Source: Bacillota bacterium (GTDB taxonomy: Bacteria; Bacillota; Sulfobacillia; UBA3575; DUQP01). From it: a stretch of DNA of 64,000 nt. Position 1 is the first letter of the stretch. Each line of letters opens with the position of its first letter. The notes under the pieces were generated by a model, which saw only the letters and a list, made by a program, of their open reading frames with translations, made no database searches and was not told the DNA's origin. The stretch covers positions 7,152 to 71,151 of the forward strand of contig DUQP01000036.1 of assembly GCA_012837735.1 (NCBI GenBank), read 5' to 3'. The position numbers were made by a program, and so were the translations under genes. This document shows, piece after piece, positions 1 to 64,000 of this stretch.

Positions 1-1351
1 TTTCCACTCCTGCAAAAGAATCCGCGATTTCTTCCAGTTTTTGAAGTCGTTTGATATATGATTCCAAGGTCTCCCGCCGGGCGCCGGGCCGGGCTGCCGA
101 TAGCGCATCGGCCGCTGTTACCAGCACGGCCTCCACCGACTTTGCTTCTACGTCCCCGTGGTGGGCTTCCATCGCGTCGATAACCTCTTGCGGCTCCCGG
201 TATTTTTTCAATAAATCGACCCCAATTTGGACATGGGAACCTTCGACTTCGTGGTCCACCGCCTTGCCAATATCATGCAGCAGGCCTGCCCGTTTCGCCA
301 CGGCCACATCCAAATCCAGCTCAGCCGCCATAACGCCGGCCAGGTGAGCCACTTCAATAGAGTGTTTCAAGACATTCTGGCCATAACTAGTGCGGAAACT
401 CAAGCGGCCCAACAACTTCACCAAACCCGGATGCAGTCCATGCACATTGGTTTCAAACATGGCCTGTTCACCGGCTTCCCGAATCCGGTTATCAACTTCC
501 CGTTGCGCTTTCTCCACCATTTCTTCAATGCGGGCAGGATGGATGCGGCCATCCGCCACCAACCGCTCCAAGGCCACCCTGGCCACCTCACGGCGAATGG
601 GATCAAACGCCGACAAAATGACCGCTTCTGGGGTGTCATCAATGATCAGATCAACGCCGGTCAACGTTTCCAGGGCGCGGATATTACGGCCTTCTCGCCC
701 GATGATCCGGCCCTTCATCTCGTCATCGGGCAGTTCTACGACTGAGACGGTGCTCTCGGCTACATGATCAGCTGCACAACGCTGGATCGCCAAGGAAATC
801 AAATCGCGGGCCCGCTTTTCCCCTTCTTCTTTTGCCTGCGCTTCAATCTCCCGCACCAAAATGGCGGCCTCATGCTTAATCTCTTCCTCAATTTGACTTA
901 ACAGAAGTTTGCGTGCTTCCTCACTACTCAGCCCGGAGATCCGCTCCAATTCGGCGGTCTGCTGTTTGATCAACTCGGAGAGTTGCTCATGGGTACGTCG
1001 CACATCTTCCTCTCGTTTTTGCAGGTTGTTCTCCCGCTTTTCCAGACCCTCCGCTTTCCGTTCCAGGCTTTCCTCTTTCTGTTGCAAGCGGCGTTCTGTC
1101 CATTGCTGTTCGTTGCGCCATTCACGGCTCTCTTTGTCCAATTCGTCACGCAAACGGTGTACTTCTTCCTTCGCTTCCAAAATTGCTTCGCGCCGTTTGG
1201 CCTCTGCATCCTTTTCCGCCTGGGCCAATATGCGCTTCGCCGCCTCTTCTGCGGAAGTAATCCTGGCTTCTGCGATAAATTTGCGAATCGCATAACCAAG
1301 CACCAAAGACACCAGGGCAGCAATAATAACCCAAAAAATGCTTACGGACAC
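1..1351 (-). CDS. rny: Ribonuclease Y (partial, C-terminus runs off window start)
   Basis: Minus-strand translation from GTG at 1351 (RBS GGAGGTGA 6 nt upstream, in-frame TAG just before) gives N-terminal TM helix, long coiled-coil ([23 protein letters not shown]...), KH-like region ([15 protein letters not shown]) and HD domain ([15 protein letters not shown]). No stop before position 1, so not in the ORF track. Confidence 0.9.
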
Positions 1352-1576
1352 CTATGTCACCTCCTCACCAAACACAAAAAGCCGAGCTCGCTCACTCGGC
1401 CCAACAGTCCCTAAGACTGGAAATAGATATTTTTCGGCAATTGAAAAGAAAACGCAGATCCCAGTATACCTATTGTCTATATCCTAAGACCCGTCGTCTT
1501 TATCAATCAAAAGGCGCCAAGCGCCGGAAAAATATCAACATGAGCCGAGCGCAACAGTTCAGAACCAATTTTAAAC

Positions 1577-2071
1577 TTACTTGTCCGAAATGTCAAGAAA
1601 TGCCTTCCCGCTTCCATCTGGTTCAGCATAGAGCTTCCTCAAGACAGCATCCACATCGGCGCCGCTAAATCCCCGCCGGTACAGAAAACCGCTTAAGCGG
1701 CGCAACTCTCTTTTGGTCGGGCTTTTGCCCTGAGCGCGTTGCCGCGCCAAAGCCAGGGCTAAATCTCGTTCATCATGCAATGGTGCACAATTGTTTAACA
1801 CTGCCTCCACAATCTCATCGGCCACACCTTTGTCCCGCAGTTCCTGGCGCAAACGCCTTTTTCCCATCGATTTCAAACGCAACCTGTTTGTGACCCAATA
1901 CTCAGCAAACGCCCTGTCATCGAGATATTGGCATTCGCTCAGATGCTTAACGACAGCACTGATTGCCTCTTCATCATATCCCGCCTGCTGCAAACGTTTG
2001 CGCAATTCAGCTTTCGCATAGGGCCGCCTGGCCAAAAGGCGCAGGGCCTTGCTCAAAACCCTATTCCCCAT
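1577..2071 (-). CDS. recX: RecA regulator RecX
   Basis: 164 aa, helical-repeat protein directly downstream of recA with a 1-nt stop/start junction; RecX-like repeats (YLDDRAFAEYW..). Confidence 0.8.
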   Translation of the reverse strand: MGNRVLSKALRLLARRPYAKAELRKRLQQAGYDEEAISAVVKHLSECQYLDDRAFAEYWVTNRLRLKSMGKRRLRQELRDKGVADEIVEAVLNNCAPLHDERDLALALARQRAQGKSPTKRELRRLSGFLYRRGFSGADVDAVLRKLYAEPDGSGKAFLDISDK

Positions 2072-3099
2072 TATTTAGCTTCTTCGATCGCTGCTTTTCT
2101 CTCAAGCCGGGGCAAGGAACAGGCTTCCCGGATCCTGTTTTCTATTTCCGCTGCCACTTCCGCGTTCTCCTTTAAGAATTGCCGGGCATTCTCACGCCCC
2201 TGGCCCAGTCTGGTTTCCCCATAGGAATACCAGGTTCCGCTTTTCGAGAGCAATTTAAAGTTTTGCGCCAAGTCCAGGATGTCCCCCTCCCGGGAAATCC
2301 CTAGGCCATACAGAATATCAAACTCGGCCTGTTTAAACGGTGGCGCCATCTTGTTTTTGACGATCTTCACCCGGGTGCGGCTACCGATAATATCCGCCCC
2401 TTGCTTCAATGCCTCTATTTTGCGCACCTCTAACCTGACTGAGGAATAAAACTTCAAAGCCCGCCCCCCGGGCGTAACTTCCGGATTGCCGAACATCACT
2501 CCAACTTTTTCCCGGATCTGGTTAATGAATATCGCTGTGGTTTGCGACTTACTGATCGCACCCGTCAATTTCCGCAAGGCCTGCGACATCAAACGGGCCT
2601 GCAGTCCCACATGCGAATCCCCCATCTCCCCTTCTATCTCCGCTCTCGGTACGAGCGCCGCCACAGAATCCACCACGATCACATCCACAGCACCGCTGCG
2701 CACCAGGGCTTCGGCGATCTCAAGGGCTTGTTCGCCGGTGTCAGGCTGGGAGATGAGCAAGTTGTCAATATCCACCCCCAACCGGCGCGCATACAATGGG
2801 TCCAGAGCATGCTCGGCATCAATGAACGCCGCCACTCCCCCTGCCTGTTGAGCTTCAGCGATAATGTGCAGGGCGACCGTCGTTTTGCCGGACGCCTCCG
2901 GACCATACACCTCCACCACCCGGCCGCGCGGTACTCCGCCGATTCCCAGTGCGATATCCAAAGAAAGCGACCCGGTTGGTATTACAGCCACATTCAGGTA
3001 GGCACTTGCCTCACCCATCTTCATAATGGAGCCCTTCCCAAATTGTCTCTCAATCTGGGCCAGGGCCAACTCCAGAGCTTTTGCACGTTCAGACATCAC
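2071..3099 (-). CDS. recA: Recombinase RecA
   Basis: 342 aa; Walker A (GPEASGKTT), L1/L2 loops, typical N-terminus [19 protein letters not shown]. Confidence 0.97.
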
Positions 3100-3160
3100 G
3101 GCGCCACTCTGCGAACCAGTGGCTTCTCACCTGCCTCAATATAAATTACCATTTTTAACC

Positions 3161-3189
3161 AATATACCACAGGCCCCGCTACCTGCCAA
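3161..3189 (-). promoter_or_regulatory. Putative sigma-A promoter of recA (-35 TTGGCA, 17-nt spacer, extended -10 TGGTATATT)
   Basis: Reverse complement of 3161-3189 reads TTGGCA-N17-TATATT with a TGn extension; about 55 nt upstream of the recA start. Confidence 0.4.
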
Positions 3190-3775
3190 TCCAGTGGACG
3201 GTTGCAAGCGGAATATAATTGGGACCTGCCCGCCCGAGTCGGCTCTCAAACAGAGTCATTCCTTTCACCGGGCATGATACCCGCTCATGAGCCAACTCAT
3301 TCGGCAGGGCCGGTAGCTTTACCAGTTCCCGGCTGCGGCCGATCGTTAAATGGGGTGTAAATGGGCGTTCGTCGCGAGGGAAACCCCTGGCCGCCAAATT
3401 GGTTTCTACTTGTTGCTGTAATAATCGCAATTCAGCAGCTCCAACGCCCACACCTAACCACAGGGTGCGGGCCCGGGAGCTGTTTGGAAAACCACCCACC
3501 CCACCGAGCACAGCCACAAATTCTTTTTGCCCGAGGGCGCTCTCTTGCAGGACAGCCAGCAACTCTGGTAATTGCCCGATCTCCGTGTCCCCCAAGAATT
3601 TAATGGTGATATGCATCGCTTCCGGCGCCACCCATCTCACCGGCCCCACACCGGTCAGAGCACTTTGGCAACGCCTGGCCAGGTCGCGCACATCATCATC
3701 TACCGTGACGGCCACGAACAACCGCTTCGTCAAACCGAGTCCTCCCCTATTACTCCTCTTTGCCTGTTTCGCCAT
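3179..3775 (-). CDS. thpR: RNA 2',3'-cyclic phosphodiesterase / 2'-5' RNA ligase (LigT/ThpR family)
   Basis: 198 aa with two H-x-T/S-x motifs (HITIKF and HLTIGRS), characteristic of the 2H phosphoesterase family. Confidence 0.75.
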   Translation of the reverse strand: MAKQAKRSNRGGLGLTKRLFVAVTVDDDVRDLARRCQSALTGVGPVRWVAPEAMHITIKFLGDTEIGQLPELLAVLQESALGQKEFVAVLGGVGGFPNSSRARTLWLGVGVGAAELRLLQQQVETNLAARGFPRDERPFTPHLTIGRSRELVKLPALPNELAHERVSCPVKGMTLFESRLGRAGPNYIPLATVHWIGR

Positions 3776-3922
3776 CCCGTATCCTATTCCTGCCCATTTA
3801 CCGGCCAGCGCACCCCATCAATGTGGCAAAGCTCCCAGACGGTTCAAACGCATCAATAAATCCATGCCAACGGTGGCCAAGAAAAACCCCGGGCCAGATC
3901 CTAAAGCCCCGAGGGTAACAAA

Positions 3923-5203
3923 TCACGACCGATCATGATCAGGGCTCACTTCTCTGGCACCCTCTTCGGTCGCCAATATATATTTTCGCAACAGCATAAG
4001 GGCTTCCCACACTGCTCTTTGTCTAACTTCGTTGCGCTGACCGGGGAACCAACGTCGCCATTGTTTTGTACCAGCTGGGCCAGCCACCGCGATGTGAACT
4101 AATCCGACCGGCTTTTCCGGGCTACCGCCCCCCGGTCCGGCCACTCCGGTGATGCCCACCGCCAGCGTCGTCCCCAGCCGGACCCGCCCGCCTTCCGCCA
4201 AAGCTACCGCCACCTGCGGGCTAACAGCCCCATGTGCCCTGATCAGGTTTGCCGGAACGCCGGCCAATGTTTCTTTCGCCCGGTTAGCATAACATACCAA
4301 GCCCCCGACAAAAACATCCGAAGCCCCCGGCACTGCCGTCAACCGTCCTGCCAAACGACCACCCGTGCAGGACTCCACGCTGGCCAGTGTCGCTCCCCGG
4401 CGGCGCAGTTCATCCAGTATGACTTGCTCCAGCGTTTCATCATCGCTTCCGTAAATCAAGGTGCCCAAGCGGGCGCGCAATTTTTGTTCCAATGGTTCCA
4501 ATAACCGCTGGGCCATTGCCGAGTCATCGGCCTTGGCTGTCAGGCGCAGACGCACTTCCCCCAGCGCAGCCAACGGAGCCAATGTGGGGTTGGTCTGCTC
4601 CGCTAACAAATCGCTGATCCGTTCCACTAAAGCGGACTCCCCAATCCCACACAACCGCAGGCTACGGGAAACAATTACTTGTTTGCCGCAGCCGTGCCGA
4701 CGCAAGTGTGCAACCGCTTGCTTCCAAACCGCCCGCACCTCATGGGGTGGTCCCGGCAATGATATGACAATCTTCCCTTCGTGTGGGACAAACAACCCAG
4801 GCGCCGTGCCGACCGGGTTGGCCAGACACACTCCACCGCTCGGCCGCAGCGCCTGCTTGCGATTGGCTTCCGGCATGCCCAAACCACGTTGGGCAAAAAA
4901 CTCCTCCAGGGCGGCCATGGCATCCTGGTCCACTACCAGCTCCCGATTCAACATCAGGGCCACCGCCTCCCGGGTCAGATCGTCTTCCGTCGGGCCCAAG
5001 CCGCCCGTCGTTATTACCAGGTCCACTCTTTGCAAAGCCTCCCGGAGGGCTTCCACCAGCCGCTCCAGGTTATCACCGACCGTAGTTTGCCGATGGACAT
5101 CGACTCCGAGCGCAGCGAGTTCCTGCGCCAGGAATACCGCGTTCGTATTCAAAATCTCACCGAGCAACAGCTCGGTCCCAACAAAAATCAACTCGCCGCG
5201 CAT
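3923..5203 (-). CDS. cinA: Competence/damage-inducible protein CinA (MoCF-binding + NMN deamidase domains)
   Basis: 426 aa; N-terminal MoCF-biosynthesis-like domain (ELIFVGTELLLGEILNTNA) and C-terminal CinA/PncC domain; position upstream of recA as in Bacillus. Confidence 0.9.
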   Translation of the reverse strand: MRGELIFVGTELLLGEILNTNAVFLAQELAALGVDVHRQTTVGDNLERLVEALREALQRVDLVITTGGLGPTEDDLTREAVALMLNRELVVDQDAMAALEEFFAQRGLGMPEANRKQALRPSGGVCLANPVGTAPGLFVPHEGKIVISLPGPPHEVRAVWKQAVAHLRRHGCGKQVIVSRSLRLCGIGESALVERISDLLAEQTNPTLAPLAALGEVRLRLTAKADDSAMAQRLLEPLEQKLRARLGTLIYGSDDETLEQVILDELRRRGATLASVESCTGGRLAGRLTAVPGASDVFVGGLVCYANRAKETLAGVPANLIRAHGAVSPQVAVALAEGGRVRLGTTLAVGITGVAGPGGGSPEKPVGLVHIAVAGPAGTKQWRRWFPGQRNEVRQRAVWEALMLLRKYILATEEGAREVSPDHDRS

Positions 5204-5469
5204 GATTCCCCTCCCCAGATGTAGGTGATGATTGTTTCCACAAACAAGCCAAGGGCACCTGCAAAAGGGCCGGTTTGTGGTTGCAGGCTCTTAGACATAC
5301 TGGCATAGGATGCTGCCTTTTTTCTTATTCTGGTGTCTGCCGCCATCGCCAATGCAGGCGCTTATCAATTCAGGCACCTTTTTCTTGGTTTTTATAATAT
5401 GTCATATGTTATGTTGCCCATCTGGCAGTCAACCTCCGCGCATTATATATCAAAAAAGGAGTAGATCTT

Positions 5470-6789
5470 ATGCAAAGGAAAGGTTCTTCAAGTTCATATC
5501 GTGAAGACTACGCATACAGCCTCGGCATCCAAAGCTATATATACGGATACCCGCTCGTTACAATGGAAAGAACCAGGCAGGTGCAAACGTTGATCGACAT
5601 GCCAGCTGAACCACCCCTTACTGCATCCAATGTGTTTTTCCATGAAGACATCACACCGGAGTACCAGGATGTAGTAACTCCCAATGTTGATACTGTTTAT
5701 TGCATTGCCTGGCTTGATCTCTCACGGCAACCTGTAGTTCTCCATGTCCCGGATACTAATGGCAGATATTATGTAATGCAAATAATGGACGCATATTCGA
5801 ACACCTTTGCTAATATAGGGCGGCGCGCTACAGGAACGCACGCCGGGAAATTCGCCATCATGGGACCGGCTTGGAAGGGCGTTCTACCTTCAGAATTCCA
5901 ATCAATTCAATCCCCTACAAACACTGCCTGGATTGTAGGCCGCGTTCTGGCCAAAGGTGAGGATGATAGGAAAGAAGCAATGAGAATACTAAAGCAATTC
6001 ACCCTGACCGCGCTGGATGAAGACAGGAACCCTTACGTAATAAAACCTGCTGATAAATTGCTTCTGGACAACAAAGTGGAAGACCTGTGTGCTATGGATT
6101 TCTTTAGGATTATGACAGACTTAATGATTCTGAATCCTACTACTGGGAATGAATCCTTTGAAAAACAATTTGCCCACATCGGCATTGATCTCACCTACGG
6201 CTTAGATGCCGGCAAATTAGATCCGGAGACTATCGCCGGACTAAACCGAGCCGTCACAGATGCCTTTTCTATAATTTCAAATGGCCAAGAAAAGCTAAAC
6301 CCGCGGATCAGTAATGGATGGCTGACATATCCTGGCTTGGGTAATTACGGGGACCAATTTCTCAAACGAGCCTATATCGCTTATATGGGGCTGGGGGCAA
6401 ACGTTGATGAAGAAGCCACATGTCCCAGAACCTTTACCGATGACCAGGGCAAGCCGCTCAACGGACAATACAAATACATCTTGCGGTTTGGTGAAAATCA
6501 GCTGCCCCCCGTAGAAGCTTTTTGGTCAGTAACGATGTATGACCAGGATTTATTCTTAGTGCCCAATGAGGATAACCGCTACGCCATTGCGGATTACACC
6601 CCGGGACTTGAGCGCAATCCTAATGGCTCAATTGATATCTATATTCAAAATTCTCCCCCTACACAGCACAGATCTAATTGGCTGCCGGCCCCGGAAGGCG
6701 ATTTCAATTTACTGCTCAGAATGTATCAACCCAAAGCTGAAGTATTAAACGGGACCTATGAAGTGCCAGGAGTAAGACGTGTCGTATAG
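5470..6789 (+). CDS. DUF1254/DUF1214 domain protein (secreted/unknown function)
   Basis: 439 aa; RBS AAAGGAG 8 nt upstream of ATG; motifs WSVTMYD and NWLPAPEGDFNLLLRMYQP typical of DUF1214. Gene and flanks are markedly AT-richer than the rest of the window. Confidence 0.65.
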   Translation: MQRKGSSSSYREDYAYSLGIQSYIYGYPLVTMERTRQVQTLIDMPAEPPLTASNVFFHEDITPEYQDVVTPNVDTVYCIAWLDLSRQPVVLHVPDTNGRYYVMQIMDAYSNTFANIGRRATGTHAGKFAIMGPAWKGVLPSEFQSIQSPTNTAWIVGRVLAKGEDDRKEAMRILKQFTLTALDEDRNPYVIKPADKLLLDNKVEDLCAMDFFRIMTDLMILNPTTGNESFEKQFAHIGIDLTYGLDAGKLDPETIAGLNRAVTDAFSIISNGQEKLNPRISNGWLTYPGLGNYGDQFLKRAYIAYMGLGANVDEEATCPRTFTDDQGKPLNGQYKYILRFGENQLPPVEAFWSVTMYDQDLFLVPNEDNRYAIADYTPGLERNPNGSIDIYIQNSPPTQHRSNWLPAPEGDFNLLLRMYQPKAEVLNGTYEVPGVRRVV

Positions 6790-6816
6790 TTTGTAACATG
6801 TAGTTTTAGGAAAAAT

Positions 6817-6855
6817 AAAGACTGCCCTGGAGGTCTTATCCCAGGTGCAGTCTTT
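6817..6855. terminator. Bidirectional intrinsic terminator between the DUF1254 gene (+) and the ftsH-like gene (-)
   Basis: AAAGACTGCCCTGG-aggtcttatc-CCAGGtGCAGTCTTT, a 14-bp stem with an A-run on one side and a T-run on the other. Confidence 0.65.
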
Positions 6856-6880
6856 ATTTGCTAACCACCGTTTGCATTGG

Positions 6881-8401
6881 TCAAGCAGGACCCTGCCGAA
6901 CCTGCCAGTCACTTGACGGAAGTGGCTGGGGCTCTAGCAGCATGGAGCGCAACTCCTCGCCGGTCAACATTTCATCATGTAACAGTCGATTTGCCACTAT
7001 CTCCAACACGCCCCGGAATTGGCACAGCAGCCTGTGGGCCCGTTCCTCCTCCCGGCGCAACACAGCGGTGATCATGTCATGCACCTGTTGCGCAGGCACT
7101 GTTTCCTCATCGATCACGCCCAATGGTGATAATCCGCCATAGACAATCCGTTTTGCCAAACCAAGGGCATTTTGAAAATCATTCCCCGCCCCGGTGCTGC
7201 GGTTGCCAAACATCAACTCTTCCGCCACGGCACCTCCCAGGGCGACACAAATTTCATCCTCCAGCATTTCCTTAGTATACAAATACACATCCTCGGCCGG
7301 TGTGTTGCGCACATATCCAAGCGTAGCGCCGCGCGGGGAAATGTTGATACTGGACACATACCCGGGCTTCAATACCTCGCCCACCAAGGCATGCCCTCCT
7401 TCATGGAAGGCAACCCGGCGCAATTCACTTTGCGAGGGCTGTCTGTCGATCCGCTCGCCCAACATGACTTTTTCGATCGCCTCGATAAATTCTGTCTGGC
7501 CAATCTCGCCCTTGCCTGCCCGGCGGGCTAAAATGGCAGCCTCGTTAGCCACGCTTTCGAGGTGGGCACCGGAGAAACCGAATGTTTGTCTGGCGATCTC
7601 ATGCAAATCAACATCTTCCGCCAATGGCTTGTTCCGTACATGTAGTGTTATGATCTGGTAGCGCGCTGTCTTATCCGGCAACTCCACCCGCACCACCCGG
7701 TCAAAGCGTCCCGGCCGGAGCAAAGCCTCATCAAGTAAATCAGCCCGGTTTGTCGCACCCACCACCAATACGAGCACCTCATGCTCAGAGACCGTCAAGC
7801 CATCCATTTCTACCAGTAGCTGGTTCAAGGTCTGATCATATTCCAGGTGCGAGGAATGCTTGCCGCGCTTGCCACCCAACACCTCCAACTCATCGATAAA
7901 AATGATGGCGCTTTTTTTCCCGCGCTTGCGCGCCTCTTCCCGCGCCTGGCGAAACACATCCCGTACCCGTTGCGCCCCCACCCCCGCGTAGACCTCAATG
8001 AACTCACTTCCAGAAGTCGCTATGAAAACAGAATCAGTGTAACTGGCCGCTGCTTTGGCCAGCATCGTCTTGCCGGTACCAGGTGGACCAACAAGCAAAA
8101 TGCCCTTTAAGGGCCTGATTCCCAAAGCCAGCAATGAATCCCGATCCCGCACAAAATCCAGTGCCTCCACCAATTCTTTTTTGGAGTTCTCCTGACCGCC
8201 GACGTCCTCAAAGGATACCGTCGGCACCTGCGAAGCCTGCAAAACCGTATGTTGTCGCCGGCGCAGCCCTTGGCTTCCGACCGTCAGGAACAGGAAATAT
8301 AACAAGCCGCCCAGGAAAAGCAGCGGAATGACATTGTATCCTTGGATGCCCAAAAAGATCAAACAAGCCAGCACCAACCCGATCCCAACGTCTTTTATCA
8401 A
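6881..8401 (-). CDS. Short FtsH-family AAA+ zinc metalloprotease (paralog; two close-set N-terminal TM helices, no periplasmic domain)
   Basis: 506 aa; Walker A GPPGTGKT, Walker B IIFIDELE, SRH region, M41 HEXXH (HEGGHALVG). About 100-150 aa shorter than canonical FtsH. Confidence 0.85.
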   Translation of the reverse strand: MIKDVGIGLVLACLIFLGIQGYNVIPLLFLGGLLYFLFLTVGSQGLRRRQHTVLQASQVPTVSFEDVGGQENSKKELVEALDFVRDRDSLLALGIRPLKGILLVGPPGTGKTMLAKAAASYTDSVFIATSGSEFIEVYAGVGAQRVRDVFRQAREEARKRGKKSAIIFIDELEVLGGKRGKHSSHLEYDQTLNQLLVEMDGLTVSEHEVLVLVVGATNRADLLDEALLRPGRFDRVVRVELPDKTARYQIITLHVRNKPLAEDVDLHEIARQTFGFSGAHLESVANEAAILARRAGKGEIGQTEFIEAIEKVMLGERIDRQPSQSELRRVAFHEGGHALVGEVLKPGYVSSINISPRGATLGYVRNTPAEDVYLYTKEMLEDEICVALGGAVAEELMFGNRSTGAGNDFQNALGLAKRIVYGGLSPLGVIDEETVPAQQVHDMITAVLRREEERAHRLLCQFRGVLEIVANRLLHDEMLTGEELRSMLLEPQPLPSSDWQVRQGPA

Positions 8402-8943
8402 GCCTTCTCACCCCGTTTCAATACCGCCGCATCCTGCCGCGGCATGACAGCATACAGATAATGCTCGCCGTCTCGGGCATCAAGATAAAGGTTTTCTTCT
8501 CCCACGTAGACCCGCACATCGGTCAGCTGCAAATCTTCACAGCGGCTGCGCATCTCTTCCGCCATTGTCACAAAGTGCCCTGTGGCTGCAGCCTCGCGCA
8601 GAGAAAAGTGCAGCTCGTAATAGGCTGCGTCCAATCTCTGATTACGATTGTCCTTCAGCACTATCCGATAGGGCCGATCTTTCATAATCTCCCGTATTTG
8701 CGCTTCCAGTGTCTCATAAGATTCCTGCACGTTTGCCACCGGCGCCAGCTCGATTGAGATGAGCGTTTCCGTATTTCCCGCTTCAATCCGGTATTCCAGA
8801 ACATCCGGATTGGCAGCCAGGAACATGCTCACTGGGCGGTCGACCCGCGCATTTTTCACCAAAGCAGCACCACCCACCAGCAGGGCTAAGGCTATCGCTG
8901 TAGATATTAAGATGATTACCATGCTTCGTTTGTTTATTTGCAT
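8398..8943 (-). CDS. Hypothetical N-terminally membrane-anchored protein, translationally coupled (ATGA overlap) to the ftsH-like gene
   Basis: ORF 8398..8970; likely start at MQINKRS (8943), with RBS GGGGGTGA 8 nt upstream; single TM then a soluble domain of about 150 aa; no recognisable family. Confidence 0.45.
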   Translation of the reverse strand: MQINKRSMVIILISTAIALALLVGGAALVKNARVDRPVSMFLAANPDVLEYRIEAGNTETLISIELAPVANVQESYETLEAQIREIMKDRPYRIVLKDNRNQRLDAAYYELHFSLREAAATGHFVTMAEEMRSRCEDLQLTDVRVYVGEENLYLDARDGEHYLYAVMPRQDAAVLKRGEKA

Positions 8944-9074
8944 AAACCGGTTCACCCCCGGTGGAGCCATTCTGCTAAGTGTGGAAAACGATAGTTAACA
9001 TAATTATAACAGAAAACCGCGTGGCTTCCTACACCCCGCGGTCCATGAATATCTGGTATTGCTTACTATTCTTT

Positions 9075-10394
9075 CTATTTAACCACGCCGTAGATGTCAA
9101 ATTGGCTGCTATTCTCTATGGTGACTTGCACCATTTCCCCGCTGCCGACCGGCCGCTTGGCCCGCGCAAACACTTTCCCATCCACCTCTGGGGCTTGCCC
9201 CGCCATGCGCCCACGCAAACGCGACCCCTGTTCCGGGTGCCGCCAAACCGTCTCCACCAACACATCTACTTCCTGGTTTCGCCATCTTTTCCAGCGCTCT
9301 TGCGAGATCCCCGCCTGCAAAGACATGACAATTTGCCGCCGCTCTTCTTTCACTTGCGCCGGCACCGGGTCACCCAGAGACCATGCCGGCGTACCGGGCT
9401 GGGGGGAATATGTGAACACCCCCAGATAATCAAAGCGCGCTTGTCGCACAAAACTAAGCAGGTTATCAAACTCCCGCACCCCTTCCGCGGGGAATCCCAC
9501 CAAAAGTGTCGTCCGCAACACCACATTTGGGATAATGGCACGCGCCCGTTCCACCAATGCCAGCAAATCGTCTTTCTCGCCAGAGCGACCCATTGCCTGC
9601 AAAACAGACCGATCGGCATGTTGCACGGGAATATCCAGATACGGACAGATTTTGGGGGCGCGGGCAATGTAATCCAACAACTCGGGGCCAACGCGATCCG
9701 GATGGGCATATAACAAACGGATCCATCGCAGAGTCTCGATCTGTTGCAAATCATCCAAAAGTCCGATCAGATCGGGATAGCGCGTAATGTCCTGGGCAAT
9801 CAAGTTAAGCTCTACCGCGCCCTGGTTGGCCAGACGGATCGCTTCCACCACCAACTCGTGGCGTGGTCTACTGCGAAACGGACCGCGTAAATTCGGGATA
9901 GCGCAGTAGTGGCAGCGGTTATCGCACCCTTCCGCTATTTTCAAATAAGCACTGAACGGGGGTCCCAACCGGAGCCGGGGCAAATCTGCCGGCTGTCCAG
10001 TAGTCCTGCCGTCGCAAATGGGGCGTTCTCCCCGCCGTACGGCCTCCACCACCGCCACTATCTGTCCAACCGCCCCGGTGCCCATGATGGCATCGATCTC
10101 CGGCACAGCTGCACGCAGATCCCGGCTATAACCCTGGGCCAAGCATCCGGCCACAATGATCCCGCCGACATTTCCCGCTTCCTTCTCGGCCACAGTGGCC
10201 ATGATGGTATCGATCGCCTCTTCTTTGGCCTGATCGATGAACGCACAGGTATTGATGACAACGAAATCAGCCCCTGCTACATTGGTGCTGATTCGGTAAC
10301 CGGCAGTCGCCAGTGCCCCGCACATCATTTCACTGTCTACGGTGTTTTTGGCACAACCAAGCGAAATAATCGCCACAGTTTGCTTTTGGTTCAT
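9075..10394 (-). CDS. rimO: Radical-SAM methylthiotransferase, RimO-like (ribosomal protein S12 methylthiotransferase; YmcB-like)
   Basis: MTTase N-terminal domain (VAIISLGCAKNTVDSE), radical SAM CxxxCxxC (CDNRCHYCAIP), C-terminal TRAM domain. Likely start at MNQKQT (10394, RBS GGGAGATGG); longest ORF extends to 10469. Confidence 0.8.
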   Translation of the reverse strand: MNQKQTVAIISLGCAKNTVDSEMMCGALATAGYRISTNVAGADFVVINTCAFIDQAKEEAIDTIMATVAEKEAGNVGGIIVAGCLAQGYSRDLRAAVPEIDAIMGTGAVGQIVAVVEAVRRGERPICDGRTTGQPADLPRLRLGPPFSAYLKIAEGCDNRCHYCAIPNLRGPFRSRPRHELVVEAIRLANQGAVELNLIAQDITRYPDLIGLLDDLQQIETLRWIRLLYAHPDRVGPELLDYIARAPKICPYLDIPVQHADRSVLQAMGRSGEKDDLLALVERARAIIPNVVLRTTLLVGFPAEGVREFDNLLSFVRQARFDYLGVFTYSPQPGTPAWSLGDPVPAQVKEERRQIVMSLQAGISQERWKRWRNQEVDVLVETVWRHPEQGSRLRGRMAGQAPEVDGKVFARAKRPVGSGEMVQVTIENSSQFDIYGVVK

Positions 10395-10513
10395 TCCGCC
10401 ATCTCCCTTGTCAAACATCATAACACAAAACAGCACGATCGCACTTTGAACATATTGGCTTTTCGACATAGCACGCCTGCTCCTGCATATGATTTGAACG
10501 GGAGTGGTGTCCG

Positions 10514-11251
10514 GTGATGCTGTTTGCGATCGATCGACATAAAAAAGCCCGCCTGATTCTAATCGGCGGCCTGTTTGCTCTCCTCATTTTAGCCCGATTG
10601 GTTGTGTTGTTCGATGATGGTCATTTGGTCACGGCCACCCGTTTGAAACCTGTACGCCAGATTAACACCGATGTCCCGGCCGTAGCCTTAACGTTCGACT
10701 TAGCCTATGGCGAAGACACCCTACCCCTTTTGCTCAAAACCCTCCGAGAGCAAAGCATCCCGGCCACCTTCTTTTTGAGCGGCTCATGGGCATCCGCCCA
10801 TCCGGCCTTAGTGGATGTCATCCAAGCGGATGGCCATACCATCGGCACGTTGGGCTACAGTGGTGGCCGTTTATGCGATCTGGGCGCAGCGGCGCTGCAA
10901 GCCGAGCTATCCAGTGCCATCAAAGCCCTGGCCGCCCAGACAGGCCATACGCCACAATTTTTCCGCCCACCGGATGGAGCATGCAATGATGACCTGGTGC
11001 AGGTAGCGACCGAGCAAGGCCTGTTGACCATCCTCTGGACTGTTGAAGCTGCGCCCGGCCGGGTGCGCGACAGCGAGGCATTGGTGCACAGGGTGGTGGC
11101 GCGCGTTCGCCCGGGCGCGATTATCCGCCTGCGTGCGGATGATGGCGCTTACCTCACCTATGCCGCCCTACCAGAACTAATCACAGCCTTAAAAGCGCAT
11201 GGTCTTTGCTGCCTGGCCCTGCCCGATTTATTCGCCGCCGCAATCGATTAA
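10514..11251 (+). CDS. Membrane-anchored polysaccharide deacetylase (CE4/NodB homology domain) with non-canonical catalytic motifs
   Basis: 245 aa; N-terminal TM; TFDLAYGED in place of TFDDG, and the HS/TxxHP motif is degenerate (SGSWASAHP). Confidence 0.7.
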   Translation: MMLFAIDRHKKARLILIGGLFALLILARLVVLFDDGHLVTATRLKPVRQINTDVPAVALTFDLAYGEDTLPLLLKTLREQSIPATFFLSGSWASAHPALVDVIQADGHTIGTLGYSGGRLCDLGAAALQAELSSAIKALAAQTGHTPQFFRPPDGACNDDLVQVATEQGLLTILWTVEAAPGRVRDSEALVHRVVARVRPGAIIRLRADDGAYLTYAALPELITALKAHGLCCLALPDLFAAAID

Positions 11252-11280
11252 AAAAGCGCCCCGAAAGGGCGCCCCTTGAT
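11251..11280. terminator. Bidirectional intrinsic terminator (strong for rodZ on minus, weaker for the deacetylase gene on plus)
   Basis: AAAAAGCGCCC-cgaaa-GGGCGCcccTT; on the minus strand the hairpin is followed by TTTTTT. Confidence 0.6.
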
Positions 11281-12089
11281 TATTCAGTTTCCCTTTCAAA
11301 CACAACATTTAAAGGCTGATCCGCCGCCCCTGCTCTGCCCAGTTCCACGCCGTTAGCAGTTAAAGTAATGGCACTGGGGTTGCCAAGTCTGATCCACAAG
11401 CGCTCCTGAGCGGCAAAATTCTGTTGCTCATCTTCCCCGAAACTGCCCTCATAAATCAGCTCGCCATCCGCTCGCACTTGTAGCCAGCAACGCCAATCAC
11501 AATGCACCTGCACCGTGATGTCCTCAGCCCCGCTTACCAAGTACTCCGCTTGCATCACGTCCCGACTGGTTTCCACCACGTTCACCGGCAAAGGAGATTC
11601 TTCACCAGGTGGTGGCTGCTCGGTTTCATGCGCATTGTTTACTGTTGGGTTCTGTTCCCCGGCCGGGTCCTGCACTGCCGGAGTTGCGGGCGTATTCCCC
11701 AATAAATGGATTCCTCCACCCACCACCGCTCCAATCAATAATAACAATACCGCGGCGATTACCAGGGCCCTTCCCCTCAGGCCGCCACCATCCCGCTGCC
11801 TAACCAGTATTTTAATTTCGGGCGTTTCTTCCGTTGGCACACCTTCCTGACACTGGGTTTCTTTAGTCTCCCTGTATCTGCCGGCCAGTTCCTCGCCATT
11901 CAACCCCAAACAATTGGCGTATGTGCGCAAAAACCCACGCGCATACACCTCCCCGGGAATTTTTTCATCCTCGCCGTCTTCTAAAGCCCGCAGGTATTTC
12001 ATGCGAATTTTGGTCTGTTCCTGGATATCCTCCAATCTCAGACCCATTTCTTCGCGAGTTTTCCTCAATAAGGCCCCTATCTCTTTCAA
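11280..12089 (-). CDS. rodZ: Cytoskeleton protein RodZ (HTH XRE domain, TM, C-terminal DUF4115)
   Basis: 269 aa; N-terminal HTH (IGALLRKTREEMGLRLEDIQEQTKIRMKYLRALE), single TM, Pro/Glu-rich linker, C-terminal beta domain. Corresponds to B. subtilis YmfM. Confidence 0.8.
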   Translation of the reverse strand: MKEIGALLRKTREEMGLRLEDIQEQTKIRMKYLRALEDGEDEKIPGEVYARGFLRTYANCLGLNGEELAGRYRETKETQCQEGVPTEETPEIKILVRQRDGGGLRGRALVIAAVLLLLIGAVVGGGIHLLGNTPATPAVQDPAGEQNPTVNNAHETEQPPPGEESPLPVNVVETSRDVMQAEYLVSGAEDITVQVHCDWRCWLQVRADGELIYEGSFGEDEQQNFAAQERLWIRLGNPSAITLTANGVELGRAGAADQPLNVVFERETE

Positions 12090-12206
12090 CCAAAATCACC
12101 TCTAGCCCTGCCAGGCCTCTTAAGGCTCTCTTGGCCCATATTCCACATTAACAAAGTCTCTCCTGCCGAATTGACTGTCATTTCCCCATATTCTGGCCGC
12201 AGGCTC

Positions 12207-14942
12207 CTATTGAGCCACCACAACCGCCTGCAGCTCTTCCAGTACCCGGCCCAATTCCGCCACCCGTTCACCGTATAAAGCCCAGTTCCCTGCCCGCAGG
12301 GCAGCCTGCGCTTCATCATATAGCTGGTTGGCCTGTTCCAGTAGTTGGGCCAGACCTGGTTGTGCCACACCCGGTGTGGAGGGCAATGCCGGTTGTCCCT
12401 GGCCAGCACCGAAAATTGTCGCCAGCGCTTCCTCAAGGGTGGGCGCCATAATCACATTATCGCCATAGGCGACGATAATCCGTTTCAGCTCCGGCAACTG
12501 ATTCCCGGTCGCCTGCAGGAATAATGGCTCCACATACAGCAAGGAATCGGCAATCGGAATAACCAACAAATTGCCTCTGATTACTTGCGACCCGCGTTGT
12601 CCCCACAATGCCAGCTGTTGCGAAATTACCGCATCCTGGTCAATGCGGGCCTCGATCTGGGCTGGACCGAACACCAGCGTGTCTTTCGGGAAGCGATATA
12701 AAATCAATTCACCGTAATGCTCGCCGTCATTACGGGCGGCAAACCAGGCAATCATATTATCTTTCTGCAATGGGGTGAACGGCATCAACAAGACAAATTC
12801 CGCTTCCTCGCCATCTGGCAACCGCATAATAGTGTAATACGGTTCCACCGGCTGCTTTTTGTCGCCGAACACTTCGTTCGGTATGCTCCATGAGTCCTCC
12901 TTGTTATAGAACATCATTGGGTCATCCATATGGAAATTGGCGTAGATCTGCGCCTGAATCCGGAACAACATTTCCGGATAGCGCAAGTGGTTAAGCAGGC
13001 CCTCCGGAAGCTCGGAAATGGGCTGGAATAGATCTGGGAAGATGCCAGCGTAGCTGCGCACCAGGGGATCCTGTTCGTCAATGATATAAAACCCTACTGA
13101 GCCGTTGTAAGCATCCACAACGACTTTCACCGAGTTACGGATATAGTTTACGCCCCCGCCGATCGGTTCGGAATACGGGTACCTATCACTCACTGTATAA
13201 CCATCTAAAATCCAGTATAACTTGCCATCGTCGTTGATTACCAAATACGGATCTTGATCGTAAGTCAGGAAGGGGGCGATCCGTTCCACCCGGTCCACAA
13301 TGTTCCGGTACATCATCACCCGGCTGTCGGGTGTCACCGCTCCCGATAATAGTATTCGATAACTGCCGAATCGCAAAGCAAACGCCGCTTTATTCACCAG
13401 GGAACCGATCCGCACACCACCCGTGCCCTGATACGTCGTCATGGCGTTGCGCTCACCAATAGGATAATCGAATTCTTCCTCCTGGCTGCGCACGATCACA
13501 TAATCACCGGCCACTTCCCCATAATAGATTGCCGGCTCGGTCACTTCTAAATCAATGCTGGAGCGCGGCGGAATGTCTTTGATCAAAAACACCGGCAATC
13601 CCTCTGTGGTAACGGCGGTGGCCGGGCTGAGCGCCACCCCATAACCATGCGTATATTTCAACCTTTGGTTCACCCAGGTTTTAGCGCGTTCTTGCAGTCT
13701 TTCCGGATCAAGTTCACGCGCGGCCAACATCACCTGTTGGTAACGACCGTTGATTGTATAGCGGTCCACATCAACATCTTTGAAAACGTAGTATGGCCTT
13801 ATCCCCTGCAGTTGTGCGTAGGTCTGGAGTAGTGGCCGCACATCCCAAATCCGAATATTGTTGACCGTTTCATAGTTGGCATCCAAATCTTGCCGGTCCA
13901 AGTTCTCGGAAGCCGGAAAATCAGACACCACAACATCGTCCAAACCGTACCCCAAGCGCGTGTATTGAATGTTGTATTCAATATATTTCTGTTCTTTGGC
14001 AAATTCGTTTGGGGAAACCACAAACTGCTGCACAACCGTCGGGTAGGCGCTTCCCACCACCACGGAAGCGATTCCCAAAGCTATCACACCACCGATAAAC
14101 AACCGCCAACGCTGCAACCAGATGTTCACAATCAATAAGATCGCCAACAGCAGTGCGATCCCCATTAAGATATAAAAACCTGGCAGTTGGGCATGGACAT
14201 CCGCATAGGCGGCGCCAAACACAGCTCCACGCTGGGAATAGACTAAATTAAACATCGCTAACCGATATCCTAAAGCCTTAAGAATAAACAGGAATGCTGT
14301 TAGTGCTGAAACATGCGCCCGCATGCGCGGTGAAATGCTTATGCCGCCACCCTCGTTAAAAGAAAAAGCGCCGCTGAAGAAATAGATCGCCGTCACAGCC
14401 GCCAGAGCCACCAGGCCCATCCCGAATAACGTTTGGTAAAGCAACTCTAAGACAGGAAGTGAAAAAACGAAAAAGCCTACATCCAGCCCGAACAACGGGT
14501 CTGCCACTCCAAAAGGACTGCTGTGCAGGTAACGCAGAATCACAGGCCATTGACCGGATAAAGCGGCTCCAGCCAACAGGCCCATCACTAAACTGGCCAA
14601 AATACCCAATAACCAGTATCCGCGGGAAGTGAAAAGGTGTTCCCACGGTGTTCCCACCATCCGCCGCTGCAGTTGCCAAAATGATCCTTTGGCAACGCTG
14701 AGATTCACCAGCAAAAACAGCGCATACACCAGCCCCACTGCAGCCGCCATGCCCAGCTGGCTGAAAAGTACGCGCAGAAATACCCCTTGCAGGTCAAGGC
14801 TTTTGAACCACAAATAGTCTGTATAATAACCGGCGCCAGCAAAAAATAGCGCGAACAACAATCCAAGCGCAATCAGTACAATAGTAATACCCCGACCTGA
14901 TCGCCTGGGTGGAGTCATCTGTTCAAACGGGTCGGTTGACAA
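12207..14942 (-). CDS. UPF0182 family polytopic membrane protein
   Basis: 911 aa; about 7 N-terminal TM helices followed by a large extracytoplasmic domain; the length and architecture of UPF0182 proteins of Firmicutes/Actinobacteria. Confidence 0.7.
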   Translation of the reverse strand: MSTDPFEQMTPPRRSGRGITIVLIALGLLFALFFAGAGYYTDYLWFKSLDLQGVFLRVLFSQLGMAAAVGLVYALFLLVNLSVAKGSFWQLQRRMVGTPWEHLFTSRGYWLLGILASLVMGLLAGAALSGQWPVILRYLHSSPFGVADPLFGLDVGFFVFSLPVLELLYQTLFGMGLVALAAVTAIYFFSGAFSFNEGGGISISPRMRAHVSALTAFLFILKALGYRLAMFNLVYSQRGAVFGAAYADVHAQLPGFYILMGIALLLAILLIVNIWLQRWRLFIGGVIALGIASVVVGSAYPTVVQQFVVSPNEFAKEQKYIEYNIQYTRLGYGLDDVVVSDFPASENLDRQDLDANYETVNNIRIWDVRPLLQTYAQLQGIRPYYVFKDVDVDRYTINGRYQQVMLAARELDPERLQERAKTWVNQRLKYTHGYGVALSPATAVTTEGLPVFLIKDIPPRSSIDLEVTEPAIYYGEVAGDYVIVRSQEEEFDYPIGERNAMTTYQGTGGVRIGSLVNKAAFALRFGSYRILLSGAVTPDSRVMMYRNIVDRVERIAPFLTYDQDPYLVINDDGKLYWILDGYTVSDRYPYSEPIGGGVNYIRNSVKVVVDAYNGSVGFYIIDEQDPLVRSYAGIFPDLFQPISELPEGLLNHLRYPEMLFRIQAQIYANFHMDDPMMFYNKEDSWSIPNEVFGDKKQPVEPYYTIMRLPDGEEAEFVLLMPFTPLQKDNMIAWFAARNDGEHYGELILYRFPKDTLVFGPAQIEARIDQDAVISQQLALWGQRGSQVIRGNLLVIPIADSLLYVEPLFLQATGNQLPELKRIIVAYGDNVIMAPTLEEALATIFGAGQGQPALPSTPGVAQPGLAQLLEQANQLYDEAQAALRAGNWALYGERVAELGRVLEELQAVVVAQ

Positions 14943-14968
14943 TTGGCCACCTCCCGGAAGATATCTTT

Positions 14969-15475
14969 CTAATTATGCCCAATGGGGCAATTCTCTACAA
15001 TACTTTCCGACTCCTGCCCCGCCAACCGCTTTTGCTCGCGCCGGGAAAGCCAAAATCCAACCGCCACCGTTACGGCCAAAGCGATCGCCGCCCGCAATCC
15101 CAATAATATCAAACCATTACCCCCGACGCTAACAAAAATCAGGGTGTCTTCGATCATACCGTGGAAAAGCCCGATAAACAACAAAGCCAGTGTTAACTGA
15201 CTGCGCCGCAAATGCCCCTCCCGGCGCATTTGGATCACGACTCCGGCTCCATAAGCCAGGCCGATGAACAAAGCCGTCGCCACCGGTACGCCAGCTTCTC
15301 CAGGCAAATACAACCGTTGCATCACCGGTTGCAAACACTTTGAGATTTTTTCTAGCCAGCCACTCTCCTTCAGTGCCTCAATCACAATCATCGCAATCAC
15401 GATCAAAACAGCAATGCGCAAGAGGGCGCTGCCGGCTTGATGCAAAGAATCACTCAATACAACTCCCCAATTCAT
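14969..15475 (-). CDS. spmB: Nucleoside-recognition (Gate) domain membrane protein, SpmB-like
   Basis: Likely start MNWGVV at 15475 (RBS AAGGGGG); hydrophobic Gate-domain protein; paired with the upstream homolog as in spmA-spmB. Confidence 0.5.
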   Translation of the reverse strand: MNWGVVLSDSLHQAGSALLRIAVLIVIAMIVIEALKESGWLEKISKCLQPVMQRLYLPGEAGVPVATALFIGLAYGAGVVIQMRREGHLRRSQLTLALLFIGLFHGMIEDTLIFVSVGGNGLILLGLRAAIALAVTVAVGFWLSRREQKRLAGQESESIVENCPIGHN

Positions 15476-15488
15476 ATCGCCCGCCCCC

Positions 15489-15917
15489 TTATAGCAGTTG
15501 CCCCAACAGCACACCCGCCAACAAGGCGGCCGCCAAACGGGCACCCAATACTATCAGACCGTTGGCCCCCGCCCGCGCAGCGATGGCCGTTTCCGTAATC
15601 AAGCTGTGGGCAATCAGCACCATGGTACCGAGAATAGTCATTTCAGCAGGGGACAGACGCAAACCCACCGCTAAACCGACTGAACCATAAGGCCCAACCA
15701 AGAAGCCGACCACTAAAGCGATCGCCGCTTCACCCGGTAAGCCGAACCATGACATCACCGGTTCCAGCAGCACCGCCAGACGGGGCATGATCCCGGCCGC
15801 TTCCAATACCCCAACCAAAATAATGGCCGGCACCATGACTACCGCCAGCTCCAATATCACTCCCCAACTGTTGCGCATCCCGCGCTCTATGACACCTTTC
15901 ACATTCATGGCCTTCAC
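15489..15917 (-). CDS. spmA: Nucleoside-recognition (Gate) domain membrane protein, SpmA-like
   Basis: 142 aa hydrophobic Gate-domain protein; first of a tandem pair. Confidence 0.5.
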   Translation of the reverse strand: MKAMNVKGVIERGMRNSWGVILELAVVMVPAIILVGVLEAAGIMPRLAVLLEPVMSWFGLPGEAAIALVVGFLVGPYGSVGLAVGLRLSPAEMTILGTMVLIAHSLITETAIAARAGANGLIVLGARLAAALLAGVLLGQLL

Positions 15918-15918
15918 C

Positions 15919-16914
15919 TCACAAACCGCAAGAGCCCTGCAAGTCGTTTTTAATAAATATGTTGCGTTTCAGGATCCGGTCAAACCCACTCCACCTATCC
16001 GAACCGTCCTCGTTGGCTGCCAGGTGTAGTGAAAAACGCGCCACGCGCGCACTCATTAGGTCAGCATAATGCAAGGCAGCGGCCTCGGCGGTCTGTGGCA
16101 GCACGGGCGCCCCATAAGCCAGTTCCCCATGGTGGCTGAGGATGAGATGACCCATGGCCAAAGCCAGGTCGGGGGGAAACCCCGGATATCTCTCTATCCG
16201 CGCCATCACTATTTCATACCCCATGACCGTGTGCCCGATCAAACGGCCGTAATCGGTCATGTCTATCATTGTTTGGAATGTGTATTCTCTGATTTTGCCT
16301 ATATCGTGCAACAAGCCGCCACAGCGCAGCAGATCCATGTTCAAGAATGGTTGTGTGTCCCGCAATGCCTCCAAAAGCCGTACTACCTCGAGTGAGTGTT
16401 CTGCCAACCCGCCTAAATAAGCGTGGTGCACCTGCTGCGCAGCCGGGGCCGTCAGAAAAGTGTCCCGCCATTTTTCCTCTTCAAACCAATCCCCTACTAA
16501 ACGCCGCAAGTGCGGGTTGGCAATGTTCGCCATCACCGCTTGCACATTTTGCCAGAGTTGCTCAGTGGAAAACGTACTCCTGGGCAGAAAATCTTCCTGG
16601 TCGATCTCATTGTCCGGCACCGGTCGCATCATCTGCACCACCAGTTGGGCGTTACCTCGATACTCTTCCACATTACCGGCCACCAACACGACATCACCGG
16701 TTTGCAGCCATTCGTGAATCTCAGTCGCCCCGTCCCAGACCCTTGCTTCGATTACGCCAGTTTTGTCTGCCAAGCTCAGCAACAAATAAGAGCCTTTGCT
16801 GGGATCTTTAAACGGAAGCATCTGCTTTTTTTGTACAACAAAAGCCGAGCTCGCCCTCTGGCCCGGCTTCAGGTCTTTCACAAACACCTCTTTCAATGCC
16901 AACCCTCCTACCAA
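15919..16914 (-). CDS. yhaM: 3'-5' exoribonuclease YhaM (OB-fold + HD domain)
   Basis: 331 aa; N-terminal OB fold and HD motif (LLHDIGK, HH...). Confidence 0.8.
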   Translation of the reverse strand: MVGGLALKEVFVKDLKPGQRASSAFVVQKKQMLPFKDPSKGSYLLLSLADKTGVIEARVWDGATEIHEWLQTGDVVLVAGNVEEYRGNAQLVVQMMRPVPDNEIDQEDFLPRSTFSTEQLWQNVQAVMANIANPHLRRLVGDWFEEEKWRDTFLTAPAAQQVHHAYLGGLAEHSLEVVRLLEALRDTQPFLNMDLLRCGGLLHDIGKIREYTFQTMIDMTDYGRLIGHTVMGYEIVMARIERYPGFPPDLALAMGHLILSHHGELAYGAPVLPQTAEAAALHYADLMSARVARFSLHLAANEDGSDRWSGFDRILKRNIFIKNDLQGSCGL

Positions 16915-16955
16915 ATGCTTTCCCCCTTCTTTCGACGCACCGGCACGCCCTCCTG

Positions 16956-18692
16956 CTACCGGGCGCTATGGACGGGGAATCGCACCCGGAACAACGTCCC
17001 TTTTCCCTCTTCGCTTTCCACCTCAACCTGGCCGTGATGTTGTTCCACCACACCTTTCACAATGCTCAATCCTAAACCACTGCCACTGACTCCCCTTTCG
17101 CCCTTGACACGATAAAACCGCTCAAATATGCGCGGGAGGTGTTGGGTTGGTATTCCCTGCCCTTCATCGCACACTTCCAACACCACCTCCAACGGTCGCC
17201 GCTCAATCCGCAACACTATCGTCCCCGGTGCCTGGCTATATTTGATTGCGTTACTGAGCAAATTGCTGATCACATGACCCAGCGCGATACTATCCCCCGA
17301 CATCATCGCCCGTTCATTCCCGGGGAAAATGGCTTTCAGTTCCAATCCTTTTTGAGCAGCTTGCGGACCATAACGGGCCAGGGCTTCTTTCGCCACCGTG
17401 ACCAAGTTGACACTTGTCAACCGTTGCCGGCTCACCCCTAAGTCGGCTTCGTTCAAAACTAGAATCCTTTCAATCATTTCCTCCAAATCCAGCGCCGCCT
17501 TGCCTATTTCCTCCAAATAGCTGTGACTTCGGTCAGCCTCATCTACTGCGGCGGCCAGTTGCACAAAACCGCTGATGGTCGCCAACGGTGTCTTTAGATC
17601 ATGTGTCACCCAACGCATGAACTCCCGGCGCGCTGCCTCCTGCTCCAACTCCCGGGACACATCCCAAATCGTTACCACCTTGCGTACCAGGGCCCCTGTG
17701 CTTTCCGGCTGCAATACCACCTGGTCAACTACAACCTCCACATCCCGAAATCCCTGTCCAGACCGCAGACGATGTCGAAAGCGCCTGCCCGGCAACACCG
17801 GGCGGTCATGTCTGTGATCATCAAACAGCCCCCAAAATGACATGCCTTGCAATTCTCGATGCGTGCGGCCAGTCATCTCCTGAAAAGCAGCATTCACTGC
17901 CAGCAACCTGTCCTTTTCATCCAGCAAAGCCAACCCCGCCCCACAACTGGCAAAGACCGCCTCCCACTGTTCGTTTTTTTGAATGCTGGCCTCCTGTAAT
18001 TCACCATCAAACAAAACCATAGAACGGGTAATCAATAATGGTGCCAAAAAGGCCAAAATTCCCATGATGCCCATACCCTCATACATCTTGACCAACAAAA
18101 AGGCCATTCCCGCCAATAACGCCTGATTAGGCCATTTCCGTCGCCACTGTGCCCATATCCGTTTCAGGCCATCAAAACCATTGGCTATAATTCCTTCTCC
18201 CAAGCGCAAAAAGGAAGGTCCGCAGCACACGACGATCGCCGCTAAGAGCACCCCCAGGGGATACAAAAGTCCAACCCAGGCAACTGCCAGTACTGCCGGG
18301 ATCCCCACTGTCCCAATGGCAAATAGCATCCGCTCCCACCGTCTTTGCCATGGCTGTACGGCCTGCAAAATGGCGGGCAATACTAACACGAACAGCCCGT
18401 GCGTGCCGAACAAAATGATGGCCATTAATCCCACCGCCGGCGTGACAGTAATAGACATCCCATACAGCAAGCGCACCGGCACAAATTCCATTAATGTGGC
18501 CAGCAAGGTTAAAACCATGATCGTGAACGACGGCACTCCTGCTTGCACAAGAGCAACCAACAAGGAGATCGTACCACCAAACCCAATCATCCTGTTGTAA
18601 ATCGTTTCCCATTTGATTCTTGCCCTCATCTGATAACCCCCAGGCCTAAACAGCTTTTTGGGCAATACTAAACTGGCAGGAATTTCGTTCAC
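16956..18692 (-). CDS. Orphan sensor histidine kinase (about 6 TM + PAS + HisKA + HATPase_c)
   Basis: 578 aa; H-box VTHDLKTPLATISGF, N/G boxes in the C-terminal ATPase domain; no adjacent response regulator. Confidence 0.85.
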   Translation of the reverse strand: MNEIPASLVLPKKLFRPGGYQMRARIKWETIYNRMIGFGGTISLLVALVQAGVPSFTIMVLTLLATLMEFVPVRLLYGMSITVTPAVGLMAIILFGTHGLFVLVLPAILQAVQPWQRRWERMLFAIGTVGIPAVLAVAWVGLLYPLGVLLAAIVVCCGPSFLRLGEGIIANGFDGLKRIWAQWRRKWPNQALLAGMAFLLVKMYEGMGIMGILAFLAPLLITRSMVLFDGELQEASIQKNEQWEAVFASCGAGLALLDEKDRLLAVNAAFQEMTGRTHRELQGMSFWGLFDDHRHDRPVLPGRRFRHRLRSGQGFRDVEVVVDQVVLQPESTGALVRKVVTIWDVSRELEQEAARREFMRWVTHDLKTPLATISGFVQLAAAVDEADRSHSYLEEIGKAALDLEEMIERILVLNEADLGVSRQRLTSVNLVTVAKEALARYGPQAAQKGLELKAIFPGNERAMMSGDSIALGHVISNLLSNAIKYSQAPGTIVLRIERRPLEVVLEVCDEGQGIPTQHLPRIFERFYRVKGERGVSGSGLGLSIVKGVVEQHHGQVEVESEEGKGTLFRVRFPVHSAR

Positions 18693-18750
18693 CGCACAGA
18701 ATTAACACTCGGAACGCTGTTCCAAAAATTCCAGAAGGAGGACCTGTGCT

Positions 18751-19566
18751 ATGGCATCATGTGCTGTCTTCGGGGGGAGCGACCCCCGTGCTGAAGTGTC
18801 ATCAGCTGTCTTTGCTTTAACTCCAGCTGAGTCAAAGCGTCTCATTGCCAAAGGTGTAGCAAATTTGCCGGAAGTGAAGGCCGCCCTACAAAAAGGCCGC
18901 GTCGTAATAGCAACCGGTTCCACCACCGGTTACGTAGCTGAAGAGATCCTTGGCCGGCAATTTGAACGGAAAAAATTTCTGTCCGGCCACATCTTTGATG
19001 GCCTGTTATGCGCCATGGGCGATCATCCCGCCCTGTATCCCTTTGTAATCATTGATGGTCAGGTAATCGATGTCCCACCAGAGGACATCCTGCCTGATTT
19101 TGAGGCCACAGACGTTTTTATCAAGAGCGCTAACGCTGTAGACATCAATGGACATGCCGGTGTCCTGATGGCAAATGAACTGGGTGGCACGATTGGGATG
19201 GCTTTAGGCATCCTCACTTCGCGCGGCGCTAATTTAATCGTTCCGGTCGGCATGGAAAAGATGATTCCTTCCGTAACCGAGGCCTCTCGGAGACTCGGTA
19301 CCAGAAGGGTGAAATATGGTTTGGAAAGCGCGGCGCTGGAAGGCAAAATTGGATTGATGCCACTCGTAACCGCTACCGTTATCACAGAGGTGACTGCCCT
19401 ACACCGTTTGTGTGATGTGGAAGTCTTCCACATTGCCTCCGGCGGCATCGGTGGCTCCGAAGGTTCTGTGGTCTTGCTGATAGAAGGTAAAGAAGAAAAC
19501 GTGCAATCCGCTCTCTCGCTGATCAAGGAAATTAAGGGCGAGCCTCCTTTTGGGCGCCCCTACTAA
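18751..19566 (+). CDS. Conserved hypothetical protein (function unknown), divergent from the histidine kinase
   Basis: 271 aa; RBS AAGGAGG 8 nt upstream; Gly-rich segments (GSTTGY, ASGGIGGSEGS); no family confidently recognised. Confidence 0.5.
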   Translation: MASCAVFGGSDPRAEVSSAVFALTPAESKRLIAKGVANLPEVKAALQKGRVVIATGSTTGYVAEEILGRQFERKKFLSGHIFDGLLCAMGDHPALYPFVIIDGQVIDVPPEDILPDFEATDVFIKSANAVDINGHAGVLMANELGGTIGMALGILTSRGANLIVPVGMEKMIPSVTEASRRLGTRRVKYGLESAALEGKIGLMPLVTATVITEVTALHRLCDVEVFHIASGGIGGSEGSVVLLIEGKEENVQSALSLIKEIKGEPPFGRPY

Positions 19567-19578
19567 AAAGAAATTGGC

Positions 19579-19603
19579 AAGGGGTCGCCCCTGGCGGCCC
19601 CTT
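19579..19603. terminator. Convergent intrinsic terminator (T-tract on minus strand, serving the GGDEF/HD-GYP gene; also ends the + gene)
   Basis: AAGGGGtCGCC-cctg-GCGGcCCCTT hairpin; minus-strand read-out is followed by TTTCTTTTT. Confidence 0.55.
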
Positions 19604-19605
19604 CC

Positions 19606-21267
19606 TCAGTTCAGAATCTTCCCTTCTTGCAACAAGGCGATGAAGCGGGCTGCCAAAACCGGGTCAAACTGTTTGCCTGCGCACATCTCAAACTCCTGAA
19701 TGATCTCCGGTAACGTTTTCGCTTCTTGATAAGGACGGTCATTCCACATAGCATCAAAACTGTCACAGATAGCCAACACTCGCGCGCCCAGCGGTATTTC
19801 CTCCCCCTTCAACCCTTGCGGATAGCCTTTGCCATCATACCTTTCATGGTGGTAAAGGATTATTGGTACCGCCGTACCCAGTGCCTTCACCGGTCGAACG
19901 ATCTCGGCCCCCCATTCCGGGTGACGTTTAATCACATCCCATTCCTCATCATTCAGAGGACCAGGCTTGTTTAAAATCTCATAACTGATTTCGATTTTCC
20001 CAACATCATGCAAGAAACCACCATAGGTCAGATCCGAGATTTCCTTCTCGCTAAGCCCGATTTCCCGCCCCAGGACCGTGGCGTATTGCATCACCCGCTC
20101 CGAGTGGCCATATGTATAACGGTCTTTTGCGTTGACCAGGTAAATGAGGGTCTTGAGAGTACTGATCAAAGCTAAATCTGACTCTGCCAATTCTGCCTTT
20201 AGCTCATCCAAAACGGAAAAATACAACTCAATCTTGTTCCGACTTTCAAACTTGGCTTTATACAAAGCGATATCGGCGACTTTCAGTAATTCTTCCTTGC
20301 TGGAAGCATGGTCCGGCAGGGTGGCCACGCCCACCGAAACCGACATCACTCCCCCCGGCTGCACCTCCTCCCCAAAAAACTCGTGCTCCTCAACCGCGTT
20401 GCGGATCCGCTCCGCCACCCGTACCGCCTCTCCACTGCCGGCTTTCGGCAAGATGACGACGAATTCGTCACCGCCATAACGGGCCAAAAATGAGTATTTG
20501 GGACAGACGGTGCGCATCACCTCTCCGACTTGATATAAAGCTTGATCACCCTGTTGGTGTCCAAAAACATCGTTATAGTGTTTGAAGTAGTCTATGTCGA
20601 GAAAAATGAGGGACAGCTTATCGCCCGCTGCTTTGGCTTTTTCCACTTCTTCCACAAGGCCTTCTTGAAAACGGCGGTGGTTGTATAGTGAGGTGACTTC
20701 ATCCAGATTGGCCTGTTCCGCCAATTTGGCACGGATCCTCCTTTCCGTGTCCACCAGGTCTCCCACCGACCAGGCCACGATGAACAAGATTGCTATCAAC
20801 ACCAAATCATGCTCCAGGTATTGATTGTAAGCCGCACCTGGCATCGACACAACGTCGCTTATAATCAAACCAATTAAAGAAGCGAAAGCTGCTGCGAATC
20901 CCATCCCTTTCCCGAACGAAACTGCAAACAATACTACGGGGATGAAATAGAGGCTCTTTAGATCACTTCTCTGCGCACCAGAAATATAAACGATGAATGA
21001 AATAATGAAGACCAGTACAAATAACAAAGCCCCGCGTGCCAACATCGTGGCCCGGGCTGGCAATGCTAAACGAGGATGAAGCAAAAATAATAAATAATAA
21101 ATGAGCAGGATAATACCAAAACAGCCAACCACCAAATACCTTTCCTGAATGATTTTTTCGGGAAGGTATCCAGCAATAGCGATAAAAAACAGAAGTATCG
21201 AGATAATGTTTATAATCGTCACAGTGTTGCTTACTTCAGTTGCTCTTTCTCGTTCAATCCAACTCAC
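19606..21267 (-). CDS. Membrane-bound GGDEF (diguanylate cyclase) + HD-GYP (c-di-GMP phosphodiesterase) protein; last gene of the agr-like operon
   Basis: 553 aa; GTG start with RBS GGGTGGG; about 5 N-terminal TM helices (1-170); GGDEF domain with intact RYGGDEF and no RxxD I-site; HD-GYP with HSERV...HDVGK...HHERYDGKGYP. Confidence 0.85.
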   Translation of the reverse strand: MSWIERERATEVSNTVTIINIISILLFFIAIAGYLPEKIIQERYLVVGCFGIILLIYYLLFLLHPRLALPARATMLARGALLFVLVFIISFIVYISGAQRSDLKSLYFIPVVLFAVSFGKGMGFAAAFASLIGLIISDVVSMPGAAYNQYLEHDLVLIAILFIVAWSVGDLVDTERRIRAKLAEQANLDEVTSLYNHRRFQEGLVEEVEKAKAAGDKLSLIFLDIDYFKHYNDVFGHQQGDQALYQVGEVMRTVCPKYSFLARYGGDEFVVILPKAGSGEAVRVAERIRNAVEEHEFFGEEVQPGGVMSVSVGVATLPDHASSKEELLKVADIALYKAKFESRNKIELYFSVLDELKAELAESDLALISTLKTLIYLVNAKDRYTYGHSERVMQYATVLGREIGLSEKEISDLTYGGFLHDVGKIEISYEILNKPGPLNDEEWDVIKRHPEWGAEIVRPVKALGTAVPIILYHHERYDGKGYPQGLKGEEIPLGARVLAICDSFDAMWNDRPYQEAKTLPEIIQEFEMCAGKQFDPVLAARFIALLQEGKILN

Positions 21268-21295
21268 ATTAACCCACCCACAGGGTTTTCTAACG

Positions 21296-21329
21296 CTTAC
21301 CGGGGGCTAAGGAACAGGCCCCCGGTAAG
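21296..21329 (-). promoter_or_regulatory. Perfect 12-bp stem-loop in the agrD-to-GGDEF intergenic spacer (possible partial terminator or RNA-processing element)
   Basis: CTTACCGGGGGC-taaggaacag-GCCCCCGGTAAG; no U-tract follows on the minus strand. Confidence 0.5.
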
Positions 21330-21357
21330 TGTCGCTATTACTAAAAAATCTTATTGT

Positions 21358-21492
21358 TTACCATTTCTGCAGAGCCTTGGGTACATCCGGCTGATAGAAA
21401 TTCCAGAAACAAGCCGATGACGCAGTGACAGTAGCCAAGAGTGTCAACACGGAAACGGCCATTAACAAAACACTCTTCCACATCTTACGCAT
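21358..21492 (-). CDS. agrD: AgrD-like autoinducing peptide precursor (44 aa; predicted thiolactone core CFWNF)
   Basis: Not in the ORF track (<60 aa). ATG at 21492 with RBS AAGGGGGTG; protein MRKMWKSVLLMAVSVLTLLATVTASSA-CFWNF-YQPDVPKALQKW. It has an amphipathic leader, a Cys-containing pentapeptide, and a conserved AgrD C-terminal tail (P-x-x-P-K-x-L); it lies 15 nt downstream of agrB. Confidence 0.8.
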   Translation of the reverse strand: MRKMWKSVLLMAVSVLTLLATVTASSACFWNFYQPDVPKALQKW

Positions 21493-21507
21493 GGATTACA
21501 CCCCCTT

Positions 21508-22128
21508 TCATCTAATACCAATTTGCAACAGGAACCTGTCAATAAGTGAAATCATCTTCACTCCTAGCGGAGTAATTGCGAAAACTTGAAATGCAGCTCC
21601 AAACAAGAGTGCAATCGTAATAGAGTCGTTTTTTGCCATCAGGCTAACACTCGCAATCAGCAATACCACTACAAAAGCAATTAGTCTCAGACGGGAACGA
21701 TGCAGACTATTTTTTATCGGTTTATTAGGTGCTTCCGCCGGTGCCCAAAGGTGCACGGCGACCAGCAAAACCATAGTAACAATAAACACCAGCAAAGTGG
21801 CTTGAAAAGAATTTAATACACCGCCCAGGAAATGGCTGAAAAGAGCCAAAGGAGCAAAAATAATTGACGCCACCGCACAGCGAATACCAGCCGAACAGTG
21901 CCCTCCCCCAGCGAATGTACGCACCAACGCACCAGACAGCATACATAGAAAAGTGAGCAATCCTACTCCAAAAAATAAACCGACAGCCACTGCTAACACA
22001 AAACCCAGTAATCCAATGAACACTAATTCTAACGAATAAGTGACGATTTCGTACTGGTCATGATTTAGGTCGCACTGCCCTTTAATAGCATCGGCAGCTC
22101 TCATTGCTAATTGAGAGGTGTCAAACAC
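21508..22128 (-). CDS. agrB: AgrB family membrane peptidase (AgrD-processing enzyme)
   Basis: 206 aa polytopic; GTG start overlapping the stop of the upstream gene; motif R-TFAGGGH-CSAGIR-C-AVAS aligns with the AgrB R..GG.H(+7)....C(+14)...S(+18) catalytic His/Cys signature. Confidence 0.85.
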   Translation of the reverse strand: MFDTSQLAMRAADAIKGQCDLNHDQYEIVTYSLELVFIGLLGFVLAVAVGLFFGVGLLTFLCMLSGALVRTFAGGGHCSAGIRCAVASIIFAPLALFSHFLGGVLNSFQATLLVFIVTMVLLVAVHLWAPAEAPNKPIKNSLHRSRLRLIAFVVVLLIASVSLMAKNDSITIALLFGAAFQVFAITPLGVKMISLIDRFLLQIGIR

Positions 22129-22129
22129 A

Positions 22130-22597
22130 TTATCCTCTCCCCTTGATGCTACGTTTTCCGGTTCCGCACATTATCTTTATCAACCAGGCAATCAAAAACA
22201 TTGCGCCTGGGCACATCAAACCAAACAACGTTCTCAAGCCCGCATGATTCATAATGCCATCGTAAGACATGCCAAATACCCCGATGGCTAACGCAAACAT
22301 TATCGTCTCAAGCACCGCCAGAGTACCAGATGTGACTAGAGCGGCTCCAAACGCTTTGCTAACTTTAGCCTTTAACCGCCAACATATCAACAAAACCATC
22401 CAACCCACTAGAATGATGGAATGAACGCCAAACGATAACGGTAATTGTCTGACTATGAAACCCATGACAGCGATTAGCAATCCGATTGTCAACAGATCAT
22501 CTAGTCTAAATCTGAATCTGAAGATGGTTAAGCCAAAATACGCCATTGCTATGCCTTCTAGGATGCCTTGAAAAAAAAAGAGTAAGGTTTGATACAC
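22130..22597 (-). CDS. Small polytopic membrane protein (4 TM), first gene of the agr-like operon; function unknown
   Basis: 155 aa, GTG start with RBS GGAGGT; translationally coupled to agrB (TAATGTG junction); AT-rich. Confidence 0.5.
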   Translation of the reverse strand: MYQTLLFFFQGILEGIAMAYFGLTIFRFRFRLDDLLTIGLLIAVMGFIVRQLPLSFGVHSIILVGWMVLLICWRLKAKVSKAFGAALVTSGTLAVLETIMFALAIGVFGMSYDGIMNHAGLRTLFGLMCPGAMFLIAWLIKIMCGTGKRSIKGRG

Positions 22598-22788
22598 AAT
22601 TTTACCTCCGATTGTAGTTTACTTTATCCCTATATAAACAGAATTCTCCAACATTTGTAATGCATTACTGCTGAAAATTGTCATATCTAACAAAAGTCCA
22701 GTAAAATAAGAACAATTTTTGGGAAATTATTCTAGCTTATGTCAAAATATCCTTCTTTTCCTAGAGTATCTTTTTGAATTTATAATAA

Positions 22789-23736
22789 TTAATCCTCACC
22801 TACCACCTTCAACTCAGTTTCCAAGTCCACTGCATATTTTTTTCTAATTTCTGTTTGAACTAACTCGATTAGCTCCAAAACATCTTTCGCGGAAGCGCCG
22901 CCCCGATTGACAATGAAGCCAGCGTGTTTTTCGGAGACCTGGGCTCCGCCAACGCGCACACCCTTCAAACCGGCTGCTTCCACCATAGCCCCCACATAAT
23001 GTCCGGGAGGACGCTTGAAGACACTTCCCGCACTAGGCAGATCCAAGGGTTGTTTCGCTGCCCGTCGCAATGTGTAGTCCTCCATAGTAGCCTTAATCTG
23101 TTCAGCATCTCCAGAATGCAAGCCAAATGCCACCCGTACAATGACATGGCTGCCATCTTGCAAACTGCTGCGGCGATAATCAAAACCGAGATCTTTTTGA
23201 CTCCACTCGCAATAATCGCCGTCCTCGGTCAATACGCGCACTCTATCAACCACGTCAGCCATCTGGCCTCCGTAAGCCCCGGCATTCATATAGACAGCAC
23301 CACCGATGCTGCCCGGGATCCCAATGGCAAACTCCAAACCTGTCAACCCAGCCATGCATGCCGTGCTCGCTACTTCTTTCAAAGCTGCCGCGGCACCAGC
23401 CAGCACCCGTTCCCCAACCACTTCCACGGCGGAAAACACACCGGTCAACTTCACTACTACGCCGCGGATTCCGCCACCCCGCACCAGGAGGTTGCTACCG
23501 GCACCGATAATCAGTGGTTCGTGCCCTTTTCGGCAACAATCCATCCAAAGCCTGCGTAACGCTTGTTCCGTTTTTACTTCAACAAAACAATCCGCCGGTC
23601 CCCCAATGCCAAATGTGGTATGCCGGGACATAGGTTCCCAACAATACACTGAGGCATCAGCTCCAAGCAAGCGCTGTATTCGTTGGCACAACTGTTGTGC
23701 GGCCAGCTTTTTTTCGTCCATCGCTCGCACCCCCAC
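22789..23736 (-). CDS. murB: UDP-N-acetylenolpyruvoylglucosamine reductase MurB
   Basis: FAD-binding PCMH domain (RHTTFGIGGPAD) and C-terminal MurB domain. Confidence 0.85.
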   Translation of the reverse strand: MGVRAMDEKKLAAQQLCQRIQRLLGADASVYCWEPMSRHTTFGIGGPADCFVEVKTEQALRRLWMDCCRKGHEPLIIGAGSNLLVRGGGIRGVVVKLTGVFSAVEVVGERVLAGAAAALKEVASTACMAGLTGLEFAIGIPGSIGGAVYMNAGAYGGQMADVVDRVRVLTEDGDYCEWSQKDLGFDYRRSSLQDGSHVIVRVAFGLHSGDAEQIKATMEDYTLRRAAKQPLDLPSAGSVFKRPPGHYVGAMVEAAGLKGVRVGGAQVSEKHAGFIVNRGGASAKDVLELIELVQTEIRKKYAVDLETELKVVGED

Positions 23737-23818
23737 AGATACATTGGTTATTTCGTTGCTAGCCTGAAAATTCCTATCCCTGCCAAATTTACATGGCCCG
23801 TCTTAGTATGACCGCATG

Positions 23819-23861
23819 AAAAAAGATGAGCCGCCGTGGTGAGGGGGCGCCACGACGGCTC
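23819..23861 (-). terminator. Intrinsic terminator downstream of yigZ
   Basis: On the minus strand, GGAGCCGTCGTGG-cgccccctca-CCACGGCGGCTC followed by TTTTTT. Confidence 0.6.
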
Positions 23862-23952
23862 CTTGCGGGGGAACGCGGGTTTTTCTCTCAACACAGAATA
23901 TATTTTCTTGCCAGGCATCAAAATCCCTGCCACAGCCAGCGACGGGAAATTG

Positions 23953-24588
23953 TTAATTTTGCCCGTTTGCCACATGATAGGTAATATCTTGATAGGAAAC
24001 CTGCGCTTGTCCGGCTGTAATGTCCGCAACTAGCTCCCGCCAGGCCATTAGCTTTTCTTTTGGCACCAATACCTGCATTGCAACTGACGCCTGATAGTCC
24101 GTCTTTTCAATTAAACACCCCATGGCACGCATTTCGTTCTCCAACCGCCCCAGCGCCGGATAATCAAACATGATCGTCAGGCGTTGAAATGGGGCCATCC
24201 AAGCGGTCTGGACAGCTTGAATGGCCAACATGGCACTTTTGCTGTAAGCTCGCACCAACCCACCCGCTCCCAACTTGATACCGCCAAAGTAACGTGTCAC
24301 AACCACAACCACGTTCCAAAGGCGCTCACGCCGAATCACCTCCAGCACTGGTGCCCCAGCAGTACCGCCCGGTTCGCCGTCATCGGAAAATCGCTCCATC
24401 TCCGGTTGCGGGCCAATTCGATAAGCGAAGACATTGTGGGTGGCAGAGGCATGCTCTTCCCTGATCCGGTCGATCACCTGGCTAGCCTCCGCTTCATTTA
24501 GGGCAGGATATGCATGGCCAATAAAGCGGGATTTCTTGATCTCCCACTCGGCCTGACCGCGAGTTACCAGCGTGCGAAAACGCTCCAC
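23953..24588 (-). CDS. yigZ: IMPACT family protein YigZ (UPF0029)
   Basis: 211 aa; N-terminal UPF0029 domain (KSRFIGHAYP...HNVFAYRI) and C-terminal DUF1949-like domain. Confidence 0.75.
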   Translation of the reverse strand: MERFRTLVTRGQAEWEIKKSRFIGHAYPALNEAEASQVIDRIREEHASATHNVFAYRIGPQPEMERFSDDGEPGGTAGAPVLEVIRRERLWNVVVVVTRYFGGIKLGAGGLVRAYSKSAMLAIQAVQTAWMAPFQRLTIMFDYPALGRLENEMRAMGCLIEKTDYQASVAMQVLVPKEKLMAWRELVADITAGQAQVSYQDITYHVANGQN

Positions 24589-24634
24589 AACTACACCCCT
24601 TGTTGGGCACTATCCGTCCGCTCTTGAAAACAGG

Positions 24635-26080
24635 TCAATAAATACCAGTTTTCTGGGCCACTTTTTCAACCACGTCAGCGATCAGCCGCCGGCCCTCCCA
24701 AGCCACTTCAGCCTGCAAAGTGCTCGCTACCTCCCGCAGGGGCGCTACTCCTCTACCAGCTAGCAACCACACCGGTATCTGCACCTTGTGCGAGCCCCGT
24801 GCCGCTACTACCATTTTACCATCCCAGCCAACGTACCACCCCAGTGACTCCGCCACTTCCCGCACTGGCACGTATGTGGTGTTGGCAACCAAAAAGGGGG
24901 GCAAGGAGGAAAAATTGATCCGCTGGCCGTTCACACGTACAAGAATCTGTCGCATCCCCAATAGCCGGTGGGACACATCACCATAAAACAAACAATCATC
25001 AAACCATAAAGGCCCGGTCCGAATAGGAAACGGTACAGGCGATGCCCAGTGCACGGCGCCACTCCCCCGGTCCATCGCCAGCACAACGCTATTTTCATCA
25101 TCCAACTTTGTTGCCACAAATAATCCCTCACTACCTAACGCCAAGCCTTGCAAACGGCCCACCAGTCCCGCTTCATCAAGCGGGCGGGCCAGCCAGTTCA
25201 ATGTCCCTCCAAACAGATCAAAACTGCATACCACATTCCCCCGCCGACCCAAAATACTTCCTTCGTGAGCAACCAACTGGCTCCAAACCGGACCTTTACC
25301 ACCTTGCCGGCTCCACAGCACGTCTCCGCTGGCCCCATCCAGAGCTTCCACCACCGCTTGATCATCGGCCACACCGGCCATGATCAGCCTGCCCAGAACG
25401 TTGATTGGCTGACAGGTGATTTCTCTCCCAGCCCCTTTGCGCTGCCAGATTACCCTCCCGTCCTGCACCGACAGCGCCAGCACCTGGCCATTTGCTGCGC
25501 AAAAAAATACTTCTTTGGGACTAGCCACAGCCCATTCCACCTGTTCTGCCAGGGGATAGGAACGATGCCAACGCATCTCTCCGGTATTAGGCTGAATAGC
25601 GGTGATAATCCCATCCGCGCTCACCACCACCAGAATCGGATCGTTTTGCCCGGCCAAAGCCATAGCTTTGATCTGTCCAGTCCGCACCTGCCACTTTAGC
25701 CAACCGGTCCGTTCTTCCAAACCATATAGCTCCCCACTGGGAGAAGCGAAAAACACCCCGGTCGCTCCGGCCACCAAGGGCGGCACAACACCGCCTAACA
25801 CCGAAAAACTCTGTGCCACACCCGAAACAGGATCAGTCAGGTACAACGTGCCACCCGCACTCAAAGCGATCACGCGTAAATCTCCCGTGCCCAACGCCAC
25901 ACACGGACCGTCCCCGGCCACACCCCATTTCAAAGCCAGGGCCGGGACAAGCGGAAGTGGTGCCGCCTGAACAAAAGCCGGACAGATGAGCAAGAAAACC
26001 AGGCTTCCCGCTACTATTCGCCCCAGTCTCATCCAGCCATCCTCCCCGGATTGCAGGCGTTCAGTATGCCTGCTCAGCAA
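24635..26080 (-). CDS. Secreted PQQ-like beta-propeller repeat protein with C-terminal copper-amine-oxidase N-terminal-like (cell-wall-associated) domain
   Basis: 481 aa; signal peptide; repeated G..W motifs of PQQ-type propeller blades; C-terminal LVANTTYVPVREVAESLGWYVGWD stalk domain common in Clostridia. Confidence 0.65.
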   Translation of the reverse strand: MLSRHTERLQSGEDGWMRLGRIVAGSLVFLLICPAFVQAAPLPLVPALALKWGVAGDGPCVALGTGDLRVIALSAGGTLYLTDPVSGVAQSFSVLGGVVPPLVAGATGVFFASPSGELYGLEERTGWLKWQVRTGQIKAMALAGQNDPILVVVSADGIITAIQPNTGEMRWHRSYPLAEQVEWAVASPKEVFFCAANGQVLALSVQDGRVIWQRKGAGREITCQPINVLGRLIMAGVADDQAVVEALDGASGDVLWSRQGGKGPVWSQLVAHEGSILGRRGNVVCSFDLFGGTLNWLARPLDEAGLVGRLQGLALGSEGLFVATKLDDENSVVLAMDRGSGAVHWASPVPFPIRTGPLWFDDCLFYGDVSHRLLGMRQILVRVNGQRINFSSLPPFLVANTTYVPVREVAESLGWYVGWDGKMVVAARGSHKVQIPVWLLAGRGVAPLREVASTLQAEVAWEGRRLIADVVEKVAQKTGIY

Positions 26081-26130
26081 TCGGATGCACCATTATATCC
26101 AAACCCATTGCGGCTCCTTCTAATCTGTCC

Positions 26131-28347
26131 TCATTTGTTTAGCCGTTCATACTGCTCGCGGGTGATCAAAACTTCCCGCGGTTTACTGCCATCCGCCCGC
26201 CCCACATATCCGTGTTTTTCCATGGCATCGAGCAGTCGTGCTCCCCGGGCATAACCCACCCGCAAACGCCTTTGCAATAGTGAAGCGGAGGCTTGACCGG
26301 CCTCCAGCACCACGCGGATTGCTTCATCAAACAATTCATCTTCTTGCTCTTCTTTGGCAACCGAGACAGCACATTCCACTTGCAACACGCCAGCATCATA
26401 TTCCGGGGCGCCCTGTCGGCAAACGAAATCCACCAACTCTCGCACTTCGCGTTCGGAAATAAACGCCCCCTGAGCGCGCAGGGGTTTAGTCGCCGTCACC
26501 GGATAAAACAACATATCACCTTTTCCCAGCAGTTTCTCGGCACCGCCCATATCCAGGATGGTACGCGAGTCAACTTGTGAGGAAACGGCAAACGCGATCC
26601 GGGAAGGGATGTTGGCCTTGATCAGGCCAGTGATCACATCCACAGAGGGTCGTTGCGTTGCCACCACTAAATGTATTCCGGCTGCCCGGGCCATTTGCGC
26701 CAGGCGGGCAATGGCGTCTTCCACCTCCACAGCCGCTACCATCATTAGGTCGGCCAGCTCATCAATCACCACCACTAAATAGGGGAGGAATTCATCCGGT
26801 CCGGCCCCGATCTGGGCTTTTTTCTTCAAATAGGCGTTGTAGCTGGTGATGTCCCGTGCTCCGGCAGCGGCAAAACGTTCATACCGGTCTTCCATTTCCT
26901 TTACAGCCCAGCGTAGGCAACCGGCCGCTTTGCGCGGGTCTGTCACAACCGGTGCCAGCAGATGGGGAATGCCGTTGTATGTGTTCAATTCCACTACTTT
27001 GGGATCTATCATCAAGAACTTGACTTGTTCCGGTCGCGCTTTGAACATGATGCTGGCAATAATTGTGTTTAAGCAAACGCTCTTGCCGGATCCGGTGGCG
27101 CCGGCGATCAATAAGTGCAACATTTTGTCCAGGCTGCTAATGATCGGCTTGCCGCCGATGTCTTTGCCGAGACCGACCGTCAATGGCGAAGTTGCCTGGC
27201 CAAATTCCTCCGACTCTAACACCTCACGCAGGTAAACCACTGCAATCTCCTCATTAGGGACCTCGATGCCCACGGCCGCCTTGCCCGGGATGGGAGCCTC
27301 GATCCGCACATCAGGAGCTGCCAGACTGAGTGCGATGTCATCCGCTAGACTGACGATCCGACTCACTTTCACCCCCGGGGCTGGCTGCCACTCAAACCTG
27401 GTGATAGTCGGTCCACGCGTCACTTCCACAACCCGGCCCTCCACGCCGAAATTGTGCAAGGTGGTTTCTAATAACTTGGCCTTTTCCACCACATCCCGGT
27501 TCCGTTTTAGGCTTTGCAGGCGCACGATTTTCTGCAAAAGCGAAAACGGCGGCATCTGGTATGTGACCTCGCTGCCGAGCGTGATCTGCTTTGGGGTAGT
27601 CTTTTTTTCCGGCAGGGGTTTCTCGATAGCGTCCTGGTGGCCGTCAGTCTGGAAATCCTCCTCCGCCAGCGCCGCCACTTGATCAACGATTCTGACGCGC
27701 GGGTTCTTTTCTTCTTTCGTATCACGGGTTGGCCTAACCGGCACCGCTTTTTGCTCCGCCTCAGCAGGTCCGGAAAACAAAAAATCCCTCAGCCCCTCCC
27801 AAACCGTCACCACTCCACGCCGCAGCCACTTCCCCAATGCTGACACCCCGGCCCGCACGCTCAGTCCAGTGATCATCACCAACGCTACTGCGCTCAGCGC
27901 CACCAGCATAATCCAGGCTCCATAAACACCAAAAGCCGTCCGCAAAAGCCAGGCCAGGGCAAATCCCAGCACACCGCCACCGCCGCCCTGGGTCGCCACC
28001 AGGAAAGCGTCCGCGGCCGGGATCGGTAAATGCCATCCGGCCGCCAGCAAAGCTAAAGCCAATACGGCCCCGGCCGCCCGCACCGGCTGAGCCATTTCCT
28101 TGCGACAAAGCAGGGATATTCCTGCCACCGCCGCCAAACCGGGCACGGCAGTCGCCACTGACCCGAACAAGGTAGTTAGTACGCGCTGTAGAAAGGCCCC
28201 AAAGGCACCGGCTTCTTGTACATACAGGCCGGCCCAGCCCAAGGCCGCTGCTGCCAAGAGAATTATCCCAGCCACATCTGCCCGCAATTCACTGCGGCCC
28301 TTTTCCACCGGCTTCAAGCCACCACCCCCGTCGCCTTTCTTTTCCAC
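26131..28347 (-). CDS. ftsK: DNA translocase FtsK/SpoIIIE
   Basis: 738 aa; N-terminal TM segments, linker, motor domain with Walker [10 protein letters not shown]-terminal winged-helix gamma domain. Confidence 0.9.
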
Positions 28348-28372
28348 TCGCGAAAAGAAATCCTTGTGCCCA

Positions 28373-29194
28373 TCAAGACAAGAACAACCACACCAAAGCC
28401 GTCAGGCCCACTCCCCAACAATACCATGCAAACACGCTCAACCGCCCTTGCGCTAACAACCGGAGCAACCATACAATTGCTAATAGCCCGGCCAGGGCGG
28501 ACGTGGCCATGCCCACCGTCAATGCCCCGGCTTGTGCCTTAGCCATCAACAATCCCCCAGGTGTGGCGAGCAAATCAAGCATGTCCAAAAAAGCCGCCCC
28601 CAAAATGGCCGGAATGGACAACAAAAATGAATAGCGGGCGGCTGTTGCCGGTGTCAACTGGCGCCACATGCCGGCCGTAATCGTCAGGCCGGAGCGTGAG
28701 ATGCCGGGCAAAATCGCACAGGCCTGCATGATGCCGATCAACAATCCGTCGGTCATGCCCATGGCGCCTGCGAGACGTTGACCCCGCTTTATCCAACCCG
28801 TGCTAAACAGGATCAAACCCGTCACCAATAGCAACCCCGCCACCAGCACCGGATTGTTAAAGGTTTTTTCAAAGAAGTCTTTCCACAACAATCCCGCCAA
28901 ACCGGCCGGTATGCTCCCCAGCACCACCAACCATCCCAGTCTGCGCAGCACCAGCCCGTCGCTGTCAATTTTCCGGCCCGGCCAAAATGCCAACACAATG
29001 CCAAGCACATCGCGCCGGTAGACAATTAATACTGATAGCAATGTGCCCAGGTGCACCACGATCGGAAACGTCAAGCCAGGTTGCTCGATCCCGAACAAGC
29101 GCGCCGCCAGCACCAAATGGCCAGAGCTACTAATAGGCAAAAACTCCGTCAACCCTTGCACAAGGCCCAGGATTGCCGCCGTCATCAATGTCAT
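28373..29194 (-). CDS. uppP: Undecaprenyl-diphosphatase UppP/BacA
   Basis: 273 aa; signature [13 protein letters not shown]. Confidence 0.9.
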
Positions 29195-29212
29195 ATTTCG
29201 GCCTCCTCACGA

Positions 29213-30169
29213 TTAACGTGGTACCAGCCACCGCACCAGGGTCAATAGCGGTTTCAAAAAAGCAATCCCCATCACGACCGTAGCGAGGTTAAAAAATGTT
29301 TGCAAATTAGCCAGGCACCGCTCCGGGCCTAAGATGTACCAGCCACACAGCCATAACAACTGTCTGACCCAGGGAATAGCCAAAGCCACTCCCAAAATAT
29401 TGAACATCAAGTGAAAGATCGCCAACCGGCGCGCTTCCCGGCCTCGCCCACTGGCCGCCAGCAGAGCGGTCACGCAGGTGCCGATATTGCTGCCCAACAC
29501 CATCCCGGCCGCTCCCAACATTGGTATCACTCCGCCCGCTGCCAGCCCCATGGCCAAACCGGTGACAGCGCTACTGCTCTGCAAAATGCCGGTCACGACC
29601 GTTCCAGCAGCCAACCCGGAATAAAAATTGGCGCCGCCGTGTAATAATCCTGCTGCCGGTGTGGCGCTTGCGAAAACAACCATCAACTCCAGACCAACGA
29701 ATACCAGGCCCAATCCGCCGCAGCAGTAAGCACACAGCCGGCCGCGCTTGCCCCCCAGCATACTGACCATGGCCAATAAAAACAACAGTGGACTAAATAG
29801 CAAAGGCCGCCAGGCAGCGATCTGTCCGGTGACAGTTGTGCCCAGATTGGCACCCAGCACCAACAGGGCAGCGGCGGGCAACGGCACGATACCCGCCTCA
29901 GTCAGGGACACGACAATCACGCTCACGGCGCTACTGCTTTGCACCAGGGCAGTCACCAATATACCGGTCACCACCGCCAACCAGGGTCGACGACCCCACT
30001 TCCGCACCACTCTGTGCAACGAATCACCGGCCAAGCCATGCAGTCCCGATCGCAGCCCAGCCAAGCCGCCCCAAAAAACCAGCAACCCGAACAGGACCCC
30101 GCCCCATGCCACACTCGCACTGACCACCGGCCCCGCCTCCCTGCCAATAACCCTATGTGAAAAACACAA
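29213..30169 (-). CDS. Na+/phosphate symporter family protein (NptA/PNaS-like, short form)
   Basis: 318 aa polytopic with a duplicated QSSSA motif. Confidence 0.65.
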   Translation of the reverse strand: MCFSHRVIGREAGPVVSASVAWGGVLFGLLVFWGGLAGLRSGLHGLAGDSLHRVVRKWGRRPWLAVVTGILVTALVQSSSAVSVIVVSLTEAGIVPLPAAALLVLGANLGTTVTGQIAAWRPLLFSPLLFLLAMVSMLGGKRGRLCAYCCGGLGLVFVGLELMVVFASATPAAGLLHGGANFYSGLAAGTVVTGILQSSSAVTGLAMGLAAGGVIPMLGAAGMVLGSNIGTCVTALLAASGRGREARRLAIFHLMFNILGVALAIPWVRQLLWLCGWYILGPERCLANLQTFFNLATVVMGIAFLKPLLTLVRWLVPR

Positions 30170-30195
30170 GGCTTAGCAGGGTTTCCATCCTCTGG

Positions 30196-30243
30196 ATTAT
30201 ACCATAAAAAGGCCCATCCCCCACAATTACTTGGGGGATGGGC
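30196..30243 (-). promoter_or_regulatory. Terminator of the tepA-ylzJ unit followed immediately by an extended -10 promoter (TGGTATAAT) for the Na/Pi symporter gene
   Basis: Minus strand: GCCCATCCCCC-aagtaattgt-GGGGGATGGGC then CTTTTTATGG, then TATAAT with a TG extension 30 nt upstream of the symporter start. Confidence 0.5.
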
Positions 30244-30255
30244 TAATAGCGTGCT

Positions 30256-30471
30256 TCACTGCAGGGGCAATTCCACTATCTGCCCTGGAGCCCATTGGGC
30301 ATCCAAAAAATCCTGCGGGTCTGTGCTCAGCAGGCGAACCAGTCTCCAGCGGTGCTCACCGTTTTGCCGGGCAACAATTACCCACCTGCCGCGGTAGGAG
30401 CAGGTCTTTTGCTGTTCGTTCCCAGCTTGCCATAACACCTGTTCCAAAGGCACCGGCGTATAAATGATCAA
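30256..30471 (-). CDS. ylzJ: YlzJ-like protein
   Basis: 71 aa conserved small protein located between tepA and ftsK, as in B. subtilis; overlaps the tepA stop. Confidence 0.65.
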
Positions 30472-31313
30472 TGCAGCCTCGCCTCCGCAGGCATTCCCGG
30501 CCCCAAGGCAGGGCCGGTGCCAATCTCCTCCGGCGGGTGGAATGCCTGTCGCAGCCGTTGCACGGCCAAATCCAGGCCCCCTACCGCGTCAATCAGGCCT
30601 TCCGCAACCGCATCCCTGCCCACCAACACCGTCCCAATGTCCCGGGCCAAGCCACCGGTACTGAACATCAATTCCCGAAACCGTTCCTCGGGACAACGCG
30701 AATGCGCAACGACGAATTGGATCACTCTATCCTGCATTTTATCCAAATACTCGTACGTCTGCGGCACACCGATCACCAGACCGGATAGACGGATCGGGTG
30801 GATAGTCATGGTCGCCGTGGGCGCGATAATGGAATAATCACAGGCCACCCCAATCGGTACCCCAATCGAGTGACCACCACCCAGCACGATGGAAACGGTC
30901 GGTTTGCTGAGACTGGCCAATAGCTCGGCAATGGCCAGGCCCGCTTCCACATCGCCTCCCACCGTGTTCAAAATCACCAACAACCCTTTCACATCTGGAT
31001 TCTGCTCAATGGCCACCAACTGCGGAATCACATGTTCATATTTTGTTGTCTTGTTTTGCGATGGTAGCACCATGTGTCCCTCGATTTGTCCAATAATACT
31101 GAGGGTATGTATATCACTGGCAGGCTTCGGCAGTTGCACCGTGCCCAACTCTGTGATGGCCTCCACTTCTTCAGCCATCCGCTCCTGGTCCTGCACAGGG
31201 CGTTGCACATCGCTGCCTCTATTTACGCGTACCCGCTTGCGCCGTGGAGCCATTTGTTGATATGAGTGCCGCTTCCGCATTAGGCGCACCAATTTCTCAC
31301 CCTTTCCGATCAC
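30468..31313 (-). CDS. tepA: ClpP-family translocation-enhancing protein TepA
   Basis: ClpP/crotonase fold ([22 protein letters not shown]...); synteny rnjB-tepA-ylzJ-ftsK. Confidence 0.8.
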
Positions 31314-31396
31314 AATCCAAAACCTCTCCCCTATTATCCGAAAGGATGGCCCAAGTCATACGAGGGAGCGACCGTCTTGGCCACTCCCCCGTCAGA

Positions 31397-33130
31397 TTAG
31401 ACCTCCATTATGATCGGCAGGATCATCGGCCTGCGCCTTGTTCGCTCATAAAGGTACTGGCCAAGCACATCCCGCAGCTTTGATTTTAACGCTGACCATT
31501 CTGCCACACAATCTGCCTCTTCGTCCAAAGCCGCCCGGACCCGTTGCTTGGCTTCCTCCAACAGTTCTTCCGATTCCCGCACATAAACGAAGCCCCGTGA
31601 TACGATTTCTGGCCCAGCCAGCAACTGTTGACCGGCTTTGTCTATCGCCACGACTACGATCAAAATGCCGTCTTGCGACAGTTGTCTGCGGTCCCGCAAG
31701 ACTATGTTGCCCACATCACCGATCCCCAAGCCGTCTACCAACACATTCCCGGCCGGCACTTTACCCGTGATGGCACCCTTATCCCGACTAAACTCAAAAA
31801 CGGAACCATTCTCACCCACGAAAATATTTTCGGGCGCAATCCCCATTTCTTGAGCTAATGCGGCGTGATGGACCAAATGCCGGTATTCGCCATGGATCGG
31901 GATAAAATATTTTGGCCGCACCAAATTAAACAGCAATTTCAACTCTTCCCGGCTGGCATGGCCGGACACGTGCACGCCTGATTCAGCGCCATAAATCACA
32001 CTTGCCCCAAGGCGAAACAGGTTGTCCGTTGTGCGCTGGACCAGCTTTTCATTCCCTGGAACGGGGTTGGCAGCAATAATCACGGTATCACCAGGCACAA
32101 TTTCCACTCTCCGGTGCTCGTTCAAGGACATGCGTGTCAGTCCTGACATGGGCTCGCCCTGACTGCCGGTCGTCAGAATCACAGCCTGGCGATGGGGCAG
32201 ACGCGCTAATTCATCCATAGTCACGAGCACGTTCTCGGGCACATTGATGTAACCTAGTTCCACCGCAACATTAACCGTGTTTTCCATGTTACGACCGATC
32301 ACAGCCACCTTCCGCCCGTTTTGACCGGCAGCCTCAATCACCTGCTGAATCCGATGAACGTTGGACGCAAAAGTGGCAACCAGCACACGCTGTTCAGCCT
32401 GGCTGATAATCTCCAGCAACCGGCGGCCGACTACCTTCTCAGACTGAGTGTATCCCTCTTTTTCCGCGTTAGTACTATCTGACATCAACACCAATACGCC
32501 TCGGTCACCCAGTTCCGCCAGTTTGCCAAAATCGGAAATTTCGTCGTCCACTGGTGTCTGATCGAATTTGAAATCCCCGCTATGCAAGATAGTGCCCACC
32601 GGCGTATGGATGGCCAGACCCACTACATCTGCAATGCTATGGTTCATGCGGAAAAATTCCACTTCAATGTCGCCGACCGTCAGGCACTCGCCCGCCGAAA
32701 CCACCTGTGAACCGGGCGGCAACTTCAGGCCACTATCGCACAGCTTGCGCTCCAGCAAGCCCATTGTGAGACGGGTGCCAAACACCGGCACATTGATCTG
32801 GGGTAGCAAAAACGGTAGTGCTCCGATATGATCCTCATGTCCGTGCGTCAACACGATGGCCCGAATCTGGGCTGAGTTGGCCAATAGGAAAGAGATATCC
32901 GGGATCACCACGTCGATCCCCAGCATCTCCTCTTCCGGAAAAGCTAACCCGGCATCCACGACCAAAATGTCATCTCGATAACAGATGGCCATCATGTTTT
33001 TGCCGATCTCCCCAAGTCCCCCTAGTGTTACAATTTTTAGTTTATCTCCTAGCAACTTTAAATTTTCACCCCCTTTTCCTTTGTGACGAATCACAAATAG
33101 TTTTTCTACCACCAAAAGGACGCAAACCAA
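31397..33130 (-). CDS. rnj: Ribonuclease J (metallo-beta-lactamase/beta-CASP)
   Basis: 577 aa; HxHxDH motif (HGHEDHIG), beta-CASP and C-terminal domain. Confidence 0.9.
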   Translation of the reverse strand: MVCVLLVVEKLFVIRHKGKGGENLKLLGDKLKIVTLGGLGEIGKNMMAICYRDDILVVDAGLAFPEEEMLGIDVVIPDISFLLANSAQIRAIVLTHGHEDHIGALPFLLPQINVPVFGTRLTMGLLERKLCDSGLKLPPGSQVVSAGECLTVGDIEVEFFRMNHSIADVVGLAIHTPVGTILHSGDFKFDQTPVDDEISDFGKLAELGDRGVLVLMSDSTNAEKEGYTQSEKVVGRRLLEIISQAEQRVLVATFASNVHRIQQVIEAAGQNGRKVAVIGRNMENTVNVAVELGYINVPENVLVTMDELARLPHRQAVILTTGSQGEPMSGLTRMSLNEHRRVEIVPGDTVIIAANPVPGNEKLVQRTTDNLFRLGASVIYGAESGVHVSGHASREELKLLFNLVRPKYFIPIHGEYRHLVHHAALAQEMGIAPENIFVGENGSVFEFSRDKGAITGKVPAGNVLVDGLGIGDVGNIVLRDRRQLSQDGILIVVVAIDKAGQQLLAGPEIVSRGFVYVRESEELLEEAKQRVRAALDEEADCVAEWSALKSKLRDVLGQYLYERTRRRPMILPIIMEV

Positions 33131-33213
33131 CGCTGCGCCCTAAAAATCCAGCTCCAAAAGAAACCCCTGCCTCCAGAAACCGTTCCGGAGCGCAGGGACC
33201 GGTAGACGTTATT

Positions 33214-33268
33214 ATTATACATAAATGTGCACAAAAAGTAAAATTCGGGCGGCATCCTGCTGCCGCCC
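33214..33268 (-). promoter_or_regulatory. dapA operon terminator (GGGCGGCAgcaggaTGCCGCCC + T-tract) followed by a putative rnj promoter (TTTACT-N17-TATAAT)
   Basis: Read from the minus strand; the terminator stem maps to 33247-33268, the -35 to 33237-33242 and the -10 to 33214-33219. Confidence 0.5.
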
Positions 33269-33276
33269 TTTCTCTT

Positions 33277-34173
33277 TTAAATCAGCCCTTGTGCGCGCAT
33301 AGCTTCTTTTAGTACAGCCATCTGCGTTTCCGTTGCCTCCACCAGCGGTGGCCGGAAACCGCCACAGGGGAAGCCGACATAACGCAGAGAAGTTTTAATC
33401 GGGATGGGGTTAGTGGTGCAGAAAATTGCCCTGTTGATTGGGAATACCTCCGCATGAATTGCCGCCGCGGTACGAACGTCACCAGCCGTGAAGGCTTGGA
33501 TCATTGCCATCATGCGATCGGCAATCAAGTGACCGGATACGCTCACCACGCCATGTCCTCCGACCGCCAAAATCGGCAGGGTGAGGCTATCATCGCCACT
33601 CAGCACATAGAAATCCTCCGGAACAGAGCGAATGATTTCTGAAACCTGGTCCAGGTCGCCACTGGCTTCCTTTAGCGCCACAATGTTGTCGATTTCCGCC
33701 AAACGCTTTACCGTTTCGGGTAACAGATTGGAAGCGGTCCGCCCGGGCACATTATATAACATCACTGGTAGGCTGGTCGCTTCCGCCACTGCCTTGAAGT
33801 GCTGATACATACCTTCCTGTGGGGGCTTGTTGTAAGCCGGTACGACCAGCAGAACTCCATCCACTCCCACCTTTTCCGCCTCTTTAGTGAGAGCGATGCT
33901 GGCAGCGGTGTCGTTGCTGCCCGTGCCGCCCCAAACCGGTACCCGCGCTCCAACTGCCGCCACCACCGCTGCCATCAAGCGCAGCTTTTCTTCCACGGTC
34001 AGTGTCACCGCTTCCCCCGTTGAACCACTAACCAACAGGCCATCAGAGCCCAAATCGACCAACCGCCGCGCCAGTTCCTGCGCGCGCTGATAATCGACCT
34101 GCAGGTTTTCATCGAACGGTGTCACCATGGCAGTGATAACCCTGCTCATCTCTTTCACAGGCCACACCCCCAA
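33277..34173 (-). CDS. dapA: 4-hydroxy-tetrahydrodipicolinate synthase
   Basis: 298 aa; DapA-type TIM barrel with Schiff-base Lys region. Confidence 0.9.
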   Translation of the reverse strand: MGVWPVKEMSRVITAMVTPFDENLQVDYQRAQELARRLVDLGSDGLLVSGSTGEAVTLTVEEKLRLMAAVVAAVGARVPVWGGTGSNDTAASIALTKEAEKVGVDGVLLVVPAYNKPPQEGMYQHFKAVAEATSLPVMLYNVPGRTASNLLPETVKRLAEIDNIVALKEASGDLDQVSEIIRSVPEDFYVLSGDDSLTLPILAVGGHGVVSVSGHLIADRMMAMIQAFTAGDVRTAAAIHAEVFPINRAIFCTTNPIPIKTSLRYVGFPCGGFRPPLVEATETQMAVLKEAMRAQGLI

Positions 34174-34174
34174 A

Positions 34175-35434
34175 TTATAATCCGTTCCCTCCCAGATCGA
34201 AAGCCCCGTGCAAAGCTCGCACAGCCGCTACCATCTCATCCTGCTTGACCAGGCAGGAAATCGTCACGTGCGAATCGGTGGAATGCCTGATCTGCACACC
34301 GGCGGCGTGTAAAGCGGTGACAACGCGCGCCATCACCCCGGGCACCCCCCGCATGCCAGAGCCCACCACAGACACTTTGGCACAATTTCTCTCCGCCTGA
34401 TAGGCCAATTCCAAATCAGCTAAAACATCCTGTGCTTTTCCCATCAGCTCTTCTTTGATAATAAAAATCTTTACCTCGGGTAAGACGGTAATCATATCAA
34501 GACTGATCCCAACCTCAGCCAGATTTTGGAATAGCCGCACTTCCGTATCATCCGCTACCGGCGCAGGCGTGAACACCTTTAGCTGCGCCATCTCTGGGAT
34601 CTGCGTCACCCCGGTCACTACCCGCTCATGACCCTGCTGACCCCAGATATCCTGGCTTTGGTAATTGTATGTGATCATGGTACCGGGCTGATCTGAGGTA
34701 GTGGACCGGATTTGCAACGGTATGTTGCGGCGCATGGCGATCTCCACCGCCCGGGGGTGAATCACTTTCGCTCCCTCATGGGCCATTTGGCAAATTTCAT
34801 CGTAAGTAATCACAGGTAGCGTACGTGCCTCCGGGACAATGCGCGGGTCGGCAGTCTTGATTCCTTCCACGTCCGTGAAAATGTCGATCCGTTCCGCTGC
34901 CAAAGCGACACCTAGGGCGGCGGCGGTTGTGTCGCTGCCACCCCTGCCCAACGTGGTAATCTCGCCAGTCTCGGCCGCGCCTTGGAATCCCGCCACGATT
35001 ACAATTCGGCCTGCACGCAAGTGTTTCAAGATCGATTCCGGCTCCACCCGTTTGATGGTCGCATTTGTGAAACAATCGTCCGTCAAGATGCCGGCCTGGG
35101 CGCCAGTCAATACCGTCGCATCGTATCCGTGTGCTTTCAATGTATTGGCCATCACGACAGCCGAGATTATCTCACCGCAGGACACCAGCAGATCCATCTC
35201 GCGCGGATTCGGATCCTGACAGCCCGATTGCGCAATCTTGATGAACGTGTCCGTGGCATACGGGTCACCGGCCCGTCCCATGGCAGAGACCACTACCACC
35301 GGGCTGAAACCCTCTTGCACAGCTTTTATTACATGGCCGACCGCCTGTTCCCGTAACTCAGGCGTGGCAACGGATGTACCGCCAAATTTTTGAATCAAAA
35401 TACGCATTCTCTTCTCCTCCCCTAGCACCATCAA
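34175..35434 (-). CDS. lysC: Aspartate kinase
   Basis: 419 aa; amino acid kinase domain (ILIQKFGGTSV) and C-terminal ACT domains. Confidence 0.9.
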   Translation of the reverse strand: MMVLGEEKRMRILIQKFGGTSVATPELREQAVGHVIKAVQEGFSPVVVVSAMGRAGDPYATDTFIKIAQSGCQDPNPREMDLLVSCGEIISAVVMANTLKAHGYDATVLTGAQAGILTDDCFTNATIKRVEPESILKHLRAGRIVIVAGFQGAAETGEITTLGRGGSDTTAAALGVALAAERIDIFTDVEGIKTADPRIVPEARTLPVITYDEICQMAHEGAKVIHPRAVEIAMRRNIPLQIRSTTSDQPGTMITYNYQSQDIWGQQGHERVVTGVTQIPEMAQLKVFTPAPVADDTEVRLFQNLAEVGISLDMITVLPEVKIFIIKEELMGKAQDVLADLELAYQAERNCAKVSVVGSGMRGVPGVMARVVTALHAAGVQIRHSTDSHVTISCLVKQDEMVAAVRALHGAFDLGGNGL

Positions 35435-36447
35435 GCCGGCAAGAGACCTTTCGCCAACATGTATTCCGCGATCTGGATGGCGTTTGTGGCCGCCCCTTTG
35501 CGTAGATTATCAGCTACAACCCACATCAGCAGACCGTTCGGCCGATCCAGGTCCTCCCTGATTCTTCCCACGCACACATCATCTGACCCTGCGCAATTAA
35601 TTGCCAGCGGATACTGATTGCCACTGGGGTCATCAAGCACCTTCACGCCCGCTTCCATCAGGATCTGCCTGGCCTGGGAAGCCGTCACTTTTTCTTCCGT
35701 CTCGATCCAAATTGATTCCGAGTGCCCATAGAGCACTGGTACCCGCACAGTAGTGGCTGCGATTTCAATGTGCTCATCACCCATGATTTTTCTTGTTTCT
35801 CGCACCATCTTCATTTCTTCCCCAGAATAGCCATCAGCACCAATGGTATCGATATGGGGGAGAACGTTGAAGGCAATTTGGTGTGGATACACAACCGGCT
35901 CCACTGCTTGGCCCTCTAAAATCGCCCGGCTTTGACTGATCAATTCCTGCAGGGCCAAAAGGCCGCTGCCGGAAACGGCCTGATATGTGGACACGACGAT
36001 CCGTTTTAGTCCCGCCCGGCGCCGGATTGGTTCCAACGCCACCACCATCTGAATGGTGGAACAGTTTGGGCTGGCGATGATTCCCTGATGCTGGTGAATG
36101 TCATTGGGATTTACTTCCGGTACCACCAATGGCACCGCTGGATCCATCCGGAAGGCATTGCTTTTGTCAATCACAACTGCTCCCCGCGCCACCGCCTGGG
36201 GCGCCAGTTCCCGTGAGACCTGGGTATTGGCGCAGAAAAACGCCAGGTCAACCGCAGCGAACGCATCCGCTGCGGCTTCCTGGATCTGATACTCCCGCCC
36301 GCCTAGCTGCACTGTCTGACCAGCCGAGCGCGCCGATGCCATCGGTACTAAATCCGCCAACGGAAACCCGCGCTGTTCCAGCAGGGTGAGGAATTGCCGT
36401 CCGACGGCGCCTGTAACGCCTACAATGGCAACGCGTAAATCTGGCAA
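35431..36447 (-). CDS. asd: Aspartate-semialdehyde dehydrogenase
   Basis: 338 aa; NAD-binding VAIVGVTGAVG and catalytic SNCSTI. Confidence 0.9.
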   Translation of the reverse strand: MPDLRVAIVGVTGAVGRQFLTLLEQRGFPLADLVPMASARSAGQTVQLGGREYQIQEAAADAFAAVDLAFFCANTQVSRELAPQAVARGAVVIDKSNAFRMDPAVPLVVPEVNPNDIHQHQGIIASPNCSTIQMVVALEPIRRRAGLKRIVVSTYQAVSGSGLLALQELISQSRAILEGQAVEPVVYPHQIAFNVLPHIDTIGADGYSGEEMKMVRETRKIMGDEHIEIAATTVRVPVLYGHSESIWIETEEKVTASQARQILMEAGVKVLDDPSGNQYPLAINCAGSDDVCVGRIREDLDRPNGLLMWVVADNLRKGAATNAIQIAEYMLAKGLLPA

Positions 36448-36478
36448 GTTCTCTCCTCCCTTTCCTCACCGATCACTA

Positions 36479-37090
36479 TTAATCATAAGATACCAACAAT
36501 GGTTGGATTTGTCTCCCATCAAGTGCCGCCTCAATTGTCGCAATCAATTTCTCCATATTAGCTACTAATGATTTCGGTTTGCTCTGCGGGTTATCCTGTC
36601 CAAACGGCACAAAATAGACATTCCGCGCCACCAAGAGAGCACCGATGTTCCTGGCGTTTAACCCCAGCCCATCGTTAGTGGACATAGCCAACACCACCGG
36701 CCGTTCATTGCGGAGGTGCGCTTTCACCGTCATGGTCACCACGCTATCTGTGATAGCATGGGCAATCTTGGCCAGCGTGTTGCCGGTGCAAGGTGCCACT
36801 ACCACCACATCAAACAACTGTTGCGGTCCGATCGGCTCCACCTCGACAATGGAAGTAAGAGCCCTTGTTCCTGTGGCGGCTTCTAGAGCCTGCCGCCAGT
36901 GGGACGCTGTACCAAATCTGGTATCCGTGTTGGCAACTGCCTCGGAAAGGATTGGCACCACCTTGGCACCCGTTGCCACGACCGCCGCCACGCTCGGCAT
37001 GACATCAGCCAGAGTGCAGTGCGAGCCACATAAGGCAAAACCAACCCTTTTCCCCTCAAGTTTCAATCCCAGGTTCCTCCCCTGCCGCAA
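36479..37090 (-). CDS. dpaB: Dipicolinate synthase subunit B (flavoprotein, SpoVFB)
   Basis: 203 aa flavoprotein fold (GFALCGSHCTL..) immediately after dpaA. Confidence 0.8.
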   Translation of the reverse strand: MRQGRNLGLKLEGKRVGFALCGSHCTLADVMPSVAAVVATGAKVVPILSEAVANTDTRFGTASHWRQALEAATGTRALTSIVEVEPIGPQQLFDVVVVAPCTGNTLAKIAHAITDSVVTMTVKAHLRNERPVVLAMSTNDGLGLNARNIGALLVARNVYFVPFGQDNPQSKPKSLVANMEKLIATIEAALDGRQIQPLLVSYD

Positions 37091-37986
37091 GTGATTACAG
37101 GGGGAGAATATTCAGGTAAGAACAGTCGCAAAACAGTTTCCGCAACAATCAAGCCCGCTGTGTGGGGCGCCACCCGGGCCGGCAGCCCCGGGGCCAATAC
37201 CGCCGGGATCCCCAACTGCGCAGCTGATGGGAAATCCACCCCGCCGGGATAAGAGGCCAAATCGATCACTACCGTCCCTGGTGGCAATCGCGAAAGCAAA
37301 CTGCGGTCCAATACCAAAGCCGGTACGGTGTTGAAGATCACCTCCGCCAGCTGGATGTAGTCTGCTAACTTGTTAAACGGGACCGCATGGTAACAGTGGG
37401 CAGCGATTTGCGCCAGAACCTCTGGCCGCCTTGCGGCCACCCAAACGTGGGCCCCAATTCCATGTAGCATCCTGGCCAGTGTGTTGCCGGTACGGCCAAA
37501 ACCGAGCACGAAAGCCTGCGCACCATGGATGGTAATCGGCATCCGTTCCATTGCCATGGCTATGGCGCCCTCCGCCGAAGGCACCGAGTTCAAGATAGCG
37601 AAATCATCTCGTTCCCGGAACTCCACTAACTTCCGGCCTACTTTAACCGCCAGACTACGCAACCAGGGCTGCGCCAAGCCGATGAAGAGTGGGCAATTAG
37701 CCGGCATACTGCGCAAGACGGTTTCGTTCAATACCGGTGCCGGTTTTTGCAAAGCATACACTCGACCCTCGCCATCGGTTCCCAGCACTGGCGCTAACAC
37801 CAGTTGCGCCTGGGCGACCGCCGCTACCGGGTCATCGGTTACATGCACCTTTTCTCTAAACCGCTCACTGTTGAGGCCACAAACGGTCAGCCTGGCACCC
37901 CAAGCCTGAAAAAATAGGGCCGCCTCTACCTCGCGGGCATCTCCGCCCAGCAGGCATATTTCAAGTCCTGCCAGTTTCTCCGTCAC
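37063..37986 (-). CDS. dpaA: Dipicolinate synthase subunit A (SpoVFA)
   Basis: 307 aa; Rossmann-like dehydrogenase domain; position ymxH-dpaA-dpaB-asd as in Bacillus. Confidence 0.8.
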   Translation of the reverse strand: MTEKLAGLEICLLGGDAREVEAALFFQAWGARLTVCGLNSERFREKVHVTDDPVAAVAQAQLVLAPVLGTDGEGRVYALQKPAPVLNETVLRSMPANCPLFIGLAQPWLRSLAVKVGRKLVEFRERDDFAILNSVPSAEGAIAMAMERMPITIHGAQAFVLGFGRTGNTLARMLHGIGAHVWVAARRPEVLAQIAAHCYHAVPFNKLADYIQLAEVIFNTVPALVLDRSLLSRLPPGTVVIDLASYPGGVDFPSAAQLGIPAVLAPGLPARVAPHTAGLIVAETVLRLFLPEYSPPVITCGRGGTWD

Positions 37987-38092
37987 GCAGCTCCCCCCTA
38001 TCGGTTACCCGTCGCCTGCGGCGTAGCAACGGGTTGAACCAATAGCATTATATGAAAACAAGGGTATTGCCAGTGACAGAAGGCTCCGCTTC

Positions 38093-38833
38093 TCAGTCCT
38101 GGAATAAAAACCCCTCTAAGCCCCATGTAATACCGGTGCTCTCCCGCACTGCCCGCACTGAGTGTAGCACCCCTGGCATAAAAGAACTGCGGCTGTTGCT
38201 ATCATGCCGGATGATGAGCGTTTCACCCAGGCCGCCAAACATGATCTCGTGGTGTGCCACCAGGCCCGGCAGGCGCACGCTATGAATAGGGCATTCTTTT
38301 CCCATGCTCTCCTCAACCCGATTTTGCAACCTGAGCGCAGTACCGGAAGGCGAATCGATTTTTTGGTCATGATGCAGTTCAATGATCTCGGCGTGATCGA
38401 AGAACCTCCCCACTTCAGCTGCCAGCTTCATCATTAACACAGCACCGATGGAAAAGTTCGGAATAATGGCCGCACTCAAACCCGTTTCGCGCACCAATTC
38501 TGCAATCGCATCCAAGTCGGCCTGTGGCAGGGCGGTAGTGCCAATAACCGGCCGGACACCATTTCGGAGAGCTTCCTGAGCCAGCCCGCCGGCCACATCC
38601 GGTTTGGTGAAATCAACCAGCACCTCTGGCTGAGCGGCAAGTGCCGGGGTGAGTTCGTCCAACACAGGTAATCCTACAGGGCGCACCCCGACCACCTCGC
38701 CAATATCCTGGCCGTGATGATCAGCAGCCACCGCTCCCACCAGTTCCATGTCATTGGCTCCCAATACCGCCCGCACGACCTCCTGACCCATCCTGCCCGT
38801 GGCCCCGGTAATTAACACCCGGATCTTCCCCAA
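38093..38833 (-). CDS. dapB: 4-hydroxy-tetrahydrodipicolinate reductase
   Basis: 246 aa; N-terminal NAD(P)-binding VLITGATGRMG. Confidence 0.9.
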   Translation of the reverse strand: MGKIRVLITGATGRMGQEVVRAVLGANDMELVGAVAADHHGQDIGEVVGVRPVGLPVLDELTPALAAQPEVLVDFTKPDVAGGLAQEALRNGVRPVIGTTALPQADLDAIAELVRETGLSAAIIPNFSIGAVLMMKLAAEVGRFFDHAEIIELHHDQKIDSPSGTALRLQNRVEESMGKECPIHSVRLPGLVAHHEIMFGGLGETLIIRHDSNSRSSFMPGVLHSVRAVRESTGITWGLEGFLFQD

Positions 38834-38877
38834 CTATTTCATCCCCTTTCCCACTCACGCTCATCAGCAGAGGGAAG

Positions 38878-39122
38878 TACAAAAAAAGCCCACGAAGGTA
38901 CTCCGTCGGCTAAGCCAAGGGGTACTCAACTCCCGTTTGAGATAGCACTCCACCGCCTTCCCGGGAAAGGAAAGCAATGACAGTGTTGTACCTGTTCAGC
39001 ACAACCCCAGCCCAGGGGTACCGGCCACCGCCCGGGCTTCGGCGGAGGCCCCTTTCCTTACCATTCATCAATGCCCTTTTCCTGGCAAGTACTGATGGCA
39101 TCCGCACCTCTACCTCACTAAC
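38878..39122 (-). ncRNA. Lysine riboswitch (L-box) with intrinsic terminator, in the 5' leader of dapB
   Basis: The minus-strand RNA contains GTAGAGGTGCGGAT, GGAAAGGGGCCTCCGCCGAAG, CTGTCA and GGTGGAGTGCTATCTC, matching conserved L-box segments of B. subtilis lysC (AGAGGTGCGAAC / GAAAGGGGAGCGTCGCCGAAG / CTGTCA / GGAGGGCTATCT). The match is by sequence recollection, not a model search. The leader ends in hairpin GCCGACGGAG-uac-CUUCGUGGGC plus U7 about 45 nt before the dapB start. Confidence 0.7.
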
Positions 39123-39224
39123 GTGAGTAGTGAGGTAACCCTATCCCTATTTTTTTACATCATAGCATATGGACGGAAACAGTGTCAACGAAGTAGGAGC
39201 GGCCACCGGGCCGCTCCTTCCAGT

Positions 39225-39728
39225 TTACCTGCGCACGTCGTGGGTCTCCACGTCCCGGGCCCCGTTACCGCGGAATATATCCGCGGCCTGGCTAACCCGT
39301 CGCTCATCTGCCTTCACCAAGGCGATGATCCCGCCGGAGCGTAATCGTTGTTCATATTCCCGCCCGCGTTCTTCCGGAATGCCCCAGTCCAACAAACCCC
39401 CGGCCACACCGCCCGTAACGGCGCCACTCAATACACCTGCGATTGGGCCCGCCGCCACGATTGGGCCAATGCCAGGAATAGCCAGGGCACCAGCTCCAGC
39501 CAGCAGGCCCGCCAATCCACCGATGGCACCACCCCAACTCACACCAGTGCCCAGTTGTTCGCCAGTACCCATGGTGGTATCTATGCCACCACTGCCACTT
39601 TCCCGCCCGCTTTCATCACGGGCAATGATGGAGATCTCGTTCTGCCTGAAACCCCGGCTACGCAATTCCTGCACAGCTTGTTCCGCATCATCCCGCGATG
39701 TGAAGACACCGATTACCGATTTTTCCAC
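39225..39728 (-). CDS. General stress protein YflT/GSP17M-like (glycine-zipper)
   Basis: 167 aa; N-terminal VIGVF..EQAVQELRSRGF domain and central Gly-rich zipper. Confidence 0.55.
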   Translation of the reverse strand: MEKSVIGVFTSRDDAEQAVQELRSRGFRQNEISIIARDESGRESGSGGIDTTMGTGEQLGTGVSWGGAIGGLAGLLAGAGALAIPGIGPIVAAGPIAGVLSGAVTGGVAGGLLDWGIPEERGREYEQRLRSGGIIALVKADERRVSQAADIFRGNGARDVETHDVRR

Positions 39729-39815
39729 TTAACCAACCTCCCCTGGCGTTCTCACGTTTATTGTTGCCTAATTACCACCATCATCATTCAAGATTTGCTC
39801 AGGGAGGCAGAGACA

Positions 39816-40070
39816 TTATTCTACTTTTACGATCATCAGGTCGGGACCAATCCGCACGACTGCTTTCCATGGTATCCCTATTTGCCGGCGATGACCAATG
39901 TTAAGCAAACCTTTGTCAAGCGGCACCAAAATTTCCGCGATCTCCCCTGTCTGAGGATCAATGGTCAAATCCGAGTCCCCCACGCGGCCCAAACGCGTGG
40001 CGTCGCCCACATTGACAATTTCCTTACCGCGCATTTCGCTCAACCGCAAATACATCACCACCCCATTCAA
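39816..40070 (-). CDS. ymxH: PRC-barrel sporulation protein YmxH/YlmC family
   Basis: 84 aa; PRC barrel (GKEIVNVGDATRLGRVGDSDLTIDPQTGEI); located upstream of dpaA as in Bacillus. Confidence 0.7.
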   Translation of the reverse strand: MNGVVMYLRLSEMRGKEIVNVGDATRLGRVGDSDLTIDPQTGEIAEILVPLDKGLLNIGHRRQIGIPWKAVVRIGPDLMIVKVE

Positions 40071-40450
40071 CGGTAATCCTGGCGGTCAAAAAACGGGTAG
40101 ATAATCGCCACCAATAATGCTATCCCAGCCAGTGGTTCCACCTGAAAGCCAAACGGTAAATGCAAGCGGGCCGGGAGCTCGATCTGCAAAAAACTGACCA
40201 AAAGCACCAATGAAACATAAATCCCGCCGGCCGTGGCGACTAAATCCCGCACAGCACGTGATATCGGTGAAGGTTGCGGAACAACCGGTAAATCGCTCTC
40301 TTGACGCACAGACAGGTTGGCAGCGCGCCTGTGCACGGAAAGCACCGAGAGCGCCGCCAGAATGAAGATGCCGATCAAGATCCCCGCCATCACCCCACCC
40401 CTCCTTCCCCTTACCCCAGGATTATGCGGGTCAGGAGGGATTTTGCGCAA
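40067..40450 (-). CDS. Small hypothetical membrane protein
   Basis: Two to three hydrophobic helices; start uncertain (internal MAGILIGIF). Confidence 0.35.
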   Translation of the reverse strand: MRKIPPDPHNPGVRGRRGGVMAGILIGIFILAALSVLSVHRRAANLSVRQESDLPVVPQPSPISRAVRDLVATAGGIYVSLVLLVSFLQIELPARLHLPFGFQVEPLAGIALLVAIIYPFFDRQDYR

Positions 40451-40481
40451 AAAAAATTGGGGGTTTCACCCCCACAAGCTT

Positions 40482-40935
40482 TCAACCCGTGTGCCCAAAA
40501 CCGCCCTCGCCACGTTCCGTTTCGGCCAGCTCTTCCACTTGGACCAAATCCGCTCTGCCCACCCTGGCAAACACCATTTGGGCGATCCGGTCTCCCCTGC
40601 GGATGGTGACAGGTGCCTGGCCGAGGTTGATCATGATCACTTGGATCATACCCCGAAAATCGGCATCGATCGTGCCGGGACTGTTCAGCAAAGTCAATCC
40701 GGTACGCAATGCCAATCCACTGCGGGGTCGCAGTTGCGCCTCCCAGCCGGGGGGAATCTCCATAAAAAGTCCAGTGGGCACCAAAGCAGTCTCTCCCGGC
40801 TGCACAACCATTTCCTGCGTCACAGCAGCAGGGATGTCCAATCCTGCGCTCCCAGCCGTCATATAACGGGGCAAAGGGAGATCCCTGGCCGCTGTATTCC
40901 GTCTAATGCGCACCGTCAATTCCATTTTTCTCCCC
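40482..40935 (-). CDS. dut: dUTP diphosphatase
   Basis: Start MELTVRI (RBS GGGGGAG); motifs AGLDL-like (SAGLDI), [15 protein letters not shown]. Confidence 0.85.
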
Positions 40936-42204
40936 CGTTCCGACCACTGTTTGCAGGTACCAATGCCCATCGGCAGCCAGTTCCGGACCCACCAGAGCAA
41001 TTGTCGGTGGTTTAGCAAACAGTCTCTTGGCCAATTTCTGTACTCCTTCTGGGGTGGTGGCAGAGAGTTTTTGGATCACCTCGGCCGGTGGTATCACTTT
41101 CCCCATTAACAGCTCCATCCGCCCCAGTCTGCTCATCCGCGCACCAGTGTTTTCCAAATTCATCATCAATGTTGCCTTGAGCTGCGCCACAGCCCGCTCG
41201 TGTTCCTCTGTCGTGATGCCGTCTTGCTTGATGTTCGCCAATTCTGTCCGGACCAGATCCACGACCGCTTTCACATTGCCCGGGTTCATGCCCGCATAGA
41301 CGGTCAATAAGCCACAATCTCGGCATGACTGCAAGTAGGAATACACAGAATAAGCGAGACCGCGATCCTCTCGTATACCCTGAAAAAGGCGGGAACTGCT
41401 GCCGCCACCAAGCAAATTATTTAACACCTGCAGATGATATATATCCTGGTCATCATGTCCCAGACCGGTCACGCCCAGACAAATATGGGCCTGTTCAATC
41501 GCTCTCGTGATGACGGCCAGCCGTGATCCGGCTTGGGCAGGGCTCCCGATTGCTGTTTTGCCGCCCGTTGGCAGTGCACTGAAGACATCTGACACGATCT
41601 GAACCAACTCATCGTGTACCAGGTTGCCGGCGGCAGCGATCACAATATTGTCTGCCGTGTAGTGGTTTGCGAAGAACCGCTGCAAATCACTGCGACTGAA
41701 GGTTTGTACCGTCTGCTCCGAACCCAGCACCGATCTGCCCAGCGGATGCCCATGCCAAATAGTAGCGTTGAACAGATCGTGGACCAAATCTTCCGGCGTG
41801 TCTTCATACATACGGATCTCTTCTATGATAACACCTTTTTCCCGTTCTATATCATCCTCATCAAAGCGCGATGCCAGCAACATATCCGCCAGCAATTCCA
41901 AACCAGTAATCATGTATTCATCCAAAATCCGCACATAAAAACAGGTATACTCTTTGCCGGTGAAGGCATTTAATTGCCCACCTACTGATTCGATCTGTTC
42001 CGCTATCTCTCTGGCAGTGCGGTGCTCAGTCCCCTTAAAAAGCAAATGCTCCAGGAAATGCGTGATCCCAGCCTGATCTTCCGCCTCACTGCGGGAACCA
42101 ATCCCCACCCAAACTCCGATCGCCACTGAGCGCACACTGTTAACATGTTCCGTCACGAGCCGTAATCCGTTTGGCAGCGTAGTTTTCTGATAATGGCTGG
42201 TCAA
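40903..42204 (-). CDS. M16 family zinc peptidase (MlpA/YmxG-like)
   Basis: 433 aa; inverted zinc-binding motif HFLEH ([14 protein letters not shown]). Confidence 0.85.
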
Positions 42205-43064
42205 TGATGCCGCCCCTTCCTGATCTCCTGCCGCAAACGCCGTAGGAATTCCAGGTTCTCTTGATCATCCTGTTCGCTCTTGCGTGGGGTTTCCAGAACC
42301 GCCGGCAGCTGGCCCAGCACAGGATGAGAAAATAGATTCTTAAACCCCTTTCCCCCAATCTCGCCCTTCCCAAGCGCTGCGTGCCGGTCAAAGCGTGAAC
42401 CAGCCTTACCAACGGCATCATTGACATGAATCAGTTTCACAGTTTCCCAACCACAATATTCCTCAACCTCATTCAGCATATTCTGCCAACCCTCGGGAAC
42501 CGTAAAATCGTAATCTGCCACGAAGGCATGACAGGAATCCAGGCACAGGCCGACCGGCAAACTCTCCTTTCGCAAGCTATGGCACAACGCCCCCAGCTCC
42601 CGAAAGCGAAAGCCAATCTCATTGCCCATGCCGGCAGCATTCTCAAGCAATAGTGCCACCCCGGAAACGTCAGCTACAGTGAACGCTTCCATCACAGCGG
42701 TCTGCGTCCTGACCAGGCCCTGCTCAGCATCTTCATTATGTCCACAGTGAATGACCAGGTACGCGGCTTGTAAAGTGGCGGCGCGTTGCAATTCCTGGCT
42801 GATAATTTCCACTGCCGCCCGCCAGGTGGCTTTTTCCTTGGCAGCGGCATTCAAAAAATATGGGGCGTGCACCACAAGAGGCCGAATATCGGCCTCTTGA
42901 AGGATCCTGTGCATATCCTGCACGTCATGTTCTGTCAACGGGCGGGCTGCACCACCCCGCGGGCTACGCGAAAAAATCTGCATGGTCTCACAACCTAAAG
43001 AGACCGCCCTTGCAGCTGCTTTTTTCATTCCGCCAGCGATCGAAACATGGATCCCAATTCTCAT
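42201..43064 (-). CDS. nfo: Endonuclease IV (AP endonuclease, xylose-isomerase-like TIM barrel)
   Basis: 287 aa; conserved metal-binding His/Asp/Glu positions of Nfo (HAPYFLN, LLENAAG, HVND). Confidence 0.8.
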
Positions 43065-45289
43065 CGCCGTCTTCTCCGTGGTGGCCCGTTGCGGCGCTGG
43101 CCATTGGTCCGGTCCCCGTTGTCCGCCGTCTCGCCTTTAGCGGCCAACAAGACCTCTTTCCGCGACAAGTTAATACGTCCCAGATTGTCGATCTCTGTGA
43201 CTTTCACTTCGATCTCATCGCCCACGCTGACCACGTCTTCCACTTTGCCAACCCGCCCTTCTGCCAGCTGGGAGATGTGCACCAATCCTTCCTTGCCTGG
43301 CAGGATCTCCACAAAAGCCCCGAAATTCATGATCCTGGCCACCTTGCCGCGGTAAATCCGGCCGACCTCCACATCCTGGGTCAAATCCCTGATCCATTGC
43401 CGGGCCCGCTCCCCGGCCTCCTGATCCACGGCAGCTATAAAAATCCTGCCGTCATCCTCAATATCGATTTCCACGCCCGTTTCGTTGATGATCTTGTTGA
43501 TCATCTTGCCACCCGGGCCAATTACATCGCGAATCTTATCGGGATCGATCTGCTCTACGATCATGCGCGGCGCATATGGGGATAGTTCCGCGCGCGGTTC
43601 CGCAATTGTCTCTAACATCCGCTGCAAAATCAAGAGGCGGGATTCCCGGGCAATGGCTAAAGCCTTTGCCAGCACATCCCGGTCGATTCCAGCAATCTTC
43701 ATATCCATCTGGATCGCGGTCACACCTTCTTTTGTGCCCGCTACCTTGAAGTCCATGTCACCAAGGGCGTCTTCGATCCCCTGGATGTCCGTCAACACCA
43801 CTACCTCTTTTTCATCTTTCACCAGCCCCATCGCCACGCCTGCCACTGGGGCTTTGATGGGCACGCCAGCGTCCATCAAGGCCAGGGTAGAACCGCACAC
43901 GCTCGCCATCGATGTGGAACCATTGGAGGAAACCACTTCCGAAACCAATCGGATTGTATACGGAAAAGATTCCTGGTCCGGAATGACCGGCAGTAAGGCG
44001 CGCTCCGCCAAAGCACCGTGGCCGATCTCGCGCCGGCCCGGACCGCGCATCGGCCTGGTCTCGCCAACGCTATATGGTGGGAAGTTGTAGTGATGTAGGT
44101 AACGCTTGAATTCTTCCTGCCCGAGCCCATCCAGATGCTGCACATCGCTGATTGGCCCCAGCGTAGTAATGGTCATCACTTGCGTTTGGCCGCGCGTGAA
44201 CAAGCCTGATCCATGGGTTCTGCGTAACAATCCAACCTGGCAGGCAATCGGCCTGATTTCGTACGGAGTGCGGCCATCCGGACGGATACCCCGTTCTAAA
44301 ATGCTTTTACGCACCTCTGCTTTTAAGATCTGGCGCAGGACAGCATCGATGTTTTTGGCCTGGTCCGGGTACTGTTCGGCCAACATCTCCTTTGTGTGTG
44401 CCTTGACGTCCTCTATGGCCGCTTCCCGGGCCGCCTTATCATTGTTCATGATCGCTTCCTGCATGGCAGAACGGGCAATATTCTCTACAGCAGCAACCAA
44501 TTCCGGCTCTACTTCCTCCGGCTTGACCTGGACTTTTTCTTTCCCTACTGCTTGTTGTATCTTAGTGATCCAATCCACAATCTTCATAATCTCTTGGTGG
44601 CCGAACATGATCGCTTCCAAAATTACTTCTTCCGGAACCTCCTGAGCCCCCGCCTCTACCATCAAAACAGCATCTTTAGTGCCCGCCACGACCAGTTCCA
44701 GCGCACTATTAGCCAACTGTTCGCTGGTGGGGTTAATCACGTATTCCCCGTCTATGTAACCGATTTCCACTGCTCCGATCGGACCGTCAAACGGGATTTC
44801 AGAAATACTTAAGGCCACGGAGGCACCAATCAGACTGCACAGCTCCGGCTTGTTGTCGTAGTCCGTCGCCATTACTGTGGTCACGACCTGTATTTCATTC
44901 CGGAAACCGTCCGGGAACAGCGGTCGCAAGGGTCTGTCAGTCAAGCGGGCAGCCAAAATGGCCCGCTCGGCAGGGCGGCCCTCCCGCTTTACAAACCCTC
45001 CTGGGATCCGCCCGACGGCATAAAGGCGCTCTTCATAATCCACCGTCAAAGGAAAGAAATCAACTCCCTCCCGGGGTTCCTTCGACATAGTGGCTGTCAC
45101 CAGTACTTCCGTTTCACCATACCTGATGAGGGCGGAACCACTCGCCTGCTGCGCCAGTTGCCCAATCTCAGCGATCAACTTTCGACCGCCCAACTCCATT
45201 TCGAACTGTTTCGCGGAAGGCAGTTGTTCGTCGAGAATCTGAACTGCCTTTTCTCCCTCTGGAAGCAAAATAATCCCCCTCTCGCTCAC
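43061..45289 (-). CDS. pnp: Polynucleotide phosphorylase
   Basis: 742 aa; two RNase PH domains, KH and S1 domains, Arg-rich C-terminal tail (GPPRRRRR). Confidence 0.95.
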
Positions 45290-45362
45290 TCAACCAGCTA
45301 CAAAATTCCTGCTGGTTTTCGACACTACCAATATCATTTCCTTCCAATGCCCAGTCGAATAC

Positions 45363-45390
45363 AAAAAGGGGAGCTTTACACTCCCCTTTT
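45363..45390 (-). terminator. rpsO terminator / pnp leader attenuator hairpin
   Basis: AAAAGGGGAG-tgtaaag-CTCCCCTTTTT on the minus strand between rpsO and pnp. Confidence 0.6.
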
Positions 45391-45409
45391 CTAAGCTCGT
45401 TTTTCAACC

Positions 45410-45679
45410 CTACCGGCGCAGGCCGAGCCGCTGAATCAGGTCACGATAGCGTTCCACGTCAATGTCCCTCAGATAGTTCAACAACCGCCGTCGTTGACCG
45501 ACCATCATCAGCAAACCCCGGCGCGAATGGTGGTCTTTCTTGTGCTTTTTGAGGTGCTCCGTCAAGTATTTGATTCGTTCTGTGAGCAGGGCGATTTGAA
45601 CTTCCGGAGAACCCGTGTCATGATCATGCAATTTGTACTTATCGATGATTTCTTTCTTGGTGCTGGGCGCTAATGGCAC
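45410..45679 (-). CDS. rpsO: 30S ribosomal protein S15
   Basis: 89 aa from GTG (RBS GGGGAGGTGA); sequence [35 protein letters not shown]. Confidence 0.9.
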
Positions 45680-45775
45680 CAGCCTCACCTCCCCTGTGTG
45701 TAGATCCCCGCAAGCCAAGAATACCGTCGGGGGAGCGGTAGTCCTAGCAAACGGTTGCAACCTCTGCTTGCATAT

Positions 45776-45804
45776 ATTTTAGCAGACCTGGCGCAGGTTG
45801 TAAA
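45776..45804 (-). promoter_or_regulatory. Putative sigma-A promoter of rpsO (TTTACA-N17-TAAAAT)
   Basis: Minus strand directly downstream of the ribF stop; leaves a leader of about 95 nt typical for the S15-autoregulated rpsO mRNA. Confidence 0.5.
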
Positions 45805-45805
45805 C

Positions 45806-46738
45806 TTAATCGCATGGCACAAGCAGCCGACGGGCTTGCGCCACATCGGCTCTGATCTGCTCCTGCAAAGCCCGACGGTCTGGAAACGGTCGCTCAGAAC
45901 GCAAACGCCTAAAAAATTCCACCCGCAGGATGCGACCATACAGTTCTTCGCCACCGGTCAGCAAATGCACCTCTAGACGTTCATCGCCGCCGCCAAATGT
46001 GGGCCGCCGTCCCAGGTTGCCCACGGCCGGCCGCGGTTGATCATCCCCATTCAGGTAGACCCGCAAAGCATAGACTCCCGCCAATGGCAATAGTTGTTCG
46101 GGGGGAGTGCGCAAGTTGGCAGTGGGAAAGCCGAGCTCCCGCCCGCGGGCGTCCCCTTTTTCCACCACACCTTGGACAGCGTAAGGCCGCCCCAATAACC
46201 GGGCTGCGGCTGCAATCTCGCCTTCCCCCAGATACTGGCGGATGCGCGTGCTGGACACCACCTCATCATTAATCCGGATCGGAGCAAAAATTTTCGTCTG
46301 AAACCCGTATTTTTCTCCAAACATGACAAGTGCCTCTCCGTCCCCTTCTCCTTGCCGGCCAAAGCGGAAATTGTAGCCGACTGCCACCTCACGCGCCTGA
46401 CAGCCTCGTCCTAACACTCGCTCGGCAAACTGCGATGCTGGCATATCCGCAAACTGTCTTGTAAATGGGATTACAAGTAGCTCGTCCACCCCAAGTGCGG
46501 CCAAAAACTCTGCTTTGGCAGCGGTAGTGGTCAACAGGTACCGCTTCGGCACCGTCTGAAAAAACATCATCGGGTGCGGGTTAAACGTGATTACCAGTGC
46601 CCGTCCGCCCTCGGCCCGCGCTCGTGCCACCAGATAGGCAATGATTTTCTGGTGACCGCAATGCACCCCGTCAAAACTCCCAACCCCCACATATCTTGCT
46701 GCTGTTGTCAGTTCATTCACATCAGAATAGATCCGCAT
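45806..46738 (-). CDS. ribF: Bifunctional riboflavin kinase / FMN adenylyltransferase
   Basis: 310 aa; GSFDGVHCGHQ and the C-terminal riboflavin kinase domain (GYNFRFG). Confidence 0.9.
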   Translation of the reverse strand: MRIYSDVNELTTAARYVGVGSFDGVHCGHQKIIAYLVARARAEGGRALVITFNPHPMMFFQTVPKRYLLTTTAAKAEFLAALGVDELLVIPFTRQFADMPASQFAERVLGRGCQAREVAVGYNFRFGRQGEGDGEALVMFGEKYGFQTKIFAPIRINDEVVSSTRIRQYLGEGEIAAAARLLGRPYAVQGVVEKGDARGRELGFPTANLRTPPEQLLPLAGVYALRVYLNGDDQPRPAVGNLGRRPTFGGGDERLEVHLLTGGEELYGRILRVEFFRRLRSERPFPDRRALQEQIRADVAQARRLLVPCD

Positions 46739-46754
46739 CTTCTCATCCGTCCTC

Positions 46755-47639
46755 TTAGCACAGCACCTTTTCCGGCTTCAGCACCGCCTGCGCCCCGTGA
46801 TAACGGGCTATTGCCAGCAGTCTGCCCTGATTGGCATCCTCCACCCGCACCAATTGTCCATCCGTTAATCCGGCCCACGGCAAAAAACGGCCATGGCAAA
46901 TCTGCTCTGCCTCGGCCTGGTTTACCGCCACCGCCGGCAAATGCGGCAAGGCTTCTCCCACGTCGACAAACACTTCCGCCAGCCTTTCCGGACCCAGCTG
47001 TGCCAGTTCCGCTAACGTTTGGGCTGTGGAAATTGGAAATGGTCCCACCTCCAAGCGCACCAAAAATGACATGTGGGCCGGGCAGCCAAGCGCTTCGCCC
47101 ATGTCGTGGCACAGGGAACGCACAAACGTCCCGCTGGCGCAACGCACATCCAACAGGGCACGGGCGTGCTCTCCAGGCCAAAAGCGTAGCACACGCAGCT
47201 CATCCACTCGTACTTGGCGGACAGGCAGTTCTACCGGTTCACCGCGCCGGGCCCGCCGATAAGCGGGCTGACCAGCCACTTTTACCGCCGAATAGCGCGG
47301 CGGCACCTGCCTGAGTTGGCCTGTGAAATCCATGGCCACCCGCCTCAGTGCCTGTTCATCAATGGAGCTGGCATCGCCGCTGGCAATCACCTGTCCTTCG
47401 CCATCCATTGTATCTGTGGCCTGGCCAAACGTAATTTCAACCCGGTACCTCTTATCATAGCCAACCAAATATTCGACTAACCGGGTGGCTCGCCCCAGGC
47501 AAACCACCAAAACCCCGGCCGCTCCCGGATCCAGCGTGCCCGTGTGGCCAATTCGCCTCATACCTGTTAGGCGCCGCAGGTAAGAAACCACATCATGGGA
47601 GGTCATCCCGACAGGTTTGATAACATTAAGGATGCCCAT
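46755..47639 (-). CDS. truB: tRNA pseudouridine(55) synthase
   Basis: Start at MGILNV; catalytic GHTGTLDP motif. Longest ORF extends to 47762. Confidence 0.9.
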   Translation of the reverse strand: MGILNVIKPVGMTSHDVVSYLRRLTGMRRIGHTGTLDPGAAGVLVVCLGRATRLVEYLVGYDKRYRVEITFGQATDTMDGEGQVIASGDASSIDEQALRRVAMDFTGQLRQVPPRYSAVKVAGQPAYRRARRGEPVELPVRQVRVDELRVLRFWPGEHARALLDVRCASGTFVRSLCHDMGEALGCPAHMSFLVRLEVGPFPISTAQTLAELAQLGPERLAEVFVDVGEALPHLPAVAVNQAEAEQICHGRFLPWAGLTDGQLVRVEDANQGRLLAIARYHGAQAVLKPEKVLC

Positions 47640-48606
47640 CAAGATACTTTCCCACCTCCGCCACCAGCTCGGCTTGGGCCCTTGCCATCCCCCCCAGAAC
47701 CGCGTATCCGGCCGCCCGCAAATGTCCACCACCGCCAAAGCGGGCTGCCAATTGGCTAACATCCACTTTTTCCCGCGAGCGCAGGCTGACCTTCACAGTG
47801 CCGTCATCTTTCTCGTGTAACAAAGCACCCACTTCACACCCTTGCACTGAGCGGGCATAATTCACAATCCCTTCCACATCCTGTTCTGTAGCACCGCTTT
47901 CCTGTCGCAACTGCTTGCTGACAGTCAATATTGCCAGTCGGCCCCCATAAAACAACTGCAACGTCTGCAGGGCATCGCCCAGTAAACGCAGAGATGGCAA
48001 AGAAACGGTCTGATAAACATTCTGGATGATCGTGGCCAGATCCGCTCCTAGATCCAGCAATTCGGCTGCCACACGCAAAGCGCCGGGGGTGGTGTTTTGG
48101 TACCGGAATGAACCGGTGTCGGTGGCAATCGCTGTATAAAGGCAAGTGGCTGTGGCAGGCTGGATCGGCACTTGGGCAGCCTGCAGGAGACGAAAAACCA
48201 GCTCTCCAGCGGCAGCCGCGTTTTGATCAACATAATTGAAATGGCCAAAGTTGTTGTTGCTGCGGTGGTGGTCCACATTCACCACTACCGTGGCGGACTG
48301 GGCCAAATCCGCTGCCGGACCCAACCTGTCCCAACCGGTGCAATCCAACACGATCGCCCGCTCAACAGCCCCAACTGTCTGCCAGGGAACGAACGCCTCC
48401 CGACCTGGCAAGAACTGATAGGTAGGCGGCAACGGATCGATCAGTACCGGTATCGCTTCGTGACCGGTCACCCGGAGAGCATGCCACAGCGCCAGCTGTG
48501 AACCAAGCGCGTCTCCATCGGGCTGGATATGCCCAAAAATGTGAAAGGTCTTGCCTTCAGATTCGCCCCACAGTTGACCGGCAACTGCCTCTAAACGGTT
48601 ATTCAT
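47626..48606 (-). CDS. nrnA: DHH/DHHA1 phosphoesterase (NrnA-like nanoRNase/pAp phosphatase)
   Basis: Start MNNRLE (48606); DHH motif region HIQPDGDALGS and C-terminal DHHA1 GGGH motif. Confidence 0.8.
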   Translation of the reverse strand: MNNRLEAVAGQLWGESEGKTFHIFGHIQPDGDALGSQLALWHALRVTGHEAIPVLIDPLPPTYQFLPGREAFVPWQTVGAVERAIVLDCTGWDRLGPAADLAQSATVVVNVDHHRSNNNFGHFNYVDQNAAAAGELVFRLLQAAQVPIQPATATCLYTAIATDTGSFRYQNTTPGALRVAAELLDLGADLATIIQNVYQTVSLPSLRLLGDALQTLQLFYGGRLAILTVSKQLRQESGATEQDVEGIVNYARSVQGCEVGALLHEKDDGTVKVSLRSREKVDVSQLAARFGGGGHLRAAGYAVLGGMARAQAELVAEVGKYLDGHP

Positions 48607-48973
48607 TGTTATTTTCCAAATCCCGCAGGATTGTTGACACACGCACACCCCGCTCGATCGAATCATCAAGAGCGAATCTGATTTCCGGCGTGTTGAACAA
48701 CCTTAACCGGCGTCCAATCTCACTGCGCACAAACCCGGCGGCACTCTGCAAGCCCCGCAAAGTATTCGCCTTTTGGTCTTCATCCCCCATAACGCTCACG
48801 AACACCCGGGCATGCCGCAAGTCGCCTGAGACCTCAACATCAACCACCGTCACGAACCCAATTCGCGGATCTTTAATCCCTTTTTGCAGCAGAGCGCTTA
48901 TTTCTTCCTTGATCGCCTCGGCCACCCGATATGACCTTTGCTTTGCCATCATACTCACCTCTTCCGCTGCCAT
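48599..48973 (-). CDS. rbfA: Ribosome-binding factor A
   Basis: KH-like RbfA sequence (RVAEAIKEEISALL...DPRIGFVTVVDVEVSGDLRHARVFVSV). Confidence 0.85.
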   Translation of the reverse strand: MAAEEVSMMAKQRSYRVAEAIKEEISALLQKGIKDPRIGFVTVVDVEVSGDLRHARVFVSVMGDEDQKANTLRGLQSAAGFVRSEIGRRLRLFNTPEIRFALDDSIERGVRVSTILRDLENNNE

Positions 48974-48980
48974 CCCTGCC

Positions 48981-51125
48981 CTATTCCGGCTGCACCCGCT
49001 CCATCACGAAAAACTCCAGGGTGTCACCTTCCTTAATGTCGTTGAATCTGTCCACACCAATCCCGCATTCGTAGCCAGCATTGACTTCGCGGACGTCGTC
49101 TTTGAAACGTTTTAGAGAAATCAATGGGCCTTCATGTAATACGACTCCGTCGCGAATCACCCGCACTTGCGAGCGACTGGTGACTTTACCTTCCGTGATA
49201 TAGCAACCTGCCACCACGCCCACCTTCGGCACCTTGAACGTGGCCCGAACATCCGCCCGGCCTTGCTCCACCTCGTGCCAGGTGGGTTCCAGCATACCCT
49301 TCAAAGCGGCCGTAATATCGTCCAGGGCTTCATAGATCACCCGGTAAGTACGCACGTCAACCTTTTCCCGCTCCGCTGCCTGGCGGGCACCAGCATCCGG
49401 TCGCACATTAAATCCAATCACGATGGCGTCGGAAGCAGAGGCCAACATAATATCTGATTCCACGATCGCCCCCACACCACCGTGCAACACGCGCAGCCGC
49501 ACATCTTGCTGGTCTATCTTTTCCAACGCTTGTTCCAGGGCTTCCACAGAACCCTGGACATCCGCTTTCACGACCAGGTTGAGCTCCTTGAGCTCTCCCT
49601 CCCGCATCCGATTGAACAAATCATCCAATGAAACGCGCTGCTTTTGCTCCATTTCACGCGTACGTTGCAGGCTCTGCCGCTTCCCGGCGATTTCGCGTGC
49701 TTGTTTTTCATCCGCCAAAACGATCAGCTCGTCGCCCGCTTGCGGGACTCCAGATAACCCCTGCACCTCCACCGGTATCGCCGGCCCAGCTTCAGTCAAG
49801 CGCCGTCCACGGTCATCAATCATAGCGCGCACCCGGCCGCTTACTAACCCTGCCACCAATGGATCACCGACGCGGAGAGTACCGTTTTGAACCAGGACGG
49901 TCGCTACCGGACCCCGGCCCCGGTCAAGACGCGCCTCGATCACAACACCACGCGCCTTCCGGCCAGGATCGGCCTTCAATTCTTGCATCTCGCCGATCAA
50001 CAACAACATCTCAAGCAGTTCATCAAGACCGGCCTTGGTTACGGCTGAGACGGGCACACAAACTGTTGTCCCACCCCACTCCTCAGGCACTAACCCGTAG
50101 TCTACCAGCTGTTGTTTTACCCGATCCGGATTGGCACCCGGTTTATCTATTTTGTTGATCGCCACCAAAATCGGCACTCCGGCCGCTTTGGCATGGTTAA
50201 TGGCCTCTACGGTTTGGGGCATCACTCCGTCGTCCGCCGCCACCACTAAAATCACGATATCGGTGACCTGCGCACCGCGCGCGCGTAACGATGTAAATGC
50301 TTCGTGGCCGGGGGTATCTAAGAAAACTACCCGGCGATTATCCACTTCTACTACCGAGGCACCAATATGTTGTGTGATTCCACCCGCTTCCCCCTGGGCC
50401 ACCTTGCTCTTGCGAATCGCATCCAGCAACGATGTCTTGCCATGGTCCACATGTCCCATCACGGTCACAACCGGTGATCTGGGCTTCAGCCGCACTGGAT
50501 CGTCTTCTTCCTCCGGGAGCGCAAACGGATCATCCGGTTCCTCCGGCAGACGTTCTTCCACCTGGTAGCCCAGTTCCTTGGCCAACGAGGCCGCCGTATG
50601 GCCATCCACCCGTTCATTGATAGCCACCATGATCCCCAAACCCATCATGCGCCTGATGATTTCGTTCGGCGGCAAATTCAGCCGTTCCGCCAGTTCTCGC
50701 ACGGTCATGGCACCTTCGATTACCACCGGCCCCTCTGGCACCCGGGCCGTCCGCTCGGAGGATTGCTCGGCTACCTCCCTGGTTCTTTTTCGTTTGCTCT
50801 TGCGCCGGTTGGGGCGCGGACGTGGGAGAGTTCCGGGTTTGGCCTTGCGGTCGCCACCGGGCTTCTTTTGCACAACTCCTGCTTTTTCCACTTCTTTAGG
50901 TGGACTTTGTGCAGACCGCTCTTCAGTTGCGTTTGGCATGTCAGGTACTTTGGGTTCCTTTTTGCCAAGATTCTGGAGAAATTCAACCACCTGGGCAGCC
51001 TCGGTCTCTGTGACGGAACTCATGTGGTTCTTTACGTGCACGCCGATCTGTTCCAGGCCCCAGACTACCTCCCGGCTACTAACCTTCAGCTCTTTACTTA
51101 TTTCATACACTCGTTTTTTACTCAA
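48981..51125 (-). CDS. infB: Translation initiation factor IF-2
   Basis: 714 aa; GTPase G1-G4 ([18 protein letters not shown]). Confidence 0.95.
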
Positions 51126-51127
51126 TC

Positions 51128-51463
51128 TTACACCCCCATCTGATCGGCCCCCACTTCTCCTTTTCCGGACAGGATCTTTTCGATCTCTTGCGCAAAACCT
51201 GCATCTTTGATTACAACTACAGCCTTCGGATCGGTCCCCAAAGCTGCTCCCAATTTTCCCTTCGTGCTGAAAAACTTTACCGGCACACCCTTCCGCTGCC
51301 CCTCAGTCAGAAAATCAGCGCGCGTGCTGCGACCGGCATCCTCAGCCACGATTACCAGGTGGGCCTTTCCTTGCGCCAGGGCTTCGCGGCCAGCGGCGCT
51401 GCCCGCCACCACCTGACCTGCTCTCCTGGCCAAACCGAGCAAGGATGCCACTTTCTCAAACAA
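51128..51463 (-). CDS. ylxQ: L7Ae-family RNA-binding protein YlxQ
   Basis: 111 aa L7Ae fold located between ylxR and infB. Confidence 0.75.
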   Translation of the reverse strand: MFEKVASLLGLARRAGQVVAGSAAGREALAQGKAHLVIVAEDAGRSTRADFLTEGQRKGVPVKFFSTKGKLGAALGTDPKAVVVIKDAGFAQEIEKILSGKGEVGADQMGV

Positions 51464-51728
51464 TGTTCCCCAACTCCTGGCGCAAAGCGGATATCTTTTC
51501 CGGACTGATGCTGGTATTTAACGCTCTTTCCAGCTGCTTGGCCCGCAGGGCGGCCTCCAGGCAAGCCGGGGCAGAGCAGATATAGGCACCCCGGCCAGCT
51601 TTCTTGCCCGTCAGGTCCACCACTACCTCACCCTCCGGAGTGCGGACGATCCGTACCAGTTCCCGCTTCTGCCGCACTTGACGACAACCGATACAAGTCC
51701 GCTGCGGTACTCTGCGCACCCTCACCAA
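51456..51728 (-). CDS. ylxR: YlxR (DUF448) RNA-binding protein
   Basis: 90 aa; RTCIGCR zinc-ribbon-like motif. Confidence 0.8.
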   Translation of the reverse strand: MVRVRRVPQRTCIGCRQVRQKRELVRIVRTPEGEVVVDLTGKKAGRGAYICSAPACLEAALRAKQLERALNTSISPEKISALRQELGNIV

Positions 51729-51787
51729 GGTTAAACCTCCTCATCCTGAGTGATACCCTCAGTATCCATCTGCGTTAATTCTGCCGG

Positions 51788-52873
51788 TCAGGAATCATCG
51801 TTCCCCTCCAACAGTTGGCTTTCGCTCCTGATGTCCACCTTCCATCCGGTCAGTTTCGCTGCCAAGCGGGCGTTTTGTCCCTCTTTGCCAATCGCCAGTG
51901 ATAGTTGATAATCCGGCACTACTACCTGCCCGATCTTCGCCTCCTCATCGACCGTCACACTGATCACCTTGGCCGGACTGAGGGCGTTGGCAATGTATTG
52001 CGCGGGTCTAGGATCCCAACGCACGATATCGATCTTTTCGCCCCGCAATTCGCGCACAATTGCCTGCACGCGCAAACCCTTTTGCCCCACACAAGCCCCT
52101 ACCGGATCTATATTCTCATCACTGGTGTGCACGGCAATTTTGGAACGGAAGCCCGCCTCCCGGGCGATCCCGCGAATCTCCACCAATCCGTCGTGGATCT
52201 CGGGCACTTCCAACTCGAACAATCGTTTTAATAAGCCGGGGTGAGTGCGGGAAACCAGGATTTGTGGTCCTTTGGTGGTGCGCCGCACCTCTACGATATA
52301 CGCTTTCAGGCGCTCACCCTGCCGGTAGACTTCACCCGGCATTTGTTCCAACGGGGGCAAGATCGCCTCCGCCCGCCCTAATTCCAGGTAGACATTACGG
52401 CCGTCGGCACGATTCACCACACCAGTGACGATATCTCCTTCACGGCTGTAGAATTCCTCGAAAATCACACCCCGTTCCGCCTCCCGAATGCGCTGCACCA
52501 CCACCTGCTTGGCGGTCTGGGCAGCAATGCGGCCGAATTCCCGCGGTGTGACTTCTTCCTCAACGAAATCTCCCACCTGGTAGTTCGGGTTAAGCCGGCG
52601 CGCCTCATTCAAAACGACTTGCTCTTGCTCCCGGCCTGCTTCCAATTCCGCCACTACTTCACGCCGCTTAAAGACCTTGATCCCGCCGTTTTCACGGTCG
52701 ATCGTCACGGCTACATTTTGAGACGAGCCGAAGTTGCGCCGGTAGGCGGAAATGAGAGCCGCCTCAATTGTCTCCAGCAGCACTTCTTTTTCGATGCCCT
52801 TTTCTTCTGCAATTTGTTCCAGAGCACCGAGAAACTCGGAATTCATGCCAGCTCCCCCCTTACCGTCCCCCAA
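51788..52873 (-). CDS. nusA: Transcription termination/antitermination factor NusA
   Basis: 361 aa; N-terminal domain, S1 and two KH domains. Confidence 0.95.
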   Translation of the reverse strand: MGDGKGGAGMNSEFLGALEQIAEEKGIEKEVLLETIEAALISAYRRNFGSSQNVAVTIDRENGGIKVFKRREVVAELEAGREQEQVVLNEARRLNPNYQVGDFVEEEVTPREFGRIAAQTAKQVVVQRIREAERGVIFEEFYSREGDIVTGVVNRADGRNVYLELGRAEAILPPLEQMPGEVYRQGERLKAYIVEVRRTTKGPQILVSRTHPGLLKRLFELEVPEIHDGLVEIRGIAREAGFRSKIAVHTSDENIDPVGACVGQKGLRVQAIVRELRGEKIDIVRWDPRPAQYIANALSPAKVISVTVDEEAKIGQVVVPDYQLSLAIGKEGQNARLAAKLTGWKVDIRSESQLLEGNDDS

Positions 52874-53339
52874 AATCTATCTCCGGCACCAAACGGGCCC
52901 GGGCAATGCCATCAAGTGCTAACCATTCTTCGCTCCCGTTGTCCAGCCGCACCCCGACACGACCACCCACCAGCCCCAGCAGTTCCCCTTCCAGCTGGCG
53001 CCTTCCCATCTGCGGCGCAAACAACTTCACATGCACACGTCGGCCGGCAAACTTTACAAAGTCCGCTTCTTTTTTCAGCGGCCGGTCCAAACCAGGTGAA
53101 GAAACCTCCAAATAATAATTGCCAGGTACGATATCAATTTCATCCAACCGGGCGCTGAATCGTTCGCTGACCTTTTGGCAATCATCCAGGGTAATGCCTC
53201 GCTCGCTCTCCAGGAAAACGCGCAGGATGCACCGCCTGCCCTCGCGCACAAATTCAACCTCTACAACGCCCAGACCCAGGGAACCAGCCAACTCCTGCGC
53301 CATCTGCTCCACCTGGCCAAGCCAACCTGCCTGTGTCAA
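52860..53339 (-). CDS. rimP: Ribosome maturation factor RimP
   Basis: 159 aa; first gene of the nusA-infB operon. Confidence 0.85.
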   Translation of the reverse strand: MTQAGWLGQVEQMAQELAGSLGLGVVEVEFVREGRRCILRVFLESERGITLDDCQKVSERFSARLDEIDIVPGNYYLEVSSPGLDRPLKKEADFVKFAGRRVHVKLFAPQMGRRQLEGELLGLVGGRVGVRLDNGSEEWLALDGIARARLVPEIDFGGR

Positions 53340-53387
53340 ACCTCTCGCTCCTTTCGCGCACTGCCATTTTCGGTCGAATAACAGGAA

Positions 53388-53408
53388 AGAGTGGGCTCAA
53401 CCCACTCT
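53388..53408 (-). promoter_or_regulatory. Leader hairpin of rimP-nusA-infB operon (candidate NusA-dependent autoregulatory terminator)
   Basis: AGAGTGGG-ctcaa-CCCACTCT perfect 8-bp stem; on the minus strand it is followed by an interrupted U-tract (UUUCCUGUUAUU), 45 nt before the rimP start. Confidence 0.45.
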
Positions 53409-53441
53409 CAAGCGACAACGTTGGCGCGATTCATCTCGTCC

Positions 53442-53470
53442 ATTATACCATGCCCCGGAGGGGATAGCAA
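53442..53470 (-). promoter_or_regulatory. Sigma-A promoter of rimP-nusA-infB operon (TTGCTA-N17-TGGTATAAT)
   Basis: Minus strand: -35 TTGCTA, 17-nt spacer, perfect extended -10 TGGTATAAT. Confidence 0.6.
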
Positions 53471-53494
53471 GGTGTGGTAAAGTTGACATAACCT

Positions 53495-54157
53495 TCAACC
53501 GCGCTTAATCTCCAATACCCCGGGCACATTATACAGGGTTTCTGCCAGGCGCTCCGGCGGCAAATTGATCGGGTACTGAACATCGAAATGAATCAACACC
53601 AGGTTCTTGTCCAACTGTTGGATATGCACATCGACAATGTTGACTGATTGTGTTCCCAACGCAGATCCGAGCTGTCCTAACAACCCGGGTTCGTCCCGCG
53701 CCGTGACCGTCAAACGCCGCACCCGCCGGCGGGCCAAAAGCAGCCTGTCCACCTTGCCCAAAAAAACCAGGGCCAAAAGGACAATGGTGGCGGTCATGAC
53801 CGCTTCCAGGAAGAAACCCGCTCCCACCGCCAACCCTACGCCGGCCACCACCCACAAACTGGCAGCGGTGGTCAAACCACGCACAGTAATGCCCTCCCGC
53901 AGGATGGTACCGGCACCCAAAAAGCCAATCCCACTCACCACCTGGGCAGCGATGCGGGCCGGGTCGGCGTTTGTCTCCCCTTTATATAGACCATAAACGT
54001 TCAAAGAAACCATCATTATCAAAGCAGCACCAGTGCAAACGAGCAAGTGGGTACGCAAACCGGCGGGGCGATTCATGCTTTCTCGCTCCAAGCCGATTAA
54101 GCCCCCCAACACAGCGGCCATCAACAACCTGCTGCCGGTTTCCAGGTATGCCTCCAC
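53495..54157 (-). CDS. mgtC: MgtC/SapB family membrane protein
   Basis: 220 aa; MgtC N-terminal TM domain and a C-terminal ACT-like domain. Confidence 0.75.
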   Translation of the reverse strand: MEAYLETGSRLLMAAVLGGLIGLERESMNRPAGLRTHLLVCTGAALIMMVSLNVYGLYKGETNADPARIAAQVVSGIGFLGAGTILREGITVRGLTTAASLWVVAGVGLAVGAGFFLEAVMTATIVLLALVFLGKVDRLLLARRRVRRLTVTARDEPGLLGQLGSALGTQSVNIVDVHIQQLDKNLVLIHFDVQYPINLPPERLAETLYNVPGVLEIKRG

Positions 54158-54158
54158 C

Positions 54159-54818
54159 CTAACCCCTTCCTTGTCGTGGTGGGTTGACCAGCTCCTCCGT
54201 CAAATAGGCCGCGATTTCCCAATACATCTTGAAACGAGCCGTCAAGCCCTTCCACACGCCAAGCTTTTCTTCTTTCATGTGATGAGTTAAGTCGGGCAAA
54301 ACCACTTCAGCAGACCGCACTCCGAATTTGCGTGAATATTGCGTGAGTGCTACTTCCACGCCAAAGCGCGTCATCTCCAGATCAGAAATGTTTTCCAGCA
54401 ACGTGCGCCGAACGGCCCGTTGTCCGGAAAGATAAGGGGCGACTGCCTGGGCCAGGTCGGTGGCGATGCGCCCTTGCGTAAAAATGCCGATCGACATCTG
54501 CGCCGATCCATTCAGCACCGGTTCCAAAAGGGCACTGACGTGGGTCTCGGTTAAACCGATCAAATCAGCATCGAGAAACAACAAAATCTCCTCAGTACTG
54601 CTGTCGATCCCCACCTTGAGCGCCGCACCCTTGCCCCGATTTTCGGGCAGTTCGATCACTTCCGCCCCAGCAGCCCGCGCCATGGTAGCGGTATTATCCA
54701 CCGAACCATCACTGACCACCAAGACCCGATTTACCAACGGGGAAGCCACGACCACCCGCACTACGTCAGCCACCGTCTTTTCTTCATTATAAGCCGGAAT
54801 TACCGCAGCTACACCCAT
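54159..54818 (-). CDS. Family 2 glycosyltransferase (short GT-A)
   Basis: 219 aa; VIPAYNEE start and a DxD-type motif (FLDADL). Confidence 0.7.
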   Translation of the reverse strand: MGVAAVIPAYNEEKTVADVVRVVVASPLVNRVLVVSDGSVDNTATMARAAGAEVIELPENRGKGAALKVGIDSSTEEILLFLDADLIGLTETHVSALLEPVLNGSAQMSIGIFTQGRIATDLAQAVAPYLSGQRAVRRTLLENISDLEMTRFGVEVALTQYSRKFGVRSAEVVLPDLTHHMKEEKLGVWKGLTARFKMYWEIAAYLTEELVNPPRQGRG

Positions 54819-54889
54819 TCGGACCCCTCCGCCTTATGACCGCTATCCAATTCCCCATTTCGAGGTTCGGACCGCCATTCCCTGCCAGG

Positions 54890-57443
<2,554 letters not shown>

Positions 57444-57450
57444 CCCTCCC

Positions 57451-58500
57451 TTACAGACCCAATCGCAGGATATCCCAATATAAAACGATCAGGCTCAGGA
57501 ACAAAAGCGTCATCAAGCCCACGAAATGAATTATGCCTTCCCGTTGGGGATCAACCGGTCGGCCCCGCACCGCTTCCAGGGCCAAAAAGGCCAACCGGCT
57601 GCCGTCCAGGGCAGGCAGGGGCAAAAAATTTATGATCGCGATCACGGCGTTCAAAGCACCGGTTAAATGCAACAGATAGCCTGGGCCCAATGTAACGGCG
57701 CGACTGAGCATGCTCGCTATCCCAACCGGGCCGGTCAAATCCGCTTCCAACTGCCGCGTCACGACCATCGCCATCCCCTCAAACCACGCCACAGTCATGC
57801 CCAGCGTGCGGCCCATGCCTAATCCCAGGCCTTTCCAAAACCCATATTTTTCACTGGTGATCTCCGGTCGCACGCCGATGAATCCACCGCTACCGGTGTC
57901 AGGATTATTTGTGGGCACCAGGGTAACAGACAGCTCTGCCCCATCTCGTTCCACCACAACGTTGATCTCTTGCCCAGCATATTGATCAAACGCCGCCACC
58001 ATTTCGTTCCAGCTATGGACCGGTTCCCCAGCCACAAAGATGATGCGGTCGCCAGCGCGTAGTCCCGCTTGCTGGGCCGGATAGTTCGGCAACGTTTCAC
58101 CAATTACTGTACTGGCGGGATCCGCTACCGGAATGCCGACCCAAGCGAACAGGACAGTGAAAGCCAGGACGGCCATCAGGTAATTCATGGCCGGTCCGGC
58201 CGCAATTACTGCCTTCCGCTGCCAAACCGTCTTGTCTCTGAAACCGCGTCCCGGCAGCGCCTCATCCTCCAGATCTGTACCCGCCATCCGGACAAACCCC
58301 AGCACCGGGAATAGCCGCCAGCTATAGGTGGTCTCCCCCCGCTGCACATCGAACAGGACTGGCCCAATCCCGATGGCAAACTCATCCACCTGGATGCCGA
58401 CTCGCTTGGCAGCGACAAAGTGACCAAATTCGTGCACTATGATGAGGGAGGCAAAAATCAATATGGCAATGACAACGTTCACGATGCGCCCCCTTCCCAA
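57451..58500 (-). CDS. rseP: Site-2 (RIP) zinc metalloprotease RseP/RasP
   Basis: HEFGHF zinc motif, PDZ domain, LDG motif. Confidence 0.85.
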   Translation of the reverse strand: MGRGRIVNVVIAILIFASLIIVHEFGHFVAAKRVGIQVDEFAIGIGPVLFDVQRGETTYSWRLFPVLGFVRMAGTDLEDEALPGRGFRDKTVWQRKAVIAAGPAMNYLMAVLAFTVLFAWVGIPVADPASTVIGETLPNYPAQQAGLRAGDRIIFVAGEPVHSWNEMVAAFDQYAGQEINVVVERDGAELSVTLVPTNNPDTGSGGFIGVRPEITSEKYGFWKGLGLGMGRTLGMTVAWFEGMAMVVTRQLEADLTGPVGIASMLSRAVTLGPGYLLHLTGALNAVIAIINFLPLPALDGSRLAFLALEAVRGRPVDPQREGIIHFVGLMTLLFLSLIVLYWDILRLGL

Positions 58501-59639
58501 TGGTCAATGAGCTGCTGGGCTAGCCGGCGTCCTTCTTGATCGGCCGCTAACACCGCAGGCAGATCATCAGCAGGTCGCTCGTTATGGCGTTCCAATACCT
58601 GCGCCACTATTTCGGGGATCGCTAAAAACTCGATCCGGTCTTGCAAAAAAGCAGCCACCGCCACCTCGTTGGCAGCATTCAGGGCCGCTGGGGCGGTGCC
58701 ACCGCGACGGCCGGCTTCCCGGGCCAATGTCAAACAGGGAAATGTCTCGTCATCCGGTGCCATAAACTGCAACTGACCCACCTGCAGCAAATCCAAGCCC
58801 GGCAACCCGGCGGCCACCCGTTCCGGATATGTGAGGGCATAGAGAATAGGATGGCGCATGTCAGTCGGTCCCAATTGGGCCACGATCGACCCGTCTTGGA
58901 ATTCCACCAGGGAATGTACAATGCTTTGCGGATGCACAACCACATCTATAGCGTCAAGCGCGGCACCAAACAGCCAATGGGCCTCCAGCACTTCCAAACC
59001 CTTATTCATCATGGTGGCAGAATCAACGCTGATCTTGGCTCCCATCTGCCAGCGCGGATGCCGCAGGGCCTCCCGCCGGGTTACTCCCCGCAACTGGGAA
59101 CGGCGTTTACCCCAAAACGGGCCACCAGAGGCAGTCAAAATCAAGCGGCGCAGGTAGGGGCGGTTTTCCCCGGCCAGGCATTGCAAAATGGCACTGTGTT
59201 CACTGTCTACCGGCAGAATCACGGCACCGTTTGCGCAGGCCGTATCCATCAGCAGCTGGCCGCCAACCACCAGGCTTTCTTTGTTCGCCAGTGCAATCAC
59301 CTTGCCGGCCTTTGCGCCCGCCAGGATTGGCACGAGACCGGCCATCCCCACGACCGCCCCCACCAAAACATCCGCTTCCGGCATAGTGGCCACTGCCACC
59401 AAACCTTCCTCACCAGCCAAGACCTGAATGCCGGTACCAGCAAGTTCCTGCCGACAGGCGGCAGCCGCCGCTTCGTCCGCTAAGGCCACCAACTGGGGAC
59501 GAAACTCCCGCGCCTGGGACACCACCGTGCGCACATCACGGTTGGCGCTGACAGCCACGACCCGGAACCGCTCCGGCAACCGCCTTACTATATCAAGGGT
59601 TTGGGTCCCAATTGAACCGGTAGCCCCTAAGACACTCAA
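58479..59639 (-). CDS. dxr: 1-deoxy-D-xylulose 5-phosphate reductoisomerase
   Basis: 386 aa; N-terminal GATGSIG NADPH-binding motif. Confidence 0.95.
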   Translation of the reverse strand: MSVLGATGSIGTQTLDIVRRLPERFRVVAVSANRDVRTVVSQAREFRPQLVALADEAAAAACRQELAGTGIQVLAGEEGLVAVATMPEADVLVGAVVGMAGLVPILAGAKAGKVIALANKESLVVGGQLLMDTACANGAVILPVDSEHSAILQCLAGENRPYLRRLILTASGGPFWGKRRSQLRGVTRREALRHPRWQMGAKISVDSATMMNKGLEVLEAHWLFGAALDAIDVVVHPQSIVHSLVEFQDGSIVAQLGPTDMRHPILYALTYPERVAAGLPGLDLLQVGQLQFMAPDDETFPCLTLAREAGRRGGTAPAALNAANEVAVAAFLQDRIEFLAIPEIVAQVLERHNERPADDLPAVLAADQEGRRLAQQLIDHWEGGAS

Positions 59640-59654
59640 CCTTCGCAGGATAAT

Positions 59655-60734
59655 CTACCCCCTATGGCTGTGGTTTGGCCCTCCCAATACCGGGAAGGCA
59701 CCCGCCTCAGCCAAAGCCTTCACCATCACGGCTCCCAACGGGCCAACAACAAATCCGACCACCCCAAATACCCGCACTGCGATATACATGGATAGCAAAA
59801 TGGCCAGCGGGTGCACTCCAAGTCTGTCCCCGACAATTTTCGGCTCCACGATTTGGCGCACCAAAGTCAAGACCCCCAGTAATGCCAGCAACTGGATACC
59901 AAAAGCCAAATTTCCTTGCATAAGCATAAAGCAAGCCCATGGTGCCAATATGGCTGTCGGGCCAAGGAAAGGCACCAAATCCAACACCCCGGCGCAAATC
60001 CCCAGAATGAGAGCGTAATCTGCTCCCATTATCCACAAGCCCAGAGACGTCAAGACAGTCGTGATCAGAACGATGATCAATTGTGCTTTCAGAAATCCAA
60101 TTGCGCCACCCAATACCTCTCTTTGCAGGTGCCATGCCGCGTCCTCCCATTGGTCTGGCAACAAAGACAGGGCAAACGAGGACAGCATCTCTTGGTCGCG
60201 CACGAGGAAAAAAGCTGTCAAACAGGCCACCGCCAGCGTCAACATGATATTGCCGACCACGCTCGGCAAAGCCACCACCCATTCCAGAGTAGTGCTCAGC
60301 ATGTTTCTCAAGTTACCATACAAATCAGACAGCTGGCTGTACAAGCTTTCCGCCAGAGAGGGCGGCAAAAACTCCAGGCTGGTGTTGGCAAACGTGCCGA
60401 AAGAATCAAGCCAATGGACTGTTTGATCCACCAGCAGGCGGTAATACATGGGAATGGAGCTGTAAAGCGAAGCGGCCTCCCCCACCAACCGCGCTACCAC
60501 CAAGATCACCCCGCAGGCAGCCACTCCCAAAACGATTATCAGGCTGCCCCCAGCCGCCCAACTGCGCGGAAGGCGAAAACGGTCACGCAAGAACTTGGCT
60601 ATGGGGCGGATTAAGGCAGCCAATGGCACCGCAATCAAGAACGGCAGCACATAAGGGATCGCATATAACACAAACCAGACAAATAATAGCAAAAATACGG
60701 TCAGGCTAAGGAGCGAAACGAAAAATTGGCGCAT
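59655..60734 (-). CDS. AI-2E family transporter (UPF0118 / PerM-YtvI-like)
   Basis: 359 aa, 8 TM, typical AI-2E architecture; inserted between dxr and cdsA. Confidence 0.7.
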   Translation of the reverse strand: MRQFFVSLLSLTVFLLLFVWFVLYAIPYVLPFLIAVPLAALIRPIAKFLRDRFRLPRSWAAGGSLIIVLGVAACGVILVVARLVGEAASLYSSIPMYYRLLVDQTVHWLDSFGTFANTSLEFLPPSLAESLYSQLSDLYGNLRNMLSTTLEWVVALPSVVGNIMLTLAVACLTAFFLVRDQEMLSSFALSLLPDQWEDAAWHLQREVLGGAIGFLKAQLIIVLITTVLTSLGLWIMGADYALILGICAGVLDLVPFLGPTAILAPWACFMLMQGNLAFGIQLLALLGVLTLVRQIVEPKIVGDRLGVHPLAILLSMYIAVRVFGVVGFVVGPLGAVMVKALAEAGAFPVLGGPNHSHRG

Positions 60735-60749
60735 ATTTCCATCACCCCC

Positions 60750-61523
60750 TTAACCCATCATGAGCACCGCGAAATAGTATACAAACGGTCCGGCAAACAA
60801 GAGCGCATCAAAGCGATCCAAGAAGCCTCCATGACCCGGAATTATGTTGCCCGAGTCCTTCACACCACAGTACCGTTTCAACCCCGATTCCACCAAATCC
60901 CCGGCTTGAGCGGCAATGGAGATTAACAGTCCCAAGCATCCCCCGTACCAAGGGCTGTAGCCCAACTCCGGCATGATCACAGCGGCGATCAAGGCAGCAG
61001 CGATGAGGCCAGCCACTGCTCCTTCGACGGATTTTTTAGGGCTGATGGCAGGCGCCAGTCGCCGATGCCCAAACCGCAGCCCCAAAAAATATGCTGCCGT
61101 GTCAGACGCCCAAACAGCCAGCACGACTAGAAAAGCCAGCTCCCGTCCTTGCGGCAAGTCCCGCACGGCCACTAAGTGAGCTAGCAAAAAGCCCACGTAA
61201 GCAACCCCAAAAACCGTCAGACCCCAATCAACTAGATTATATGTCCGGCCGGCGCCAACCTGCTGCATTCCGGCAATAATCACCGCCAATGTCAGCATCA
61301 GACCCCACCAGTCGTTGCCAGCCAAAACGCAAATTAGGGCTCCCCCAGTCACAACCACAAGATCAGGGGCATGGTCACGGCCTCGCAATATGGACACATA
61401 CTCCCAAGCAGCAAACAGGGCGATCAAAGCAATCAAAATCCGCAGGGGCCAGCCGCCCACGTATAATAGAAAAAGGAAAATCGGAATCCCAATCAGGGCG
61501 CTCACGACTCGCTGCCGCAACAT
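60750..61523 (-). CDS. cdsA: Phosphatidate cytidylyltransferase
   Basis: 257 aa polytopic; C-terminal CTP-transferase signature region. Confidence 0.85.
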   Translation of the reverse strand: MLRQRVVSALIGIPIFLFLLYVGGWPLRILIALIALFAAWEYVSILRGRDHAPDLVVVTGGALICVLAGNDWWGLMLTLAVIIAGMQQVGAGRTYNLVDWGLTVFGVAYVGFLLAHLVAVRDLPQGRELAFLVVLAVWASDTAAYFLGLRFGHRRLAPAISPKKSVEGAVAGLIAAALIAAVIMPELGYSPWYGGCLGLLISIAAQAGDLVESGLKRYCGVKDSGNIIPGHGGFLDRFDALLFAGPFVYYFAVLMMG

Positions 61524-61524
61524 G

Positions 61525-62274
61525 TCAGCTCCGCCCTTTCAGTCCGCCGAAGCGGCGATCACGTTTTTGAAAAGCAGCCACCGCCGCAATCAGGTCTTGT
61601 TCACCAAAATCCGGCCATAGCGTCGGCGTCATATATAATTCCGCATAGGCAATCTGCCAAAGCAAAAAATTGCTCACCCGGTACTCCCCACCCGGTCGAA
61701 TCAACAAGTCCGGATCTGGCAAACTTGCTGTGTATAATTCTCGCTCCACATGCTCTTCGTCAATTTGCCCTGGCTCCAGCTCACCCCTTTGCACCTGCCT
61801 GGCAAGTTTTTGGCAAGCATCCACCAACTCCCTGCGGCCACCGTAATTCAGGGCAATATTAACGTATAGACGGCTATTGTGCGCGGTTTGTGCCAGGGCT
61901 GTGCGCAACGCATCCTGCACGTCGCAAGGCAAGTCCTCCATATTGCCCAAAATGCGCAAATGCACCCCGCGAACCACCAGATCCGGTAGTTCTTCTGTGA
62001 GTTTTTCGACCAGTAACCGCATTAAAGCGTCCACTTCCGCCTGCGGCCTTTTCCAATTCTCAGTAGAAAAGGCATAAAGCGTCAGGTATTTTATTCCCAG
62101 GGCCCCGGCACACTCCAACACGCGCCGTACCGCCTCCACACCAGCTCTGTGCCCGGCCACGCGCGGTAACTGCCGTTGCTGGGCCCACCGCCCATTTCCA
62201 TCCATAATGATTGCCACGTGGCGTGGAATTGCACCTTGTTCCTTGATCTCAGCGATAGTTGCCATCCCGTTCAA
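61525..62274 (-). CDS. uppS: Undecaprenyl pyrophosphate synthase (di-trans,poly-cis isoprenyl diphosphate synthase)
   Basis: HVAIIMDGNGRWA and the typical UPPS fold. Confidence 0.9.
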   Translation of the reverse strand: MNGMATIAEIKEQGAIPRHVAIIMDGNGRWAQQRQLPRVAGHRAGVEAVRRVLECAGALGIKYLTLYAFSTENWKRPQAEVDALMRLLVEKLTEELPDLVVRGVHLRILGNMEDLPCDVQDALRTALAQTAHNSRLYVNIALNYGGRRELVDACQKLARQVQRGELEPGQIDEEHVERELYTASLPDPDLLIRPGGEYRVSNFLLWQIAYAELYMTPTLWPDFGEQDLIAAVAAFQKRDRRFGGLKGRS

Positions 62275-62304
62275 ACACCACCTATACCAAAAGACCCCCG
62301 TTTT

Positions 62305-62517
62305 TCAGGGGGTCCGGCTGCCGCCTGTGTGGTGGAAGTGACGGTGTGCGACCAGCAAAACAACTCCTTGCTGGTCTGTCCGTTGGGCGACCACCATCAG
62401 CTCCCCGCTTGCCTCCCCGCCTCCAGGCGGGGTTATCTTTGTAATCGCTGCCACCGGTACCCCGGCACGGCGTAGTTCCCGCTTAGCCAACGCCAGGGAT
62501 AACCCGACAACATCCAT
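62305..62517 (-). CDS. Small hypothetical protein (70 aa) between frr and uppS
   Basis: An ORF exactly fills the frr-uppS gap; weak PASTA-like pattern; may be non-coding. Confidence 0.3.
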   Translation of the reverse strand: MDVVGLSLALAKRELRRAGVPVAAITKITPPGGGEASGELMVVAQRTDQQGVVLLVAHRHFHHTGGSRTP

Positions 62518-62519
62518 AT

Positions 62520-63080
62520 TTACACCTCGAGAATCTCTTTTTCCTTGGCAGCCAATATCCTGTCCACTTCGCGGATCGCCTCGTCAGTTAACTTCTGCAC
62601 CTCATCCTGGGTGCGACGGCTTTCATCTTCCGAAATCTCACCCTTTTTCTCCAGCTTCTTTATGTTTTCGTTCGCCTCCCGGCGGATATTCCGAACCGCT
62701 ACCCGGCCATTTTCAGCGCTCTTGCGTACGTTTTTCACTAACTCTTGCCTGCGTTCCTCCGTCAATTGGGGAACAACCAGCCTGATCACAGTACCGTCAT
62801 TGGCCGGTGTGATACCCAAATCGGATTTCAGAATCGCTTTTTCAATGTTCGGCATGATGGTTTTGTCCCATGGTTGGATAACCAACAAACGCGGCTCGGG
62901 AACGGATATGTTCGCTAATTGATTGATTGGCGTCTGCACACCATAATAGTCAACCATGATACGTTCCAACAGAGCCGGCGTGGCCCGTCCGGCCCGCAAG
63001 CCGGCAAACTCACGCCGCAACGCCTCCGAGGCGCGCTTCATTTTGTCACCGGTCTCATTCAGAATCTCCTTCACGACCAT
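62520..63080 (-). CDS. frr: Ribosome recycling factor
   Basis: Start MVVKEIL (RBS GGGGGGGAGG); overlaps the pyrH 3' end by 26 nt. Confidence 0.9.
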
Positions 63081-63807
63081 TAGCTTGGCCTCCCCCCCTG
63101 ACAAAAGTCCCGATACTCTCACCCATCACAGCCCGGCGAATATTACCGTAAACCCCCAGATCAAATACAATGATCGGTATGTCATTGTCCATACAAAGAG
63201 AAGTGGCAGTGGAATCCATCACCCGCAGTCCTTTGTTAAGCAAGTCAAGGTATTGTAGCTCATCGAACTTGCGCGCATCTGGATTTTTGCGGGGGTCGGA
63301 ATCATAAACCCCCTCCTCTTTAGTGGCCTTCAGCATCACATCCGCCTCGATCTCAGCCGCTCGTAAGGCAGCAGTCGTATCTGTAGAAAAATACGGGTTG
63401 CCTGTTCCGGCAGCGAAGATCACAACTCGGCCTTTTTCCAAATGGCGAATGGCGCGTCGGCGGATATATGGTTCGGCGATCTCCTTCATCTCAATCGCCG
63501 TTTGCACGCGCGTGTCCACCCCGTGTTTCTCTAAAGCGTCCTGCAGGGCCATGGAGTTGATCACTGTGGCCAACATCCCCATGTAGTCCGCCGTGGCCCG
63601 ATCCATTCCCTGCGCACTGCCCGCGGTGCCGCGCCAGATGTTGCCCCCACCGACCACTACAGCCAATTCAATGCCCATCGCAACCACTTCTTTAATCTGG
63701 AGGGCGATCAAATCCACGACCGCTGGATCGATACCATATCCTTGCCTGCCAGCTAAAGCTTCCCCGCTCAATTTCAAAACTACCCGCCGGAAATGTGACT
63801 GCGTCAT
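63055..63807 (-). CDS. pyrH: UMP kinase
   Basis: Start [18 protein letters not shown]; amino acid kinase fold; a C-terminal extension of about 13 aa overlaps frr. Confidence 0.9.
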
Positions 63808-63885
63808 AGCACAACCTCCAGGGTCCAACATTTTTCTTCTCCGCTGGGAAACTTTTTCCTTTTCACCTTGCCAGGGAGTGGGCGG

Positions 63886-64000
63886 CTATTCACCAATTGC
63901 AAACCGACAAAAACGCCTGACCATGATGTTTTCTCCGATCAGCGCGATATAGTCATTGACCACATCCTGTACGGTCTTGTCCTGGTCCCGGAAGAAGGGC
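63886..64000 (-). CDS. tsf: Elongation factor Ts (C-terminal fragment; gene continues beyond window end)
   Basis: Minus-strand frame ends ...IMVRRFCRFAIGE-stop, matching the conserved EF-Ts C-terminus (VRFxRFEVGEG); located upstream of pyrH as expected. Confidence 0.55.
   Translation of the reverse strand, partial: PFFRDQDKTVQDVVNDYIALIGENIMVRRFCRFAIGE

What the first reader, a model, noticed from the sequence alone, without database searches (positions are those of the whole stretch)
19606..22788. agr-like quorum-sensing operon whose downstream membrane gene is a GGDEF/HD-GYP c-di-GMP enzyme instead of AgrC/AgrA
One minus-strand operon in a lower-GC island carries four genes. In order they are a 155-aa 4-TM protein, AgrB with its catalytic signature, a 44-aa AgrD, and a 553-aa 5-TM GGDEF + HD-GYP protein. 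It has a long AT-rich promoter region and a terminator after the last gene. No AgrC histidine kinase and no LytTR regulator occur anywhere in the window. The slot that AgrC occupies in canonical agrBDCA is taken by a polytopic sensor-like domain fused to intact c-di-GMP synthesis (RYGGDEF) and hydrolysis (HHExxDGxGYP) domains. That architecture fits a hard-wired link from autoinducing-peptide sensing to c-di-GMP turnover, which to my knowledge has not been described. The pair AgrB/AgrD alone (as in C. perfringens or C. difficile agr1) is known; the fused c-di-GMP output candidate is the novelty.
Basis: partly seen in the sequence, partly recalled or inferred. Interest (0 to 1): 0.9.

Follow-up and report, generated by a model that had tools for sequence, protein, structure and literature searches.

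The report
Peptide quorum-sensing cassette wired to c-di-GMP
A conserved four-gene cassette in Clostridia and related Bacillota pairs the genes that make an agr-type signalling peptide with a membrane enzyme that makes and breaks c-di-GMP; that enzyme's membrane sensor varies between strains together with the peptide, as a cognate receptor would, which suggests a direct and apparently undescribed peptide-to-c-di-GMP route.

Summary
On the minus strand lie a 155-aa membrane protein (p155, no known family), AgrB, a 44-aa AgrD (predicted ring CFWNF) and a 553-aa protein with six membrane helices, an intact GGDEF domain and an intact HD-GYP domain.

The linkage recurs. The same gene order was found in every relative I could evaluate, with unrelated flanks: Oxobacter, five Clostridium species, Ammonifex, Halanaerobiales, Lachnospiraceae and metagenomes. 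None of 73 generic GGDEF/HD-GYP loci had AgrB.

Two results point to the membrane domain as the peptide sensor:
- **Output swap.** The same domain is fused to histidine kinases in about as many protein clusters. The three kinase genes I could place all sit downstream of agrD.
- **Allelic block.** In three independent lineages near-identical strains differ sharply only in a block covering this sensor domain, usually with p155, agrB and agrD. This matches staphylococcal agr specificity groups. In one pair only the sensor and one AIP ring residue differ.

Corrections: a conserved hairpin, often terminator-like, separates agrD from the enzyme gene, so one four-gene operon is unproven. The helix count is six, not five.

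No paper in the searchable library describes this link. Ligand binding and the direction of the c-di-GMP response are untested.

The parts
22598..22788 (-). AT-rich intergenic region between murB and p155; presumed promoter region
   Evidence: GC is about 0.38. It contains only weak sigma-70-like matches, e.g. TTTATA-16-TACAAT at 22638-22611, and no Rfam match. It lies inside the hypervariable block.
22130..22597 (-). p155: a 155-aa polytopic membrane protein of an uncharacterised family, always directly upstream of agrB
   Evidence: It matches no Pfam or NCBIfam family. A profile search found 302 homologues, all named 'hypothetical' where a name is given. R50, G57, E97, G126 and P130 are invariant and H59 nearly so. 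AF2 model: pLDDT 80, five long helices. Its stop abuts or overlaps the AgrB start in every locus.
21508..22128 (-). agrB: membrane cysteine endopeptidase that cyclises AgrD
   Evidence: PF04647 at E 4.6e-30. H77 and C84 are invariant.
21358..21492 (-). agrD: 44-aa autoinducing-peptide precursor with predicted ring CFWNF followed by YQPDVPKAL
   Evidence: TIGR04223 at E 7e-11, above its cut-off. The motif C-x4-[YH]QP-x(1,2)-P is present in nearly all cassettes.
21296..21329 (-). Perfect 12-bp stem-loop between agrD and the sensor-enzyme gene (CTTACCGGGGGC / GCCCCCGGTAAG); no U-tract in this window
   Evidence: Positionally equivalent hairpins occur in all 21 cassettes (fold z-scores -2.2 to -5.7), and many have a U-tract, including the close relative L099.
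20713..21267 (-). Codons 1-185 of the sensor-enzyme gene: six-helix membrane sensor domain, the proposed AIP receptor module
   Evidence: AF2 helices at 2-34, 43-66, 71-95, 102-118, 120-141 and 149-187. Sub-threshold matches to 6TM_PilS and DUF4118. A profile of this domain alone finds 354 clusters, divided about equally between kinase and GGDEF/HD-GYP outputs among the best 150.
20233..20712 (-). GGDEF diguanylate cyclase domain (residues 186-345)
   Evidence: PF00990 at E 8e-43. RYGGDEF and the DxD...N...D residues are invariant. The RxxD I-site is absent here but present in most orthologues.
19657..20151 (-). HD-GYP phosphodiesterase domain (residues 373-537)
   Evidence: PF13487 at E 2e-35. 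HD and HHExxDGxGYP are invariant.
20781..22775 (.). Hypervariable allele block: promoter region, p155, agrB, agrD and the first ~150-160 codons of the sensor-enzyme gene. It coincides with the low-GC island.
   Evidence: Against L099 this block is 36-71% identical at the nucleotide level, while both flanks are 93-100% identical. dS is 2.5-3.2 inside the block and 0.06 outside.
19578..19593 (-). Weak terminator-like hairpin 13 nt after the stop codon of the sensor-enzyme gene
   Evidence: It is a consensus match only, and such matches are not more frequent here than in shuffled sequence.

Best explanation
This is a member of a widespread agr-type peptide quorum-sensing cassette of Clostridia and related Bacillota, not previously described as far as I could find.

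Proposed mechanism:
- AgrB, probably working with the tightly coupled membrane protein p155, processes the 44-aa AgrD into a small thiolactone peptide. The ring is predicted to be CFWNF.
- The peptide is sensed in the membrane by the six-helix N-terminal domain of the adjacent 553-aa protein.
- That protein passes the signal through its long TM6/linker helix to its own GGDEF (synthesis) and HD-GYP (hydrolysis) domains. Cell density would then be converted directly into a change in c-di-GMP, without a two-component phosphorelay.

In other genomes the same sensor domain is fused to a histidine kinase instead, so it behaves as a portable AIP-input module.

Shown here: gene content, intact catalytic motifs, conserved synteny, the output-domain swap, and allelic co-variation of the sensor with the peptide genes.

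Inferred: that the AIP is the ligand, that p155 acts in AIP biogenesis or export, and which of the two enzymatic activities the ligand favours (not predictable from sequence).
For: 1. Synteny.
- All eight lookups seeded with the enzyme gave p155-AgrB-AgrD-enzyme, with unrelated flanks between lineages: the source MAG, its close relative L099, Oxobacter pfennigii, C. septicum, C. sartagoforme-like (two) and C. isatidis-like (two).
- In the genome scan, all 7 loci whose match includes the membrane domain carry p155, AgrB and AgrD upstream. None of the other 73 GGDEF/HD-GYP loci has AgrB.
- Two lookups seeded with p155 gave the full cassette.
- In the AgrB-seeded metagenome scan, 9 of 9 loci with enough DNA have the membrane-domain gene downstream.

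2. Output swap. A profile of the membrane domain alone finds 354 clusters. Of the best 150, 43 are TM-kinase, 42 TM-GGDEF-HD-GYP and 29 TM-GGDEF, the last mostly fragments. Every TM-kinase I could place lies in an agrD cassette: L096 and L107 directly after agrD, and L010 as the second of two tandem sensor genes after agrD.

3. Specificity-group-like polymorphism.
- Window vs L099: flanks are 93-100% identical at the nucleotide level. Protein identities are p155 45%, AgrB 49%, AgrD 66% (CFWNF vs CWWNF), enzyme residues 1-150 47% and residues 151-553 98%.
- L106 vs L105 (C. isatidis-like): p154 (the p155 orthologue) 59%, AgrB 50%, AgrD 75% (CLWYG vs CAWLA), sensor 48%, rest 93%.
- L103 vs L104 (C. 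sartagoforme-like): only the sensor is divergent (59% vs 99%), and AgrD differs by one ring residue (CFWAM vs CWWAM).
- Several more pairs with 94-100% identical catalytic parts have sensors only 46-79% identical.
- dS in the block is 0.9-3.2 against 0.04-0.10 in the flanks.

4. Catalytic motifs of both enzyme domains are intact and invariant.
Against: - No biochemical or genetic data exist for any member.
- A conserved hairpin, often terminator-like, separates agrD from the sensor gene, so co-transcription is unproven.
- One within-species pair (C. estertheticum L100 vs L101; rings CYWAS vs CYFST) shows extra divergence in p155 and agrB but little in the sensor (92% vs 96%).
- From my own knowledge, not tested here: in C. 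perfringens, whose agrD and operon layout resemble this cassette, the unlinked VirS/VirR system is reported to respond to the AIP.
- I could not establish whether the C. perfringens gene downstream of agrD (CPE1560) belongs to this family.
- The rest of this genome could not be searched for an AgrC/VirS-type receptor.
- The AgrB-seeded scan used motifs specific to this AgrB clade, so the converse linkage holds only within that clade.
Confidence: 0.65

Rival explanations
1. Co-located but not the receptor. The GGDEF/HD-GYP protein senses something else, such as membrane or envelope state. The AIP would be detected by an unlinked two-component system, as reported for VirS/VirR in C. perfringens. 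The adjacency would reflect co-regulation or a shared physiological programme.
For: A terminator-like hairpin lies between agrD and the enzyme gene in all cassettes. The membrane domain is remotely PilS/DUF4118-like, and those families do not bind cyclic peptides. The C. estertheticum pair changes its AIP without much sensor change. The VirS precedent is from my own knowledge.
Against: This does not explain why a kinase carrying the same membrane domain takes the same position after agrD. It also does not explain why allele boundaries fall at or near the sensor/output junction in three lineages, or why one pair differs only in the sensor and one AIP ring residue.
Confidence: 0.17
2. The membrane domain contacts AgrB or p155 rather than the peptide. 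The enzyme would be part of the AIP-production complex, for example c-di-GMP or the sensor gating AgrB activity, and its variability would track its protein partners.
For: p155, AgrB and the sensor are all polytopic membrane proteins encoded side by side, and they co-vary in two of three allele pairs.
Against: In L103 vs L104 the sensor is 59% identical while AgrB is 95% and p154 (the p155 orthologue) 90% identical. The kinase variants imply an input-to-output signalling logic.
Confidence: 0.1
3. The sensor's hypervariability is unrelated to signalling. It would result from recombination hitch-hiking next to a variable agrBD, or from an arms race with phage or bacteriocins that target a surface-exposed membrane protein.
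For: dS in the block is saturated, which indicates imported old alleles rather than local positive selection; dN/dS is 0.15-0.46. The block is low in GC.
Against: The L103 vs L104 block covers only the sensor, so it is not hitch-hiking with agrB. Predicted external loops are only about 6-8 residues long, which gives phage little to bind. The same boundary recurs in independent lineages.
Confidence: 0.06

Closest known systems
Staphylococcal agrBDCA quorum sensing
   Same: AgrB peptidase and AgrD precursor with a Cys-x4 ring, and a polytopic membrane receptor gene immediately downstream of agrD. A hypervariable allele block covers agrB, agrD and the receptor's sensor half, while the receptor's output half stays conserved.
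   Different: The receptor is not an AgrC (HPK10) kinase, and no AgrA/LytTR regulator is present. The output is a fused GGDEF + HD-GYP pair. An extra conserved membrane protein (p155) precedes agrB, and a hairpin separates agrD from the receptor gene. No sequence similarity between the sensor domain and AgrC was detected, but no dedicated AgrC-sensor model was available.
Clostridium perfringens agr-like operon (CPE1563-CPE1562-agrB-agrD; PMC2706048)
   Same: agrB and agrD are preceded by two hypothetical membrane-protein genes, and no agrCA is adjacent. Clostridium cassettes found here have DUF5317-p155-agrB-agrD in that order. From memory, the C. perfringens AgrD tail (CLWFT-HQPEEPKSL) matches the C-x4-[YH]QP..P pattern.
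   Different: Papers on that operon do not describe the downstream gene (CPE1560), and I could not retrieve it. The reported receptor there is the unlinked VirS/VirR system. The window lacks the DUF5317 gene.
RpfR (Burkholderia BDSF receptor, PAS-GGDEF-EAL) and RpfC/RpfG (Xanthomonas DSF to HD-GYP)
   Same: A quorum-sensing signal is coupled directly or nearly directly to c-di-GMP turnover, and in RpfR the receptor and enzyme are one polypeptide.
   Different: Those signals are fatty acids in Gram-negative bacteria, sensed by a cytoplasmic PAS domain or through a phosphorelay. Here the presumed signal is a ribosomal cyclic peptide sensed by a six-helix membrane domain in Gram-positive anaerobes. 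This comparison rests on my own knowledge.
PilS-like 6TM (PF25323) and DUF4118 (PF13493) kinase membrane modules
   Same: Six membrane helices at the N-terminus of signalling proteins. Ten of 16 orthologues give 6TM_PilS matches (best E 1.4e-7) and 8 of 16 give DUF4118 matches.
   Different: The window protein scores below both gathering cut-offs (19-24 bits against 27-28). The genomic context (agrBD) and the allelic hypervariability are, to my knowledge, not features of those families.

Membership tests
agr-type cyclic-peptide quorum sensing | AgrB (PF04647) membrane endopeptidase with catalytic His and Cys | tested here: met
   E 4.6e-30. GG.H......C is invariant in 9 cassette AgrBs.
agr-type cyclic-peptide quorum sensing | AgrD precursor: N-terminal amphipathic leader, Cys/Ser-x4 ring, charged C-terminal recognition tail | tested here: met
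   TIGR04223 at 42 bits against a cut-off of 19. ...SSACFWNFYQPDVPKALQKW, with the same motif in nearly all cassettes.
agr-type cyclic-peptide quorum sensing | Adjacent AgrC (HPK10) histidine kinase and AgrA (LytTR) regulator | tested here: not met
   None in the window: plus the annotation. The gene after agrD is TM-GGDEF-HD-GYP.
agr-type cyclic-peptide quorum sensing | Allelic specificity groups: a hypervariable block over agrB, agrD and the receptor sensor domain, with conserved flanks | tested here: met
   Window vs L099, L103 vs L104, L106 vs L105, and further pairs at protein level. It is weak for the sensor in C. estertheticum.
agr-type cyclic-peptide quorum sensing | Secreted thiolactone peptide that activates its cognate receptor | not testable with these tools
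   This needs mass spectrometry of culture supernatant and synthetic peptide assays.
GGDEF diguanylate cyclase | GG[DE]EF active site with metal- and GTP-binding residues | tested here: met
   RYGGDEF, with D224, D226, N232 and D241 invariant. Activity was not tested.
GGDEF diguanylate cyclase | RxxD allosteric I-site (common but not universal) | tested here: not met
   The window protein has PKYS at that position, whereas most orthologues have RxxD.
HD-GYP c-di-GMP phosphodiesterase | HD metal ligands plus the HHExxDGxGYP motif | tested here: met
   HD_5 at E 2.4e-35. H420, D421, H449, H473, H474, E475 and G479-P483 are invariant. Activity was not tested.
PilS-like 6TM / DUF4118 membrane modules | Score above the Pfam gathering threshold | tested here: inconclusive
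   Window protein: 19-23 bits (6TM_PilS, cut-off 27) and 21-24 bits (DUF4118, cut-off 28.4). Ten of 16 and 8 of 16 orthologues match at E <= 0.1, with best values of 1.4e-7 and 5.9e-8.
C. perfringens-type agr operon | Two upstream hypothetical genes (CPE1563, CPE1562) co-transcribed with agrBD | tested here: inconclusive
   p155 is present. The DUF5317 gene is absent in the window but present in the Clostridium cassettes. Homology of p155 to CPE1562 could not be checked because that sequence was not retrievable.

The most novel reading that the evidence does not exclude
Many Clostridia and related Bacillota with 'orphan' agrBD loci would use a previously unrecognised receptor class for their cyclic autoinducing peptide. 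It is a hypervariable six-helix membrane domain encoded next to agrD. It is fused either to GGDEF + HD-GYP, giving a one-protein peptide-to-c-di-GMP converter, or to a histidine kinase. It would form strain-specific pherotypes like those of staphylococci. p155 would be a new obligatory AIP biogenesis or export factor.
Probability: 0.55. Interest if true: 0.85.

Novelty: new variant of a known kind. Interest (0 to 1): 0.8.

Why it matters
How agrBD-only loci in Clostridia are sensed has been unclear since they were first catalogued. This cassette names a specific candidate receptor encoded at the locus itself, with two alternative outputs.

If it is correct, it would be the first agr-type peptide signal wired directly to c-di-GMP. 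That second messenger controls motility, biofilm formation and, in clostridia, toxin production and sporulation.

It would also reveal pherotype-like strain groups in gut, food-spoilage and environmental Clostridium species. The allele pairs found here give ready-made specificity-swap experiments, especially the pair that differs in only the sensor and one ring residue.

Tried and rejected
- **Single-sequence search with p155:** found only itself. A 9-sequence profile was needed.
- **Genome scan with the full-length enzyme alignment:** I used these as a negative control.
- **Metagenome scans with the p155 alignment and the 9-sequence AgrB alignment:** A 3-sequence AgrB alignment worked but found only 12 loci.
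- **Sensor domain:** no PDB sequence relative and no AgrC, VirS or GdpS signal in NCBIfam.
- **The nearby kinase 16956-18692 as a paralogous sensor:** rejected.
- **A c-di-GMP riboswitch or other known RNA at the locus:** none.
- **Literature:** ten searches combining agrB, agrD, agrBD, GGDEF, HD-GYP, diguanylate cyclase, c-di-GMP, CPE1560/1562 and DUF5317 found no description of the linkage. The key subscription papers, Wuster & Babu 2008 and Ohtani 2009, are not held.
- **CPE1560:** I could not determine whether C. perfringens CPE1560 belongs to this family.


Full report
**1. What is in the window**

- **p155** (22130-22597, 155 aa) matches no Pfam or NCBIfam model.
- **AgrB** (21508-22128) matches PF04647 at E 4.6e-30. 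Its GG.H......C motif with the catalytic His and Cys is invariant in nine related AgrBs.
- **AgrD** (21358-21492, 44 aa) passes the TIGR04223 cut-off, 42 bits against 19. It reads ...SSACFWNFYQPDVPKALQKW.
- **The sensor-enzyme** (19606-21267, 553 aa) has GGDEF at E 8e-43 and HD-GYP (HD_5) at E 2e-35. RYGGDEF, HD and HHERYDGKGYP are intact and invariant across 16 orthologues. The RxxD I-site that most orthologues carry is missing here.

An AlphaFold model (pLDDT 80.6) gives six membrane helices. The last runs on as a long helix into the GGDEF domain.

GC falls to 0.38-0.46 over about 20750-22999, against 0.50-0.58 outside.

The surroundings are housekeeping genes: murB, ftsK, clpP, frr, uppS, cdsA and recX. 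No response regulator or LytTR protein was found among 20 ORFs of 164-578 aa. The only kinase (16956-18692) is PAS-HisKA-HATPase_c, and its membrane part is unrelated to the sensor domain.

The source is a Bacillota MAG, GCA_050951245.1.

**2. The linkage is conserved**

Full-length orthologues of the sensor-enzyme (40-47% identity over 99% of its length) are common in Clostridium and its relatives.
- All eight lookups seeded with the enzyme returned the order p155-AgrB-AgrD-enzyme, with unrelated flanks between lineages. These were the source MAG, its close relative L099, Oxobacter pfennigii, C. septicum, two C. sartagoforme-like contigs and two C. isatidis-like contigs.
- A genome scan returned 80 loci. 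Seven had a match that included the membrane domain: C. estertheticum, Ammonifex, Halanaerobiales, Lachnospiraceae and three other MAGs. All seven carry p155, AgrB and an AgrD with C-x4-[YH]QP..P directly upstream. None of the other 73 generic GGDEF/HD-GYP loci has an AgrB.
- Seeding from p155 gave the full cassette in two C. estertheticum genomes.
- Seeding from AgrB in metagenomes gave 12 loci. Every one with enough DNA (9 of 9) has the membrane-domain gene after agrD.

In Clostridium sensu stricto a DUF5317 gene precedes p155. This reproduces the published C. perfringens layout CPE1563-CPE1562-agrB-agrD (PMC2706048). Those papers do not describe the next gene, CPE1560, and I could not retrieve it.

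**3. The membrane domain is a portable input module tied to agrD**

A profile of residues 1-185 alone finds 354 protein clusters in 1.8 billion representatives. I classified the best 150 with local HMMs:

| Architecture | Clusters |
|---|---|
| TM-histidine kinase | 43 |
| TM-GGDEF-HD-GYP | 42 |
| TM-GGDEF (mostly fragments) | 29 |
| TM only (fragments) | 36 |

Every kinase variant whose context I could see lies in an agrD cassette.
- L096: two p155 paralogues, AgrB, AgrD, then TM-PAS-HisKA-HATPase_c.
- L107: AgrD (...SACVFFWYQPEEPKSL), then TM-PAS-kinase, then DUF5317.
- L010: the cassette is followed by both a TM-GGDEF-HD-GYP gene and a TM-HisKA-HATPase_c gene.

The domain gives only sub-threshold matches to PilS-like 6TM and DUF4118. 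It has no relative among PDB sequences and no AgrC-like signal in NCBIfam.

**4. Allelic hypervariability, the agr signature**

The metagenomic contig L099 is 93-100% identical to the window in murB and from codon ~160 of the enzyme gene onward. Between 20781 and 22775 it is only 36-71% identical. That block is also the low-GC island.

Protein identities in three independent lineages:

| Pair | p155 (p154) | AgrB | AgrD (predicted rings) | Sensor, res. 1-150 | Rest of enzyme |
|---|---|---|---|---|---|
| Window vs L099 | 45% | 49% | 66% (CFWNF / CWWNF) | 47% | 98% |
| L106 vs L105 (C. isatidis-like) | 59% | 50% | 75% (CLWYG / CAWLA) | 48% | 93% |
| L103 vs L104 (C. sartagoforme-like) | 90% | 95% | 98% (CFWAM / CWWAM) | 59% | 99% |

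MurB is 97% identical between the window and L099. In the L103/L104 pair everything is 97-100% identical at the nucleotide level apart from three short dips outside the cassette, a mild dip in p154 (87-94%) and the first ~130 codons of the enzyme gene; the two AgrDs differ by one residue inside the predicted ring.

Among 117 full-length orthologues, several further groups have catalytic parts 94-100% identical but sensors only 46-79% identical. Examples are two C. sardiniense alleles and three C. isatidis-group alleles.

Synonymous divergence in the block is 0.9-3.2 against 0.04-0.10 in the flanks. The alleles are therefore old and exchanged by recombination, as in staphylococcal agr.

A C. 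estertheticum pair is a weaker case. Its rings are CYWAS and CYFST. p155 and agrB dip to 76-83% nucleotide identity, but the sensor differs little, 92% against 96%.

**5. Transcription**

A strong hairpin follows agrD in all 21 cassettes examined, and many have a U-tract. In the window it is a perfect 12-bp stem without a U-tract (21296-21329). In the close relative L099 it is a canonical terminator.

p155-agrB-agrD therefore looks like one unit, with stop and start codons abutting or overlapping. The sensor gene is probably expressed by read-through or from its own promoter. No riboswitch or other Rfam family is present.

**6. Interpretation**

The best explanation is an agr-type system whose receptor is the adjacent six-helix domain, here fused to c-di-GMP synthesis and hydrolysis domains. 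Peptide accumulation would then shift c-di-GMP directly.

Three results are hard to explain otherwise: the conserved adjacency, the output swap at the same position, and the co-diversification with AgrD.

The following remain inferred:
- ligand binding by the sensor domain;
- the sign of the c-di-GMP response;
- the role of p155. It is hypervariable together with AgrB and AgrD in two of the three pairs, which would fit a role in peptide processing or export. No homology or fold evidence supports any function.

The rival explanations are set out in their own section: co-located but not the receptor, contact with AgrB or p155 rather than the peptide, and variability unrelated to signalling. The L103/L104 pair and the kinase variants argue against the last two. 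An unlinked receptor, as with VirS/VirR in C. perfringens (my own knowledge), cannot be excluded.

**7. Novelty**

Ten full-text searches found no paper that links agrBD to an adjacent GGDEF/HD-GYP gene or describes this sensor domain. Two key subscription papers could not be read.

Direct coupling of a quorum signal to c-di-GMP enzymes is known for fatty-acid signals in Gram-negative bacteria (RpfR, RpfC/RpfG; my own knowledge). agr itself is classical. I therefore rate this a new variant of a known kind: an agr system with a new receptor class and a second-messenger output.

Noticed in passing
window 16956-18692 (-): An orphan membrane histidine kinase (about 6 TM helices + PAS + HisKA + HATPase_c) lies two genes downstream of the cassette, with no response regulator nearby. 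Its membrane part is unrelated to the sensor domain.
   Followed up: partly
window 18751-19566 (+): A 271-aa ORF convergent with the sensor-enzyme gene has no Pfam match. It is also called as a gene in the source MAG.
   Followed up: no
L105 1433-1894; L106 1450-1908; L100-L106 downstream genes: In C. isatidis-type loci luxS lies directly upstream of the DUF5317-p155-agrBD cassette. An AI-2E_transport (PF01594) gene lies one or two genes past the sensor-enzyme in C. estertheticum, C. sartagoforme-like and C. isatidis-like loci. Two quorum-sensing systems are thus clustered.
   Followed up: no
L004 6085-6630; L100 5321-5887; L103 3116-3664; L107 2079-2627: A DUF5317 membrane-protein gene accompanies the cassette in Clostridium sensu stricto. 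It lies upstream of p155, or downstream of the TM-kinase in L107. It is absent from the window. It probably corresponds to C. perfringens CPE1563.
   Followed up: partly
window 20781-22775: The low-GC island coincides almost exactly with the hypervariable allele block, and synonymous divergence there is saturated. This fits an old allele brought in by recombination.
   Followed up: yes
window 20470-20484 (residues 262-266 of the 553-aa protein): The window enzyme lacks the RxxD inhibitory site (it has PKYS) that most orthologues keep, so product inhibition of its cyclase may be absent.
   Followed up: no
L096 3976-4440 and 4548-4997: Two tandem p155 paralogues precede agrB in the locus whose sensor is fused to a histidine kinase.
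   Followed up: no
p155 family (alignment A6): Seven of 40 members give weak NCBIfam matches (best E 0.011) to SpoIIGA, the sigma-E processing peptidase. The matches are not significant, but they suggest a possible membrane-protease link.
   Followed up: partly
L010 1465-4401: A Halanaerobiales cassette carries two tandem sensor genes with the same membrane domain, one fused to GGDEF-HD-GYP and one to HisKA-HATPase_c.
   Followed up: partly

Follow-up and report, generated by a model that had tools for sequence, protein, structure and literature searches.

A 44-codon open reading frame in the 64,000-nucleotide stretch of Bacillota DNA analysed here (the window) is best explained, with a probability that we put at roughly 0.7, as the signal gene of an agr-type module in which AgrD gives rise to a cyclic peptide with the ring CFWNF and in which the receptor would be the membrane enzyme encoded immediately downstream, a protein combining about six transmembrane helices (6TM) with GGDEF and HD-GYP domains. 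Read along the minus strand, the order is a 155-aa membrane protein, agrB, agrD, an RNA hairpin and the 6TM-GGDEF-HD-GYP protein. The AgrB/AgrD half is an ordinary, already auto-annotated member of a very large family, of which 29,921 AgrDs have been mined from RefSeq (PMC12180512), and it is the wiring of the locus that is unusual.

The agrD gene occupies 21,358..21,492 on the minus strand, comprises 44 codons and a stop, and translates as MRKMWKSVLLMAVSVLTLLATVTASSACFWNFYQPDVPKALQKW. The stop codon of agrB, a TGA at 21,510-21,508, is followed by a 15-nt spacer, AAGGGGGTGTAATCC (21,507-21,493), and then by the agrD ATG; the ribosome-binding site AAGGGGGTG lies at 21,499..21,507 (minus strand), and its GGGGGTG core ends 6 nt 5′ of the ATG. 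The initial annotation had proposed a 44-aa reading frame at exactly this position, 15 nt after agrB and with a strong ribosome-binding site, and all of this can be read from the sequence; the strand is a detail that it did not give. A diverged relative of the locus (L007), whose AgrB is 50% identical to that of the window, likewise has an AgrD reading frame directly 3′ of agrB, with an identical ribosome-binding site (AAAGGGGGTG) and the product MRKAWRQMLLLAVSVLTVLATVNVASA-CWWNF-YQPELPEALKK. Between the two agrD genes there are 9, 7 and 23 differences at codon positions one, two and three, respectively, and 12 synonymous codon changes, a pattern that by this comparison is a coding signature.

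The NCBIfam model TIGR04223 matches residues 12-43 of the window peptide at 42 bits against a cutoff of 19 (E=7.1e-11), and the same cutoff is passed by all 15 AgrD homologues in our alignment. The Pfam model of staphylococcal AgrD, PF05931, gives the peptide 14.8 bits, below its gathering threshold of 22.7, and because that model was built on staphylococcal sequences the window peptide falls outside this narrower family; of the comparisons with family models that the initial annotation had proposed, the main one, with TIGR04223, turns out in its favour. The gene is also less novel than the annotation held in calling it unannotated, given that GenBank contains an identical 44-aa protein (MGI6548044.1) and a 41-aa version that starts at Met4 (HHT02029.1), both from Bacillota metagenome-assembled genomes (MAGs) and both named "cyclic lactone autoinducer peptide". 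Of the two possible starts, the spacing of the ribosome-binding site favours that of the 44-aa form. The gene has been called on all six contigs found with this AgrB, on one of which it is cut by the contig end, and word-indexed homologue searches, which returned one match for AgrD, two for AgrB and four for the family of the 155-aa protein, are informative for names only. Overall, the TIGR04223 match, the adjoining AgrB with His77 and Cys84, the distribution of codon differences and the identical protein named by NCBI make it virtually certain, as far as sequence can establish it, that the reading frame is a genuine AgrD precursor of a cyclic signalling peptide.

The adjoining agrB (21,508..22,128, minus strand) encodes a 206-aa protein predicted to be the AgrD-processing membrane peptidase/cyclase (PF04647, E=4.6e-30), and its start lies 1 nt 3′ of the stop codon of the gene for the 155-aa protein. 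His77 and Cys84 are invariant in an alignment with 32 relatives, and we take them to correspond to the catalytic pair of Staphylococcus aureus AgrB. An exhaustive HMMER search of 1.84 billion representatives places the window AgrB on an isolated long branch, with a single relative at 50% identity and all others at or below 37%. What the AgrD call offers is a concrete predicted signal, cyclo-CFWNF, for an uncultured Bacillota lineage with a long-branch AgrB.

Two sets of relatives define the layout of the AgrD family. A six-sequence AgrB alignment scanned over species-representative genomes yielded 24 loci (a single-sequence AgrB scan of genome contigs had zero matches) in Clostridia, Peptococcaceae, Dethiobacter, Desulforudis and Moorellales MAGs, Tepidanaerobacter and Paradesulfitobacterium, and in 14 of the 24 an AgrD-like reading frame lies directly 3′ of AgrB. 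These 14 peptides and that of the window form a gap-free alignment of 15 sequences, in which the residue that starts the ring is Cys in 12 and Ser in three (L017, L018 and L025), followed by four hypervariable residues and then by Tyr, Gln, Pro, two further positions of any kind and Pro; in the numbering of the window peptide, Y33, P35 and P38 are invariant and Q34 is conserved in at least 90%. This sharing of the Cys/Ser, the variable stretch and the YQPE-xP segment by AgrB-adjacent peptides, together with the TIGR04223 pass, bears out the AgrD identity originally proposed. Small residues precede the ring, as A-[SG]-A in 11 of the 12 Cys-type AgrB-seeded peptides and as S-S-A in the window. 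The second set comes from a metagenome collection, searched with a degenerate DNA pattern that encodes A-x-A-C-x4-Y-Q-P-[DE]-x-P and is blind to neighbouring genes; the 120 matches include 90 AgrD-like reading frames with 82 distinct peptides and 72 distinct rings, and AgrB is present in the retrieved DNA of 75 of the 90, most of the others being contigs that are cut off. Since the pattern itself fixes A-x-A-C-x4-YQP[DE]xP, the metagenomic set is uninformative on variation in ring size and on the end of the leader. In total, the AgrD family gathered in the analysis numbers about 100.

A variable core flanked by conserved segments is the hallmark of AgrD, and the window peptide divides accordingly into three parts, all on the minus strand. 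The leader (residues 1-27, 21,412..21,492) consists of MRKMWK, a hydrophobic core and TASSA, with a single hydrophobic segment at residues 7-25, and looks like a Sec-type signal peptide with a small-x-small end. The core CFWNF (residues 28-32, 21,397..21,411), made up of Cys28 and the four hypervariable residues, is the predicted macrocycle, and the follower YQPDVPKALQKW (residues 33-44, 21,361..21,396), with its conserved Y33, Q34, P35 and P38, is predicted to serve as the tail that AgrB recognizes and that is cut away in processing.

The next gene 3′ of agrD encodes a 553-aa protein (19,606-21,267, minus strand) that starts with about six transmembrane helices. This 6TM input domain (residues 1-185, 20,713..21,267), the proposed peptide-sensing module, is followed on the same strand by a GGDEF (diguanylate cyclase) domain (residues 186-345, 20,233..20,712; PF00990, E=8e-43) and an HD-GYP (c-di-GMP phosphodiesterase) domain (residues 373-537, 19,657..20,151; PF13487, E=2.4e-35). 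The motifs of both catalytic domains are intact (GGDEF at residue 265, HDVGK at 420 and GYP at 481), and the GGDEF domain has no RxxD I-site. Among agr-linked enzymes generally, 20-21 of 21 retain the HD and GYP motifs and three of 25 have a degenerate GGDEF motif, which makes the phosphodiesterase the output that is predicted to be consistently conserved. Sub-threshold Pfam matches of the 6TM domain are to DUF4118 and 6TM_PilS, and its similarity to generic membrane modules of the DUF4118/PilS type is a point against the receptor proposal.

At the other end of the locus, the 155-aa protein (22,130..22,597, minus strand) is a five-helix membrane protein of what we call the 'QGIPE' family, with zero matches in Pfam or NCBIfam but with homologues in agr loci, including 62 of the 90 metagenomic agrD loci. 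Its full length aligns with the N-terminal parts of HPK10 kinases from two AgrB-seeded loci (L018 and L019), with Glu14 and His59 invariant, and it is a candidate co-receptor or accessory protein. The S. aureus AgrC sensor domain went undetected by a profile of the family, in a search where only a positive result would count, and with that sensor unmatched the homology is limited to the AgrC-type kinases of the retrieved loci. An AF2 model of the 155-aa protein (pLDDT 83) had no informative match in the PDB, and a relationship to the 6TM domain was considered and rejected (hhalign probability 0.6%).

One line of evidence for the 6TM domain as receptor is how regularly it accompanies agrD. The window gene order recurs in L007 and, at about 30% AgrB identity, in six further loci, four recognized with Pfam (L010, L011, L013 and L027) and two with local HMMs (L012 and L030). 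In another group of loci the position 3′ of agrD is taken by a TM-(PAS)-HisKA kinase (L014, L015 and L024, and L026 by local HMMs), and an hhalign comparison (probability 97.4%, E=1.2e-11) shows the transmembrane domain of these kinases to be homologous to the 6TM domain that the GGDEF proteins carry. Four loci (L018, L019, L025 and L029) have a classical AgrC-type kinase with a LytTR regulator, and there the homologue of the 155-aa protein is the N-terminal membrane part of the kinase, in fused or in split form. The metagenomic loci, retrieved without regard to their neighbours, divide in a similar manner: of the 50 that are assessable, in that they extend at least 1.5 kb 3′ of agrD, 21 have a 6TM and HisKA kinase downstream, 15 have GGDEF/HD-GYP (14 of these with a detected 6TM domain), about five have an AgrC-type kinase and nine have none of the modelled domains. 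The 6TM domain lies 3′ of agrD in 53 of the 90 metagenomic loci overall, and in 18 loci cut by a contig end it can be seen to begin there. When the 6TM HMM was run over 1.1 Mb, 70 of its 74 matches fell within 900 nt downstream of agrD and the remaining four were also in agr loci; it had zero matches elsewhere in the window or in 246 kb of non-agr control loci. The surroundings of agrD suggest a recurrent and apparently undescribed agr architecture, with an input module other than AgrC and, in the case of the window, c-di-GMP as output. The full-text literature searchable here contained no description of a GGDEF/HD-GYP receptor linked to agrBD, a result that does not in itself prove novelty.

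The canonical receptor and regulator are not to be found nearby. Neither tblastn nor HMM searches, with the kinases of L018, L019, L025 and L029 as queries, revealed an AgrC-type kinase (HPK10; SPOB_a with HATPase_c_5) in the 64-kb window, where the sole match to these kinases is that of the 155-aa protein to their N-terminal membrane part, and there was likewise no tblastn match at E<=0.01 and no HMM match to an AgrA-type LytTR regulator. With the features of AgrC and AgrA both looked for and both absent from the window, the locus is not a canonical agrBDCA system. It may instead be that the adjacent GGDEF-HD-GYP enzyme senses the signal through its 6TM domain, perhaps with help from the 155-aa protein, in which case cell density would translate directly into a change in c-di-GMP turnover. 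From comparative genomics, we consider the chances somewhat better than even that the receptor is the adjacent c-di-GMP enzyme. The fuller proposal would have the 6TM domain sense the peptide directly, with the 155-aa protein as possible co-receptor, would connect agr to c-di-GMP with no two-component phosphorelay, and would place the window in a class of agr loci, widespread among uncultured Bacillota and so far undescribed, whose input is coupled either to a c-di-GMP enzyme or to a HisKA kinase; to this we give even odds.

Closely related loci whose AgrDs are alike in leader and follower and unlike in ring provide a further line of evidence, albeit from few pairs. Two of them (L081 and L108, with rings CGWVF and CAWIA) are 95-100% identical save for three patches, which fall in the middle of agrB, in the ring codons and at the start of the 6TM domain, where RGYSYTN stands against RSSYYPS and HLYN against YFFN. 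A second pair (L012 and L013, CGWLL and CTWLA) has the same hot spot in agrB, and its 6TM domains are 67% identical compared with 79-92% for the cytoplasmic domains, the largest 6TM difference being in a predicted loop ahead of the last helix. Between L081 and L054 the changes cluster instead towards the C-terminus of the 155-aa protein, in its last third, and both this protein and AgrB have diverged further than the 6TM domain. The way in which ring and locus diverge here presumably resembles what is seen between staphylococcal agr specificity groups. Such co-diversification favours a role as specificity-bearing receptor for the 6TM domain and perhaps for the 155-aa protein, although the pairs are few, their signal is mixed and membrane loops evolve fast in any event.

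The most serious rival holds that agrB and agrD are genuine but orphan, as in Clostridium perfringens, that the sensor is a kinase encoded elsewhere, and that the GGDEF-HD-GYP neighbour is unrelated or merely co-regulated. Loci with agrBD and no linked agrCA are well known, and the proposed receptor in C. perfringens is VirS/VirR (PMC7300355); inspection covered 64 kb, so an unlinked kinase of the AgrC/VirS type may sit elsewhere in the genome, and for nine of the 50 assessable loci the downstream stretch has no modelled partner. The DNA from agrD to the enzyme gene, moreover, contains a strong GC-rich hairpin (21,292..21,333, minus strand) found by folding the 90-nt spacer, which reaches -33.9 kcal/mol (z=-3.15), with none of 200 shuffles folding as well. 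The window hairpin has no T-run, and the corresponding position in L007 carries a canonical hairpin with T8; that of the window is probably a partial terminator or a transcript-stabilising element, and its strength means that co-transcription of agrD and the enzyme gene is not assured. What this explanation accounts for poorly is that a 6TM domain directly follows agrD in 70 loci in the 1.1 Mb examined, that it does so with two alternative outputs and at AgrB identities down to about 30%, and that its loops diversify together with the ring. Within the window, a candidate would be a TM-PAS-HisKA kinase at 16,956-18,692, considered unlikely as a receptor in that it does not have the agr-linked 6TM domain; a gene of opposite orientation also lies between it and the locus. 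An orphan agrBD pair is an unlikely account of the locus, and sensing by the enzyme next to agrD is the reading that we prefer.

In layout, the AgrB/AgrD half of the locus is nearest to the systems of C. perfringens and of C. (Hungateiclostridium) thermocellum. The former resembles the window in having agrB and agrD with no linked agrC or agrA, and its AgrD has a Sec-like leader, small residues before the Cys and an aromatic-rich, tail-less ring of five residues (PMC7300355; PMC12312760). Its follower, like that of the window, fits [H/Y]-Q-P-E-x-P-K-x-L, so that the likeness to C. perfringens AgrD on which the initial annotation drew, both in the Cys-first aromatic ring of five residues and in the follower, is confirmed, while the rings themselves differ in sequence (CLWFT versus CFWNF). 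The two also differ in surroundings, the proposed receptor of C. perfringens being the unlinked VirS/VirR and the window having the 6TM-GGDEF-HD-GYP gene after agrD and the 155-aa gene before agrB. The AgrD of C. thermocellum, Clo1313_2818, shares with the window peptide an Ala-ended leader, a five-residue ring, a Tyr after the ring and a Pro five residues on, but its tail-less cyclic pentapeptide has been confirmed by LC-MS/MS (PMC5322536), whereas the ring of the window is predicted from sequence. Its ring is a Ser lactone and its gene is not beside agrB, in contrast to the Cys-type ring and agrB-adjacent gene of the window, and it is the three Ser-type homologues (L017, L018 and L025) that are most similar to it. 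S. aureus agrBDCA has in common with the window an AgrB with catalytic His and Cys and an AgrD made up of a leader, a Cys-first five-residue ring and a Pro-containing follower, and in common with the window family a hypervariable ring with co-diversifying flanking genes. The window differs from it in having neither AgrC (HPK10) nor AgrA (LytTR) in 64 kb, in a leader that is Sec-like where that of S. aureus is an amphipathic helix, and in that a tail is not expected.

On the output side, the closest parallels in logic come from Proteobacteria, in which quorum signals act on c-di-GMP turnover through RpfR, the Burkholderia BDSF receptor with PAS-GGDEF-EAL architecture, and through RpfC/RpfG in Xanthomonas, with an HD-GYP domain, the receptor either being a c-di-GMP enzyme or controlling one directly (PMC13220807). 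The signals in these systems are fatty acids and the sensor of RpfR is a cytoplasmic PAS domain; the window would have a ribosomal cyclic peptide, a 6TM membrane sensor and a host in the Bacillota, and its input modules are not homologous to those of the Rpf proteins. The literature searchable here connects agr with c-di-GMP indirectly, through the regulation of phosphodiesterase genes by AgrA in C. difficile (PMC3754575). Many clostridial agrBD loci have no known receptor, and if the 6TM module is one, it would represent a new class of receptor for autoinducing peptides (AIPs) and a candidate answer to how signals are received in such 'orphan' systems. It would also provide a direct route from peptide to c-di-GMP in Gram-positives, RpfR-like in logic, by which cell density could be coupled to behaviours under c-di-GMP control, for example biofilm formation and motility.

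As for the mature signal, we hold with good confidence that the ring consists of the five residues CFWNF, as the initial annotation proposed. In C. thermocellum, where LC-MS/MS confirmed a ring of S25-F29, cleavage precedes Y30 and P35 is conserved (PMC5322536); the features of the window peptide are spaced in the same way (C28-F32 | Y33 ... P38). In C. perfringens CLWFT forms the ring and H comes next, as given by the 6-R peptide CLWFTH (PMC7300355). Together with a table of AIPs (PMC12312760), these two species put cleavage immediately ahead of the conserved aromatic/His-Gln-Pro motif, in agreement with a CFWNF ring. A cut before Tyr33 is also preferred on the grounds that an invariant Tyr beside four hypervariable residues is better suited to recognition of the follower than to membership of the ring.

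Whether residues precede the Cys is a separate matter, and here the mature peptide is probably tail-less, since the small-x-small motif abuts the Cys and the native clostridial AIPs detected so far, which set the precedent, all have no N-terminal extension and are homodetic after an S-to-N acyl shift (PMC8251862). In Ruminiclostridium cellulolyticum Rc-AIP1 and other clostridial cAIPs, the Cys-first, tail-less thiolactone is converted to the homodetic form by this shift (PMC8251862), and the same chemistry would be expected of a tail-less CFWNF, which should rearrange to the lactam instead of persisting as a thiolactone. Of the originally proposed thiolactone signal with a possible N-terminal tail, the ring stands, and a lasting thiolactone and a tail are less likely. 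The likely course of events is that the leader puts AgrD into the membrane, that AgrB, through His77 and Cys84, cleaves between Phe32 and Tyr33, and that Cys28 closes the five-residue thiolactone CFWNF; following export, signal peptidase I would cleave after S-S-A27 and free the tail-less ring, and the free alpha-amine beside the thioester would bring about an S-to-N acyl shift to homodetic cyclo(CFWNF), the thiolactone being a transient intermediate. We infer these processing and rearrangement steps from what is established of agr biochemistry and from precedents in clostridia. The tail-less CFWNF ring has a computed neutral monoisotopic mass of 697.268 and an [M+H]+ of 698.2755.

It is also conceivable, if quite unlikely, that AgrD is real and that its mature product is a six-membered ring, CFWNFY, or a ring extended as A-, SA- or SSA-CFWNF. 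A six-membered ring is possible because R. cellulolyticum and C. acetobutylicum make tail-less rings of this size, the former ending in Tyr (CWFWSY, a six-residue ring compared with the five predicted for the window; PMC8251862), and staphylococcal AIPs carry tails of two to four residues (PMC12312760). The invariance of Tyr33 next to hypervariable positions nevertheless suits a role in the follower, the equivalent Tyr lies outside the MS-confirmed ring of C. thermocellum (PMC5322536), and both the small-x-small motif abutting the Cys and the clostridial AIPs without extension (PMC8251862) argue against an extended form and for the tail-less pentapeptide.

That the reading frame might, as in the alternative raised by the initial annotation itself, encode a small Sec-secreted peptide or lipoprotein, with ASSA|C a mere signal-peptidase or lipobox site unrelated to AgrB, can be rejected as barely credible, for although the leader has the look of a canonical Sec signal peptide and although A-S-S-A-C loosely matches a permissive lipobox pattern, the Ser that replaces Cys in L017, L018 and L025 is incompatible with lipidation and known for lactone AIPs, the peptide is strictly linked to AgrB (75 of the 90 metagenomic homologues), the peptide passes TIGR04223 and the conserved YQPE-xP follower would have no role in a lipoprotein.

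Around the operon, an Rfam search near the locus gave no c-di-GMP riboswitch or other RNA, the only match being a lysine riboswitch 17 kb away, and comparison of the upstream region with that of L007 showed no obvious conserved element, the candidate promoter included; nor does the window encode an AgrA that could bind promoter repeats of the canonical, autoinducing kind. This weak candidate, a sigma-70-type sequence TTTATA-16-TACAAT found by consensus scan only (22,611..22,638, minus strand), sits in the 191 nt that separate murB from the gene for the 155-aa protein.

The spacer between agrD and the gene for the 553-aa protein, in which a six-helix membrane input domain (6TM) precedes GGDEF and HD-GYP domains, contains a strong GC-rich hairpin on the minus strand (21292-21333; -33.9 kcal/mol for the spacer, z=-3.15). 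This hairpin lacks a T-run; in L007, a related agr locus whose AgrB is 50% identical, the equivalent position is occupied by a canonical terminator made up of a hairpin and T8. The arrangement 3′ of agrD suggests attenuated read-through into the enzyme gene, which would fix the ratio of precursor to putative receptor transcripts. The only Rfam match at the gathering threshold within the window is a lysine riboswitch (RF00168, 119 bits) at 38935-39120, also on the minus strand.

As for the enzyme itself, three agr-linked 6TM-GGDEF-HD-GYP proteins (those of the comparison loci L012, L076 and L094) have a degenerate GG[DE]EF motif but an intact HD-GYP domain, a sequence pattern which hints that the cyclase domain is regulatory in some members. 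The 90% cluster containing the window protein also includes Salmonella fragments of 28-56 aa labelled “fimbrial protein, partial”, apparently an artefact of how the collection was clustered.

The locus also encodes a 155-aa membrane protein (22130-22597, minus strand) of an unannotated family, here termed “QGIPE”, whose members are labelled “hypothetical” in every source. Glu14 and His59 are invariant in this family and Arg50 is nearly so; the window copy has Leu at the near-invariant Pro13. Two tandem copies are often found in agr loci, and in L018 and L019 the protein forms the fused N-terminus of AgrC-type kinases. Loci listed alongside the window for this family are L009, L012, L013, L015, L024, L044, L056, L087 and L092.

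Downstream of the agr locus, two genes away, lies a 578-aa kinase (16956-18692, minus strand) with multiple transmembrane helices and PAS, HisKA and HATPase domains; its membrane domain is of a type other than the agr-linked 6TM, and the gene list covering ±10 kb contains no response regulator adjoining it. Between the enzyme and kinase genes, on the opposite strand, a 271-aa ORF (18751-19566, plus strand) without a match in Pfam or NCBIfam is found on all contigs of the window's organism that reach that far.

Two agr loci come from metagenome-assembled genomes with non-Bacillota labels: L013 (JAGVAS010000109.1), assigned to Desulfovibrio sp., and L011, assigned to Candidatus Sumerlaeota. L013 shares ~90% DNA identity with the Dethiobacter locus L012, and these labels could reflect either binning contamination or horizontal transfer. 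In the representative library, 14 separate stretches of one 1340-aa protein (P0005) match AgrB (E=1.5e-30), pointing to an unusual AgrB-like protein built of repeats or else to a mis-assembly.

Follow-up and report, generated by a model that had tools for sequence, protein, structure and literature searches.

Does lysine control the whole of a biosynthetic gene string in which the genes for dipicolinate synthase are embedded, or do these genes also have a promoter of their own for sporulation? The question is raised by a stretch of 64,000 nucleotides from a Bacillota bacterium (hereafter the window), in which a structured leader precedes the genes dapB, dpaA, dpaB, asd, an aspartate kinase gene and dapA. 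A first-pass annotation, made from the letters alone, had read this leader as a lysine riboswitch. The answer that we favor, and consider likely as a whole, is a functional lysine-OFF L-box at the head of a read-through operon of six genes, with an internal sigma-K-type promoter. All coordinates given without a locus name are those of the window, and all of the features that they denote lie on its minus strand.

The identity of the leader was settled by the Infernal check with the Rfam model RF00168 (Lysine) that had been proposed in the first-pass annotation. The model matched at 39120..38935 over its full length (model positions 1-182 of 182) with 119.1 bits against a gathering score of 30 (E 3.1e-31), and no other Rfam family reached its gathering score in the 64-kb window. 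The covariance-model match and the consensus fold define an L-box aptamer with helices P1-P5 at 38935..39120, in which P1 is formed by 39117..39110 paired with 38945..38938. It is located in a 5' UTR, between a sigma-70-type promoter and dapB on the same strand. The leader carries hallmark L-box segments, as noted before, and the segments of the conserved core are all present (AGAGGUGC, GAAAGGGG, GCCGAAG, CUGGG, ACUGUCA and GGAGUGCUA), and they are invariant or nearly so among homologous leaders. The RNAalifold consensus of the four homologous leaders available contains 48 base pairs, 24 of which show at least one double compensatory change (n = 4 sequences), and the five-helix junction is kept by such changes. 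The leader is a genuine lysine riboswitch with firm membership in the L-box family, and its aptamer would be expected to bind lysine.

An ORF of 65 aa overlapping the aptamer, which had been called spurious, does exist at 38910..39107. The small ORFs annotated at this site in public records of the organism disagree with one another (one contig has 63 aa, another has 49 aa in the opposite orientation), and no aptamer-overlapping ORF of consistent frame or length was found in the checked leaders of related genomes. For this uncultured genome, the annotation can be corrected by placing a riboswitch where spurious small ORFs are now called.

The leader is flanked by the elements expected for transcription attenuation. 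The sigma-70-type promoter (39159..39188; TTGACA, an 18-nt spacer and TG-n-TATGAT) agrees with the consensus at 11 of 12 positions and has an extended -10 TG. It was the top promoter-like site within the scanned region 30000..41000, and transcription is expected to start near 39152. Equivalent TTGACA-N17 promoters lie before the aptamer in Candidatus Acetocimmeria pyornia (L029), Moorella thermoacetica (L010) and Calderihabitans maritimus (L084). On the other side of the aptamer, folding and comparison with shuffled sequences identified an intrinsic terminator at 38881..38911. Its 10-bp stem with one G.G mismatch and the loop UAC (AGCC.GACGGAG-UAC-CUUCGU.GGCU, 38911..38887) is followed by seven U at 38887..38881; the hairpin has -14.3 kcal/mol, and 0.2% of shuffles equal its arm pairing. 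The TTG start codon of dapB at 38833 begins 47 nt after the end of the U-run, in good agreement with the distance of about 45 nt first given for a hairpin with U7.

A further hairpin, S0, is found at the 5' end of the aptamer (39113..39135), with a perfect 8-bp stem made of CCUCACUA and UAGUGAGG (dG -15.8; 2.2% of shuffles equal) and one compensatory change between the window and L029. Because S0 overlaps the 5' strand of P1, it competes with P1, and it may either adjust the response to lysine or make up the lower end of an extended P1. A CCUCAY box pairs with the P1 5' strand in a hairpin just before the aptamer at the same site of the window, in L029 (4558..4580) and in L084 (2753..2775).

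The gene string behind the leader was confirmed with NCBIfam models at their curated cut-offs, above which all six genes score, including the sporulation genes spoVFA (dpaA) and spoVFB (dpaB) inside it. The first gene, dapB (38093..38833), encodes 4-hydroxy-tetrahydrodipicolinate reductase (TIGR00036, 230 bits against a cut-off of 122, aligned from residue 4). It is followed by dpaA (37063..37986, GTG start; NF006162, 316.2 bits against 261) and dpaB (36479..37090; NF006161, 303.6 bits against 156, aligned from residue 10), encoding subunits A and B of dipicolinate synthase. These two genes are adjacent (overlapping or abutting) and both exceed equivalog cut-offs; the true start of dpaB is probably at 37066, overlapping the stop codon of dpaA and giving 195 aa as in the public gene call. 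The asd gene for aspartate-semialdehyde dehydrogenase (35431..36447; NF011456, 453.8 bits) begins 31 nt after dpaB. An aspartate kinase gene (34175..35434; NF006068, 579.7 bits against 474), with a probable start at 35407 and 410 aa as in the public gene call, and dapA for 4-hydroxy-tetrahydrodipicolinate synthase (33277..34173; TIGR00674, 352 bits against 206) complete the string. The assignment as an aspartate kinase stands, while the earlier name lysC is only loosely right, since the best match is NF006068/PRK08210 and the gene occupies the dapG position, as in spoVF-asd-dapG-dapA of B. subtilis.

The start of dapB at TTG 38833 retains the N-terminal GxxGxxG motif. Public dapB calls for this organism (L001, 2196..2894; L002, 2238..2894) start 14 or 28 codons later and lose this nucleotide-binding motif, which is restored either by TTG 38833 or by an in-frame GTG at 38818. 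The corrected start thus gives dapB its proper N terminus back.

The junctions of the operon are tight with the exception of the 106-nt spacer between dapB and dpaA. The sequence cATATAATg, previously noted in this spacer, was found at 38055..38046, and the question attached to it, whether dpaA has an internal promoter for sporulation, can be answered in favor of such a promoter by comparison across genomes. The -10 box CATATAAT (38054..38047, followed by G38046) is preceded at a spacing of 17 nt by a -35 element, TCACT (38076..38072), and together they make up a sigma-K-type motif at 38046..38076. The CATATAAT box was not accepted as the -10 element of a sigma-70 promoter, as no acceptable -35 element lies at 16-18 nt. 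The B. subtilis sigma-K consensus is KCACM / GCATANNNTA, and the genes of the sigma-K regulon include spoVFA/B (PMC3416734). We searched the 150 nt upstream of dpaA with a relaxed motif, CACY-N15-17-CATAnnnT, which occurs in 69 of 81 loci compared with 0.0075 expected per 150 nt of background; a strict form occurs in 55 of the 81 (0.0005 expected). The aligned regions read aAGCACC-N16-CATATAnTG in clostridial-type loci and tCACC-N16-GCATAaGATg in Bacilli. The motif of the window has both CAC and CATAnnnT, with T instead of A or C as the last -35 base, deviating bases flanking the -10 box (tCATATAATg) and a spacer 1 nt longer than in the majority (55 of 81 loci). As a sequence element, the sigma-K-type promoter ahead of dpaA is shared by genomes ranging from Paenibacillus to Moorella-like organisms, and its conservation suggests that the promoter would depend on sigma-K. 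The motif could be used as a marker of late-sporulation promoters when little-studied clostridial lineages are annotated.

Late in sporulation, the mother cell could use the promoter at 38076..38046, downstream of the riboswitch, and the resulting transcript of dpaA, dpaB, asd, the aspartate kinase gene and dapA would be exempt from lysine feedback. The presumed 5' UTR of dpaA holds a hairpin, CCCGUUGC-N10-GCGACGGG (38008..38033), which has no U-run and is not a terminator. Stable hairpins right after the sigma-K-type -10 box were also observed in the spacers of L008, L010, L013, L017, L019, L020, L023 and L024, for example GGATAGT...ACTATCC and GTAGTACA..TGTACTAC. Located where the dpaA mRNA presumably begins, such a hairpin may act as a 5'-terminal stabilizer.

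The presence of a promoter in the spacer leads to the question of how far the transcript from the upstream promoter extends. Between the leader and the end of dapA, the spacer included, we found no terminator-like site; the first is the hairpin at 33268..33247, which closes the operon and is followed by the promoter of the RNase J gene (TTTACT-17-TATAAT, 33242..33214). No sigma-70-like promoter was found before asd. Since we saw neither a terminator after dapB nor a vegetative promoter ahead of asd, read-through would most likely give a transcript that runs from dapB to dapA and ends at 33268..33247. A vegetative transcript starting at about 39152 would probably pass through dapB, continue by read-through into dpaA and go on to dapA, and the claim that the riboswitch governs the cluster is borne out to this extent: judged from the arrangement of signals, it most likely governs all six genes. 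The alternative that the riboswitch controls dapB only, and that dpaA through dapA are transcribed solely from the spacer promoter or from undetected promoters, is unlikely but deserves consideration. It would make sense of the fact that the string has one sizeable spacer only, that between dapB and dpaA, and that a conserved promoter motif lies in it. In some relatives lacking the riboswitch (L022, L050 and L074), a terminator follows dapB, indicating that the two units are separable. However, the same spacer is devoid of a terminator-like hairpin not only in the window but also in L029 and L010. Moreover, if a sigma-K-type promoter alone served the downstream genes, vegetative cells would be left without asd, aspartate kinase and dapA unless paralogues exist elsewhere, and the lack of a sigma-70-like promoter ahead of asd argues in the same direction.

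In the read-through operon that we favor, the leader would act as an L-box by transcription attenuation on transcripts started from the sigma-70-type promoter near 39152. With ample lysine, P1 of the aptamer (39120..38935) would close, and the hairpin with U7 (38911..38881) would end transcription ahead of dapB. Under lysine shortage, P1 would remain open, a competing hairpin at about 38925..38898 would hold the 5' arm of the terminator, and the polymerase would read on. We infer this lysine-OFF logic for the window by analogy, from the L-box family and from the homologous leaders. Folding yielded a candidate for the antiterminator at 38898..38925, GUACCC.CUUGGC-UUA-GCCGA.CGG.AGUAC, which would sequester the 5' arm and the loop of the terminator. 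The candidate pairs the segment after the box downstream of P1 (see below) with the terminator 5' arm; its free energy is -11.5 to -12.3 kcal/mol for the hairpin and -14.5 kcal/mol for the duplex, and 2.2% of shuffles do as well. In folds of the growing chain, it appears before the 3' arm of the terminator is made, and it is more complete when the 3' strand of P1 is withheld. Minimum-free-energy folding of the whole leader or of the expression platform only, with P1 enforced, blocked or free, never lost the terminator, which remained the thermodynamic optimum with a pair probability of 0.78-0.96 in the window, L029 and L010, and such folding therefore could not show a switch. Two other pairings were tried and dropped. 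The textbook antiterminator, made of the P1 3' strand and the terminator 5' arm, was no better than shuffles in any of the four leaders. A pairing of the P5 3' arm (CCCGGGAAGG) with the terminator 3' arm was given up because every fold retains P5 as a stable helix of 12-13 bp.

The coupling between P1 and the antiterminator is better seen in the relatives. The four leaders are homologous beyond the aptamer, sharing the promoter, a box upstream of P1 (CCUCAUCUC in L029, L010 and L084; CCUCACUACUC in the window) and a box downstream of P1 (GAGAUGAGUA; GAGUUGAGUA in the window). Reading of the Calderihabitans and Moorella sequences reveals that GAGAUGAGUA pairs over 13 and 11 bp, respectively, with the loop and 3' arm of the terminator, and that a second, 8-bp pairing joins it to the box upstream of P1 as an outer extension of P1. 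These S0:S2 duplexes have -19.8 and -18.1 kcal/mol, equaled by 1.2% and 0.4% of shuffles. Because the same box is shared between the antiterminator and the outer P1, closure of P1 removes the antiterminator in these two leaders, which is the canonical lysine-OFF logic. In contrast to the long and obvious antiterminator pairings of Moorella and Calderihabitans, those of the window are short and differently placed, and the expression platform downstream of the shared box cannot be aligned with L010, L084 or L029. A coupling step between P1 and the antiterminator is presumed for the window, where the outer helix that would tie P1 closure to antiterminator loss is indistinguishable from chance (11.6% of shuffles equal).

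The P1 3' strand of the window and the segment next to it form a strong alternative pairing (dG -15.5), which alone predicts the opposite logic. In a lysine-ON switch, closed P1 would free 38934..38912 to pair with the terminator 5' arm as an antiterminator, whereas the 3' strand of open P1 would capture 38934..38912 and let the terminator form. The segment relay of the window has the matching parity (S1:S2 -15.5, S2:T5 -14.5 and T5:T3 -15.8 kcal/mol), and the fuller antiterminator hairpin of the growing chain upon withholding the P1 3' strand points the same way. If true, it would be a natural L-box in which lysine promotes read-through into dapB and the dipicolinate synthase genes. We nevertheless regard this switch as highly improbable because inducing lysine/DAP synthesis by lysine is physiologically senseless, and because the same segment in Moorella and Calderihabitans is complementary to the box upstream of P1, which extends P1 and restores the OFF logic. 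To our knowledge, all characterized L-box leaders of biosynthetic genes are OFF switches, which we also count against it. Hardly plausible at all is a decaying or non-functional riboswitch remnant whose terminator is a constitutive partial attenuator: it would agree with a terminator that is the thermodynamic optimum in every modeled state and with the cluster running without any riboswitch in most relatives, but not with a 119-bit full-length match, intact core segments and helices maintained by compensatory changes across four diverged genomes, and a strong constitutive terminator before essential genes would be selected against.

With the lysine-OFF operon as the preferred reading, we compared the locus with those of other genomes. 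A 100% match to DpaA of the window was found only in JGI metagenomes and the next homologue is 53% identical; this sparseness indicates an uncultured, poorly sampled source organism. No relative was recovered when genomes were scanned with the single DpaA protein; a profile scan of species-representative genomes provided 80 dpaA loci, to which homologue look-ups added four. When the window proteins were mapped onto them, about 39 clostridial-type loci, including Desulfotomaculum-, Pelotomaculum-, Moorella-, Syntrophomonas-, Thermincola- and Desulfosporosinus-like genomes, showed the order dapB-dpaA-dpaB-asd-aspartate kinase-dapA-RNase J; dapB is absent upstream in Bacilli such as Paenibacillus. 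Of the 84 comparison loci, 53 were scanned with Rfam, and our own covariance model, R1, was applied to 80 of the loci and to the window. An L-box upstream of dapB was found in only three of about 35 relatives with enough upstream sequence, namely the closest locus, Ca. Acetocimmeria pyornia (L029, 126.4 bits), M. thermoacetica (L010, 116.6 bits) and C. maritimus (L084, 113.7 bits). In about 1 Mb, R1, which was built from three GC-rich sequences and may miss AT-rich versions, detected no aptamer beyond those from which it was built. Neither Rfam (11 Paenibacillus loci) nor R1, with this bias toward GC-rich sequences (all loci), detected an L-box at the cluster of Bacilli. The gene order is thus widespread in clostridial-type Bacillota and the riboswitch is not.

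No L-box was found in L083, the nearest DpaA homologue, in L085, a Moorellales MAG, or in L086; their intergenic spaces of 146-209 nt are too short for one. The genes upstream of the leader (39225..40450), coding for an M16 peptidase, a dUTPase, a small hypothetical protein, a PRC-barrel protein and a YflT-like protein, are kept in riboswitch-less relatives (L001, L083, L085 and L086). From these conserved neighbors, it follows that the L-box sits in an otherwise conserved yflT-dapB or PRC-dapB space, which measures 391 nt with it and 146-209 nt without it. In L029, about 270 nt (4810..5075) separate the riboswitch terminator from dapB, as compared with 47 nt in the window. This region ends in a TGtATCAT box near the ribosome-binding site and may contain a second promoter that bypasses the riboswitch.

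The leader resembles the known L-box leaders of B. subtilis lysC and Thermotoga maritima asd in its five-helix aptamer and conserved core, its position in the 5' UTR of lysine/DAP biosynthesis genes and its intrinsic terminator as the expression platform. It differs from known L-boxes in that the first regulated gene is dapB and the operon includes dpaA-dpaB, and in that it lacks the textbook antiterminator; its alternative pairings involve the box upstream of P1 as well as an extra segment located between P1 and the terminator. Ca. Acetocimmeria pyornia, M. thermoacetica and C. maritimus have their aptamers (114-126 bits) at the same position ahead of the same six-gene cluster, with a TTGACA-type promoter and the flanking boxes. 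The B. subtilis dap operon is given as spoVFA-spoVFB-asd-dapG-dapA where PMC6878958 cites Chen et al. 1993. Both there and in the window, the dipicolinate synthase genes are joined to asd, an aspartate kinase gene and dapA, followed by the genes for RNase J and a ClpP/SppA-like protease, and a sigma-K-type promoter precedes dpaA. Unlike the dap operon of Bacilli, which has no dapB upstream, the window adds dapB and a riboswitch-controlled vegetative promoter upstream; in contrast to the B. subtilis operon, no separate vegetative promoter is visible before asd.

Most likely, the locus is a two-promoter operon with a lysine-repressible vegetative promoter upstream and a sigma-K-type promoter inside that bypasses the riboswitch. 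The sporulating mother cell would then make dipicolinate and DAP precursors regardless of lysine, and lysine starvation of vegetative cells would also lead to transcription of the dipicolinate synthase genes. The riboswitch class, the cluster of dipicolinate and DAP genes and the control of spoVF by sigma-K are already known, and the same arrangement of riboswitch and operon is already present in the sequenced genomes of M. thermoacetica and C. maritimus. Our literature search found no paper linking a lysine riboswitch to dpaA or spoVF. Among the operons listed in a 2017 survey of riboswitch-controlled lys/dap operons (PMC5584792), none starts with dapB and includes dpaAB, and Moorella goes unmentioned there. 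The locus is of use mainly in annotation and in illustrating cleanly how a promoter can bypass a riboswitch, and it leaves general knowledge of riboswitches and sporulation unchanged.

Several observations concern the neighborhood and the variants of the cluster. The genes for RNase J and a ClpP/SppA-like protease follow the cluster in the window (30468..33130); the former passes the generic model TIGR00649 but, with 723 bits, falls short of the 820 bits required by the J1 model. As RNase J follows dapA in most comparison loci, Bacilli included, the synteny extends well beyond the dap genes. In many Paenibacillus loci (L033, L037-L039, L041, L042 and L044, and further L046, L047, L053, L063, L064 and L070), asd is missing from the cluster and a gap of 200-480 nt (about 7470..7950) separates dpaB from the aspartate kinase gene. 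An internal L-box was suspected in these gaps, and Rfam detected no RNA family in the eight gap loci scanned. In Gottfriedia acidiceleris and Bacillus sp. AL-1R (L079 and L080, 7320..10520), dpaB and asd are separated by an insertion of about 3.2 kb, and the match to dpaB is shorter than usual. Finally, a complete Bacillota-type dapB-to-dapA cluster with RNase J and the sigma-K-type motif was found in a MAG labeled 'Deltaproteobacteria bacterium' (L003, JAGUVT010000020.1), in which either the bin is mislabeled or the contig is misbinned.
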